A DNA stretch of 63,995 bases, filler included, from Ionaspis alba (GCA_964255285.1; 13 parts of 13 records of this genome joined end to end with filler, not necessarily neighbours in it); one strand, 5' to 3'. Positions 1 through 63,995 are shown, counted from the whole stretch's first letter. The notes: generated by a model from the letters alone, not told the origin. Made by a program: numbers and translations.

Positions 1-239
1 CCTCGGGACCATGAGAGCGACAATCTTCAAAGATGACTTGATAATAGTCAAGACATAACCATAACACAGCAATCTGAGGCCTGGCGGTTGCTCAAGTGGA
101 ACTCCTTCCTCGGCTGCGACCGCTATCGGAACGGTGGAACCCATGCCGATGAAATCCACGTCCACAAGTCGGTCGTGTTTCGATTAAAATAATCATGAGG
201 ATGTGTTTTCTCTAACAGCTTTCCATTAACAGTAACAAG

Positions 240-827
240 ATGGCAGAAATCAGATTTGACAAAGCTCTTCGTGTAATTGACGAAGCGCATGCAGAAGACC
301 CAAACAAAATCACAATCAAAGACATTGACGTTCCGTACGAGCTACACTATGCTCAAAAAATGACCTCCTACCTTGAACAGCGCTGCCCTAAAGCGCCCGA
401 TACTCTACGTCTGGCCATACGTGCCCAGCACTTCCGGCGCTGGGAAGTTCCCCGAGCGTCATATCCCATGACAAAACCTGGCTACCATGCCTGGCGGACA
501 TTTCTCAAAAAGCGGCAAGCAGAATTGGCATCACAGATCTGTATAGACTGCGGCTATTCAGAAGAAGAGGCTGCAAGGGTTGCGGCAATGATACGGAAAG
601 AAGACCTGAAGAAAGATGAGGAGACACAGGTGCTGGAGGATGTGGCCTGTCTGGTTTTCTTGGATGATCAATTTGAGGCATTCAGAAAAGAGCATGATGA
701 GGAAAAGATCGTGGGTATCCTGAAGAAGACATGGGGCAAAATGTCAGAAAGGGGTAGAGAGATTGCGTTGAGTATTGAGATGGGAGACATGGAAAAGCAG
801 TTGGTGGCTAAGGCACTTGAAGGGTGA
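240..827 (+). CDS. DUF4202 family protein (often mislabelled glutamyl-tRNA synthetase in fungi)
   Basis: Single-exon 195-aa ORF with IDEAHAEDP, YELHYAQKM, LAIRAQHFRRWEVPR, QVLEDVACLVFL and KKTWGKMS motifs typical of DUF4202. Confidence 0.85.
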   Translation: MAEIRFDKALRVIDEAHAEDPNKITIKDIDVPYELHYAQKMTSYLEQRCPKAPDTLRLAIRAQHFRRWEVPRASYPMTKPGYHAWRTFLKKRQAELASQICIDCGYSEEEAARVAAMIRKEDLKKDEETQVLEDVACLVFLDDQFEAFRKEHDEEKIVGILKKTWGKMSERGREIALSIEMGDMEKQLVAKALEG

Positions 828-1333
828 TCCGTTGTGGCTCTCGACGCAGCCAATATGTGACCAGAGGACCAACTGCTCCAAAAATAAAGCTTTATCGATG
901 ACTCTTTAGATGACCCAACGACGGCAGAGTTCAAGATGAAACATTGGCTCCAATCGCTCCATTCAGCGATTCAACCAATATAGCTCGAGGACGCCACTTC
1001 GAGCTACTGACGTATATATGACGGAAAGTCATACAGTCGATACTGCACTACTACTGGGAATTTCGTATCACGTTGCCACGAGCTCTTATTACCGGACTGG
1101 AGATTTTCTCGATGGCTTGTGCAAGGGATTGACTCGAGGACTCTGAAGCTATGTACAGCAGTCTTTTTCAGTCCATCAGCCTGGCTCAGAACACTTCTGG
1201 CCGTCGACTCGTTCGCTTCAATCTCGAGTTTAATGTGGCCATGTCATTGCTGGCGACCTTCTCAAATGCATCCAAATCGTATCGATCGTAAGTCGTACCG
1301 TCGCTATGCAGGAAAAGTCGAGAAGTTCGTGTA

Positions 1334-2490
1334 TCAATGATGGTAACCAAGATTGATCAAACGGACCAAACCCACAGCTACCCCTGCACAGATTCCTCCA
1401 AGGAGGACCATCTGCAACGCACCTTGAGTGCACGTCAAGATGTTGCGTTTCCCGCGCCATCCGCTGACCACGCCGGTCTTGATCCATCCGAAGGCAAACA
1501 GGGCGATGACCATGGTTCCAATGCTCCACCACAGGGCGAGAAGCACCTCTTCACGTTTCACACAGAAATAGGGAATTAGGGGAACGAAGCCGCCGAGGAA
1601 GTACCCTAATGCTATGGTAATAGCCGAGGTCAATGGACGGGAACTCTTGGGCTTTGGCATCTCATGATGAAACGACATCAGACAGTCGACGAGATTTTCT
1701 GGCGACTCATGGAGGTTCTTGGAGATGCGCGAGATGTCGGATGCGCTGAGCCCAAATGGTTTGAAGATTTTATGAAGGAGACATGAAATTTGAGCAGGCG
1801 ATGTCTTGATGAGCTCCTGCGTCGATCTGGCAGTAGCCTCATAGGAGTGTCTGGACAGATGCGTTAATTGAGGAACAAACTGTGTCCTCCCGAATTACTC
1901 ACGCTTCGCTCTTAGCGCCGGTGAATCCTCCAAGTCCCATGGAAATGGCCCCCGCGAACAGCTCAGCCAAACCACCGAGAACAACGAGGCGGGTGTCTCC
2001 GAGAGAAGATAGGCCTGCGGTCAGAGCGAATGGTACCGTCAAACCATCTGCAAGCCTGAGGAGATGTCTTAGCAGTGGATTGCATTTGCTGTCGACAAGT
2101 AATCTCACCCAATGATAGCGTCCGAAATCACCCTTGCAGTGATGGTGAATTTGCGGAACCATTTGCGCTTCGGTTGTGGTTCTTCCTCTCGAAGCCGGCA
2201 ATGGTCACAGTGATAGGTGGGATCTTGGGCTTCAAGGTCGATGGAGCAGTCACTGCTGACCTGGACACTCATGGATTGAATATCTTCTTCGCTGATCTGG
2301 ACACTCATGGATTGAATATCTTCTACGCTGATAAGCTTGGACTCCCGAAGGGGCGTTCTCTAACAATTATGTGGCTGGGCGGAAACTCACCAGAACTCTT
2401 ATTTGGCTGCTCCTGAAAGGGCGGCTTTTCACTCTGAGCCTGTACGGGTTGCGCGCGGAAAACAAGATTCTTGAGAAGGGCCAACGACAT
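1334..2490 (-). CDS. CCC1: Vacuolar iron/manganese transporter, VIT1/CCC1 family
   Basis: Spliced model (exons ~2490-2391, 2322-2109, 2055-~1903, ~1851-1334) gives SDAIIGLADGLTVPFALTAGLSSLG, GGLAELFAGAISMGLGG and YFLGGFVPLIPYF. Confidence 0.93.
2261..2332 (-). repeat. 36-bp tandem duplication (2 copies, 1 mismatch) at the CCC1 intron 1/exon 2 junction
   Basis: 2261-2296 ctggacactcatggattgaatatcttcttcgctgat versus 2297-2332 ctggacactcatggattgaatatcttctacgctgat; encodes EDIQSMSVQ twice. Confidence 0.95.
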
Positions 2491-2631
2491 CTTGCTCGAG
2501 GTCTTGTTTGAAAGACAACGGTCTATTGGTGGTGGTGGAGCAATGTCGTTGTAAGATCTCAAGTCCTACAATAATAGTTGTTGTGTGGAAGGGCCTGATG
2601 AACGTGATGCCCTCTCCCAATTTGAAGCTAG

Positions 2632-2651
2632 CCAATCGGAACAGAGCGAAT
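2632..2651 (+). promoter_or_regulatory. Putative CCAAT-binding complex:HapX bipartite site upstream of CCC1
   Basis: CCAAT-cggaacagagcg-AAT matches CSAAT-N12-RWT, ~140 bp upstream of the CCC1 ATG; cccA is an established CBC:HapX target in Aspergillus. Confidence 0.6.
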
Positions 2652-3291
2652 GGTAAGCGCAAAAACCTCCTCATGCTTCTTGCCCCACAGTTACATGACA
2701 GGCTACGTTGTGACCGTGATTTTACTACTTCAATCATGCTTGTATGTCTACAACTTTGTCTGCGTGGCTATCAGCCGACGTGGTCTTCACAATGATGTAT
2801 GATCCTTTTGCCGCCACCCCGCGCGCAGAGAATGGGACCGAGTACAAGCTGTCACCCTAATTTCAGCCCGAGAACCACGCAGTATGTGGAGAGATGGTGG
2901 ACGCTAAATAATGTATGCATGCTGTTCCACTCCGCACAGCTTGCACACAAGCTGTACCTCCTGCCGGCGACTGCCTATGTTCTCAGGCGGCCAAATGATT
3001 GAGTGCCAAGGCATCTAATCAGATCAAGGACCATCTGCACCAACAAAGCCATTGAAAAAAACCCGCATATCGGATCAGAAGCGTCATAGCATCGCCTTCC
3101 AGCAAGAATCGTTTAACTTCTTTGCACCGCTATTGTACGCAAAGCTTGTCTTCATTTTACAATCCCAAGCTTTCGACCAGGAGGTGTAGTCCTTCGACTA
3201 CATGTCCATAACCTCAACCCAAGCAAACATCAGCCAGATCCTTCTCCTTCACTTCACTACCAAACCGTCTCCTCCGTCCACTATGCACATA

Positions 3292-3528
3292 TCAGGCGCC
3301 TCCCTCGCGCTTGGCATACTCTAGCTCCATGTTCTCCTCATACAACTTATCCGCCGCCTTTTCAACCTCTGACTTTGTCTGTTGCGCTGCCGAGCTCCCC
3401 TTCGATGCGCCTGCGTCGGTCACGGAGCCTGCGGCTTGACTGACGGCTGATTTGGCGTCCTGGGCGGAGTTCGGATCGAAGGCAGATGAGGCGGAAGGGG
3501 TTTCTGTGCTATGGCTTGGTGCCGACAT
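3292..3528 (-). CDS. Small conserved fungal protein (78 aa) ending in EYAKREGGA
   Basis: Ser/Ala-rich N-terminus followed by AADKLYEENMELEYAKREGGA*, a C-terminal motif I recognise from uncharacterised ascomycete microproteins; divergent from ERCC1. Confidence 0.75.
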   Translation of the reverse strand: MSAPSHSTETPSASSAFDPNSAQDAKSAVSQAAGSVTDAGASKGSSAAQQTKSEVEKAADKLYEENMELEYAKREGGA

Positions 3529-3737
3529 TCTGGTTGCTATCGTAAGAAGTTTGTTGCAGGGAGGTTCTGTGGAATATGATCTGCTGTTTGAAATGTACAG
3601 TCGTATGGTTTCTGACCGGTGACCGTTGTGCTATTTCTCTGCACGAATAGATAGACCGAGGACAAGTCGTGGCAAACTTGGCAAATCCAGCAAATAGTGA
3701 CCATCGTCATAGCGGGGCATTATCGCCGCGTGCTACC

Positions 3738-3743
3738 ACGCGT
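3738..3743. promoter_or_regulatory. MCB-like element (ACGCGT) in the divergent promoter of ERCC1/Rad10
   Basis: ACGCGT ~85 bp upstream of the ATG at 3827, with a second CGCGT at ~3727; plausible for a DNA repair gene, but the motif is short. Confidence 0.4.
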
Positions 3744-3826
3744 TCGTGGCGTTGTCGGAAGCTCCCTAATACTTACCCAAGACTGTGCGATCATTACAAT
3801 CAGCACGAAGTCGAGCAGAGAGAATA

Positions 3827-4945
3827 ATGGACGACGACTATGGCGACGACGCCGACTTCACTGCCGCTGTCGAAGCCATTGAAAGAAATCAACGCACCAC
3901 GGCAGCCCCTTCTACCGGCGCAAAAGGAGCCTCCACATCCACACCCAAAATTCAACAACCCACCCCACAAGCCCTTCCTTCTCGTAGCGCTCCCTCAACC
4001 ATTCTTGTATCCCCTCGTCAAAAAGGCAACCCGATACTCAACAACATCCACTCCCTACCATGGGAATATGCCGACACGCCTGCAGACTACATACTTGGTG
4101 CAACGACATGCGCCCTCTTCTTGAGCCTGAAATACCATCGTCTGCATCCAGAGTACATCTACACGCGCATTCGGGCGCTGGCCGGCAAATATAACCTCCG
4201 CGTGCTACTTACAATGGTTGATATTGCCAACCACGAGGAGTCTTTGCGGGAGCTGTCAAAGACCAGTCTAGTGAACAACTTGACATTGATCTTGTGCTGG
4301 AGCGCGAAAGAGGCAGCGAGGTATTTGGAGCTTTACAAAAGCTTCGAGTTTGCGTCTCCGGCGTCGATCAAGGCGCAGCAGGCGACGGGGTATGCAGAGA
4401 AGGTCGTGGAGTTTGTGACAGTGCCAAGGAGCATAAACAAAACAGATGCTGTATCCCTGGTCAGCTCCTTTGGAAGCGTGCGGGCGGCTGTCAATGCTAG
4501 GGCAGAAGAGATCGCTACTGTAGGAGGGTGGGGAGAAAAAAAAGTCGTCAGGTGGTGTGGAAGTGTAAGAGAGCCATTTAGGATAGGGAGGGCTGGGAAG
4601 AGGCGGCTTGAGGATGAAGATGGGGAAAGGGCCGCTGCTAAAGGAGTTGGCAAAGCTATTCCAGTGGGGAGAGGACCAAGTAGAGAAGTCTCGAGTCTGG
4701 GTGCAGACTCTGCGAGGAGAACACCAGATACGGAGAGGAGGCCGTCGAAGAGAGTGGCGGAGGCAGTGCCGTTGTGGGAGCCGGGAGATGATGAGGAGGA
4801 AGCTCTGATGCTTGCGGCTGCTGAGTACGAGGCAGAAACCAGAAATGCGCCATCAGCTCCGGCTTCTGCAAAGAACCCGAAGCCGAACGAGCCGAAGCTG
4901 GCTGAGGGTATTGAGGCGGCATTAGCAAAGTTGAGGGAAAAGTGA
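3827..4945 (+). CDS. RAD10: DNA excision repair protein ERCC1/Rad10/Swi10
   Basis: ILVSPRQKGNPIL, ALFLSLKYHRLHPEYI, LILCWSAKEAARYLE and a C-terminal HhH region (PRSINKTDAVSLVSSFGS, GWGEKKV); likely start MDDDYG at 3827. Confidence 0.95.
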   Translation: MDDDYGDDADFTAAVEAIERNQRTTAAPSTGAKGASTSTPKIQQPTPQALPSRSAPSTILVSPRQKGNPILNNIHSLPWEYADTPADYILGATTCALFLSLKYHRLHPEYIYTRIRALAGKYNLRVLLTMVDIANHEESLRELSKTSLVNNLTLILCWSAKEAARYLELYKSFEFASPASIKAQQATGYAEKVVEFVTVPRSINKTDAVSLVSSFGSVRAAVNARAEEIATVGGWGEKKVVRWCGSVREPFRIGRAGKRRLEDEDGERAAAKGVGKAIPVGRGPSREVSSLGADSARRTPDTERRPSKRVAEAVPLWEPGDDEEEALMLAAAEYEAETRNAPSAPASAKNPKPNEPKLAEGIEAALAKLREK

Positions 4946-4954
4946 AGACACATC

Positions 4955-5054
4955 NNNNNNNNNNNNNNNNNNNNNNNNNNNNNNNNNNNNNNNNNNNNTT
5001 AATTAATTAANNNNNNNNNNNNNNNNNNNNNNNNNNNNNNNNNNNNNNNNNNNN
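4955..5054. other. Artificial scaffold-concatenation linker (first of 12)
   Basis: N44-TTAATTAATTAA-N44 (stops in all six frames). Others at 9989, 14996, 19994, 24987, 29963, 34934, 39869, 44778, 49672, 54555 and 59433; intervening pieces fall monotonically from 4934 to 4778 bp. Plain 100-N gaps occur at 7966, 21644 and 27713. Confidence 0.99.
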
Positions 5055-5906
5055 GGTCTCCCTAATATGCATTAACAGCACATAGAGTGATTGCCTCACG
5101 TGCTCTGCAGAAATGTATATCTTAGCAGCCAACAGGAATTGATAAAGCCTATAAGCATTGCTGCAAAAGCAAAAACAAAATGCAGCCTCGTAATTCTCCT
5201 AACCGCTTGACACGAATGAGGAGAACGACTAGGAAGCCATTCGTCAGGCCCATCACCTCAAGCTCTGCAGTAGCGTGATTCGTGCCCAATTCGACCTATG
5301 AAAATAAATCCTCATCGGTCACTGCTGTCAACAAAGCAAGATTGGTCCGTCTCGAATACTACGGCACCGTAAGCACCGAGCCAGGGAAGATCCTTTCAAA
5401 ACCACGATCTTCCCGCGAGAGTTTCGCAAACAAAGTCTTGTAAGATTCAAACGGTTTCTCGAATCTGATATCGGTGTGCTTTATCCGCCTGCATAGAGGC
5501 GGCGAGAGCGGGAAGTGACAGCAAGCTTGGCAGGGGGCTGCCGTCGGAACGAACCCTTGCACATCCCGCGAGAGGATTTTCTGACAGTAAACAGTGTCGA
5601 CGACAGAGGATTTTGAGGACAACCAGCAGTGTACAGCCAATACAGGATTTCAATCTCACAACTGCCATCCACCGTCGCTACAAAGCTCTGTCTGGTCGAC
5701 TTTCGAGCATTCTCAGTCCGCTGCAAACGAGTTTACTACGCGGCTGCTGGCGTAAACAAACGCACCAGCATGAACATGCGGCAGCGAGCGAGACCGTTTC
5801 TTTCATGGTACCGGCAACTTCAGCAGTCATAGCGATCAAATAGTGGCTGTTTGGCATCAACAGACGCTCAAAGGAGCGATAATTGTGCCAAACTCGTCCT
5901 GTCCCA

Positions 5907-7613
5907 ATGGATCCTCCTCCACCGCCTCCACCGCATGGCAGCAACGCTGGCAACAAATCAGGACTACCACCAGGCAATTACGACATATTCATCATACCAC
6001 CTCACTCATCCGGATCAGGATTCCTCTACCTACCATCACTTCAGACTCATCGAAATAGCTTCCTAGCTGGAGTTGCCTGCACCTTGACCGCCATTGCGAT
6101 ATGGACAATCGTCTTTCCAGTCCTGAAAGAATGGTTCTCGACAATAGTAGCAAGTGGAGGGATGGGTGTTTTCATGCTCTTGATCGGAGTGGGTGTTGCT
6201 GGTTGGGCTTGGGGCAAAACACAAATGGAGACGGGCGGGTCTGCGAAAGGAGGCGCAGGAGGTGTAGGAGGTGGCTCAAATACGTACGCCAACGGAAGTG
6301 CTGCCGGAGCTGCACCTGACCCATCACATGGAGGTATGCCAGGCGCATCTGCTGGACCACCGCCAGGTGCTGGTTCTCGTGCACCACCAAAACCAACGTG
6401 GCAGAGATCAAATACCACTCCCAACAATGCCAGTGGTACGACAGGCGCAAGTGCTGGTGCTGGTGCAGCAAAAGGTGGATGGGAAAAGGCTAGAGAGGAG
6501 ACCAGGAAGAAAGAAGAAGAGCGCAAAAAGGCAGAAGAGCTCCGCAAGAAACGCGAAGAAGACGAGAAAGAGCGTGTAAAACAACGAGAAAAAGACGCCC
6601 GAGAGCGCGAAGCTCGGGAAAGACGAGAAAAAGAGCTTCGCGAAGGGCGAGAACGAAGAGAAAGAGAGGCAAGGGACAAAGTCCGAGACCCTACCAGCCC
6701 TCGAAAAACCGACACCTCACGCCCCTCTTCCCCGACCAAAAACCACCGCCAACCCACCGCCAAAACGGCCACCGACGACGACGCCTCCTACTCCTTCCGT
6801 CCCTACGACAAGCCCAAACGCCCCCTCCACAAAACCACCTCCGCCTCCTCCGTCTACTCCGAATCCTCCTACGCGCCCTCCCAATCGACAGCACGCACAA
6901 CCCCGCCTCCCTCCCACCGCGGTCCTTACCATACCAAAGACCCCGATAAGATCGTCATCAAGGCCGTCTACTCTTTCAACAACGCTTTCACGAAACTGCC
7001 TGTTGCCCAGCTCGTTTCGGGCATGGGCTCTGTCACCGATGGACTGATTTTGCGGATTACGACCGAGGGGCTGTTCATCGATGATGATGTGAGAGGCGTG
7101 CCGCAGCGTGAGTGGGATGTTAAGGCTTGGACGATGAAATTGGTCGAGGTATGGTGTCCCTGTTTCTCTGCTCTGGGAGCGAGTTCTGGCTCCGGTTTTG
7201 CTGCGTCGTCGCGCTCTCCCCCTGCTGGGCGATCTTCTTTCTTCGGTTCGAAAGGTGTTGCGTCGAAAGCACCGACGGCTGAAGAGACGGACGCTTTTGT
7301 GGATGGTCTTCTCGCGGCTTGTAAAGCGGAGTGTGAGCGCGGGTTTTCAGCTTCTAAGATTGAGTCTTTGGGCAAGAGGTCTAATGCTTCTTTTGAGCAG
7401 AGCGGTGAATATAAGGGCCTTCATGTCCTTAGAGCCAGTATTAGAGATCAAGAGGGGAAGAGATATCTCTTCGTCTTGCAAGAGGAGGAGGGATGGAAGG
7501 TCGCTGTTGGATTGCAGCGACTGAGACGGGGAACCCAGGTGAGGGCTCTAGGAGTAAGTGGGATGGCGGCGAATGAGACGAAGGCTATTCTTGAGGGGAT
7601 GGGATGGGTTTGA
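5907..7613 (+). CDS. Conserved fungal membrane protein of unknown function (2 TM, charged coiled coil, conserved C-terminal domain)
   Basis: Long ORF from MDPPPPPPPHG; GNYDIFIIPPHSSGSGFLYLPSL, two hydrophobic helices, an E/R/K-rich coil, TDGLILRITTEGLFIDDDVRGVPQREWDVKAWTMKLVE and HVLRASIRDQEGKRYLFVL. Confidence 0.85.
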   Translation: MDPPPPPPPHGSNAGNKSGLPPGNYDIFIIPPHSSGSGFLYLPSLQTHRNSFLAGVACTLTAIAIWTIVFPVLKEWFSTIVASGGMGVFMLLIGVGVAGWAWGKTQMETGGSAKGGAGGVGGGSNTYANGSAAGAAPDPSHGGMPGASAGPPPGAGSRAPPKPTWQRSNTTPNNASGTTGASAGAGAAKGGWEKAREETRKKEEERKKAEELRKKREEDEKERVKQREKDAREREARERREKELREGRERREREARDKVRDPTSPRKTDTSRPSSPTKNHRQPTAKTATDDDASYSFRPYDKPKRPLHKTTSASSVYSESSYAPSQSTARTTPPPSHRGPYHTKDPDKIVIKAVYSFNNAFTKLPVAQLVSGMGSVTDGLILRITTEGLFIDDDVRGVPQREWDVKAWTMKLVEVWCPCFSALGASSGSGFAASSRSPPAGRSSFFGSKGVASKAPTAEETDAFVDGLLAACKAECERGFSASKIESLGKRSNASFEQSGEYKGLHVLRASIRDQEGKRYLFVLQEEEGWKVAVGLQRLRRGTQVRALGVSGMAANETKAILEGMGWV

Positions 7614-8554
7614 AATGGTGTTGTTGCCCGAGAGAATGTCTGGAATGTCAACAATCCCAGACATTCTCCGGGCACATCATCACCTGACTCAGCAAAGTGG
7701 AAAGCCATGTACATTGGGACGAGCTGTGTGTTTTTCATTTGTCTACCTACTCGTACAGTTGAGCGCAGCGGCATAGCATGAGCGATGGAGTTTACATTCG
7801 TTGGACAGGATGGATCTTACCTGCAGTTCCCATACCCCTTTGAAGTTGTTGGGAGAGATTTGCTAGAGCGGGTAGATGATAGGTTGAAGGAGTCGTCACT
7901 CTTTTGATTTAAGGAAGTCCTACAGCACGCATAGGTTCCCGTGAGACTGTTTATGAATACAGTGGNNNNNNNNNNNNNNNNNNNNNNNNNNNNNNNNNNN
8001 NNNNNNNNNNNNNNNNNNNNNNNNNNNNNNNNNNNNNNNNNNNNNNNNNNNNNNNNNNNNNNNNNCAAGTCTGGAAGGCCTCTTCAACTTTTGCCGTCAC
8101 AAGTTCTCACTCAAGACGGTATTGAAATTTCTGATAGCTCGGAATGCTTCTCATACAGCCGAAGCAGGGTGAAAGAGGAACAAACGATTGGGTCATGCGG
8201 GCAGTCGCCTACTCAATTGGATGATCTATGAGATATGAACTCGAGTGGCTCTGCGCGGAGAGGTTCATGCCCTGAGCGTTTTTAGGCAATGTTGACGTTT
8301 GGGAGCCCGAATGGGCACCCAAAGCTCTGTGTCGGCTCCAGGATCCCATACAGGATCCTTCAGAAAGAATCCAGAGCTAAGCCTCTCCTCTCGGACCACG
8401 GATGCTGTTATAGCCACAGCTGTTGTATTTCCTTTTCCCCTGCTAAGGTGGTGCTTACACCTGTCCTCGTCGTATGAGTCCCAACTTCGCCCTCTGTTCC
8501 AATGTGACTATCTAACTATCTCCCTTCGTACTCTACCGGCCGTTTTAATACAGA

Positions 8555-9988
8555 TCACTTAGGCCTGTTTCTTGTGAAATCAAGCCACGGATCCTTTTTC
8601 AGCTCCTTCGCTGTCGCTCTATCTTCCGGGAGCCAGCACAGCATCCTTCTCATAAAATTCAGGAAAAGCTCCTTGTCTTCATTTACTATGCATTCTGGAA
8701 CCGTATTCGAGAGATTCCGCTCGAAAGGTATCAAGTCCTTGCGCACAAATTCGCCTGGAGTCCAATGATTAGCTGTGATTTGAATTAGGATATGAATTCT
8801 ACTTAAGCTTACCGTCGTCAGAGAAGAATGGCCCACCAAAGAAATCGACAGCATTGTTGCATAGTTTACCTTCGTGATTATAAGCTTTTGGGGCCCATCT
8901 CCAATGCCGCATGCTTCTTTCGCGTTCGACCAGCGTTTCCGGCACAGGTCCGAGTAAGGCAATCATTTCTGCCAGGTGATGCTGAGCGCTATACGAATGG
9001 TTCTTACGATCGGTCGTCTGAAACAGTTCTCGACCTGCAAGGAGATCCCAAACCTAGAAATAAAAAAATTAGCGCTCTTGTGCAAAGGCTATCAAGAACA
9101 AATACAGTCATGATATTTACCATTATACCAAAATTCCAGATATCAGCGCTATACGACCATCCCGTGCCAAGGAGAACCTCCGGGGCATGGCAATGATCCG
9201 GTTGAATTGGATGAATGCGCGGTCCCGGCTGGTCTCCTCGTTCTGCTAGACCGAAATCTGTAATTTTTGGAGATATCTTCTTCAGTGCAGCCTTGCCGTC
9301 AAAATCTCCAAAATCATTATGGCAGAGATATACTGCTCGACCATCGACGAGCTTCCGAGCCATTGGATTCTCAACCTGGCCTTGGACAAAGCTTTCAATA
9401 ACTGATGTATCCTCGAATACAACCAGGATATTGTCCAATTTCAAATCTACGCAGAGATTCAGCGCGTCTCAATAAATAAAGAATCAAATCCATGCTCACC
9501 CGTGTGGATGATATGGCATTCTGAATGCAGATAGTCGAGACCTTCGAGCAAAATCTGAAGATAAGCCTTAAAAATGGGTAGAAAAGGGTGAGTCACTTTA
9601 TCCGCGCCGAATCGCCGTCTGAACAACCATAGTGGTTCCCTCATAGGTTCGAAAACCAAGCAAAGGTGTGATCCGTTCGGCGAAACAACTTCGAAACTGT
9701 TAATAACGGTTCTAAGGATACTACGTCCTCTGTGATCTGGCTTGGCGCCGGCAATGCGAGTGGATATATCCAACTCGTGTCTAGCAGCTTCTTTGCTCGA
9801 ATATCTGCAGTCGTTGATTTTGATGACCATATAGTGATTCGACTGCCATCTCCGGCTAAAATTGCGTTAGCACAATATATGAATATTTGATTGGAGGGCT
9901 CAGTCACCGGCTAATATCCTGCGCGAGCCAAACAGTCGATGAAGTTCCCCATCCAATCTTTGCCTTCAACTCATACCTCCGGTCTAAT
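8555..9988 (-). CDS. SRPK-like (CMGC) Ser/Thr protein kinase, 5' truncated by scaffold end
   Basis: Five visible exons splice in frame: KIGWGTSSTVWLAQD, HLCLVFEPMRE, IIHTDLKLDNIL, ITDFGLA, HAPEVLLGTGWSYSADIWNFG, HLAEMIALLGP and WLPEDRATAKEL. Confidence 0.92.
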
Positions 9989-11046
9989 NNNNNNNNNNNN
10001 NNNNNNNNNNNNNNNNNNNNNNNNNNNNNNNNTTAATTAATTAANNNNNNNNNNNNNNNNNNNNNNNNNNNNNNNNNNNNNNNNNNNNGGGCGTGCCTGA
10101 TTTGGGGGTGGACCGAGGCCTAGGCTGGAAGAAGTTTAGGGGTGTGACTGGCATCATGCTTATTTCTTCGCCAAGCTCTTCAAGCCATGGTCCGCACTGT
10201 CGAAATGGAGGTTATTGTGATATGAACCGCAGAGACGCTCGCCCCGACCTTGTGCTCATATGTCAAACAAAAATGATATGGGGACTCGTGACAGCGCTTC
10301 CGGATTTACATCCTCCCGCAAAGCATACTGCGGAGATCCTTCAAAGCTCGTTCTTGCGAGTCTACAGATCAACAGGAACGTCGCCTACTTCTTATAACGC
10401 CCGAAAAAGGATTCTCAGCTCATATAAGTGAATCACATCTCACTGCCTCGTGAGATAAGCTTAGAATTACAACAGTGGGAAGTTGCTGGACGACAATGGA
10501 GCTTTCATCCCAGTAATTCGTTTACTTTCCCTTGGTTCAAGATATCCTGCCATTCCAACTAACGTACCGCAAATATCGACAACACTATCGGCAGCTCGAT
10601 ATAAACAATATAAGCAAATGGAGCCAGATTGACTCAATCATGGAAGGTCGAAGATGTCTGTATCAGGAGCCAGGTGAGCTGGAAAGCAGCACAACCTTCT
10701 TCATGACAGGACAGATACAGAAACGCAAAGTGAAGCCAAATTACTAATGGTGGAACAAGTTTATTTCAATTGATATTGTTGAAATTGATTGGTGGCAGAG
10801 ATACAAAATCCTCTTTAAGGTAATATATAACACTTCGTATGGATTCCTGAATTAGGTACGATATCGAACAAATGAAGAAAGTGTCACATGGCAGAGAGAG
10901 TCCTAGTAGTTAACAAATCCATTCTGAGTGCCCGAATTGAACCTGAATTTTAGATCCCTTTCTTGTTGAAAGAAATGAAGCAGAGCCCTCACATTGTATA
11001 GAGTCCTTTCACTCAACGCAAACTTTTTATGCTCTCAAGAACACGC

Positions 11047-12974
11047 TCACAAAGCAACAACGCTGACTTCCAAAATGCCTTCCTCCCCCATCATCCGTTC
11101 CATAACCTCTTTACTGACCTCTCTATCAACGCCCAGAATCATCAACGCCTCACTCCCTTTCTCCACCTTGGCTAGCACCTCGCCATCTTCATCTACCTGG
11201 CTCACAGGAGCGACACTCATGAAATTGATGTTGACACCCTCTTTACCAAGCATCCCACCTACCACGCCGATTTTACCTGGCGAGTCGTAGTTGTGGCAAA
11301 TCAGGAGATTACCTTCCGGAACGAAAGAAGTGGCGAAGCGGTCGAGGCGGGAAATGAAGACTTGAGATGCGGAGACATAGCCACTGATGACTTGTTCTTT
11401 AGGCTGGGCACCTCTTGGGAGCTGCGTGTCGTTGCCGAGGGTACTAGCTTGACTAGCGGCGCCCGGACGACGGCTCGATGCGCGGGGTGAACCGGATGGC
11501 CGAGCTCGGAGTGTCACAAGAGAGGAATAGGTGTGGTCTGACGAGGAGCGAGAGTGTTGTTCGTTGATGAGTAGTCCCCTGTCTTTGGCAATGAGTTCAG
11601 CGTTGACAATATTTACGTTTGTGCCTCCAGACGACGATATGGGCGTGGTGAGACCCTTGATGAGGGCTGCGAAGAGTGGTTTAGTATTTGTAAGAGTCGC
11701 GAGAGAACCTTCATAGATAAGATCAAAGGTCGTGCGGGTATCTGGGACTGCGCCACCTGCCCCTGCAGCTCGGTGTGGGTTAGAATAGTGTTGCGTGTAT
11801 AGCGAGCCCATCTTTTCCACCAAATGGACGAACGGTTGGAGGGTCTTGTATTCTTCAGGCAAGATCAATGGCGCATTGACAGCGCTGCGTGGAAGATCTC
11901 CATGTAGGATGGAGAGGACTTGCTCGCAGACGTCAATACTGACATTCTCTTGTGCTTCAACCGTCGAAGCACCAAGGTGAGGCGTTGCAACCACTTTGGG
12001 GTGGGCAATCAGGTCTGCAGCAGATGACCCTGCTTGCACGGGCTCGCTAGTAAAGACGTCCATTCCGGCGCCGGCCAGGTGGCCGTTGTTGAGAGATTCG
12101 AGCAGAGCGGCCTCATCTATCATGCCTCCACGAGCGACGTTCAATATCCTGGCTCCCTTTTTCATGCTTTGGAGTTCTTTTGCTCCGATCATGCCCTTGG
12201 TGCTAGCAATCAAAGGAGTATGTATAGTCAAGAAATCAGAGACAGCAAGCAGCTCAGGTAGAGAGCTAACGAGATCCACGTGAGCAGATTGGGCGATTGC
12301 AGGTGATGCATAGGGATCAAGCGCCTCAACGTGCATCCCTAGACCGATTGCAAATCTGGCGACCGTGATACCAACTACTTTTGTCAGTCTGTGCCGTTTG
12401 CAACATCCTCCATAACAATTACCTTTTCCTAAGCCAATTATACCAAGCGTCTTGCCCTTGACTTCCACGCCCACCAGTCTACTCCTCTCCCATTTCCCGG
12501 CTTTGAGACTCGCACATCCATCAGGAATGTTTCTTGCGACGGAAAGTAGGAGAGCAATGGTATGCTCGGCGGCTGCCCCGATATTACCAGAAGGTGAATT
12601 GACAACAATTATGCCCAGCCTCGTAGCAGCTTCAACATCTGTAGAGCTACATCATTAGCACAAAGCTGTTAATTGTCAAGAGTGCTGCTGCACATACCAA
12701 CATTGTCGACACCAACTCCTGCCCTAGCCACGACCTTCAATTTCCTGCCAGCTTGAAGTAACGCTGCTGTGACTTTCGTCTCTGATCGCACAATCAAGGC
12801 TTCGTAATCTGGGATGATGGCAAGAATGTCTTCAGCAGATAGCCCTTTCCGCTCATCGACATCTAAAGTTCTTCGAAGAAGGGCAAGCCCATCAGGAGAC
12901 AATTTTTCGGGCACTAGGACTTTGGGCTTGGTGGCATCGCCATTGGTACCGGTAGTACCATTTTTTGCAGACAT
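11047..12974 (-). CDS. D-3-phosphoglycerate dehydrogenase, long type I architecture with C-terminal ACT domain
   Basis: ALIVRSETKVT, VVARAGVGVDNV, GKTLGIIGLG, TIHTPL, LNVARGG and ATPHLGAST; ACT-like DSPGKIGVVGGMLGKEGVNINFMSV; introns near 12640-12697 and 12372-12421. Confidence 0.92.
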
Positions 12975-13010
12975 TTTGTGTGGAGCGAGGAGTGACAACT
13001 CTCGCAAAAT

Positions 13011-13119
13011 TGTTGTTCATTTGGGCGGGCCCGCGGCGTCACAGCCTTCGTGGTATCAAGGAGGGTGCACATGTAAGCTGACTGTTGTGTCATTTGGGCG
13101 GCATCGGCCCGCGGCGTCA
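13011..13119. repeat. Imperfect GC-rich direct repeat upstream of the phosphoglycerate dehydrogenase
   Basis: tgttgttcatttgggcgggcccgcggcgtca (13011-13041) and tgttgtgtcatttgggcggcatcggcccgcggcgtca (13083-13119). Confidence 0.8.
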
Positions 13120-13398
13120 ACTGCAGATGGAAGCCGACCAAGGAGGCTGCCGCCAATGGCACATGCCACTAATAGCTAAACTTTGGGGTATCCGATGAAC
13201 GATTGGAGACCCCCACATCAGGACATTTTGTTAGAGAAAAGATGGTACATATTGATATCTACCCCAACAGGTACAGGCCATATAAATCGCTCTTCGGGAA
13301 TGGCGAGGGTCTACGTAGATATTTCACAATACAATAAATCTATATATCATGGAGTAATGGCTTGCATTTGCGATAACTGGCCACTTCTCAACGACTAT

Positions 13399-13961
13399 CT
13401 AATCAAGATTGCTAGGCATCTTGAACCCCTCTAGCTCGACCTTCAGATGCTCGGCCATAGCCTCTGCCTTCACCATTAGCTTCCTGGCGTCTCCCCCCTC
13501 ATCACTTCCCTCTCCCTCATCTTCCACCGCTTCCACCTCGGTTCTTTCCTCCTCCTGTTTCACCTCATCGCCAAAAACACCAACTATCAGCTTTTCAAAG
13601 ACCCAATGCAAGGCAAGGGGGCGGCCGTCACACTCGACAATCATGTCTTCCAATTCCCCATCCTCGGCCATCTCTTTTGCCAATATTTTGAACGTTTGAG
13701 TCACCTTTCCAGTATCTACGCCTTTATGCAGAGCATTCTGAGTACGCCAGGTAAGTGTACCGAGCGTGCAGGCTCTTAAAACCTGTGGGAGCTGCGGGCG
13801 AGAAGAGCCAAGAAGGTGGCCACTGAGAGTGGTCAGGCTTAGGTATCAGTCAGCTCGACAAGTCTGGAATTAAAAGAGACTGATGAGTCTCACAATATGC
13901 CTTTGCCAACATCATCAACGTTCGCAGTAAAAAGATCGGCGAGGCCTTTGGCGCGTAGCAT
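13399..13961 (-). CDS. Roadblock-fold Ragulator subunit, LAMTOR2-like
   Basis: Two exons (13961-~13894, ~13837-13399) give MLRAKGLADLFTANVDDVGKGIFLTTLSGHLLG...TW...LEDMIVECDGRPLALHWVFEKLIVGVFG...LMVKAEAMAEHLKVEL, aligning by eye with LAMTOR2 (MLRPKAL..STLLLNNEGSLL..IW..LKFILMDC..LKAKAQALVQYLEEPL). Confidence 0.75.
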
Positions 13962-14958
13962 TTTTCCAGAGGGTCTCGGAATTGGCTCTGTGGATGCAAA
14001 GCCGGACATAATAAGGAATGTGAACCCGCCTTTTCAGCGTGAAAAGAATGATCTTGGATCTGAATCTCCGCAGTGCCTCCCAGCTTTCCTTGCTCTTCCG
14101 TAGTGATAACAGCTAGCCCTAAATGCTGGAAGCCCGTTCAACGCATAGGATATTCAAGTTTTCGAGCCATACATATGTACAGAGACAAACGTAAATGAAC
14201 TCGCATCTACAGTAAATCGAGACAAAGTCTTAAAACGCTTCCTCGCAATTCAAGCATTCGTTTCTCCCCTATAGAAGATTTCGAGACCTCGCAGGTGGTC
14301 AATCGGTTGTTATTATGGCAGCATGATCTGTGATCTGCATAAATCTGCACAAGTCTTCTTGGCAAACGCCCTTTCTTAATCAATGTTCAAACTGTCTGAA
14401 TGCCTGAGTGGAATTCGATCTGTTCGTCGAAACTAAAACACGATAATACTGCCACTGGAGCGTGATGACTGTCGAAGAAGATATGGAATATTCCTGTGCG
14501 GTGTCAGAAGCTGTTCCACTCGTATGGGGGTGCAGAACCACTAGGACATTCAAAATTCGATGCGGCGAAAACAATCTTTGAGGTCGACCAACATCCACAG
14601 CTAATCATTCATTCGGCAACCAAGAATTGTTGTCAATGGGAGCTTTGCTTTATATGGGGCCTCTCTGAAACTATGGGCTCTATGAAAGCAGCGGGGAAGC
14701 TTCCGGCAAACATGCGGTTCTACAGACCCCACCTTCGTCAATGTTGTTGCACGTCATAGCCGTCTAAGTATTTAGAATTATATCATTCGGTCCATTATTC
14801 GCTCATTGAAACTATATGTTCCTGATTCGAAAGCTCACTTCTGTTCGATCTCTTCAATCACAAATTTCCAATCTCGCAAATCCAGGTACAACGCTTCCCA
14901 TCCACTCCGAACGGCTTTTCATCACTGACGGAAACCAATCAGGAGACCACTCGCAACC

Positions 14959-14995
14959 ATGGCTACAGACACGTCCAAGTACCTCCTGAACCGTG
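14959..14995 (+). CDS. 5' stub of a gene cut by the scaffold end (MATDTSKYLLNR)
   Basis: ATG in accATGG context, open to the linker; YLLNR resembles the N-terminal YMLDR of the methyltransferase at 62776. Confidence 0.35.
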
Positions 14996-16128
14996 NNNNN
15001 NNNNNNNNNNNNNNNNNNNNNNNNNNNNNNNNNNNNNNNTTAATTAATTAANNNNNNNNNNNNNNNNNNNNNNNNNNNNNNNNNNNNNNNNNNNNCGAAT
15101 ATATCAACAGAGTCAGGAGTAATTTATTCCGGATGAAGATGGAAGCAGAGCCACTAAGGAATTCACATGGAGCACTCGAGGTACATAGAATCGAGCTTTA
15201 CACACTTCTTTCCAGCACAAAGAGCGAGATACTGTGGGACTCGGAGATTGTTACAAGTACCTTCCGACTGCTGCCTGATGAGGCGGATTCTCTACCACGA
15301 TAACCAAGGTGCGTTCAATTGAGTGCAGATAATCCGCAGAAACGGCATAGAATGCGCTCAAATGGACTCGTTGGTGATCCTTCACGCTAACCGTCAAAGC
15401 AAACGGACCTTCTACCGAGCTCACAAGGGCCTCCAGCAGTTTGATATTCTCGATAAGGTGTTCCGGGCCAGATGATTCGAGCTTTCCCATCGTAGAATAA
15501 AGATTCTTTGGTAATCGCCCCATGCGACTATTCCCATCGACGACAACAGACCAGCCAACGGGAGCCAACAGGCGCCAACAGGGCTTGGCGCTCTCCATCC
15601 TCTTCATGGAACACTTTGTTGCTCGTCTTGATTATTTCATTATCTGTTGCCTACACGGTGTTTCCTGCACTCCCTTCTGCATGTAATGCAACACCATACA
15701 ACAGTCAAGCTGCATGCGAGAGATGTTCTACCATATAAACTACCATATCTTTGGGGATAGTAGGGCTTCGGGTATGGCCGCTCCATCAGCCGATTGTTTC
15801 GTCCTCTCCAACTCAGTCGTTTCGAGCCACGGATGTGTTCGTCCAAGATACCGAGCGAGCCTGGCAGCTGTGTTTATGGCGAAGATCAGTCTGCATATTG
15901 ACTAGGGTTAATGTTGCGTTGTATGTCCAAGCAGATGTATCTGTTTGATGTACGAGGATGCCTTCAAACGAGGTGCTTCTGTATATTACAAGACGAGACC
16001 GGGCACTTTTAGAGCTCTTCTTCAGCAAATACTCCTTCCTCCCGACGCTCCACTATCAACAGGCTTGATATACTTTGGGCATTTCATAAATTCGTTTCAA
16101 TCTCTTCCCGGATCTTTGATTCTTCATC

Positions 16129-16734
16129 ATGCACTTCTCATTCCTCGCACTTCTATCACTCGGAGCATTGACTCTTTCTGCCGCTAATTCCGTACAGCAT
16201 GATTCGCAAGTCTTTGCTTTCGAGTTCCGTGATCTCATGCCTTATTCTCGTCAAGCTTTGATCAGCAAGTTTGAACCACCTCACATTGACCATCTTGCCA
16301 AGCGTATTGCACTCGCCAAAGGCGGCGGAGGCGGTGGAGGAGGCAAGGGAGGTGGAGGTGGCGCTAAGTCAGGCGGGGGTAAAGGCGGAAAGAAAGGCAA
16401 GGACAAGAAAGGCCACGACCAAGATGTTCCGGGGACGAACGGCGGCGGAATTGAGCCAGCGCCCCCAGGCTTAAGCGCAGGTGGCACAAAGGGTATGATT
16501 CATTCACCAACCATCATCAACGCCAACACGCATCGCTGACTTAGAACAGCATGGAATGATTGTCAAAGAGCATCAAACCCGTCGGGCGACTGCAACGACA
16601 TGATCGGCATGTTCGCTGCAGCGGGATGCAGCCAGGCACGAGCTAAACAAATGGCTCCTTGTTCGAACAAAGAGGTCCAAGGCTATTTGAGCAAGCAATA
16701 CTGTAAAAAGAATCCCAAGGGAAAAGGATGCTAG
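16129..16734 (+). CDS. Secreted Gly/Lys-rich 6-Cys precursor protein, paralog A (182 aa)
   Basis: Signal peptide MHFSFLALLSLGALTLSAA; LAKR putative Kex2 site; poly-Gly/Lys arm; phase-1 intron 16493-16549 (GTATGA, GCTGAC, CAG); exon 2 AWNDCQRASNPSGDCNDMIGMFAAAGCSQARAKQMAPCSNKEVQGYLSKQYCKKNPKGKGC*. Confidence 0.9.
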
Positions 16735-17141
16735 ATACTGATTGTTGCGGGTTCAGGGCGTAGATTGGGGTGGAACTTGGCTGAATTGGGTTTCCGAGGC
16801 GGAGTATGTAGAAGAAATCTTGTCTTAATAATGATGACGATTCTTCAAATTCATTCCCTACCTCAAATAACATCCAAACTCAATGATTTCATCAGGTTCG
16901 GCTCTCAACATGAAGACATCGAAGGCGGAACATGATCCCGGCCAGTATATCCAAAGCCCAAGGATAGCATTGCCTCGTTGACGAAATTTGGTCGGACGTA
17001 TCAAGACCTGGAATTGCATTACAACACAACACAGCAAGCTCTGGGAACGCCCGGAGGGGCCTGGCGATCAAAAAGAGGGCTGAGTACGTGAGAGTAACAA
17101 GCAGACGATGAGAGGAATCAGAATCAACGCAGAATGGTGTA

Positions 17142-17301
17142 GACTGTCACCCGTAGTAACCGAACGCACGTCAGATCGCGGACAGACTCACTAGACCACC
17201 TAAGTGTTGCCCCTTAATTTCAATTTAGTTGACCGATGTTAGGGCGTTTAAGGGGGTTTGTTCGCGATCTGACGTGCGTTCGGTTACTACGGGTGACCCT
17301 G
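17142..17301. mobile_element. MITE-like element (~160 bp) with 35-bp perfect inverted repeats and TA flanks, possibly Tc1/mariner type
   Basis: gtcacccgtagtaaccgaacgcacgtcagatcgcg at 17146-17180 and its exact reverse complement at 17263-17297; TA lies 4 nt outside each arm (17140-17141, 17302-17303); the right end reads TA-CAGGG inward; no coding capacity. Confidence 0.65.
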
Positions 17302-18169
17302 TATTCATTCAGAAAAGCGTTCACTAACATCAACCATAGTTTATAAAGGAGCTGAGAACACCTAGACACATGCCGAACATCCTCCCCACCAATGGACAGG
17401 AATAACTCATGGTCGAGTTGATAGAATACCTTGTTGAGTTTCGCTCACTTCTATGGCTGACGTTTACCCGATCAGACGAGATCCTCGAACTCGCTTGGAA
17501 GTCTTAGCTGTGGCGAGGCCAACGAGGTCCAACACCAAACTAAGTCGCTTCTGCCCCATCTGCTGGATCCCACAACATCACGAACGACTGCGATTTATAC
17601 AATGATACTGTCGAATTACTATCGCTGAGTTAAGCCGGTTTCCACATTCTGTATCCAATGCTGCTTATCACTTCACTTTGTTTCATCGCCAAAAAAAGAA
17701 GAAAAGAAAAACGTTGCCTACCAAGTATCTCCTGCAATCAGTTTCGTGGCGTTGGGAAAGAGGCGCAGGCGCCCTTGAGGCTATCGTGCCAACATCTGCA
17801 AGATTGTTTCGTTCATCCATCCATCAGCCAGAGGCTAGATCTTACTCCAACTCTGTTGTCTCGCATCATCACTTCGCCGCATTCTTACTCGAATTGGCAA
17901 GGCTTTCAGTCTCGTGTGTCTCTTCCAAGCTATGATATCCAAAAGAACCATAATCATGGGATCAGAGTTGCACCATATATTCCTGCGTGATGTTATGACC
18001 AAGTACTGTATAAGTAGAGGGAACCGACGGAGGTCATCTACAGCCACTTCCAATCAGCAGCCATCGAGAGGAGCCGCCCTTAAAGCCAATCCTTCACATA
18101 TCTATCTGCACAATCAGCAGGCCTGATCCATAGTCCTTGGTCTTCATCCATATCTCCGAAACTCCACCC

Positions 18170-18752
18170 ATGATGAAATTCTCCATCCTTGCCCTCCTCT
18201 TCCTTTCAGCCCTGTCTGTCTCTGCCAACCCCTACAACAAGCATTACGAACTCAACGCCCGAGACTTAGAAAACCAAATCGTTGCCCGCGAAGCATACAT
18301 TGAAACCTTCGACAACTTCCGTCGCAACATCCTTGATCGCCGTCTCGCCCTCGCCAGAGGCGGTGGGGGTGGAGGAGGCGGCAGAGGAGGACCGAAAGCC
18401 CCTCCTAAAGACAAAAACAATAAAGACAACAAAGACGGCGGCGGGGGGATCCAACCAGTACCCCCCGGTTTCAGTGCCGAAGGCAAGAAGGGTACGTGTT
18501 TTCATCCTGCCAAAGAGTATATCGTAGACACCTGCTGAAGCATGAATTACCCGCATAGCCTGGGACTCTTGCGAGAAAGCTTCACAGAACAACGGTGACT
18601 GCAACAGCATGGTTGGGCCTTTTGCGGCTGCGGGCTGCAGTATGGCGACGGCCAAAATCATGAAGCCGTGCGAGAATAACGAGGTGCAAGCGTACCGCAC
18701 GAAGCTCTATTGCCAAAAAAATCCGGGAGGGAAAGGTTGTAAAGGTAAGTAG
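18170..18752 (+). CDS. Secreted Gly/Lys-rich 6-Cys precursor protein, paralog B (171 aa)
   Basis: Signal peptide MMKFSILALLFLSALSVSA; LDRR putative Kex2 site; poly-Gly arm; phase-1 intron 18492-18558 at the same position as in paralog A; exon 2 AWDSCEKASQNNGDCNSMVGPFAAAGCSMATAKIMKPCENNEVQAYRTKLYCQKNPGGKGCKGK*. Confidence 0.9.
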
Positions 18753-18873
18753 GATTGCTACTCAGGCGAATAGTACTATGCCTTGCATACTTTCATCCGA
18801 CCGGTTTTGTGCAGGCATGCACTTCTTGTGAGTGATCTGATAAGTGACATGGGAAGCTTGAAACCGCTTTCCA

Positions 18874-19800
18874 TCACCCTCTTCCTCTTCCTCTCTTTCC
18901 CCTTCCCGTTCTTCCTCCACTCCCTCTTCCCTTAGGCCCTTCGATCTCCTCCACATCCCTCCTACTCAACCTCAACGTCCCACCCCTAAAACTTCCCAGC
19001 CCAGGCGCCCCAACACCTCTCTCCCTCTTCCCTCTCTGCCCCTTTCCTTTCTTCCTCACTTCTCTCTCCAGGATGATCCCATTCTCCCTCGCTTCCCTCC
19101 TCCTGATCTCCTCTTTCCCCACAGCCTTAGCTTCTATCCCTTTCCTGTGCGCCATGGGCATTTTCTGCTGCTTGAGCAACGAAGTCTTGGCGCCGAGTGA
19201 TTGCAGGCGGAGATCCAGGGCTTTCTGCCGGGCAGAGCCGGAGAGCGTGAGAGGCTTTGTGTGAGATGAGGGAGTGAGAAGGTGGGATTCGTGGAGGAGG
19301 CGTTGGAGAGCGAGGTCATTTGCTAGAAGGGCGGATTCGGTTTGAGGGTCTTCTGAGGGAACGATTGTCGAGGATGGAGGCTTCGTCTTAGGTCTAAGAG
19401 TAGAGTCGATGATGGGCGGTGGTTTTGCGGTCTAGAAAATCGAATGGTCAGCTTCAACCCTAGATGACTGGTATAGACTGACCATGAATGTTCTAAGCTC
19501 ATCTTTGGGAATATCTTCCTCTGTGGTTTTTGAGTTTATATGCTCAACGATTTGGACTTTGAGTACGTCATCATGATCCGATAGACCTTCCCAGTCGGAG
19601 CCGCCATTATCGGTAGAAGAATCGGCCTTCTCAGTGGGCTGTGGTGGAATGGGAAGACCTGTCAGAGGGCGGAATTTTGCTTCAAAGTGCTGCTGAAAAA
19701 GTGCTTGCACTTGATGATTTGCGTCAGAATTTCTCAGGTCCTCTTTGCGGACATCTTCGAGGCGATCTCTCCGTTTCCGCTTTCCCAGTATTGCTATCAT
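18874..19800 (-). CDS. FAF1: Pre-rRNA processing / 40S biogenesis factor Faf1-like
   Basis: Two exons: LGKRKR, FQQHFEAKFRPL, NDLALQRLLHESHLL, QQKMPMAHRKGI, RRREARENGIILE and GSFRGGTLRLSRRDV. Confidence 0.8.
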
Positions 19801-20093
19801 AGTGTAGCGTGGTGCGTTTGCTTGGTGAGATAGATGAAGTTCAGGGCCACGATCTGATATATCTTAGCAACCTCAAAGGATTATTGCTTGGATCCTCGGT
19901 TGATCTAGGTCCCTGTTCCGGCCCCCTGTAAGCGTTGACACCTAGCTAATTTCGTGAAATGCAGCGAATGGCACCAGCTGATTAGCCCCCTGTNNNNNNN
20001 NNNNNNNNNNNNNNNNNNNNNNNNNNNNNNNNNNNNNTTAATTAATTAANNNNNNNNNNNNNNNNNNNNNNNNNNNNNNNNNNNNNNNNNNNN

Positions 20094-21802
20094 GATTCCA
20101 CTGGAGCTTTGGGACTGTTGAGGGGACTCGAGAACGGTTTGAAGGCGTCTGAGGACTCGAGGTAGGGATTTGTGAAACTAGCGCGAGGAAAGCTTGATCG
20201 TCCTCATCGTCGATTAAGTCCTCCTTGTCAAATCCTTGACCGGACGTACTTGCATCGCAAAGTCTAGGTGAGGGAGAGCTGGTCATGAACGGCGAAGATG
20301 GATGGGTCGGAGAGAATTGTATTGCTCCCATTGTGGTCTCATCCAGGACAGCCACACGCTTGCAGTCTTGGTGAACTGAGTGAATGCTTATCCTGGACGA
20401 TGATCTTGTGTCCTTTAGGCTTTGGTCGCAGATCTCCTTTCCTTGAGAATAATTCATGAGCGATAGTCGCAAAGTTGAAGGTGGTTCGGGAGACTCCTCC
20501 ATTGTAGAAAGTAGAAGCAGCTCTTCCATGGCTTCCTCATCGACAGGGAAATCATCGTCGGAATCTCCTGATGCCAATTTATCAACGTCTAGAATCGATA
20601 TTGAGTCTTCTCCCTGCCGCTTCTCTGATGAGACTGATGGCTGAACAACAGAAGAAGTCTGACGGAGAACAGGGTTGCGGACATGATCGCTAGAGCCAAT
20701 AAGTTCACGAGAAGTTGGAAGCATGTCCTGCTCGGCCTCCAAGGGCTTTGGATCCACATCTTTGCTAAAGGCGCCAGTAACTAATTGAAGGGAAGAAAAA
20801 CACTCTTTCTTGGAATCTTTGCAATCCACTGCTGTATCAGTTGCGCTGCCATCAATGGTAAGCTGCTCAGTTGTGTTCTGTCCAACTTGAGTGTCCTCGC
20901 GATAGCCGTCTTGATCATAGGCATAGCCAGAAGCGCTTGTGCCGGGGCTTCTTGGGGCACATTTATCTACCCCATAGTCAATTATCTGCTCAAATGGCGC
21001 AGCAAGACCATGTTCTAGGCGGTTTGTCCAAGGTTCGGTCTGATATCGAAAAGCGGCTAGCTTTTCTAATGTTTTCGATGAAGGTCTCGGATCCATGTTG
21101 GTTCTGAGCAGAGGGTCATTCTGGCTATCATCCTCGTACACAGCCTCGTACGCTTTGGGCCCAGGTACGGTTCCATTGCTTCCACGAGGCTTGGAAACCT
21201 TGAAAGTGTCATCAATGGTCTGGGCTTCATTAGTGCTGGTGCTCTTGGATGCCGCCTTGGTTGCCCTCGCGGCAGCAGGTTTCTTTGCTTTCTTAAACGT
21301 GTTCGGTGGAGTTGCAAGCTGAGCAGATGGTCTCTTCCTTCCTCGAATTGGAGTTTCACGTAAATGATCTGGGTTAGTAGGCTCTTGATTGGGTTCGGGG
21401 ATGGATCTGTCGTGATTGTCATGAATAGTCCTCAGAGTTGGGGACTGATTGATTGGTGTAAATCCACAAATGATAGACTCGTAGGGCTCATGGTATTCTT
21501 GACTAAAGGAGTAGTGAGTAAAACAAATGAAACCTAATGCAAGTGCTTTGCATTCTGCTGGATGGTCCTTCGGTACCTAGGGTTTGCAGGCCTGTGGGGG
21601 GCGGCGGTCTCCATCGTCTCATCTGGATTCCATCCTTGGTAGGNNNNNNNNNNNNNNNNNNNNNNNNNNNNNNNNNNNNNNNNNNNNNNNNNNNNNNNNN
21701 NNNNNNNNNNNNNNNNNNNNNNNNNNNNNNNNNNNNNNNNNNNGGCCTGTGGGGGGCGGCGGTCTCCATCGTCTCATCTGGATTCCATCCTTGGTAGGCC
21801 AT
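20094..21802 (-). CDS. Low-complexity Ser/acidic fungal hypothetical protein, 3' truncated
   Basis: Exon 1 MAYQGWNPDETMETAAPHRPANP is restored by collapsing the 55-bp duplicate around the N gap; intron 21576-21503; exon 2 is open from 21502 to the scaffold end (GFTPIN...TLEKLAAFRY...VPKLQWN). Confidence 0.75.
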
Positions 21803-22338
21803 TTTCTTTCAGTCATGTCACTTCATCAAGGTGCTCCAGTAATATAGGGTTTGAAAGGTCAAGCCATCTATACTGTTATCTATTGTCGACAATGGAGTAG
21901 ACGATAGGGCTCCGAAGAGGCCTTGTCGGTTGAGTTGAGCCTCAATCTTCACGGAAGCCTCGGCACTTGAAGAACATCCCTTAAAGGCCGATTTACCTAG
22001 AGTCCAAGTGGTGGCTTATCAACGACGTGATGAATGAGTGGATTGACTTTCCTGTGTTGTGACTGCAATGGAGTAAAGTAGGAGAATCTTACTCTTCAAG
22101 AGCTACAATGCCACAGCAGTGCTGGCCTTGATCCCGTGACCGCTTCGTCACTTCTAACGCACCTGGCATACTAAAGCTTGTGATAGCTTCAGCATGAACC
22201 TTGCGCATTTCTTTCACTCTCCCTGGCAGATCACGACTCCGATTGCCTAAGTCGTTCCAATCTTGCGGACCTTATAGGGAACAGAAGTTCAATCGGCATT
22301 GGACAAGGAAGCTCAACCTAGTAGCCAACGGAGGCACC

Positions 22339-24038
22339 ATGTTCTCCAGCGTAAGTCGGTGGACTCTCCAACTGGTCTGATAAAATACTCTCTGTTTCTA
22401 GCAGCTGCAACATGTTTGTGTTGAAGATTCCTCTTTTACCACGTACAGCCAAGTGCTGCTGTGAATGGCTCGTCAGAAGACCGAGGTCCTATGTTGGTCG
22501 TCTGACCTCTGCTTTTGAAACTCCATCATTCATAAATCACATTGCTTTGTGGACAACACCAATGAACGATCTTTGGGATAACCAAAGATTGGTTCTGTTG
22601 AGCTACAATCTGTGGATACCATGTGTAGTTGACCTTCGACATAACGCTGACATGTTTGGAAAGGCAAAACCCTACTCGGCCGTAACAGCTCAGATAGAAC
22701 GGCTTACTGGAGAAGGCTACGAGGTCGATGATCTCAGTGGTATTGTAGATCTCATCGAGGTCATCAATCTACAGAACAGTGGACCGACAGAAGCAGCAAG
22801 AGCAATCCGCAAGAAGCTGTACGCCTGTACGCTATGTGATCTTTGCGGTACAAAAGCTGACCCCGCGACTTCAGGAAGTATGGTAATGTACATCGACAAT
22901 TACGTGCTTTGACACTGTTGGATGGGCTCATTCAAAATGCTGGCACACGCTTCCAACGCAATTTCGCTGATGAACCTCTACTGGAGCGGCTTCGAGTGGC
23001 CGGAACAGACACGCTTTCGGACGATGAGGTGAAGGCAAAATGCCGAACTCTGTTTGGCCAATGGGCCGCTTCATACAAATCCACTCCGGGTATGGAAGGG
23101 ATCGCCGCCCTGTATAGACAGCTTCCAAAGCGCAAGAAAGCTGTCACCCAGGAGCAGTCACGAGTGATCAGAGAAACTGCAGCTCCTGTGGTTGATGATG
23201 AGGAGGACGAAGGGGAGCACTCTGGGCACAGAGTCACAGATCCGTTTGGAAGTGTCCCGGCGCGAACAGTCGCATTGAACCCATACATCGCCACTTCCTC
23301 GCGGCCAACACTGGTCTCACCTGCCTCGTCTACTTCATCCGCTCAGAAAGTGGATAAGAAGAACAAGAAAACGAAAGTCAAGCCATTCAACTTTGAGAAA
23401 GAGAAATCGGCCATAAAGTCTGCTATCGGCGACGCATCCTTCACTAGTACTAGTCTCATGAACGCTATGAAGCTTGTGGACAGGGAGAAGAAGCGGGTCA
23501 GTGAAGACGCGATGGTAGAAAGATATTTCCAAGAATGCAAGCAGCTTCGCAGACGGATCCTAGGCTACATTCAGCGGGTGACGGACGAATCTTTCCTCGG
23601 GAGTCTTCTGCAGGCAAACGACACTCTAGTCGAAGCTCTAATGACCTGGGAAGTCCTTGATAAAAGCGTCGAAGACGACAGTGACAGCGAAGATGAGTGG
23701 AACGACGACCGCCCATCGGCTACAAGACATAGATCTTCATCCACACAACAAACTCATACACGAATGGCAGGCTTGAGCATCGACAAACCGAGTGCCACTG
23801 CTCAGCAGCCGAAGCCAAACTTCGTTGTCATGCCACCCCCGAATGGCAGAAGTAGGGAGAATGATGACAGCGATGAGGAGGAAGCTGAACCAGAGGAGGA
23901 TGAAGATGAGAACGATCCATTTGCAGACAGGAATGCTGTAAGCACGCCAAGGATGGAGAAGGATGGCATGACTTGGTGAGAATCCTACCTCATTGCGAAT
24001 TTGAATTGTACTGACCATAGCATAGGCGGGACGTTTGA
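22339..24038 (+). CDS. LSB5: LSB5-like VHS/GAT domain endocytic adaptor
   Basis: MFSS | 313-nt intron | AKPYSAVTAQIERLT..DLIEVINLQNSGPTEAARAIRKKL | KYGNVHRQLRALTLLDGLIQNAG; GAT-like CKQLRRRILGYIQ..LGSLLQAND; acidic tail with DPF; last exon RDV*. Confidence 0.9.
22461..22610 (+). ncRNA. Candidate intronic box H/ACA snoRNA in LSB5 intron 1
   Basis: Hairpin (gtgaatg..cattcat enclosing gtcaga..tctgac), ANANNA box AAATCA at 22534-22539, second hairpin (caaca..gatctttgg-gataa-ccaaagatt..tgttg) and ACA at 22605-22607, 14 nt from the upper stem. Confidence 0.35.
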
Positions 24039-24336
24039 AGATTCCTAGCCGCGAGCTTTCCGCCGGCACTTGCATTACAGGCGCGTTTGCCGATTTTATG
24101 GGACGATAAAGGCAGATACAACACACGATGTATGGACACGCGATTTTGTTTTGAGCGACAGCATGAGCAGGTTTCTTCCAATACCTGATTATCACAATCC
24201 GTGTATGCAGCCTTATCCATGCCATATCAGTCCACCAAGTCCCCCCACATGATTGAAAGCCTATCTATCAAGCATCCTGAAAAGCACCACAGATCCTGCC
24301 ACCTCTTCAAATCCCACAGTCCCACTTCTCATACCC

Positions 24337-24531
24337 CTAACAATCCTCCACCGGCCGCAGGAGTCCCCTATGCACTCTCGTTACTTCTCGAACGCCCTGT
24401 CTTCCCCCCTGAACTGGCAGTCGCCACTCCCAAGGCCAGCGAGGCTCGTAGGTGATCTTCATCTGCACGCGGAAAATACAGCTGAAGAGGGTTACCGCAG
24501 TGGCTACCCAGAATAGTAGCTGGGAAATCAT
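24337..24531 (-). CDS. Possible 64-aa single-TM microprotein
   Basis: caagATG context and hydrophobic N-terminus MISQLLFWVATAVTLFSCIF; convergent with LSB5; no family recognised. Confidence 0.3.
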   Translation of the reverse strand: MISQLLFWVATAVTLFSCIFRVQMKITYEPRWPWEWRLPVQGGRQGVREVTRVHRGLLRPVEDC

Positions 24532-26794
24532 CTTGCTGCTTAGGATTTGGGCGATAAGTCAAATTTGGTGAATAAATGAAGGAGTGGTGTTCGAGACAGC
24601 TGGTCTGGCGTTGTGGAGGTGAAAATCTGGAGCCGTGGATAAGAAGATTGACAGGTCCGATCGAAGGAGTGATCCGTTCTGAGATATCTTAAATCTGCCG
24701 TAGAAAGCGAGAGATGCGGAACAAAGAACCCTGTCACGCTCATTGATTCATTCATTCTCCTTTGTGACACCTCCTCTCAAGCCAGCTGGTAACATGCTCT
24801 TCCAAACAAAGAACTCGAACCCCCAGATTTCGGTAGCATATACCTCAGCTCACAGCAATGACGGCGACCTCCAAGATATAACATCCACCCAGACACGTAT
24901 CCCCCCACATCACTAACCTCCATGATGTGCCCCCATCGCCATCCCAAAAGTCGGCAACGCCTCCGTATTCGTCAACGGACCACCCGNNNNNNNNNNNNNN
25001 NNNNNNNNNNNNNNNNNNNNNNNNNNNNNNTTAATTAATTAANNNNNNNNNNNNNNNNNNNNNNNNNNNNNNNNNNNNNNNNNNNNTTTTTTTTCGAGCA
25101 CACCACCAGTGATCGCTGCCCTCCCCATTTCAACATCTCGATCTTGGAAACCTCCTCCGTGGGCATGGACTCATCGCGACCGTGTGTACTGCAGATCTCA
25201 GGTCATGATCCACTGCTGATCGGGTTTCCAAACCAACGTCTGGATCATCTCGAGACTGGTTGGTCCGGGAACGTATCGTCAGGGTTCATCCCTTCAGATT
25301 GGATATAAATAATGTCGCGATGCTTATGCCAAAGCCACGCGTGGAATGATTGGATCATTTGAACTCTACAGCTTCCCATGTTCTTTTTCGGAGCTCCTTA
25401 TCTTGTCGTTAGATGATGCTCTTCCAATGAACGCGGGATTCATGGTCTTGCCACAGTATTATTGCCGTTCCCCACAAGCTGAGTGGGGATGATAGGATGA
25501 GGTACTTGTAGTGCTGACGGGGTCTGATCGGACGAGCAGGTAGGAAGAGGACAGTTGTTACGGATTAAACGATTGGGTTCTCATGTCCTCCGTGCGTTTT
25601 GACCGGCATGATGATGCTGAGGATGAGGATGATGATGGTGACTACCATGAAGGATTTGATATCCTTCGGCACTTGATTCTCCGCCTCATCTCTAACGTGC
25701 GATCTGACGGGCTACGGAGGTGTGTATGTGTGCATGTGTGTGTGGGTGGGTGGCCAGACTCCATTATTGAGCACGGCAGAAGGGGGGAGGAGACAGCGGA
25801 CAAGGGCCCTGGTTGGTGTGTGTCAGGGGCAAGATGATTCGTCCATCAGCTAAATGTCCCCGGGCCTCCCTGGGGCCGGTCTTCAATCCGACACTCTGGA
25901 ACTGGTAAAGCAGGAAGCCACGGAGGTAGACGTAGTGCGCGTGTGGCCCGATCACTTCTTCTCCACCTTTGAAGCAATTCGGCAGACGGTGTCAAGTCGT
26001 CAATCAAACAAATTCCTCTCCCCTCCTCTCTCTTGCGCGCTCTCTCCACTGCGGCGCTCACCCGAGCCACCACCACCACCCCCCCATGCCCTCGTTGCAT
26101 GTCGCCGCGGAAAATCTCCCCATGATCGTATCTAGCAGCTTCTCGTAGTCTTCAAACTAAGGTCCTGGTAGCTTGCTTGGCCACGAGGAGACCCATCCCA
26201 AAGGACTTCCCGCACTCATCACAGACGACCTTCCGCCTTCACTAAGGTACTTCTAGCTGCTTTCCCAATTGCGCTTGTCCGTCTCCCTCCCTCTTGTCCT
26301 TCAGGTCTGTCACTTGGAGGTGTGACTTGGACGCTTCAACATAGAATACTCATGCCTAATCGATCCAATCCCACGGTACGTGAAGAACCGTTGACCGCCG
26401 TTTGCCCCAAACTGATCCATCAATCTTACCTATCTGACCGGTGCTTCCCCACCTCCATATTCCTACGGAGGAGCCCATACACCCACTCTCCAAATTCAGT
26501 GGAAAGATCACGTTCTGTGTGTCGGTACGCGCTGCTAATGCGGTAATATCGCCAGGTCTTGAAATCCTAGGACCGGTTAAAGCATCCACCAGCCTGCGCT
26601 GTACATCATTTCCTGACTGTTGGATCGTGCAGACGCGAGCTGCACACAAGTATCCATCCAAGCCCCATGCCCTGAAGAATCTCCACCGGAAACACTTGAA
26701 AGGCGAAAAAATCCAGTCAGCTGGCCGCAGATGATTTTGCTCTTCGACATGAACCGATGGACTTGATCTACGCGGGCAGTTGAGAAAGTAAAAC

Positions 26795-29700
26795 ATGGAG
26801 GAACTTGGACCCGAGGCATCCAAACGGCCACGACTGGACGCCTTCGGTGGAGTTCCATCGGCGCATCGTATGCACCAGCAACATTCCGAGTCACCGTTAC
26901 CGTTACACAGCTACCAGGGTACGCAAGCTCTCCGGCCTCCTTCAGCCTACAGTCAGCCTTTGCCGCCATCTCCGTACGATCCTGTGGGCGAGCAACGAAA
27001 CCCGTCCGAACCCGTTGTTCCTCCTCCTCCATCACAACAGCAGCACAATTACTCTCTTCCTCACTCTGGCTACAATACTCCCGGCCGAGACGTCGCCCGC
27101 CCCTACCAGCCCGATCTCAGCTACTCCAGACAAGGAAGCTTCTCGGCGCCCACCAGATCCCCGGATGAAGGCCAACCCTCGTCTGCCCTTCGTCCCATCA
27201 ATACCGTTTCCGCGAACGAAGGCCAGCACTATCAACCCCTTCCTCATCCAGAAGCTGTAGGCCACCCCGGCGGCTACATTCCACATGAGGGATATCCGAA
27301 TGGCCAACCCCATGGACTTCCAATGTCGAGCCATCTCGATCCGTCGCAACGACCGCCTCCTCCAGCTCCAAGCCTCACTGGTGCCTACAGTGAGTCGCCA
27401 GCCAGCAACGGTCCGCTTCCGTACGGTGTAAGTCCTTACGGTGGTCCTCCGCCGGATAGTCCTTGGGGTAAAGGTATGCCGATGGGTGCCAGGAAAAGCA
27501 CGCGAGCCCAACAGGTGCGCTTCATCTCGGTTACTTTTTCCGAGCTATGTTGACCGTTTGGGCACAGGCTTGCGATACTTGCCGTGCGAGAAAGGCCAAG
27601 TGCGATGAGGGCAAACCGGTTTGTGCGTACTGTCGAGAGCAGAATCTGCCGTGCAATTATAAGGAAGTCGCGCCTGCAAAGTGAGTTCTGCGTTTTTCTC
27701 TGTTGTGTATTGNNNNNNNNNNNNNNNNNNNNNNNNNNNNNNNNNNNNNNNNNNNNNNNNNNNNNNNNNNNNNNNNNNNNNNNNNNNNNNNNNNNNNNNN
27801 NNNNNNNNNNNNAGTATGCCACAGGTCTTTGATCAGCAAGCGTTTGATGTTTCCAACAGTGCACACGATGGCAATTTCGGCTCGATTGCCGTTGATCATA
27901 CGACGGGCGTCCATAGATTACTGCAATGGGCGACCATCAAGGAGATGGTGGTTCCAAGGTTTGCGCGTGAAGATTATGTTATGGAAACCGAGGAGAGGAA
28001 GGGATTGCTTAGAGTCTACGGAAGGGGTCAAGGTCGTGACTTGTACGATGGAGGCCACGTTGGACCTGCCAGTCCAGCGACTAGCTCGGCGAGTGGACGA
28101 AGCGATGAAGCTGCTCGGAGTCCGGCGTCATCATCCTCAGATCTTCACGGCAGCCTCGGTCTCCCGAGTCCTCCTGCGATGGATGCCCGAGACTATCCCC
28201 ACGATCACCCTGGGGGATTGAATCTTGACGGAAGTCTGAAACTCGACAAGCCAACCATGTATCGCCTTCAAAGCAGCTACCTTAAGAACATGCATATCAT
28301 GCATCCCTTCCTGAATAAAACAAAACTAAACCGCATGTTCGAGAAGGTCGCCTCTCAGGCAAACACGACCGAGTCTGGGACCATCCGGTCTCCCTTTATC
28401 GCGCACAATCCAATCCTCGGTCCAGATGGCTCCCTGAACAAAGCCACAAAGCGAAAATACTCCAGCGGAACCGGCGCCGGATCACCAGGCGAAATGGCCA
28501 CATCCAACACGTCGCGCGGTGCTGGGGACCAAGGCGTGGAGCGCCGAATTTCCACCGCCATCGTCCTACTCGTAATGGCTCTGGGCAAAATCTGCGAACA
28601 CAAGGACAATCTCCCTGGGCCCGTGCCTGATCACTACAGAGACACTTCCAGTACACCCTCGGGTATGCAATCCGTCTACTCCCCGCGAAATCTCGATTCG
28701 CCGCCGACCAACGCGATCAGGACCTCTGAGACGGGCTATCCGACTTCCTCTGCCATGTCCTCGCCTTCGGACCCTCGGGTTGTGGGCATGAGTAGACGGA
28801 CTTCGACTGAGCCGCAGTCCGGACAGAGAATGGAGAGGAATATTGATATCATACCGGGATTTGCGTATTATGCTCGTGCGACGGATCTGTTGGGAAATAT
28901 GCATGGGGGAAACGATTTGTCCCATGTTCAGGCTAATTTACTGGCGAGTCTGTACGCTTCGCAGATGGCTTGTGCGATTGAGAGTTGGTCGTATATCCAG
29001 ACGGCGTGCAGAGCTTGCTATTTTTTGATCCGAGAGTAAGCAAGCCGCACGCGTATCATCCCTGATGGAAAACACCTCGAGACTGACGGAATTGTTTCTA
29101 TAGCCCGACTTTGGCAAAGCAGCAGGCGTTGAATCCAACGCGTGCGGATTCGATCCGGTTCGCGTACTGGACTTGCTTACAGTTTGAGAGGTAAGTCTAG
29201 GGGACCGTTCCACGGCGTTCTACCTGGGAAATGCTACGTATACTAACATTTTCACAAAAGTGACATTATAGCCGAACTTGATCTCCGACGAAGTGGCATC
29301 GGAGAAATCCATGTCGATTACCCAAAAGGTGTTTCCGAAGCCGACACAGGCCTAGTCCAACCCACCGGCTCCGAGGAAACAATCATGAGGCTCTACTCCG
29401 CCCAGATCCATCTCCGCACAACCCTCAACCACATCCAGAGCATACTCTACCCTCCCGACGGTACGTTCACCCAGCCACCCCAAGTCCTCGAGTCTTTTGT
29501 CGCATATAGTAGTACTGACAATGCCATCACCCTTCCAGCCGTCAACGGCCGCGTCCCCTGGACCGCCAAAAGACTGCTCAAAGAACGCGACGGCTGGGAA
29601 GCCTCCCTCCAAACATGGTGGGATCTTCTCCCCACCGATTATAAATGGAAACCCACCGACCCCCCCGCCGAAGACATCAACGTCGCTCGGCTCCGCGCCA

Positions 29701-29962
29701 AATATTACGGCACCAGATATATCACCTACCGCCCCTTTCTCAACTATGCCCTGCACTCGATGAACAATCAGGGCTATATTCCGTCAGAAACGGGGAGCGG
29801 CCCGTCGGGGAGGAATGTTGTGGCGATGGGACCCCCGGATCCGCATCGGGAGGAGATTCTGAGAAGTGCGAAGTTGTGTCTTGAGGCGGCGATGCATAGT
29901 ACGGAGGCTTTTGATGGGGTGATGAAGCATTCGAGGTTGATTGTTACGAATATTTTTGGGAC
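26795..29962 (+). CDS. Zn(II)2Cys6 fungal transcription factor, interrupted by an N gap and 3' truncated
   Basis: Pro/Gln-rich exon 1; intron 27515-27568; exon 2 ACDTCRARKAKCDEGKPVCAYCREQNLPC; middle region SYLKNMHIMHPFL, NIDIIPGFAYYARATDLLG, AFWTCLQFE and ARLRAKYYG. Confidence 0.93.
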
Positions 29963-30366
29963 NNNNNNNNNNNNNNNNNNNNNNNNNNNNNNNNNNNNNN
30001 NNNNNNTTAATTAATTAANNNNNNNNNNNNNNNNNNNNNNNNNNNNNNNNNNNNNNNNNNNNGGACTGAGCTCCTTCCAAATATAACCAACTTGATTCTA
30101 GATCCCACAGCCCATTCATTAATGCAGCTCTATGGCGTCTTGACTGCCTGACAGATAAGCATTGCTCCGAAAACCTCTGGTGATTGTTACAACGGGATGG
30201 TGCATCAATTATCGAGTCAATTGATAAAGGTGAAAGACGCGTCAGCTGGTACTTCAAAGTACGTTTGCTCACTATTGAGATTATGCATGAATCGCTGTAT
30301 AACGTGCAGTTCCGTTTTGACATTCCGTATCAGACTATGGCACGCTATCTCGAACTCCTCCACGGT

Positions 30367-31253
30367 TCAGTCTAAGAATTGTAGAGGTTGGGGTTTCCCC
30401 CACATATCACATGGGCAAAACCTCCAAGCCCCCCTGTGCTTTGCCGCAAACCAGTAGTGCACAATATAAGGAACGAAGAAGGGCAAGGGGGGAAACTTGT
30501 GGATGCCGCCCTCGTAGCTCCGGTCAGCGCAACCCAATACGCATGGAATGATTGTATCCTGGTGTACACGCGTCGTTAGTGGCTTGCAGATGGGGGCCTG
30601 AAGCAGCTATAATTTCTGCGGAGTTGCGGGGGAGACTCACGAATTGGTTTGGATGAGCTGCTCCTTTTGCTACATTCTCTGTCACGATCCACACTTTCAT
30701 CAACTCTGCGCTATCGTAGCCATCCAACCCTAACAGTGTATCAATCTCTTCCCGTAGATGAGCCAACAGTGGTGGCGCGAAGCCATCCACAAGCCCCTTC
30801 AAAGTGTCCGAACTGTAGCTCCCGGCGCTAGTGTTCTGGGCGTATTGGGCGAAGTCATGTAAGGCGGGTAGGAAAGCCTGATGCTGCTGCATGTTTCCTT
30901 CCATGATGCCCGGCTTCTCGGTGAACTTCTCGAGGGCGGGAAATAGAGTGTTCTCCTCCGTGTCATGGTGGTGTTCGACGGTTTTGACCCATGCTTGGCA
31001 GAAGAACAAGAAGTCGCCAATGTCTTGCGGTGAACGCACGTGCGGCGCTTGGAGATAAACACTGTTCAGACCACGTATCAACACGTTGTGGGCATGGGAC
31101 ATCTCGGATGCACAGTGGATGGCCGAGTGAAGGTTCTAGAGGATGAGGTCAGACAGTAATATAAAGGAGAACGGGGCATCGGACCACATCTTTGGTCTTC
31201 GACGGCGTTTCGATGAGAGGAAAAGGGCTATCAGCCCAAGGCCTTGTCGTCAT
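30367..31253 (-). CDS. Hemerythrin-like (HHE cation-binding) protein
   Basis: Three exons: MTTRPWADSPFPLI, MSHAHNVLIRGLNSVYLQA, HHHDTEE..LFP, QHQAF, HLREEI and HRGAWRFCPCDMWGKPQPL. Confidence 0.9.
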
Positions 31254-31576
31254 GGCCGAGTTGTAATTGTTTTGCACGGGATGCTACGGTAGGTATGAAG
31301 CAGCTTCTGCAATTGACAAAAGGAATACTTCGGCGATGTTCAAATATTTGTCTCGATTATCGGCAATCCTTGTCAGCTGCTCCTGCGGACAGCCCCAATC
31401 GGGTGATTTGTTGGAGACGAGATTCCAAGCATATATGTTGCAGCAGGGCGCAGCAGTCCTGCTAGGAAGTGCCTGGGATGACGCTGACTGCAGTACATAT
31501 CAATCCGTTCCCTTGCTTGAATTCCTGCATTTCCATTTCGTTCAAATGATCATATTCTGCTCCCTGCGCTTCTCAC

Positions 31577-32960
31577 ATGGCTTCGGCACTCCCTCCTGAG
31601 GCCATTGCATATCAGACAGCTCATGCGGGTGAAAATAAAGGTCCAACTGTTATTGCTGTGTCAATTGTTTTGATGATCATAAACATTGTCGTCCTTATAT
31701 TCCGTTTCATTGCTCGACATGTGCAGAAGCTGCCTTACAAGTGGGATGACTGGTTGAGTATCCCGGGGTTGGTGAGTTAGATGCTTCGCTCTATTCTTTC
31801 TCTTACTTTCTGGCTGTGCTTCATCTAATATATTTAGATCATGATAATATTAATGAGCGTTGAAAATATAATCGGTCAGCTCTACTTTCCATGAGCTTTC
31901 TTCCTACTATGCGCTGAATACCGTCCTGCAGCCGTGCACTTTGGCCTGGGCAAACACCTGATATTCACTGATCCAGCAACGGGGTACAAGATTTTGGAGG
32001 TTAGCACATTTTCAATCATGAGAATCCAATTTCTTTGCTTATACCGTGGCTCATAGGTCGGATTCTACCTGTCGCTCACTTACACTCTTGCCCATTGGTT
32101 TATCAAGATGTCTATCCTCCTCTTCTACGTTCGTGTATTCACATTGCGTATGAAATGGTTCAAGATCAGTGTCTATGCAACAATGTTTTATGTTACAGGC
32201 TGGGCGGTCTCTCTTATTGTCTTGATACTCGCGCAATGGTGAGACGGAATGATCAAGGAAAAGAAATAGCCAAACACTAACGATGCATAGCCGTCCCCTC
32301 AGCTACTTCTGGAGCCAATATGATATCTCCGCAAATCCACGGCCAGAGGGCGTCTGTACGGTCGATGCCAGCTCTTCGGAGATTTCGACCAGCATCCTCA
32401 ACACAGTGGCAGACTTTGCGGTCCTTATCCTTCCAATTATCGTTCTAGCTGGGCTACAATTGAAATTGCAGAAGAAGATAGCGATCATCTCTGTTTTCCT
32501 CGTTGGTTCATTGTGAGTACCTGCGGGCGGTGTTCTCCGCGTACGCTATTGAGCGCCTAACCATATCCCTAGCGCTTGTGCAGCCGGCATCGTCCGCATA
32601 ATTACAACAACAACAACCCTTGGTGACGGCACAGACACCACCTGTATGTTTCACTCGCACTTAGTATACGCATAGGGTTCAAGCTAATCAGAGATTCCAG
32701 ATAATGCCGCGAATACCTACCTCTGGACAATGATAGAGGCTTCCGTCGGTCTGACGTGTGCCTGTTTCCCGATCATTGGGCCGATGTTCAAATCCTTGCG
32801 TGACAAGCAACGGTCGAAGAATAGTAGCTACTACAGCGGCAAGAACAGCAATCAAGGCTCCTGGAAACATATGAATCAGAGAGAAAATGCGAGAAGCGCC
32901 GTTGATGATGACAATATGCCTCTTCATGACATGGATTCTCATAGGGGTAGCGGCAGCTGA
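31577..32960 (+). CDS. Pth11-like integral membrane protein (fungal rhodopsin-like domain, no CFEM)
   Basis: Multi-exon: LIFRFIAR..WDDWL, GLGKH, IKMSILLFYVRVF, RPLSYFW, NTVADFAVLILP, KKIAIISVFLVG and WTMIEASVGLTCACFP. Confidence 0.88.
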
Positions 32961-33576
32961 CCACCGCGTCATTCTACCTTACTGGTATCGGACCGGTGCG
33001 ATACCAGATTTGATCTCCATGTCCCTAGTGGAGTGAAGCTCACGATAGCGTCGACTGAGGGTACCATGTTGAGTATCTCCAGCGTTGTTGATACCCAAGA
33101 TCACGATCCGCTTGTATCATCGCAAAGCAGACAACGGTTAGTTGAAGCTGTTCCTCTTGCAGACCTTGCATATATACCATTGTACATTTTATCTCGGAAA
33201 ATTTTGAACATATTGGTCTCCTGGAAACAGACTGGTCGGGGCGGGGAGCTTTGTAAGCTCCCTACTCTAAGAATTTTGTATCTAGTGGCGCTATTTTCAG
33301 ATTAGTATATACCTTTACCGACGAACACTTAGAATACAATATATCATTAATGACACGTCTCCATAGAGTATCTGTGCGTGTGTTTTGTGGCCCTCTGTAG
33401 CACCCCTGAAAGCCTGAAGTCGCTAGCGCCACAATTTCGATTTCTCAACGCAAGGCTAGATCAACGAGTTGAAACCGCACAATCCCAGATACAAACCCAG
33501 CATGCCGATTAGCCTGTTCTCCAGTCCTTGAGCCAGCACAAAAAACATTATTCCCTCTTCCTCAACGTCATTTCAC

Positions 33577-34933
33577 ATGGGATTCTTCAGCAAAGACTCC
33601 CCTAAAAAAAAGAAGAGCAACACCGCTGACACCAAAACCATCCTCAAAGATAGTAATCTTCAGCCCACTGCTGCTGCTAGCCCGCCATTGCCACCGTCTT
33701 CACCATCACCTTCGAGGAAGTCGCCTTCCAGAGCGATAAGGGACCGTGATACACGGGCCTCTTCTTCCTCTTCTGCACATTCGCCAAGGCCTACGAAGGG
33801 GTTTTCGAGAGCTCATAAGTCATCTCGCCAAATTTCAACAGGCTATCCCCGCGATACCCATCCCCTCAACCTTCCACCCGAAGAGCGTGAGCGTGAGAGA
33901 CGACGCTCGGCTTTGCTAGGTATGAGTGATACTACGAGGGAGTCGATGGAAGTGGATCAGGAAGAGGTGGTTTCGGCAACACCATCAAGTCCGCCTCCGA
34001 CATCACCAGGGCCATTTCCGAATACCAATGGAGTCGACCATATGGAAGGAGTTATGAATGGCAATGGCAGTCCCGTTCCTCCTCCACATAGAATACCTAT
34101 ACCCACCGAGCCACAACCTCCTCCAAAACCCACAATAGACGCCGAAGCCTGCAAGACTGCGGGGAACAAATTCTTTAGGATGAGGGACTATGACAAAGCT
34201 ATCAGGGAATACAGCAAAGGTGAGTACCCAGATTTTTAACCCTCATCCCACTTTCAGCTAATAATGCCGTTCGCACAGCAATCGAAGCCGACCCCCAAAA
34301 CCCCACCTATCTCGCCAACCGCTCCGCCGCCCTAATATCCGCCAACCGCTACAAGGAAGCCCTCGCGGACGCCAAAAAATCCGACGAGCTCGAGCCCAAC
34401 AACTCTAAAGTCCTCCACCGCCTTGCCCGCATCTACACAAACATCGGCCAACCCACCGAAGCCCTCAGCATCTACTCCCGCATCACACCCGCCGTCAGCG
34501 CCAAAGACCGCGCCCCCGCCCTATCCATGCAAACCCACATCCAACAAGCCGAAGACGCCCTCCGCGAAGGCACCACAGGCTCAATGGCCCTCCACGCCCT
34601 CGACCAAGCCGAACGCGGCCTCGGTCTCGGCGTCGACAGACCCCGCAAATGGAAACTCCTCCGCGGCGAAGCTTATCTCAAAATGGGGAACGTGAACGCG
34701 CTGGGCGATGCCCAGAATGTAGCCATGTCGCTTTTGCGAAGCAACAACCAGGACCCCGAAGCGTTGGTTCTGCGCGGAAGGGCGTTGTATGCGCAGGGGG
34801 ATAACGAGAAGGCGTTGCAGCATTTTCGGCAGGCGTTGGCTTGTGATCCGGATTTCCGCGATGCGGTGAGGTATCTTAGGATGGTGCAGAAGTTGGAGAG
34901 GATGAAGGAGGAGGGGAATGCTGCGTTTAAGGC
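33577..34933 (+). CDS. TPR-containing DnaJ co-chaperone (DNAJC7-like), 3' truncated
   Basis: AEACKTAGNKFF..YDKAIREYSK | AIEADPQNPTYLANRSAAL, PRKWKLLRGEAYLKMG, DPEALVLRGR and MKEEGNAAFK; the J domain would lie beyond the scaffold end. Confidence 0.85.
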
Positions 34934-35806
34934 NNNNNNNNNNNNNNNNNNNNNNNNNNNNNNNNNNNNNNNNNNNNTTAATTAATTAANNNNNNNNNNN
35001 NNNNNNNNNNNNNNNNNNNNNNNNNNNNNNNNNGTGTGGTTGACGTCATGATCGGGATGCCACGAGGAACTGCACATGCTTGCACAAGCCCTGCGGAATC
35101 GCCCCTGCTAGTACAAGCGATGTGCGATTACTCCACCATCACAAATCTAGAGAGTGAGAACGATAGAGCACATAAGATCATATCATTTGGATGTCTTCGG
35201 TATGGTTAACTGCAAATTCTTACAGCCGGATGAGAAATCGACGGCAATGTCTGCGAATCTGTGAATTGGGTGGACATTAATAATTCCTCTTCGTACGAAA
35301 CTCCTTTGCTCGGCGTCTGTGACTGCTCCGAAAGCCGAAAGGTCGAGATGCACTAAGGAATTAAGGTTGTCGGGCTGTAGGATCGCAGTCGATAGTGCGA
35401 CATGACGTTGATCCATCAATCGGACCCCGACTGCCGTGATATGTTGGGACGAGGGGTCTAAGATGCAATTGTCAGCGCCAAGAGATGGGAAAAACACGGG
35501 TAGCATCTCGCATTTAAGATAGAGGAATCCAATACGACCGAGCGATGGCTCCGGCCTCCTCGTGCTACCCGAAGGGCCCAAGGCTCAAAATCTGCTCTAT
35601 GCTTGGTGCTCTAACTCCGTGCTCCATGTGTGGATCGTTTGTACAGTAATCAGTTTCTAATAGACATGACGAATGTGCTATATCCCACCATTCTGTCCTT
35701 TCTTTACCATTGTGCTTCTTCTGTCCCATCCCACGAACCTACGCATTCGATCTGATCTGTCTGCCGTTCTAACCTCAATTCGTCGTGAACGTGGGAGAAC
35801 CTCAAA

Positions 35807-38800
35807 ATGGCCGCAGACAATCCAAACCAGAGACCTCATATTGAGGATCTACCAGGAGCATGGCCATCTGCTTCAGCCAACAGCTTTCGTGAAAACTATC
35901 TACGTCCTCTAGACGGCGACAATGAAGCTTCATCCGGTCTCCCTTCCTCCAACCTCGCTCCACACTCTGGTCCCATCCCATCATCAAGACAGTCTTCAGA
36001 ACAAACAGCCGTATCCTATCCACCAACCACTCATAATGCCTCAGAATCTTCTAGCAGCTCTAAAGCCGCCCCACCAGCAGCGGAGCCACTGTCTACAGAA
36101 AAGAACCTCGAAGAATACGATACAGAGGAAGAAGATGCGAACGATGACGGCCGTTTCCAAGCCATCAAAACTGCACCTTCCAAGACCACTCGGCCAAAGC
36201 TGTCCTCCCGTGGGACAAGCCAGAGAACAGAAGCTGACCTATTCAAAGCCCTGTCAAGACGCAGAACAAACGCTAGCGGCAGGCAAGGTTCCGTCGTCTC
36301 ATCTGCAGAAGATGAAGAAGAGCAGGCCGAGATCGAGAGGCTCATGAGCAGGATGTTCGGAGGCGCTAGACAGGCTCAATCAGAAGATGAGAAAACAAGA
36401 CACGTGGGTGTTGTGTTCAAGAATCTTACGGTCAAGGGTGTGGGGTTGGGTGCTGCTCTTCAGCCGACACTCAGTGGTCCTTTTCTGGGACTACCGAGAC
36501 TTATCAAAGGTCTTTTAAAGAATCCTCGAACCGCTAGTGGCAAGCCTCCTATTCGGACTATTGTCAATAACTTTACTGGATGTATACGACCGGGCGAGAT
36601 GCTACTGGTCCTCGGTCGACCAGGCAGTGGTTGTAGCACTTTTCTCAAGGTGCTGGCCAATCAACGCGCTGGTTTCAAGAGCGTTGAGGGAGATGTTACT
36701 TACGGAGGGGCTTCAGCCGAAACAATGAGTAAAGATTACACCTCTGAAATAGTTTACAATCCTGAAGAGGACCTTCACTACGCTACCTTGACAGTCAAGC
36801 AAACGCTCTCGTTCGCCTTGAAAACTCGAACGCCAGGAAAAGCGTCGAGAAACGAGGGCGAAAGCAGGCAGTCTTATGTCCAGGAGTTTCTCCGTGTCGT
36901 TTCGAAACTCTTCTGGATCGAGCATACCATGGATACCAAAGTTGGCGACGAATTCGTCCGCGGTGTTTCCGGTGGTGAGAAGAAACGTGTCAGTATTGCT
37001 GAGGCTATGATTACCAAGGCCAGCACGCAATGCTGGGACAACTCAACTCGAGGACTCGATGCTAGCACCGCTCTGGAATATGTGCAGTCGCTGCGTTCGT
37101 TGACAAACATGGCTCATATTTCTACATCCGTTGCACTGTACCAGGCCGGAGAATCGTTGTACGAGTTATTTGACAAAGTCATCCTGATTGACGAGGGTCG
37201 ATGTCTCTACTACGGACGCTCAGAAGAGGCTGCCGCCTACTTCGAAGGCCTCGGATTTTACCGTCCAGCTCGTTGGACGACCGCCGATTTCCTTACCTCC
37301 GTATCTGATAGACACGAGCGACAAGTTAAGGAGGGCTGGGAAGACCGTATCCCCAGAAGCGCCGAGCAATTCGAACAGGCTTTCATCAAAAGTTCCCTTC
37401 ATGAGGCCAATTTACGCGACGTTGAAGAGTTCGAGCAACATATTGAAGAGCAGCGTCGCGAACGGGAGGCCGCATCGACAAAAGCAACCAAGAAGAAGAA
37501 TTATAACTTGTCTTTCCAGAAACAGGTCCTTGCTTGCACGAGCCGTCAGTTCCTCGTCCTCTGGGGAGATAAGCTTACACTAGGAGCCAAATGGGGAGGT
37601 ATCTTGTTCCAGGCGCTCATTGTCGGCTCAATCTTTTTCAACTTGCCCCAGACCTCGGCCGGTGTTTTCCCTCGTGGGGGTGTCTTGTTCCTGCTCCTCC
37701 TGTTCAACGCGCTCCTTGCCTTGGCCGAGCTCACTTCCGTCTTTTCGAGTCGGCCGATTCTTCTCAAGCATAAAACTTTCTCGTTTTATCGTCCGGCTGC
37801 TTACGCTATTGCGCAGACTGTCGTGGATGTTCCGCTTGTCGTTGTGCAAGTGGTGATCTTCGATGTGGTGATATACTTCATGGCGGGTCTTGGCAAAACA
37901 CCTTCCCAGTTCTTTATCAGTCTTCTCACACTCTGGATCTCAACCATGGTCATGTACTCTTTTTTCAGAGCTATGGGTGCTTGGTCCAAGTCGCTAGATA
38001 CAGCCACTCAATTTACGGGTGTAGCCATTCAGGCCCTGATTGTCTATACTGGCTATTTCATCCCTCCGATCCAGATGCGACCTTGGTTCAAGTGGCTTAT
38101 CTACATCAATCCCGTTGCCTACGGTTTCGAAATTCTCATGGCCAATGAGTTCGACGGCTTAGACATCCAGTGTGAGGCTCCTAACCTTGTACCACAAGGA
38201 CCAAATGCCACTCCTGCACATCAGTCATGTACCATTCAAGGATCTCAACCTGGCTCGACCATCGTGAACGGCGCCAACTACATCGACGTCGCATTCACAT
38301 ACCAGCGAGCACATTTGTGGCGGAACATCGGCATTCTATTCGCTTTCTGGATTGGCTTTGTTGTTCTCACCATGATCGGTCAGGAGCGACAGAAACCGAA
38401 TTCCACTGGTGGAGCAGTCACGGTCTTCAAGCGTGGTCAGGCTCCCAATACTGTGACTAAGGCTATGGAGAATGGTAGCACACCGTTGGATGAGGAGAAT
38501 GCAGCTGCCGATGATGGAAAGCTAGAGGATGAGATGGCTGGATCTGAAGACACGGAAAATGTTCAGAAGATCGCTAAGAACGACGCTATCTTCACGTATC
38601 AAAACGTCAACTACACTATTCCCGTCAAGGACGGCGAGCGACAGTTGCTGAGAGATGTACAAGGGTTTGTTAGACCAGGCAAGCTCACTGCTCTCATGGG
38701 TGCTTCAGGAGCAGGGAAGACTACATTGCTCAATACTCTGGCCCAGCGAATCAACTTCGGTGTTGTGACTGGCGATTTCCTGGTCGATGGACGACCACTC

Positions 38801-39868
38801 CCTAAGTCATTTCAAAGAGCCACAGGTTTCGCTGAGCAGATGGATGTCCACGAGCCCACTGCCACCGTCAGAGAGGCTCTTCGATTCTCTGCTCTTCTCA
38901 GACAACCCAAAGAGGTGCCCACCACAGAGAAATACGAGTACTGTGAGCGTATCATCGATCTTCTCGAGATGCGAAGCATCGCAGGGGCCACCATCGGCAA
39001 GATCGGCGAAGGTCTGAATCAAGAACAGAGGAAGCGATTGACCATAGCCGTCGAATTGGCCAGCAAGCCCGAACTGCTCATGTTCCTCGACGAGCCCACA
39101 TCAGGTCTAGACTCCGGCGCCGCCTTCAACATCGTTCGGTTCCTCCGCAAACTCGCCGACGCAGGCCAAGCCATCCTCTGCACAATCCATCAACCATCCT
39201 CCGTCCTCTTCGAAGAATTCGACGAACTCCTACTGCTGAAATCGGGCGGCCGTGTCGTTTACCACGGCGCTCTCGGCAAGGACTCCCGCAATCTAATCGA
39301 CTACTTCGAAAGTAACGGCGCCAAGAAATGTCCTCCCAGCGCCAACCCCGCTGAATACATGCTCGAAGCCATAGGAGCCGGCAACCCCGACTACAAAGGC
39401 CAAGACTGGGGCGACGTCTGGGCCAACTCCCGTGAGCATGGAGAACGTGCCCAAGAAATCCAGCAGATGATTAGCGAACGCCGTCAAGCAGCTGGTACCA
39501 GCAAAACAGACGACAATCGCGAGTATGCCATGCCCTTGACCACCCAGATCTACACCGTCGTCAAGCGAACCTTCACAGCCTACTGGCGCACACCGGACTA
39601 CATGATCGGCAAATTCGCGCTGCATATCGTCACTGGTCTCTTCAATTCCTTCACCTTCTACAAGATCGGCAGCTCGACTCTCGACTTGCAAGCCCGGCTC
39701 TTCTCCATCTTCATGACGCTGACTATTTCCCCGCCGCTTATCCAGCAGCTGCAGCCGAAGTTCCTCGATTTCCGTCAGATTTATAAGTCCCGCGAGGCGA
39801 ATAGTAAGATTTATTCTTGGGTTGCGTTCACCACGGGGGCTATTCTTGTGGAGTTGCCGTATTCGATT
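35807..39868 (+). CDS. ABC-G (PDR) multidrug transporter, AtrF-like, 3' truncated
   Basis: Uninterrupted ORF with NBD1 GRPGSGCST, VSGGEKKRVS and CWDNSTRGLD, TMD1, then NBD2 GASGAGKTT, LNQEQRKRLTI and FLDEPTSGLD. Confidence 0.95.
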
Positions 39869-40226
39869 NNNNNNNNNNNNNNNNNNNNNNNNNNNNNNNN
39901 NNNNNNNNNNNNTTAATTAATTAANNNNNNNNNNNNNNNNNNNNNNNNNNNNNNNNNNNNNNNNNNNNGATTATGCGAGGTGGCCGCCGAAAAGAGATTC
40001 TGCCCAGAAGAAGATGAAATACAAACAAGTCAAGAACAGAACAGGAGATATTCTTCAAATGCAGATCAATATCTGCATCTGGAGGTCTTCATGAAACGTC
40101 ATGTTGTGAATGTGTTACCTGAAACAAAGGAGAAGTATGATGATCATTCGAGACGACCACCGACTGTGAATGCTTTTGACAACAGGATGAGTTGAAACTT
40201 GTTGCTTCAATTGCGAGGTATTTTCA

Positions 40227-41650
40227 TCAGCTACCCAAATACCTCTTCCATCCAGTCCTCACGCAATATCGTTTCCCATCATCGGCATTTCCCACAATGA
40301 ACTTTTCCCACCGACCATCCCTGCCAGCGCCAATTACCAAGATTGTGTATTCGTTAAGCCATCCAGTAATTCCTTTCGCCGGTCTACCGCCTGGAATCCC
40401 TGGTATAGGGGTAGATAAAGCCCCAAGTCCGCTGCCAAACACCGGTCCTGGATCGTCACCAGCCTCAAAGTGCGCCGAGGCAAAGGAATAGATATCCGAG
40501 AAGACTCGGGGAAGCAGAGGGATTTTCCCAAGTATACCCCATTTCTGGCTGGATGTTTCGTCGTTACTACCAAGCGAGGCTGTGCTGGTTGTCGAGTTGT
40601 ACTGCCTTGTCCCACTGCCGTACTCCTGAGAAGCTCTCATCGGATGAGGCAGATCAAAGATGTGGAGCGTTGATTTGTCCGAGGTAACGGCAAGGAGCGT
40701 GCTGTCAGGGGAGATACCGATGGAATATATTATGGCATGATCGACACCGCGGCGAAGCTCAGCAATTCGGGCGGTATTACTAGTTGCGAAGATGCGAATA
40801 AGGGTACCCTTATCAACCAGTCAGGAATGGCTCGATTAGCGGTGAGGGAGAACATACCGTTTCGCTAGCAGTAGCGAGCACTTGACCATCAGGACTCAGC
40901 TCGAGAGCTTTCAACGGCGAGCCGTGTGCTGGTATTATGCTGACATTGCCAGTATCAATCTCTACCAGCTGCACTTGACCGGGCGTTATGCCGGGAAACG
41001 CCACAACCTTTGAGCCCAAACAGCAGAGACCAGAATGATTATCGGCTGTTTCGAAGACCGAGAGCTTCTCTGGCGGCGATGAAAAGGCGAACACGTGGAT
41101 GCTATTCTGGAGTGCTACCACAATCCGTGACCGAGAAAGCCGCACACGATGGACTTGAGTACGGAACTCGAGTGTAATGACTGCTTTTTGCTTCGCATCG
41201 TCCCAAACTATGACCTAATGAGGTTCAGCCAAAGAAAGCCTCAGATAGCAGCAGGAGTATCAAGCTTACCGACCTTGTTTTGCGGGAACTTAGGTTGCTT
41301 CCCTCCCCCGACTAGTGCTATGTAGTTCGCACGTCCTAGCATTTCAGCAATCCCGATGCCTGCATTGAAGTCTGAATACGCCAACCCATCAGTTCTGCGT
41401 TCAGCACGATAGAACTATCTCATCGGAAAGGTAAACATACCTCTTGAGACCTTGAGTTCGCAAGGTTCTGTATTGAAGACTGGTGGGATCTTGGTTAGCA
41501 AGATACAACCTCTTCAGGCTCAAGCAGAAATCAAGACTTACCACAGAAACCTGTATCGAGACCGACCGCGAAGCAGCTGCTGTCCTGGTTAAAGGCTACT
41601 GACAACGAAATTGGTCCAGCGGAGTCGTCAATAGCGGGCCGAGTGTTCAT
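40227..41650 (-). CDS. HSV2: PROPPIN WD40 protein Hsv2 (SVP1-like 2, Atg18/WIPI family)
   Basis: [60 protein letters not shown] (L/FRRG lipid-binding motif), [11 protein letters not shown] and DGRWEKF. Confidence 0.88.
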
Positions 41651-42009
41651 CGTGGAGGAGTCGGGTCTCGACTACGGCGTAAACGCCTAGAGCAGTGACT
41701 GCAAGCAGTCTTCGACCTAGTCAAATCACCAGTCATGAGGCTGCGCAGAGTGTGAACACTGGAATATACCTTCGAATAACGATCGGGATTGTAACTGCTG
41801 GACTGGTAGCTTACCCCTGTAATTGCGCTTGCTCGTTTTTGACAAGCGCCGCCCTCTGCTCGAACCCCAGCTTTCAATTTCAAGGAGCCCCTTAAGTTTT
41901 TGGCAGCAGTCCGCAATTTATCGCTACAGCTTCACGACACCGCAAATCACTCCTTTCTAAAACACCGGCGCGCATCACTGTCATCTGCTAGATCAACGCT
42001 TCTCCAAGC

Positions 42010-43473
42010 ATGTCTTCGCCATTGAACGCGGTATGTGTACGAGTTGTTGAAGTCCTTGGGCACTCTTACCTGCTTCAACCGTTAAGCTTTCTATCTCCAC
42101 CTTCGCCGGCTGACACGCAATTCACATACGCAGATCAAGATGAGGCGGAAGAAGAACTTCAAGAAGGGAATTCAATTCTGTTTGATGGTCTGTGGCGCTT
42201 CAGGAACTGGTATGCATAAGTTCAATGACCCTAGCTTCAGAGTATGACTGATCAAAATCACATGAAGGCCGTACCACCTTTGTCAATACCCTGTGTGGCA
42301 AGAAGGTCCTTCGAGGGAAGGACTCTGACGACGCCCACAATGCCCACCTGGAGGAAGGCGTCAAGATCAAACCCGTTACAGTCGGTATGTGATGGAATAT
42401 TACTGTTGTTCTGTGTCAGGCCCACTAATATCTAGCAGATCTTGAGCTGGACGAAGAAGGCACCCGTATCTCTCTAACCATTGTTGACACGCCAGGCTTC
42501 GGCGACCAGATCGATAACGAAGCTAGCTTCTCTGAGATCGTGGAATACCTCGAGCGGGAATACGATAACATTTTAGCAGAAGAGTCGAGGATTAAGCGTA
42601 ATCCTAGATTCAAGGATAACCGAGTTCACGCGTTGCTGTACTTCATCACGCCTACTGGTCACGGGTACGATTGCCGAACACTGCGACAGCAATAAAAGGA
42701 TGAAGGCTAATGTTAATGGCAGACTTCGAGAACTTGACATCGAGCTCATGAAGCGCCTCTCACCTCGTGTCAATGTCATTCCAGTCATCGGGAAAGCAGA
42801 CTCTCTCACTCCAGCCGAACTTGCAGAGTCAAAGAAGCTTGTCATGGAGGACATTGAGCACTACCGCATCCCTGTCTACAATTTCCCGTACGACGTTGAG
42901 GAAGACGACGAAGATACTGTGGAAGAGAACGCAGAGCTCCGTGGTCTGATGCCATTCGCCATCGTAGGCTCGGAGGAGGTTGTGGACATTGGCGGTCGCA
43001 AAGTCCGAGCAAGACAATACCCATGGGGCGTAGTCGAGGTCGACAATCCTCGTCATTCAGACTTCCTCGCTATCAGGAGTGCTCTCTTGCACAGCCATCT
43101 TGCGGATCTCAAAGAGATTACGAACGACTTCCTTTATGAGAACTACAGAACCGACAAGCTCAGTAAGGGTGTGGAAGGAGGGGCGTAAGTCGACCAACCT
43201 ATTGAACTTCCTGAATTGATATTGACAACATGAATTCATAGTGACTCCTCTATGAACCCCGATGACCTGGCCTCGCAATCCGTCCGTCTGAAAGAAGAAC
43301 AGCTCCGTCGTGAGGAAGAGAAGCTCCGTGAGATCGAGGTCAAGGTGCAGCGTGAGATCAACGAGAAGAGACAGGAGTTGCTAGCACGTGAGAGTCAGTT
43401 GAAGGAGATTGAGACTAGGATGCGCCGAGAGCAGTCCACTCCGATGGACGACGCGAATGGGGAGCTTGCTTGA
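42010..43473 (+). CDS. CDC11: Septin Cdc11 (AspA)
   Basis: RRKKNFKKGIQFCLMVCGASGTGRTTFVNTL, LTIVDTPGFGD, VIPVIGKADSLT, RQYPWG and a C-terminal coiled coil; multiple short introns. Confidence 0.93.
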
Positions 43474-43849
43474 GGGACGGTACTAGCCACTGAATATCTG
43501 CCACTAGTCTGTTATGGCAGACAAAGGTTTGCGACGATGTTTTCTATGTTACTTGTGTTTGCAAGATCGTGAATATCCCTGGGCAGATCATTCGGGGTCT
43601 GACTTGCCCACGTTTTCGTGCTTTCTTACAGCTTGTCACTTGGCACAATGACGTGTCTCGATCGAGAACTGGAACAAGGGGGTTTGAGCGCTGGTGGAGT
43701 AGATAATCAAGCATTGATATATCCGAGATCTTTGTCTGGCCAGGCTACGCTTTGAAGTGATCTAAACTTTGTCGTCATCGTGTCATTCAGGGGGTGCTGC
43801 AAATTATGGGCTTTCACGCAAATTCTACTGTTCACGGCACACTCTAACG

Positions 43850-44060
43850 TCTACTGCCCACTTTTAGTCGTTGAGATGGGATGTGGAGATGTAAAGACTG
43901 ATACCAGAGCAGGAATCATAAGCCAGTCAGCGGTAGCGAACGTGACCTTCTGCGAATAACGCGTATAAAATCGAAGTGCAACAGCTATGGTTCCCAAAAT
44001 AGGGAAGACAACGCTCACAGCAATTACACGGCCAGGTGTCAAGTATGTCGTGACGATGGG
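43850..44060 (-). pseudogene. Orphan first-exon relic of a Pth11-like membrane protein
   Basis: TYLTPGRVIAVSVVFPILGTIAVALRFYTR..ADWLMIPAL is followed by a GT donor, but I see no ATG (ATC where ATG is expected) and no downstream exons before the CDC11 3' end. Confidence 0.55.
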
Positions 44061-45610
44061 TCCTCCGAAGCAGAGCATAAGGATCAAAACTACAAAACAG
44101 ATGCTGGAAATGGATGCTGGGGGCTTTTAGGATAGTTCATAGGACTGGCAAAATCCCCAGGATCATCGGAAATAGCGTAGGACATGGTAGATATTGCGAA
44201 GACCGCACAGTAGACAGATAGGGTACACGTGACGTATGTCGGAGCACGATAGGATTTCGAGGCGCGTACAAATCGGAAAGGAGACTCATAGAGTGGCAGA
44301 GATCAAGGCTCCGGGGAGCAACCGACAGCAAAGAAACGCTGGCCACAACTGCATGATATACTTGCATGGGGTTTTGTTCGCTGTACAATCCTGACTCTTA
44401 GTCATGCTGTACGACCTGCCTGACCGAGCATATCATTTGGGGGATTTCCCAGACTCATAATCTCGCATTGAACCAAAGCATAGACTAAAAAACAATATTG
44501 AGACAGACAATATGACCGTGTAGCCAATTTATAAAAGAGTCCTACGCAGACCATTCCAGAGAACTACTTGCAATAAAATCAGGGATCAAAAAATAGCAGA
44601 CTCACAGGCGTGGTACGCCCGCGGTTAAACCACTGTCGGCGGCTAATCATATTAGTTCCAGGTTAATCTGGATTTTGCAAGCAGCACCACAGCAGGCACT
44701 ACGCAGTAGCTCGAAAGGACAAAGATCTTGATAGCTTCAACTGTGCTATCCTAATTACCGCACAGATATCCAGTTTGNNNNNNNNNNNNNNNNNNNNNNN
44801 NNNNNNNNNNNNNNNNNNNNNTTAATTAATTAANNNNNNNNNNNNNNNNNNNNNNNNNNNNNNNNNNNNNNNNNNNNTGACGATGTTACATCTTGTCCAG
44901 GAAACCAATTGAACTCTCCGATGTCTCCGATCAGACCTGTTCAGAAGTGAAATGTTGTCTATCTAATCTACATTTGTAGCATTTATGCATGTCATCCCTC
45001 CTAAGCTTCGGCTTCCTCCCCCAGGTCGAACTATGACAGTCAGCAGATGGAGGGATGGCTCAATGCATCAAACCAGTCACACGACGTAGTACAGCTAATG
45101 CCTAGTAACACGGTAGTTTTATTTACTTTGGTCTAGCCAAGATTAAGATATTCATTTCGAGCTTTGCACGTATCCCGCTCGATAATGAAACAATCACTGC
45201 CAACGATATGAGGCTGAAACTTCATGGTGCTAGACCGTTTAACTTCCTAGTTCGTTTGAGTTCAGCTCGGGCACCGAAACTCAAATTACCGACTCCTTCA
45301 ATAGTCTTTGGTGATATTTGGCACGGTAATAGTGCTTATCCTATGAGAGGACGAGGAGAGCCCTCCTGGACAGTAGAGGTCCAACACAAGCGTCCAAGCC
45401 ACGCCACATGGGTACGTCAAATTTGTAGCTAATAGCTCACCTCCAAGAACGAGATAATACTATCCCATCTCAAAGCCTCAGCCTCGCCCGAACGAAAAAA
45501 ATACTCACTCAACTCCAACTCTCTATTCTGTTGACATTTCCATACCCAATATCGAAACCCCACCCTCCTCACCAACCGACCGTAAACGTAATACCAAGCC
45601 CACAACGAAA

Positions 45611-46393
45611 ATGCGCTTCCTCAAAGACACTCAAACGACCGCCAACAGCACAGGCGGCCCCCTTGTCATCGCCGCCGGCCTCCCTCGCTGCGCGACCTCC
45701 TCCCTACAAGCGGCACTCGAAGGGCCTCTTGGATACGCACCCTGCATGCACATGGCCTATGTCGTTCCCCACGTGTCGCGACTCAAACTCACCGAAACGG
45801 CCATGCGCGAGAAAGACAAATCAAAACGCCAAGCCATACTGCACGAGCTCTTCGACGGCTACGCGGCGACCTGCGATTTCCCGGGCATGGCATTCGTCGA
45901 CGATCTGATCGAGATGTACCCGAAAGCGAAGATCGTGTTGAACACGCGGGAGAGCGCGGAGATGTGGAAAAAGTCGGTGGAGAACACTGTGGTGTATTTT
46001 TCGAGCCAGAAGTATTTCTGGAGCACGTGGCTTGTGCCGACGGATTATTGGCATCATATGAACCACCGTGCGTACTGGGATTTGGCCAGAGATCGATGGG
46101 GCATCGAGAAATGGGCGAGTGTTGAATGCTATGAGAAGCATAATACGTGGGTGCGGGAGGTGGCGAAGAAGAATGGGAGAGAGGTGCTGGAGTGGAAGCC
46201 GGAGATGGGATGGGGTCCTTTGTGTAATTTTCTGGGCAAGGACGTCCCGCAAGAGCCGTTCCCGAGGTTGAACGAGGCAGCTTTTATAAAGAAGTTGATC
46301 ATAATCCTGACGGTGAGGGGAATTCTGGCGTGGGTTGTGGCCTTCTCGGCTCCGCTGGTGGCATTGTACGGAATTTGGTGGATGAGAAGTTGA
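45611..46393 (+). CDS. Sulfotransferase-like P-loop protein (Sulfotransfer_4 type) with C-terminal TM
   Basis: VIAAGLPRCATSSLQAALE, PCMHM, ATCDFP, YPKAKIVLNTR, GWGPLCNFLGKDVPQEPFPRLN. Confidence 0.88.
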   Translation: MRFLKDTQTTANSTGGPLVIAAGLPRCATSSLQAALEGPLGYAPCMHMAYVVPHVSRLKLTETAMREKDKSKRQAILHELFDGYAATCDFPGMAFVDDLIEMYPKAKIVLNTRESAEMWKKSVENTVVYFSSQKYFWSTWLVPTDYWHHMNHRAYWDLARDRWGIEKWASVECYEKHNTWVREVAKKNGREVLEWKPEMGWGPLCNFLGKDVPQEPFPRLNEAAFIKKLIIILTVRGILAWVVAFSAPLVALYGIWWMRS

Positions 46394-46687
46394 GAGGCGA
46401 GTATCCACGACCTGTGGATTGACTTTGGAGGACCACATTGTAGCCCTAACATATTGTCCAACGAGTATTGTCTTCCACTAGTTCATTCCATAGCCTTTAA
46501 ATTAATAACCTGGTCTGTCATGGATTCGATTATCAGACTTTGAGTGATAACTGGTGCTGATACGCGGTTAAATGTTGTGGTAGAAATTCTCTTTTTGCAG
46601 TCCCTTCGTGCCGCATCATCCTTCTAGACACGCTATCTTGTTTGACCGAGCGTGCATTCTCCGTATTCTTTGGGTCAGTAGATGTCT

Positions 46688-47801
46688 TCATCGAGGGGGC
46701 GGCGCAAATTCCATGGGATCGATAGGATTGTACGCGCCACTTGCTGGCCCAGCATAACGCCTGATCGTCTCTTCTCTTCCTCGAACTTCGCGCTCGTTCT
46801 GCATCAAGACACAACAACAGCAGCAAAACGAGCTCAAGAAGTCATTTGCAAAGCTTCCCGTGATTTTATATAACTTTCGTATCCTCGTTCGTTGAATTGC
46901 GGCAAAGATCCCTACAATCGCAAAACGTCAGTCTCTCTGTCATACAATTCCCGAAATGTGACTTACATTGAAAGCCACAAGCCACTGCCATGAGTCCACA
47001 AGAGCTATTGACGCTCTCGTATCCTAGTAAATCTGTTGCTTCTCGCTTTTGTGCTTTTTGGGTCAGACGGTATTGCGTTTTTCCGTAGACCATGCAGGGA
47101 CAAAACAGGCCGATACAGCACAGAGAGTCGGCCTCGCACATCCCATGTTTCCATTGCGGGTCGACCTGGGAATTTGGATGTGCAACCTGCCCGGGACGAT
47201 GGCTGGCAAGAGAAGCATTCGGTCCGGTTGGAGAGTAGGGATTATACGTCAATGTTGGCTGGGTATGAACTAGCTTCGGCTCTTCCCCTTTTCGATCTCT
47301 ATCAGTAGCATGTGACGGTGTTGTAGAAGGGGCAACAACGCCTTGGTATTTTCTGGCGTCAGATGAATCGGGTGCAATCACAGGGTACCGCTGCGCTGAT
47401 TGGTATGGTACTGTTGTCGAAAGCGAAAACGAAGTTTGCGCGTCTGCATACGGGGCAGAAAGTGCTGGATGTGGTTCGGCGGGTGTCGCAATGCTGTAAG
47501 GAGAATTCACACGGTCCGGAATGCTCTTCTCAACGGGATAAGGTGACCTGGCTTGGTATTCATGGATGTCTGAAAGCGTTTGTTGGTGTGGTGTAAAGTC
47601 TATGGGCGATTCATCGATGGTAGAGTTCGTAGGGCTCGAGAATTGCTGGAAGGTTGCCGGCTGCATCTGCAGCGGTGTCTCTGCATATGAGAATCGGTGA
47701 TTGGATTGGAGATTCTGGGTCTGAAGAGGTCCAGGAACCGCTGCTCCACGGAGTACTCGGCGAGGCTCGCGAGCATTGTCGCCCGGGCGTCTTGATGCCA
47801 T
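46688..47801 (-). CDS. PLAC8 family Cys-rich protein
   Basis: WKHGMC..LCCIGLFCPCMVYGKT; intron ~46965-46912; QRTRIRKLYKITGS..SFCCCCCVLMQNEREV. Confidence 0.9.
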
Positions 47802-48439
47802 GCTTATATCTGGGTTACTCCTTGGTATAAGCGCAATCTCTTGCGGAAGATGAATACAACAGCTTGGCACGATCTGATGTCGACAGCAACGCTCCTCGAA
47901 TCGCTCACACGGCCAGAGTGGGAAAGTGAGGCATAAAGCTGTAGAAGCCTAGTTCGTTGAAATTGGGATGGCCGTGCATTATAGTTACACACAAAGGAAG
48001 TAAATCAATCATCGTGGCACGCATCGCTGGATTACGTTGGCGTTATTGCACAGCGCTTTGGAGTGCTGTGGCTGATTGGTTGAAGCTTCATGGCCGGTGT
48101 CTGGAAAGCGCTTACAAGAACCCGGGGTTTGCTGCGTCACTTGAGATCCCTGTCACCTTGGAGATCGATCTTCATGATTTCGTTAGCCCCAGCAAGCGAA
48201 TCTTGAACTCCGGAAAGTCTACAACTGCACATTATAGTCTACAAAAAGAGATGGCAACTTTTTGATGTACAGCTATCTACAATTCACTGGGTTGCCGTAG
48301 TTTGACAGGCCAGGCATCAAGCACAGTTGCAAGATCCACACTTTGATGATAAAGTCGAGGCAGCTCTCACTCTCTAGCCTCAGCCTAAGTACGGATCAGT
48401 AACGTAGCTCGCAACTTCCTGAAAGAAGTATTGTTGAGA

Positions 48440-49509
48440 CTATACCTGCGGTCGCTTTGGGTCGACGGTTCCTTTAGATTTTGAGGTTTCTGGAGTACCC
48501 TCACCTTTCCTGCTCTTTTCGGGATTATTCGTAATATCGGTCGAGTGCTTCGTGTCGGTGTTACTCAGACCTTCTTGCTTGCCGGACTGTGACTGCATGC
48601 CACCAGGAGGTTTCGAAGCAGCAGGCTGTAGTAAAAAGGAGGATCAGCATTGGCTTTGTGCATCCGGAATGGATTCATAATACCTTGTCTCCCACATGAG
48701 GTTCTTCCGCGACTTCGCCTTGCTTCATGCCATAATCACTTTCAATCCGCTTCTTGTTGTACCCTTTGGCATCAGGTATATGCTTGCGAGTGTCTCCCTG
48801 CTCTCCATCCTTTGTACCTCCTTTAGTGGCGCCTTTGAATCTCACTCCCTCCACGTTACCGCCTCCGCCCACTTCGTGTGCAGTGTTTCCAGATTCTTCG
48901 TCGTCAGAAGTATCGGGTGTGTCTTGTTGTTTTTCTCCTTCGTCACCAGAATCATCACTTTTATCGTCTTGCTTTTCGTCCGAGCTTTCCTCGTTCTCAT
49001 CGCTAGTATCGTCTTTAACCTCTTCGATTGATTCCTCCGGCTTCTCAGAGTCTGCTGTCTCTTCCTCGGAGGCTTCTCCCTCATGCTCCCCTCCTTCGTG
49101 CTCCCCGCCATGTTCATCTCCATGTTCACTGTGACCATGGTCTGCTGTAGGAGTTTGCTGCGCCAGATAGTAGCATGTCGGAACGGTGACGGCAATGGAG
49201 CCTATGAGCCTAATTGCGGTCTTGTCAATTCGCAAGAAGACAAACATTGAGTAATGCGCATGGTGGAAATTGAAAGCCATGTTTGTGGAAGTTTCGGAAA
49301 CGTATTGTATTATCTGTGTCATAGTAAATGAGAACCCACCATGGAAGGTCGCCTCCTGCCTTTGAAGAGCTATGATCGCCCCCACTGGCATAGCCTCTTC
49401 TCTGAATTAAATGCCAGCTTTGTCTGGAGAACGTGCTTCGAATAGGTACCGCAGCGGATCTGTATCGAGCAAGCGCCGACCATGACGTAGGACGTCTAGC
49501 GAGGACCAT
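48440..49509 (-). CDS. Conserved acidic fungal protein with predicted mitochondrial presequence and single TM
   Basis: Arg/Ser-rich N-terminus ending QRRGYAS; GGDLPWLIGSIAVTVP; His/Glu-rich tract; RKHIPDAKGYNKKRIES; KQEGLSNTDTKHS..KGEGTPETSKSKGTVDPKRPQV. Confidence 0.8.
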
Positions 49510-49771
49510 TGCAAGTTCCCTGGGAAGCCAGAGAGGCTGTAAAATCAATATACCACACTTCAAAGGAGAAAAGTAGAAGACAGGCTGATCTTTCACATTC
49601 AATAGTGGAGTTCGTCGAGAGCTTCGCTGAGAGGCTGGAGGGAGCTCCGACAGACTCGAAGCTAGCAGGGANNNNNNNNNNNNNNNNNNNNNNNNNNNNN
49701 NNNNNNNNNNNNNNNTTAATTAATTAANNNNNNNNNNNNNNNNNNNNNNNNNNNNNNNNNNNNNNNNNNNN

Positions 49772-50857
49772 CTCCTTCTCCTCCCCATTCCCATCTCCGT
49801 CTCCCTCCCCCTTTCCCCAGTGCCTCGCTCCCTCCTGCACGGCCTCCAAATCCGCCTGCAACTCCCTTGCCTCTCTGATCTCCGTCGCCTTCTCTACCGA
49901 AAACCGTCCCGTCATCCCTGCATCCGCCAACATGTCTTTCAAGTGGCGGATCTTGGCTTTCGGAGTCTCGTAGGGTGCCAGTTCGCGGAACCACATCTTG
50001 CGGATCCCGCATTTGAGGAGCCAGCTTTGGAGGCGTTTGATTTCGGCGGCGTCGGGGTCGGTCGTGTCGGATTCTTTGGCTTTCTTCGGGTCTCTCGGCT
50101 TTTTCGAGGGTTTAGTTTTGCTGGAGGCAGGGGATGATTTCCGCTTGCGGGGTTTCTTGGGTTTGGGGGGCGAGTCGATGAGGTCGGACATTGAGCTCTC
50201 GGATTCCGCTCTCTTTGATTTGTCTGGAAGATCTCTCGCTGTGTCGGAGATCGATTCCGGGTCCTGTATATCAGAAAGCGAGCTTTCGGATGTACTCGCT
50301 TCCTTGGGCGCGGACATAGCCTTGGCGAAGGAGGCTGTCGATGCTTGAACGGGCTTCTCGGAGTCGCTGTTATTCTCTAGCTCATCCTCCGATTCCGTTA
50401 TCCTCTTCTCGACTTTCCGTCTTTTCTTGGGTTCCGAATCATTAGGCGAGGAGCGCTTGTTCGGCGGCTTGGGAGGAGGTTTCGGTCTTTTCTCCCCAGG
50501 TATTGGTTTGGACTTTTGTGGTGTGGGTGCTGCTGATGTCGCATTGCCTTCGGCGTCCTGATATATTGAGATTAAATTAGTATCTATCTCATAGAGAACG
50601 AGCTTTGTTCGACTCACGACTGCAGCTTCAATTATGCGCTTGCTCCTGTCCTTCCATTCCGGTCCCTTGAAGAAGTCCGGTTCCAAATCCAGCTGCTCCT
50701 CAGCAGCCTTGCGCACTCTTTTCACAGTAAGGTTATCCAAGTTTCCGCTTTCGTAGACTGCTTTGACCACATCGCGCAACGCCTTTTCCAGGATCGAGTC
50801 CGCAGGAGGAGCTTCGGACGATGGAGCCTCAGGGTCAGATAGTTCTGACATCGTCAT
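49772..50857 (-). CDS. HIRIP3/Chz-type histone chaperone domain protein, 3' truncated
   Basis: DEK-C-like LTVKRVRKAAEEQLDL; EIKRLQSWLLKCGIRKMW, KIRHLKDML..GMTGRFSVEKA..REARELQADLE. Confidence 0.75.
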
Positions 50858-50939
50858 GATGGAGGCGGACTGATGCCAATTAGAACTATTCAAAGTACCA
50901 GTCGCTGGCCTACAAATCACGCCATGTGAATGGTAGTTT

Positions 50940-50968
50940 GCGCGTCGCGTCAAAGATCATCGGCGCGT
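50940..50968 (-). promoter_or_regulatory. Clustered MCB-like CGCG elements upstream of the histone chaperone gene
   Basis: Minus strand TGACGCGACGCGC plus TACGCGCC, ~85-110 bp upstream of the ATG. Confidence 0.4.
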
Positions 50969-51287
50969 AGCTGATTTTCTTTGTCCAGCTACCCCACAGG
51001 CCGAGGTTATTGAACTTCGGAATAAGGCTAGCCTTGTGATCACTTGGCTGAACCCTGTCAGTAATTGTGGCGTTTTTGCACTGCCTCAGTGCTCCGCACT
51101 GAGGAACTATTGCATTCACTATAGTAACGAGAAATGAGAAATGGAAATGGATTTATGCAACAAAACCAGAACCAAACTAGTTCCAATAAGTACAAAGAAC
51201 TGATGTATCTGTTCATGAAATCGTCATGGTCATGATTTTACCCTTTGCGCCTATTCACAACCCAGAAATTGCAATAAAAGATTTCCA

Positions 51288-52295
51288 TCATTCCATCTCG
51301 TACGCATGAACAGGCTCTTTGGGCGGTATTTTGGGAGGACTGCTGGTAGACATCGAAGTCGGATGTGGAGGTAGCTCAGAGGGAAGTTCAGCCACTGGAT
51401 AGACAGATTTTGCTTGTTGGCTAGGGGGAATGGTCTCCTGATACGAATGCCTGACGGGTTGAGCATAGGGGTACTCTTGATACGAGTGCCTCTGCGGCTG
51501 GTTATAGGAAGCCGTACTCTGATATGAGTTTCGCGCAGGCTGGCTGTAGGGATTCGCAGCTTGATACGCCGGATCGACGTCCGAATAAGGGCTGACATGC
51601 GGGTTCTGCGATTCCACAGACTGATAGGACACTCTGGAGCTCTGAAAAGGACTGACGCTACCGTCTGTTTGGTCCATGGGCCGAGGAGGCGTTGCGCTGT
51701 CATGTCCAGTCGTCCCAGAGAATTGCGACCAGGTCGTCGATTGTTCCCTGAGTAGACTGTTGTGTCTTGAGGTATCGAGCAGATGCGCCTTCTCCACCAG
51801 TCGCGCCACCAACGTCCCATGCGCTTTCTTCAGGGTCTTCTTGACAAAGCTCGTCATGACCACGTTGCACTTCATATCCACGTCCTCCCTTAACCATAGT
51901 CCGCTTTTGGGTACACCAATTCCTAGCTCCACAGGCTCTTTCGGTTCGCCTGGCAAAGAGCCTCCCAATGTCCACTTGTTCTTGATATTCAGTCCCAATG
52001 GCGCATAAACGTGGGTTTGAAGACCCTGCGGTAGGTTGTGGAAGCAAGCGTGATAGGAGACCTTGCCCGTTACCAGCCCTCCCGGAAGATACTGAATTCG
52101 ATCTGTCAATTCATACCACAGGCAATGAAACTCTTCGGGAGTGGCATTTGCGGGTGGTTTGACCGGGTGGCGTTCTATGACAAGTGGGTTCAAGTCTATC
52201 ATCTCTGTGTGATCGTAGAGAGTACTGATGACCGAGTCTCGAGTGATCCCCGCAGGGAGAGGCGTGACAGTGGTGAAGATGCTTCGTTTAGACAT
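51288..52295 (-). CDS. DUF7053-like fungal protein with Pro/Ser/Gln/Tyr-rich tail
   Basis: Single exon: MSKRSIFTTVTPLP, HTEMIDLNPLV, GLQTHVYAPLGL, WTLGGSLPGEP, LWLREDV and FVKKTLKKAH. Confidence 0.8.
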   Translation of the reverse strand: MSKRSIFTTVTPLPAGITRDSVISTLYDHTEMIDLNPLVIERHPVKPPANATPEEFHCLWYELTDRIQYLPGGLVTGKVSYHACFHNLPQGLQTHVYAPLGLNIKNKWTLGGSLPGEPKEPVELGIGVPKSGLWLREDVDMKCNVVMTSFVKKTLKKAHGTLVARLVEKAHLLDTSRHNSLLREQSTTWSQFSGTTGHDSATPPRPMDQTDGSVSPFQSSRVSYQSVESQNPHVSPYSDVDPAYQAANPYSQPARNSYQSTASYNQPQRHSYQEYPYAQPVRHSYQETIPPSQQAKSVYPVAELPSELPPHPTSMSTSSPPKIPPKEPVHAYEME

Positions 52296-53159
52296 TTTTG
52301 AAATCGATGCGGACTATGAAAATTTGAGGAGATGTATGTGAGATTGCAAAGCGCGATGTTTGGGGTTTACTCGAGAAAGCGAGGTTAGCAATCACTTATA
52401 ATAGTGCTGCGGCCGGTCATGCTAGTACGACACAGTCGATCACGTTGCGATTAAGCTTCACTTTGTTTCTCCGGAGCAGTAGGGTGCCGGTTGGTACTAG
52501 TATAGCACTACAACCTGATTTGCAAAAATAGGTTTCAGCTTCATCATTAGTTGGGCTTGACACCTGGAGAATCTGACAGACACCCTTGTTGTCGGTCACC
52601 AGGGGGCCGACGGTGGCTGGACCCTGACCAATGCTGTCGTTTGTGCCCTTGACTTTGTGGCTTGCCTCGCTAGAAATCATGTTGGAAGCTGATCATCACG
52701 GCATTGCTGGAAGTATATTACTTCTTCAACAGCTGACACTAGTGGCTGCACTTCTTCCAGTCTCTGATTATCCACAGAACAATGATAGAGAATGACCGGC
52801 CAACAGGTCAATACAGGACGTTGATAAGGTGGTGCTTCGATTCAATTTCAGTCGCGATGCCGCTTCTGGTAGCTCGTTCTGGAGGGAATCACGTGTGGTA
52901 ATTGCGAGGGGAGAGAGAAAATTCTTCCGGAAATCAGTGGGTCATGACACTGCAGCATATTGTGCAGCTGATTTTCAGACCTATCATGGAATTTGTCACG
53001 TTTACAGGAAGAGCCATGTATCTCCTTCTGGCTGTTGGGCCTGATGGATGAAGAGGATGAAGAGGAGAATCTGTACGTGACCTTTGCATCCGGAAGGTCA
53101 AATATCTAGTATACCGCTGAAGAGAACAAGAATCTTCAAATTCCCCCAATCAACTGAAT

Positions 53160-53168
53160 TAATTTACA
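53160..53168 (-). promoter_or_regulatory. Possible Puf-protein element (UGUAAAUUA) in the MAM33 3' UTR
   Basis: TGTAAATTA on the minus strand, ~55 nt after the stop; fits the 9-nt Puf4-type UGUAHAHUA consensus. Confidence 0.35.
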
Positions 53169-53223
53169 CTGCTTGATTCCGGATACAGTTGAGCATATGA
53201 CGAGTGATTAAGAAAGGGGGAAC

Positions 53224-54421
53224 CTAAGCATCGACGAAAGCTTTGACATCTACGTGTAGACATTAGCATCATTCGAGTAGAGAATTTCTAGTGAAGGACA
53301 TACCAGCTAGCCATCTCAAATATTCTCGCTGCTCCTTGAAGTCGATATACTCCGGCACCCATAAGGCTAGAGCAGTGTTTATTCCTCTCTCGTCTAAATA
53401 CCTCTCCAGCAACACCTGAAGATCCTGGTCAAGATTTCCGTAAGGAGGACCAGTGTACATCAGTTTTCTTGACCAGTCCTGCTCGGCTGTTGCCGCATCC
53501 GCATATTCGGCCTTAGGGAAGTAGTAGACATTCTCAATGGCAATGATGCCATCTTGCGCGACGGATTCGACCTGCAAAGCTCCTTCTGTACCTGCTTTCT
53601 CGATCGTGACGTTGACACGAGCAGGGAAACCAGGGTCTTGGTCCTCCTCGCCCGCAGGAGACTCGTCGTCCATAAGTTCTGGGCGGTCTGCAGGTGCAAC
53701 GGAGTCTTCTGGGGCAACTTTGAAGTTTCCACCCTTCGACTTCCCTTGGTTGATTGTGCCTTTGGATTGTGCTCCGCCGGATTGGGTATCGGGAGGGAAG
53801 TCTTCGCCCTCTTCGTCCATCAGTGCCCTATCGTCCTGATAGTTGTCTGCATCTTGGTCGAGGGTGCTGAGGTCGGCGATTGTGAACGTCACTTTAATTC
53901 TAAGCAGAGGATTAGATACTGTTGGGAAATGGAGATAAGGATATATAGATATCTTACTTTTCGTCGCCGAATGTTCGAGTTAGGACAACTTCTTCTCGAC
54001 CAGGGGTATCATGTAACTACAAGACCATCAGCGCCATTACCAGTGTATCTGTTGGGCTCCACGTACTTCAAAAGAACTATTGTCGAGGAAATCCTTGAGA
54101 TTCGGCGGTATTTCATCCGAATCGCTCATTTCTCTCTCCAGCTGGATCTCCGACTCGAATTTGGCGGAAAGCTCTTGGTCAACTGCGTGGTATTCTTAGC
54201 AATCATAAACGCTATGTGGAAAATGATTTACCTTCGCCCTCCTTATCCCATGCTACCCGCGACGTCGAAAACGCTGCGTAGCTTGGTCTTGAAGCTATTG
54301 TCCATGCTTTCTGGAGGCGGGATGTTGGGCGTACGAGCGGTCGAATTTGTCTCGACGATTGTGCAGACAATCGAGAAGCCACCCTTGGAAGAGAGCGCGT
54401 GAGATTTCGCAAAGACAGCAT
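53224..54421 (-). CDS. MAM33: Mitochondrial acidic matrix glycoprotein Mam33 (p32/C1QBP family)
   Basis: Presequence MLSLRNLTRSLPR; LSAKFESEI, DTPGREEVVLTRTFGDE, YTGPPYGNLDQDLQVLLERYLDERGI, KEQREYLRWL; last exon DVKAFVDA*. Confidence 0.93.
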
Positions 54422-57400
54422 CTTGGAATTATTGATGATAGAGATGAGGGTGTCGATATTTTGTTCTAGAATGAGTGATGGAATATTTGAAGCTCGACCA
54501 TGTCTTAGCGCTACAAGGGTGCGCTAGCGTGATCACAGAGTCCGATCCGCCGATNNNNNNNNNNNNNNNNNNNNNNNNNNNNNNNNNNNNNNNNNNNNTT
54601 AATTAATTAANNNNNNNNNNNNNNNNNNNNNNNNNNNNNNNNNNNNNNNNNNNNATCGCCACAGGTTTTACACTTTCCTCCTTCGCCTCCAATTCCCCGT
54701 TCATTGACGTGGACATCTAGTGTCAAACAAGCGCGCTGTCAGGGCAAGAAGCTTGGACCAGAGTGGAAAGATCACCGAAGCACCAGTGGGTTCGCCGAGC
54801 TTGCCAGGAGTAGGGATTGAACGAGAGTTTAGTACTAGTGGAAACTGCTCTCCTATAGTAGTGATCGGCAATATTGACAATGTTCAAAGTCGGTGGGTTT
54901 TGTGGGACATTCCTATCCTGGTGAAAACATTGAAAAGCGGACAAGGAGTGTGGAGGCGACTGGGGAGCATCGCGTGAGGACCGGAGGATAAATGACACTC
55001 TCGAGGCTTTTTCTGGCCAAGCACTTGATCCCAAACTCCCCTTTCCTCACTTTAGTCCGCGGGGAAGTTGCAGAGCTAGAAGCGGCGCTGACACAAAAGC
55101 TGAGGGCAGCTGCCATGTTATACAACACGAATCTTTCGCTTATTTCTTCGATGAGAACCAATCTGAGGAAAAGGTGCAGGAAACCCTCGTGGTACCATGC
55201 AGCTTTGCCACCAAGAATGCAAAGAGGCGTGTTGTCCACGCGAAGTGGCACAAACGATTGCTTGTTCCCAGGTACAGATGGACAGGAACTAGCCCGTGGG
55301 GATCGGCGTAGTGCTGGATCTGTTCTGTTGCATGGGACAGGAAATGCTCCGGGCTGCAGCTGGCTACAGTATCAGGTAAAGGTCTGTGCGTGTGAGTGTT
55401 GTGTATGTCTGTGGATTCTTTTGCTTGGAGGTTATTCCGTGCCGCAGAAAGAAGTTCGAGAGGTTGTGAGGCTAATGCGCGATCACCCGATATTGATTGA
55501 TTGTATGATCAGTTGTGCGCCCGATGATCTCGCAGGTCGAGGCCTGCCCCTTTCCGTCGCCATAGTATGTATGAACAACACGCAAAATTATCATCATTGA
55601 TTGCGCATCTCGCGTTCAAGTAATACTCGGTCCAGATCCGATGTCTTTCAAGCTTCAACCTTGTGTGACCCCTAGCCGATGTTCCTGCATGCGATGCATC
55701 GCCATACAGATTACTCGTACTTGGGAGATTCCTGATTGCCGTGATCAAAGTGCAGCTCTCCTCCAGGACCAGGACAGTTGGAGTTAGATTATTGCCTCAT
55801 CATCCCGCCAACGAGTCTCGTGGCCGAACATGGAAGTCCCATGTGATTTATGCGCCACGAACATTCCATAACGAAACTCTTGTGTTCTAGTGACCATGAT
55901 TGGGTCTGCGATGATTGTGCCTCAGCCGCCGGATCCTTCGGCCAAGCTCTAGATCACCACTACAGGGAGCTGTTAGTATGGGGGAAAAGGCCTGCTGAAC
56001 AGTCCGACACCACGGATATTCTAAAGTAACGAAGCGACCTTAGATGTTTACCGACAATATGGCTTGAGAGAAAGCTAGAGGACTTGTGGCATAGAGCAAA
56101 ACTCAGGTTTCCTTTAGTATACGCAACACCCGTTGGACAAGTGTTGCACTGTGAACAACACTCAGGAACGGGGATTTTCGTGCGTGGAAGACTAACTCTG
56201 TAGAGTCAAGTGCACATATGCGAACTCTTGAGTCGCTTTCCTGCGGCCACTCGGTGTTACCATGTTTTCCCCTGAAAGCTTTTCTCCGGCTGCCAATCAT
56301 CGCACTTTGTGATCATTATTGTTCCACCACATGATTTATTGTGATCCGTGCTGGTGGAACTCGATCGATACCCGAAGATGAAAGATCCGCAGTCAGTGGA
56401 TCCAACCATATTGACGAGAAGCAGAAGCAATCTCTTGAAATCCCTCCATTGCCTATCGCTCCACTATTGCGGCGCAAGACACATTATCGCCTCGCATGGA
56501 ACCAGCAAGCACCCATCCCATTTCCCAGATACCGATGGCTGAAAAAGCGGAGAAGAATAAACTGACGGCTTGCTCTTGGCTTGTTCCACGATCCTACTAC
56601 CCCCTACTTACGAGTAGGAGGGAATAACAGCACTTGACCTCTCTGGCATACGGTGTCGCCGCTCGTGTCAGACCGTTTTGACGGCTTGCGGTAACGCAAC
56701 ATATCCGGTAGCGCAGGACGAGAATAATCTAGCAAAGCATAGACTAGATCCAACCACAGCCTCGAGCCAAGCGGAAGCCATTGGCTGTGCCAATAAGCTA
56801 CAGGACACTTTACTCGTACTACTCTGACCACCCCTGAATGCTCCTCCGTGGCTCGCGTATTGTTGTTCGGTGATTTTCTTTGGACAAGTCAAATCGGCTC
56901 AGCACCACCGTTCCAATCAGACGCCCACGCTGACCCCAAACAGGCCCCCCAATCACTTCTCCAGCTTCCACCATTCTCCCTCTCGTCAGCATGCCTAATG
57001 TCAGATCTCCACTTTACTTCCATTTTCCTTGGCTCGCATGCATGTTGCTTTTCCGACTCTCCGTCTCCCACGTTGTTTGGCGGCTTTCACGCCACAAACC
57101 TGCAGGAGCAGAAGCCCTAAACTTCTTCTGCGTAAGCCTGCCATCATGACAAGCTGGGTGGACCAAGCAAGCAGAGATGTCTAGCGTTGACATTGAATTG
57201 CTCCCAATGATCCTTCGGGTCGTTCTAGGACGGGTTTGAGGAGAACGCCCGGGAATGCTATGCATGCATGCCATATATCGTCTTTCCGTTCCCCCAAAGC
57301 CTTGAAAGGATGATTGCAGATCTTCCGTATCCCATCATCCTTCGTTGCACATTATCTGACCTGACTCATGCCTTCTAGCTCTCTTTCTTTTCCTATTCAT

Positions 57401-57747
57401 TGAGTCCTCTTCATTATTGTTCTCCTCTTCCGTGGATATACACATGGCCATGGCTTAGCTGGTCCAATGAGCCGAATCGTGTATAACCATTCTTACCCTT
57501 CTCCGCGTCTGATTATCCGATCCACCCCCACTGTGCAATCATATACGCTTGCTCGCGGATGAGCCTACAATTGGTTCTACGCTGTTTCAATCTCCGAATC
57601 ACCCTTCACTGAAGGACGAACCAAATCCCCCCGCAGTCTGCTTGGGTCACAAGAATCCTCCACGTTCTTTCATCCTACGTCAATCGATAGACCCTCTGTC
57701 GACGTTCACCTTCGCTCTCAGCATACGACGAGAGTGCCTCCCTCGAT

Positions 57748-59432
57748 ATGACGAACTTCACCAATGACCAGATTCATGCTATCGAAATCACAGAGAGAGT
57801 CGCTTCCATCTTCTCCCTCGTCTGCTGTGCATTTGTTTTCTGCACCTTCGTATTCTCGCAGAAATTCCGGAAACCAGTCAATCGACTGATCTTCTACGCG
57901 ATTTGGGGGAACGCCGTCTGCAATGCAGCGACTTTGATGTCACAGGCGGGTGTCCGACTAGGAAACAGCTCAGCTCTTTGCCAATTCCAGGCTTTCCTCA
58001 TTCAATTGTAAGTAGTCACTACACATGCGCCTGATGAAGCCACTACTGATAGCTGGAGCAGATGCTTACCAGCAGATGCAGCCTGGAACCTTGCCATGGC
58101 CATCAACGTCTATCTCACCGTTTTCAAGAAATATAATGCTGTCCAGCTGAGAAGATTGGAATGGAGATATATCCTGGCTTGTTATGGGATACCTTTCATT
58201 CCGGCGTTCGTGAACTGCTTTGTATCGACAGAGGAAAGAGGGAGGATCTACGGCAACGCGGTACTGTGGTGCTGGATATCCCCGAATTGGGACTTTCTAC
58301 GAGTAGCTATGTGCTATGGTCCAGCATGGTAAACGCCCCCAAACACCTCACCTATTAAATAAATACCCAAGCTAATCTCAATGAAAACAGGGCATGCATC
58401 ATCACCACATTCACCATCTACGTCCTAGCCGGTCGCGACATCTTCCAAAAGCGTCAACAACTACGCTCCTTCAGCATGGCCTCCAGCGCCGACAGTATCG
58501 TTGTCGAGAATCCCTTCACCAGCTTCAAAACAACCGAGATCCACATAACCAGCGAGCTCGCCAACATCGGAGGCACCGTCCCCGACGATTCTTCACAACT
58601 GTCGCTCAAATTGACGCCTCATGGACGGGCGCTGTCAGCGCAGGGATACGAGCAGTATAGTATTACGATTGAAAGGGGGCAGAACAAGATGCCGCCTACG
58701 CCTACGTCGCAGGGTTTTCAGATCAATAAAAGTAATGTGGCTATGGAGGCGAATGCGGCAGCGTGGGGGTATACGAAGTGCGCTTTGTTGTTTTTCGTGT
58801 CGTTGCTAATTACTTGGGTAAGTCTTTCCTCCTCTCGTCTATGCACCTACTAAAGGCTGCTCTTCCATTCCGATTGCTTTATGAGCTCGTTCACAATCCC
58901 CATTGACTATGTTTTTAAGTATCGCATATCGCCTTTCAATGCTTTCGTCGCTCATTCAGATGCTGCGACTTTGCCTTTCCCAAATCTCGTTTTGTACTCG
59001 GAGATTTGAGTCGAGCCTGCACAACTTCCGAGACCTTCCCACCACTACAAGCCCCTGTCACCCTGGCATATGGGGCTAGACCAACATGTCCAACACAATC
59101 ACACTTACCCAAAGCCTCGCACGATTCTAGTTTCACTGTCATCACCATGTCATCCCTTTGTCACGCACACAGTACCCCACAACTAACACTCACTTCCACC
59201 CAGGTCCCCTCCTCCCTCTTCCGCGTCTACTCTCTCGCCCACCCCGGCGAACTCTCCTGGCCTCTCGGCTACTCCGCCAGTCTCGTCCTACCCCTGATGG
59301 GCTTCTGGAACTCAATCATCTACATCACCACATCGTGGGCAGCCGTGAAATCCCTCTTCTTTTCCATACCGAGCATTTCCACATCCTGTCGTGCCGCTGT
59401 GCAGGAGCGGAGGTTTGGCAGCGTGGCAGGGC
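57748..59432 (+). CDS. cAMP-receptor-like G-protein-coupled receptor, 3' truncated
   Basis: ERVASIFSL, FRKPVNRLIFYA, CQFQAFLIQ, LAMAINVYLT, YGNAVLWCWI, YTKCALLFFVSLLITW | VPSS and VLPLMGFWNSIIYITTS. Confidence 0.9.
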
Positions 59433-61075
59433 NNNNNNNNNNNNNNNNNNNNNNNNNNNNNNNNNNNNNNNNNNNNTTAATTAATTAANNNNNNNNNNNN
59501 NNNNNNNNNNNNNNNNNNNNNNNNNNNNNNNNTTGTTTGTGGTGTTGATCTCTTGTACAGATGAATATGATCACTCTTACTATTCAGCATGCCTTGACCT
59601 ATCTACTTTTCCTGCTGCTCAGCCCTCCACCAATACTAGTGCTAGTCCCTCGGCGAACGGGATATAGTGAGACCAAAGCGAATTTCCAAATTTATCACAC
59701 TCTTCCAGAAGCGGAATTCCTAGAGGAGCACATTGGTTTTGGTGGCCCATTCCTTCTGTTCTAGCGAGGCCTCGGACACAGTCCAAACCAGGAGACATTG
59801 GGGCCACTCCACACTAGGGGACTTGACTTGACATATCGGGGACTTCGCGCCTTTGTTCAAGGCAATGGCCTCGGCTTCTAACAACCAAACCAAGACAGCG
59901 ACAGATGGAAGCGCTGCTGAAAAACTTGAGCTGTTTCAGCTGATGCCGAGCTAACCCTAGATCAACGCCGGAAGTCGCACACCTATACGAAAATGAATGG
60001 AGAGTGTGAAGGAAATTGAGCTGATGGGACATGATATTGAAAATTTTCTTAGCTGGATTCTCCGAGGAGTCCGCAGCGAAATGCATAAAGGTCAAGAATG
60101 AACGGAATGTTCGGTTCTGCGTTCAAATGGAGTGGGATTCGGGCAGTTCTTCGGCGGACTCCGGGATGGCGAATTCGGTTCACAAGTCTCGTACGTCCTT
60201 GATGACTCTGAGACGGATACATCTTACTATCTGCAAAACGTATTAGAAGGCTAGAAAAGTGGCGGTGGGGTTCACCTACAACCCGAACACGTATTGACCG
60301 CCGCCGGAAGGTCCTACGAGCCAATCGCCAGGCAAGTATAGCCAGGACTTGTCTTAATATCTGTGGACATGCTGGATTTTGTAACGGGAGTCGTTCTTCA
60401 CAGTCTTCCAAAATCGGGTCGCAGAATATCGTAAGGAGGTCGAATACGCTGCGCAGAGATTGGTGGCAGAATCGGTTGTGGGAGCTACTGCCATTCAGAG
60501 AATGCCTCTTCTCTTAACGTTTGTCTTGCTGAATAGCCCCATTTGTGTGGCAACTCAAAGATCAGGCGGTGCCTAGAAACACCCTCGAGGTTGTCAGTGG
60601 CCTCGGAAACAAGTACCAGCAACGGGAGATGCCTCTGGAGAACAAATTGGAGAATAGGAGAAGGTACAGAGCGGGAAAACAGAAGGTAAGGCAGCGAAGG
60701 ATCTCTCCTTGTGTGCTCCCATCGCAATCAGGCGAGGGTAGCGAACGTAACTTGAAGGTGCAGAAGCTAACCAGGTTTGTTCTATAACGACTATTGCATG
60801 GAATTTGGCATTTGCCAGTTTTGCCTATATTGTCGGAGACGCTACTTTATCCGTGCTACTAAAGTAGAGAGCAAAATGGGCTGGGGTGTTGACTTTCTTT
60901 TCTGTGATCCTGGACATAATCTCCCAAAAAATCTTCGCAGACATAGTGAAAAAGGAAATTTACGTGATCGTAGAACCCGGTGGTGCTTCTATTATCGATG
61001 TTCCTATTACTCGACGTCGACAATTTTCGTAACCTGAAAGTTCAGAACCACTAATCCTCGTGACTGAGGTATGTC

Positions 61076-61930
61076 TTACGGACTTCCAGCCACTGCCTGC
61101 AAGAACTTCTCCACAAAGCCGTCAATGATCTCGACAGCCTCTTTTTCTTTAGAAAGAAAAGGAGCGTTGTGACTTCCTTGTAGCTCTCGCACATGCCAAT
61201 CCTGTCCACTGTGTTGCATCATTCCCTCTTGTGCAGCCTTCGGAATCGCCTTATCCTCCGTACACACGAGATAAGCGAGGCGCCCTTTGAACTCAGGGTC
61301 AGCCCAAGCTGGCGCTGGTGAAGCTGACTTGAAAGCCAATGTGGCATGGGGTAGCAATTCATCGGCGTTCTTTTTCGCTAAAGATGGCTCAACGTCGGCG
61401 GAGAAAAGGTCAATAGGATTATCTGGCATGTTTAGGCCGGCACTGGGCTGTTTCATTGAGTATTCGCTTTCCCAAGATGAATGTATGTAGGAGAGTCATA
61501 CAACATTGTCTTTGATCCAAGGAACCAGAGCTCCACCGGTTCCATCAGTTAGACTCGCTCCCTCTGGAATCAGAAATGCGGAGATGAACACGAGACCAAG
61601 CACTCCGCCTTTCTTGCCTTTCAGCTTCAGCTCCTTCACTCCATACCCTTTAGCCGCCGCGCTGGCTGGCATTGAGCCATAGGAGTGCATGACGATAACG
61701 ATTTCCTTCCCCTCCTCTTCGATCAGAGGGAGCAGGGTGTATAGCCAGATCTCGGTGGCATCGACTTCAACGGTGGCTAATTCAGGCCGCTTAGGCGACA
61801 TCGATGCAAGCTCAGCACACTTCGTGGGATATCCAACCTTTTCTAGCGCGCCGAGGAAGGACTGATACGTAGAGGGAGGTAGCCATGCACCCGGCACCAT
61901 GACGATGGTGGGCTTGGTCGAGCCTGCCAT
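61076..61930 (-). CDS. Alpha/beta hydrolase (Abhydrolase_6-like)
   Basis: KPTIVMVPGAW, nucleophile VMHSYG, GLVFISAF, YLVCTEDKAI and GSHNAPFLS; one intron near 61449-61501. Confidence 0.9.
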
Positions 61931-62775
61931 TGTGTGTAACGGGCTCTGGGTAAGGAAAGATAATGTGCAAGCAAGAATTGTGCGAACCCTTTCAACAATG
62001 CAAGGACAACGCGCTTCCTCAGGAGCAGAAATGCGAGTTGAACAAGAGGACAAATATGCTGCTATGGAACGACAAGTTCGGGCTTAAAGTGGTTATTGAA
62101 TGTTCGACACAACCATCAATTCACCAACCAATGTACAGCAATGGCGACGACAGCAATACAAATGAGGAACGGGAAAGCCAGCAAGCCGTCCCCGCCTTGT
62201 ATCTACAGCCATTGGCAATGGCCTACCGAGATGGCCTTTGTTGGTTTCACTATGCAAGTGGCTGCAGATATGGCGTTTCTGCGGGTCGGCGAAATCTTCC
62301 TCCTTCGATCTCCGAGGCGGTTCCAGGCGTATGGCATTAAATCGTTGCCGAAGCATAGTTGATACAATTTCCGGCGACTCATGGTTTGACAGGGGACAGT
62401 CCCTTGATTTGTCTTGTTGTGGCTTCCAGCTAAACTCCCACGGGGACTTGATCTGCCAACTATTGTGCTAATTGTATTTCGGCTACGATTTGTTGCCATA
62501 AGCCTAGCTTGTAGGGTTTGGAGGATATTGGATCACGTGTAAATCAGGGATCCTGTTCCTCTTTTATTACATGGTCCTCTCTTCGATGCGGAAGGGACAT
62601 CATAAGGACTTTCCTGAGATGCGCTTCACATAACAAAGACTGTTGAGTTGTCTGTGCGTCGGCTAAGCACGTGCAACGAGGAATTGAGACCTCCTTTCGT
62701 CCCACTCGATACATTTGTCACAGCTCTTCCTTAGAAGCAGATCTATATTCACTCTGGTACTGTTGAAGCATCCTG

Positions 62776-63621
62776 ATGGCAGAAAGCCATAAAGTCCTCG
62801 ACCTCAGCCTGGCAGATGGGCGTGATTACATGCTAGATCGCAGCTATGCGGCGGCTGCCCGTCTTAATTTTCAACAATATCTCTGGAAGGAGTCTTTGCA
62901 GTTCAATATACACCCATCCATTCAAATTTCAGAGCACGATGCTCGCATCGCAGACGTGGCAACCGGAACGGCAATGTGGCTAATAGATCTGGCTAGAGAG
63001 CTGCCAAAGGCACAATTAGATGGCTTCGATATCAGCCTTGCCCAAGCTCCACACCAGCAATGGCTACCTGCGAACGTCAAACTGAGGACCTGGAACATCT
63101 TTGATGATGTGCCCGACGATCTGGTCGCAAAGTACGACATTGTCCACGTCAGACTACTTATCGTCGTCGTTAAGAACAGTGATCCTCGCCCAATAATCCG
63201 AAACCTGGCCAAAATGCTTTAGCCCGGCGGCTATTTGCAATGGGACGACCACGACCTTCGCGATACCTTCATCGAGACTGTCGACTCGTCAATACAGACA
63301 CCAGCATTACAAGAAGCCCGGACTATTCTGCACTCCAAAGGTCGAAATGACTGGACGCTCCAGCTAGACAAGATGTTTGCAGAAGAAGGACTCGAAGACA
63401 ACTATCTCTACCGCTATGGCGTTCCGATCGAGCTGGCGAGAGCCAATAGTGAGCAGCACTTGCTCGTCATGGATGAATTCGCGTCGCGTTTGGTGAATGA
63501 AGGCAATAAGGATGAAGGCGCAAAACTGTACCAGCTTCTTGAAGAAGCGTATCAAGAGATTTTGGCAGGAGCTGCTCTTTACCTACCGAGGCTAGTTTGC
63601 GTGGGCAGGAAAGCACAATAA
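62776..63621 (+). pseudogene. Class I SAM methyltransferase (LaeA/UMTA-like) with a single in-frame TAG
   Basis: YMLDR..RLNFQQ, IADVATGTAMW, LDGFDIS and YDIVHVRL, then ML*PGGYLQWD (TAG at 63220-63222 where the family has K of LKPGG); the frame continues to TAA at 63621. Confidence 0.8.
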
Positions 63622-63995
63622 GACTTAGGATGACGGAGGTGCGGTCTGACCCAGCGGGAACGAACAATGTGCTTTGAGCATGTAAAAGCCATGACATGGT
63701 CAACAGCGTGTGAGTGGGGATTGTTGATCACTATAGTACACGGAAAGCATGTGAACAACAGAAAGATCAAATCGTGACCAATCCATCAGCTTTCCTTCGA
63801 GGTAATGATAAAGTCATTGCAGAGGTAGGATGTAATCAAAAGGCCTTGCACGAAGATGGATGAGTAAGAATTCGTATACACTTACGCTGGTTGCCATAAA
63901 TCTGAAAGATTCGTGCCACGAACTAAAGGGGGGCCGACTTATACGCAGATGTCTCAGGGGACGTTCAGTGGGTTGCCAACTAAATGTTATGCAAC

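What the first reader, a model, noticed from the sequence alone, without database searches (positions are those of the whole stretch)
16129..18752. Tandem pair of unrecognised secreted precursors: signal peptide + Kex2-type pro-region + poly-Gly/Lys arm + 6-Cys domain
Seen: two same-strand genes ~1.4 kb apart share one phase-1 intron at the same position (K-G|GT), so the ORF track misses the conserved exon. Spliced, both read signal peptide / pro-region ending LAKR or LDRR / [IL]ALA[KR]GGGGGGGG / Lys-rich linker / GGGI[EQ]PxPPG[LF]SAxG / a 61-aa domain with identical spacing C-x9-C-x11-C-x10-C-x13-C-x8-C. That domain is 39/61 identical by hand count, while the pro-regions have diverged. Known: LxxR/KR pro-domain processing by Kex2 is typical of fungal effectors and toxins, and Gly-rich cationic and small disulfide-rich peptides are common antimicrobial formats. 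I do not recognise this Cys spacing as hydrophobin, CFEM, PAF/AFP, defensin, KP4 or cerato-platanin. Inference: a lineage-specific, possibly undescribed family of secreted effector or antimicrobial proteins combining both formats.
Basis: partly seen in the sequence, partly recalled or inferred. Interest (0 to 1): 0.8.

Follow-up and report, generated by a model that had tools for sequence, protein, structure and literature searches.

The report
Lichen-fungus secreted glycine-arm cysteine protein family
Two neighbouring fungal genes belong to an unnamed protein family also found in lichen-forming fungi, predicted to be secreted and trimmed in two steps, like yeast mating pheromone, into a positively charged glycine-rich tail plus a six-cysteine domain that likely acts on neighbouring microbes.

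Summary
Observation confirmed. Both genes have GT-AG phase-1 introns at the stated places, six Cys spaced 9-11-10-13-8, and 39/61 identity; synonymous sites are saturated while dN is about 0.29. A third paralogue has the same intron. The family is not species-specific: about 23 homologue clusters, four named to lichen fungi (Ptychographa, Xylographa, Lambiella, Varicellaria), and 17 of 20 homologues match across the splice junction. No informative Pfam, PDB or Atlas match.

After the KR/RR site, 16 of 18 precursors carry 2-7 in-register X-Ala/X-Pro dipeptides (control 1 of 45), the Ste13/DPP-IV signature. In 14 of 18 the run ends at K/R-G, so the mature protein probably starts at K/R-GGGG, not IALA/LALA. 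A second subfamily lacks the arm, dipeptides and positive linker, so the arm is an add-on module.

Best reading: a cationic 11-kDa secreted antimicrobial or microbiome-shaping protein with hyastatin-like architecture but no homology to it (about 45%). Rivals: a signalling ligand or a matrix protein. Function, expression and fold are untested; models are low-confidence. The scan's notes showed no earlier record of this family.

The parts
16129..16492 (+). Gene 1 exon 1 (signal peptide, pro-region, dipeptides, Gly/Lys arm, start of the conserved domain)
16129..16185 (+). Gene 1 predicted signal peptide (about residues 1-19; cleavage site inferred, SignalP not available)
   Evidence: Kyte-Doolittle 9-residue windows up to 2.3
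16300..16305 (+). Gene 1 dibasic Kex2-type site KR (P4-P1 LAKR)
16306..16317 (+). Gene 1 two X-Ala dipeptides (IA, LA), predicted dipeptidyl-aminopeptidase spacer
16318..16455 (+). Gene 1 Gly/Lys-rich arm; predicted mature N-terminus K64
16493..16549 (+). Gene 1 phase-1 intron, 57 nt, GT-AG
   Evidence: junction motif in 17 of 20 homologues
16550..16734 (+). Gene 1 exon 2: six-Cys domain (Cys 126, 136, 148, 159, 173, 182) and stop
17138..17299 (.). 162-bp MITE-like insertion with long terminal inverted repeats between the genes; absent from the C283 copy and skipped by a contig of run X1
18170..18491 (+). Gene 2 exon 1 (signal peptide, pro-region, dipeptides, Gly/Lys arm, start of the domain)
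18338..18343 (+). Gene 2 dibasic Kex2-type site RR (P4-P1 LDRR)
18344..18355 (+). Gene 2 two X-Ala dipeptides (LA, LA)
18356..18454 (+). Gene 2 Gly/Lys-rich arm; predicted mature N-terminus R63 (K in a contig of run X1)
18492..18558 (+). Gene 2 phase-1 intron, 67 nt, GT-AG
18559..18752 (+). Gene 2 exon 2: six-Cys domain (Cys 112, 122, 134, 145, 159, 168) and stop

Best explanation
These are two old paralogues of an unnamed small-protein family found in lichen-forming fungi, predicted to be secreted, cut by Kex2 at KR/RR and trimmed by a dipeptidyl aminopeptidase to an 11-kDa cationic protein that starts K/R-GGGG and likely binds and inhibits neighbouring microbes. Shown from sequence: gene structure, purifying selection, family membership, dibasic site, in-register X-Ala/X-Pro run, arm composition, six conserved Cys, and genes for both processing enzymes in the genome. 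Inferred: secretion; Kex2 then Ste13/DPP-IV cleavage (about 80%); three disulfides in a mainly helical domain (low-confidence models). Least certain: the target. In this model the dipeptide spacer masks a basic N-terminus until late in secretion, the flexible Gly/Lys arm attaches to anionic cell surfaces or wall polymers, and the disulfide domain carries the specific activity.
For: Dipeptides: 16 of 18 arm-bearing precursors have 2-7 X-A/X-P dipeptides straight after KR/RR. A/P stands at positions 2 and 4 in 34 of 36 cases and at positions 1 and 3 in 1 of 36. The run ends at K/R-G in 14 of 18. Control: 1 of 45 dibasic sites in long window frames. Run length and letters differ between lineages, so the register is conserved rather than one inherited word. 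The single non-synonymous difference between the window and the X1 contig covering 18256-18728 is R63K at the predicted N-terminus, which stays basic. The genome encodes a DPP-IV-family protein with an N-terminal hydrophobic segment (PF00930, E 4e-115) and a Kex2-like protease (PF01483). Predicted mature proteins: 101-119 aa, pI 9.3-9.6, net +8 to +11, 21-28% Gly. Precedent: XA/XP removal by Ste13 after Kex2 (PMC9769878, passages); the same scheme proposed for Gly-rich insect AMP precursors (PMC3415428, passages); hyastatin is an 11.7-kDa Gly-rich AMP with a Pro-rich middle and a six-Cys C-terminal domain (PMC2866484, passages); a basic N-terminal residue is critical for membrane binding of parasin I (PMC12869253, passage citing Koo 2008). 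Weak: a levomeric-2 gamma-core sequence pattern in 19 of 19 arm-type domains and 0 of 4 arm-less ones, but 0.35 per shuffled sequence and a single evolutionary event.
Against: No activity or expression data. Kex2 plus dipeptide trimming also matures pheromones and other non-toxic peptides, and a KEP-like repeat gene near gene 1 on C283 has R-EA motifs, so the processing does not by itself indicate toxicity. The domain is slowly evolving (dS saturated, dN 0.29-0.48), not the rapid divergence expected of arms-race proteins. Its predicted helices are only moderately amphipathic (hydrophobic moment 0.11-0.43), so pore formation by the domain is not indicated. The arm-less subfamily has a mostly acidic linker and a neutral-to-variable domain charge (-3 to +4), which fits a cationic-AMP role poorly. 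The gamma-core is a two-strand structure, whereas both models are helical. Two of 18 precursors (g3, P0010) break the dipeptide run after one step; g3 may use a second LNPR site instead (read by eye). Several of the 18 are close relatives, so they are not 18 independent cases.
Confidence: 0.45

Rival explanations
1. A secreted signalling ligand or symbiosis effector. The folded six-Cys domain would bind a receptor on the photobiont or on fungal hyphae, the alpha-factor-like processing would give a defined N-terminus, and the cationic arm would hold the protein in the extracellular matrix or help uptake.
For: Kex2 plus XA/XP trimming is the classic maturation of ascomycete alpha-pheromones (PMC9769878, passages). 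The domain is conserved across genera with few copies (three in this assembly). All four named homologues are from lichen fungi (Xylographa's lichen status recalled). Lichen-specific SSPs are reported as induced early in symbiosis (PMC9232553, passages). The arm-less subfamily shows the domain can exist without the cationic arm.
Against: No receptor gene is linked: neighbours are FSAF1, HD-domain and But2-like genes for genes 1-2, and Spc7 and a formate/nitrite transporter for gene 3. Most homologues are from unnamed assemblies, so lichen restriction is not established. The arm, next to the trimmed N-terminus, is low-complexity and variable in length (25-49 aa), unlike a receptor epitope.
Confidence: 0.25
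2. A structural cell-wall or matrix protein. The Gly/Lys arm would bind or be cross-linked to polysaccharides of the thallus matrix and the Cys domain would act as an assembly or adhesion module.
For: The arm is 21-28% Gly in the mature protein and Lys-rich. Gly-rich proteins can be adhesive (PMC11772090, abstract start in search listing), and the Gly-rich part of hyastatin binds chitin (PMC2866484, passages). Slow evolution of the domain fits a housekeeping role.
Against: A precisely trimmed N-terminus kept across genera is not obviously needed for a bulk structural protein. The arm is short and has no regular repeat. There is no hydrophobin-type eight-Cys pattern.
Confidence: 0.18
3. A small-ligand carrier or enzyme inhibitor: a helical disulfide domain that binds a lipid, metal or hydrolase, with the arm as a solubility or targeting tag.
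For: Both low-confidence models are all-helical. A Gly-Asp-Cys motif is kept in the arm-bearing subfamily and a His is invariant in the closest nine sequences.
Against: The His is absent from genes 1 and 2, and the Asp varies in the arm-less subfamily. No sequence match to known carriers or inhibitors in Pfam.
Confidence: 0.1

Closest known systems
K2PP (Kex2-processed pro-domain) fungal effectors, Outram et al. 2021 (PMC8528282; parts 1-2 of 3 read)
   Same: Signal peptide, N-terminal pro-domain ending in KR/RR, mostly with an aliphatic P4 residue, then one mature Cys-containing protein.
   Different: Here a conserved X-A/X-P dipeptide run follows the Kex2 site, there is a Gly/Lys arm, the named hosts are lichen fungi rather than plant pathogens, and no homology to any described K2PP effector was found.
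Alpha-pheromone precursors and KEPs with Ste13 motifs (PMC9769878, passages)
   Same: KR/RR followed by XA/XP dipeptides.
   Different: One site and one 100-120-aa product with a folded domain, instead of repeated short peptide cores; the X residues are mostly hydrophobic rather than Asp/Glu.
Hyastatin (spider crab AMP), with penaeidins and type II crustins (PMC2866484, review passages)
   Same: About 11.5 kDa, Gly-rich N-terminal region, short Pro-rich stretch, C-terminal six-Cys domain that is probably helical.
   Different: No homology detected (no Pfam hit); Cys evenly spaced 9-11-10-13-8; fungal, with a pro-domain and dipeptide spacer. The resemblance is architectural convergence at most.
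Fungal cysteine-stabilised antifungal proteins AFP / BP / NFAP2 (PMC13525654, abstract and passages)
   Same: Small, basic, Cys-rich, pre-pro proteins with a Kex2-type site (AFP, BP).
   Different: Those are beta-structured with precursors of about 86-93 aa and dextromeric or double levomeric-1 gamma-cores. This family has no dextromeric motif (0 of 23), a Gly arm, and helical low-confidence models.
Hymenoptaecin/apidaecin multipeptide precursors of Hymenoptera (PMC3415428, passages)
   Same: Antimicrobial peptides proposed to be released by RR/KR cleavage and dipeptide trimming; hymenoptaecin is Gly-rich (recalled).
   Different: Animal, repeated domains, no six-Cys domain, no homology found.

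Membership tests
K2PP secreted proteins | N-terminal signal peptide | tested here: met
   Hydrophobic N-termini in g1-g3 and in the full-length homologues; judged by hydropathy and by eye, SignalP not available
K2PP secreted proteins | KR/RR or LxxR site in the first half after a pro-region | tested here: met
   A dibasic site precedes the domain in 22 of 22 full-length precursors examined
K2PP secreted proteins | Pro-domain absent from the secreted protein / cleaved by Kex2 | not testable with these tools
   Needs N-terminomics or in vitro Kex2; a Kex2-like gene is present
K2PP secreted proteins | Effector activity on a host or partner | not testable with these tools
   No functional data
KEPs / alpha-pheromone precursors | Kex2 site followed by XA/XP dipeptides | tested here: met
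   16 of 18 arm-bearing precursors with 2 or more dipeptides; control 1 of 45
KEPs / alpha-pheromone precursors | Repeated short peptide cores between several Kex2 sites | tested here: not met
   One downstream product with a single six-Cys domain
Hyastatin / penaeidin-type AMPs | Gly-rich N-terminal region, short Pro-rich stretch, six-Cys C-terminal domain | tested here: met
   against the description in PMC2866484
Hyastatin / penaeidin-type AMPs | Sequence homology to the penaeidin-type Cys domain | tested here: not met
   No Pfam family at E up to 10 for the two exon-2 domains; none shared among 15 members; no PDB sequence hit
Hyastatin / penaeidin-type AMPs | Antimicrobial activity | not testable with these tools
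   Needs assay
AFP / BP / NFAP2 | Dextromeric gamma-core (AFP, NFAP2) or two levomeric-1 cores with eight Cys (BP) | tested here: not met
   Dextromeric 0 of 23, levomeric-1 2 of 23, six Cys only; the levomeric-2 pattern is in 19 of 23 but is not the type listed for these families
AFP / BP / NFAP2 | Beta-barrel or knottin fold | tested here: inconclusive
   Models are helical but pLDDT is 53-57; fold searches uninformative
Hydrophobins; CFEM domains | Eight-Cys patterns (definition recalled, from no call) | tested here: not met
   Six Cys without CC doublets in 22 of 23 rows; no Pfam hit

The most novel reading that the evidence does not exclude
This is a lichen-fungus family of modular secreted proteins with an undescribed disulfide fold. 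An ancestral arm-less six-Cys domain gained a pheromone-type Kex2/Ste13 safety catch and a cationic Gly/Lys arm, converging on the hyastatin design, and the lichen fungus uses it to police its thallus microbiome or control its algal partner. It would be a specific, conserved, expressible protein handle on how lichen fungi manage their partners.
Probability: 0.25. Interest if true: 0.8.

Novelty: new variant of a known kind. Interest (0 to 1): 0.52.

Why it matters
Lichen secretome studies list hundreds of predicted antimicrobial proteins and small secreted proteins in bulk. In the four lichen papers I consulted (passages or one section only) I saw no description of this family, and most lichen SSPs are reported as genus- or species-specific (PMC9232553). 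This family is conserved across at least two orders, is small enough to express in Pichia (which has Kex2 and Ste13 homologues, PMC9769878), and comes with a natural control, the arm-less subfamily. That makes its role in microbiome control or photobiont contact directly testable. It also shows a Ste13-type spacer on a non-repeat fungal protein with a folded domain, which matters for predicting mature forms of K2PP-type proteins. If it proves inert or structural, it is one more orphan secreted family.

Tried and rejected
Sequence libraries: Pfam gave no family for the four exon translations; across 15 aligned members only three single-member weak hits, none shared. PDB sequences: 0 hits with three profiles. 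ESM Atlas: no usable hit twice; clusters under 50 members cannot be hits, so this shows nothing about novelty. The word-indexed search with one exon found none of 8 candidates, although HMMER later found relatives.

Other searches: no RNA holder listed. Runs X2 and X3 gave only short or low-depth pieces. The metagenome-contig scan gave 2 loci of 297 candidates; both are chance (HMM E 0.08 and 0.16). P0007 (962-aa tandem repeat) was rejected as spurious. P0021 (553 aa with a TPR part) is probably a merged gene model; its C-terminal part has no match in the window or fetched loci, so no synteny conclusion. P0009's four-Cys end is probably intron read-through (inference), so it was not used to infer disulfide pairs.

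Rejected readings: a gene cluster with the rest of the window (the window is concatenated contigs); C283 as a fourth paralogue (CDS and intron identical, more likely the other haplotype); a histone-tail mimic (compositional resemblance only, recalled, untested).

Literature: ten searches. The locus tags and accessions gave 0 papers. The text of two 2026 lichen AMP preprints has no 'glycine', 'Kex2' or 'cysteine', but their supplementary tables are closed and could list these proteins as anonymous orthogroups.

Full report
1. Observation. The two genes are as described. Splicing at 16493-16549 and 18492-18558 (both GT-AG, phase 1) gives open products of 182 and 171 aa. Cys spacing is 9-11-10-13-8 in both, and the exon-2 domain is 39/61 identical. 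Over the 73-codon core, synonymous sites are saturated (pS 0.93) while pN is 0.24 (dN about 0.29), so the duplication is old and the protein is under purifying selection. The pro-regions share 9 of 40 residues. The window is a chain of short contigs joined by N spacers; the true context is 15096-19993.

2. Copies in the genome. Protein searches of the 18.3-Mb assembly with four queries give the same four places each time: the two window genes, a third paralogue on C142 (g3, 176 aa, 62-nt phase-1 intron at the same codon, 27/61 identical to each), and a copy of gene 1 on C283. The C283 copy is identical over CDS and intron but 94.6% over the whole aligned block, and lacks a 162-bp inverted-repeat insertion. 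Run X1 shows paired contigs of similar depth at several places in this region, so C283 is more likely a second haplotype. Neighbours are unrelated: FSAF1 downstream of gene 2, HD-domain and But2-like genes upstream on C283, and Spc7 and a formate/nitrite transporter around g3.

3. Family. A profile of the three exon-2 domains against 1.84 billion representatives gave 13 hits at E up to 0.001; 12 are real by alignment and one is a repeat artefact. Two further profile searches added 7 and 4 proteins, about 23 clusters in all, some fragments. Four have NCBI names, all hypothetical proteins: Ptychographa xylographoides MCJ1410517.1, Xylographa pallens MCJ1439436.1, Lambiella insularis MCJ1473748.1 and Varicellaria rhodocarpa MCJ1236116.1. 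Three are Lecanoromycetes, Ostropomycetidae by call (41-43); Xylographa's placement is recalled. The other homologues come from unnamed assemblies, so restriction to lichen fungi is likely but not shown. In a tree of 23 domain rows (fragments P0003, P0008, P0011, P0013, P0029, near-duplicates and P0007 left out), g3 groups with Lambiella and Xylographa (95/93), genes 1 and 2 group with unnamed P0002 (95/83), and four unnamed proteins form a distant subfamily (100/98); the root is midpoint only. Six Cys are present in 22 of 23 rows, with the 10 and 13 spacings invariant among them. A motif spanning the splice junction occurs in 17 of 20 homologues, which supports the intron calls in the absence of RNA data.

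4. Processing signature, the main new result. I examined 18 arm-bearing precursors with a complete N-terminus (three own, 15 homologues; fragments, the mis-started P0002 and near-duplicate cluster members left out). After the last KR/RR before the domain, 16 of 18 carry 2-7 consecutive X-Ala/X-Pro dipeptides. Ala/Pro stands at positions 2 and 4 in 34 of 36 cases and at positions 1 and 3 in 1 of 36, against a background of 0.18, and in 14 of 18 the run ends exactly at K/R-G. In long frames of the window only 1 of 45 dibasic sites has two such dipeptides. The runs differ between lineages in length and letters (for example five dipeptides in Varicellaria, seven in P0023), so register, not sequence, is conserved. 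Several rows are close relatives, so the number of independent cases is nearer ten. Exceptions: P0010 and g3; g3 has a second possible site, LNPR, one dipeptide before its K-GGGG (by eye). XA/XP after a Kex2 site is the Ste13 motif (PMC9769878, passages). The genome has one DPP-IV-family gene and one Kex2-like gene. The four arm-less proteins have KR but no dipeptides, no arm and an acidic linker: spacer and arm occur together. In run X1, which may be the source sample and is not independent support, the contig covering 18256-18728 differs from the window at two sites, one silent and one R63K at the predicted N-terminus; other contigs show four amino-acid differences in the signal/pro-region and two near the C-terminus.

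5. Mature product. Predicted mature proteins are 101-119 aa, 10.1-11.5 kDa, pI 9.3-9.6, net +8 to +11, 21-28% Gly. Both AlphaFold2 models are all-helical but low-confidence (pLDDT 57 and 53), and fold searches are uninformative. No informative Pfam, PDB-sequence or Atlas match was found.

6. Mechanism. Best reading (0.45): secretion, Kex2 cleavage and dipeptide trimming release a cationic protein whose arm binds anionic surfaces and whose disulfide domain inhibits competing microbes. Support is by analogy: hyastatin's architecture and the need for its Cys domain (PMC2866484, passages), dipeptide-trimmed insect AMP precursors (PMC3415428, passages), and the basic N-terminus of parasin I (PMC12869253, passage). 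Against it: slow evolution, modest amphipathicity, a non-cationic arm-less subfamily, and the use of the same processing by pheromones. The levomeric-2 gamma-core pattern (19 of 23 rows; 0.35 by shuffle, definition from PMC13525654) is weak. Rivals: signalling ligand or symbiosis effector (0.25), matrix or adhesive protein (0.18), carrier or inhibitor (0.10).

7. Comparison and novelty. It meets the sequence criteria of K2PP proteins (PMC8528282, parts 1-2 of 3 read); cleavage and effector function are untested. It is not a KEP (no repeats), not AFP/BP/NFAP2, hydrophobin or CFEM by Cys and motif pattern, and not homologous to hyastatin. Searches for the locus tags and accessions found no paper; combined-term searches found no description. 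Lichen papers seen: PMC9232553 (passages), the Xanthoria preprint 10.1101/2024.08.16.608140 (passages), 10.64898/2026.09.03.749242 (abstract, one section, term search) and 10.64898/2026.06.16.732702 (passages). Their supplements were not seen and may list these proteins anonymously as predicted AMPs. PMC6356579 (passages) was read for dipeptidyl processing of ant venom peptides. The library lacks most subscription journals.

8. Verdict. A real, apparently undescribed secreted-protein family of lichen-forming fungi with a well-supported two-step maturation signature and a modular arm; function inferred, not shown. New variant of a known kind (K2PP-type small Cys-rich secreted protein). Interest 0.52; 0.8 if it proves to be an antimicrobial or partner-controlling protein with a new fold (probability 0.25).

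Noticed in passing
window 17138-17299: 162-bp MITE-like element with terminal inverted repeats of about 33 bp and a short TGTA duplication at the junction. It is present in one haplotype only, and X1 depth is about 230-245 there against about 65 over gene 1, suggesting many copies.
   Followed up: partly
window 15096-19993 versus G000:C283:1-2752; run X1: Two haplotypes about 5% divergent in non-coding DNA at similar depth. For a lichen fungus, usually haploid (recalled), this suggests a mixed-genotype sample, a heterokaryon or a hybrid.
   Followed up: partly
L009:4538-4802 (G000:C283), next to an N gap: Secreted precursor with acidic, His-containing repeats separated by single-Arg R-EA motifs, KEP/pheromone-like, about 2.8 kb upstream of gene 1. 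A But2-like secreted gene follows at L009:5964-6551, so this may be a small cluster of secreted-protein genes.
   Followed up: no
whole window: The window is a concatenation of length-sorted contigs of about 4.5-5 kb joined by N spacers with a stop-codon linker; gene neighbourhoods across spacers are artificial.
   Followed up: yes
P0012, P0026, P0027, P0028 (unnamed records): Arm-less subfamily of the same six-Cys domain (109-118 aa, KR site, no dipeptides, acidic linker); source organisms unnamed.
   Followed up: partly
P0021 (Lambiella insularis MCJ1473748.1): The public gene model joins this family's precursor to a TPR-containing protein; probably a merged annotation rather than a true fusion.
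   Followed up: partly
window 18874-19800, minus strand: FSAF1/Faf1-type 40S processome assembly factor gene (PF15375, E 2e-11) converging on gene 2; ordinary housekeeping neighbour.
   Followed up: yes
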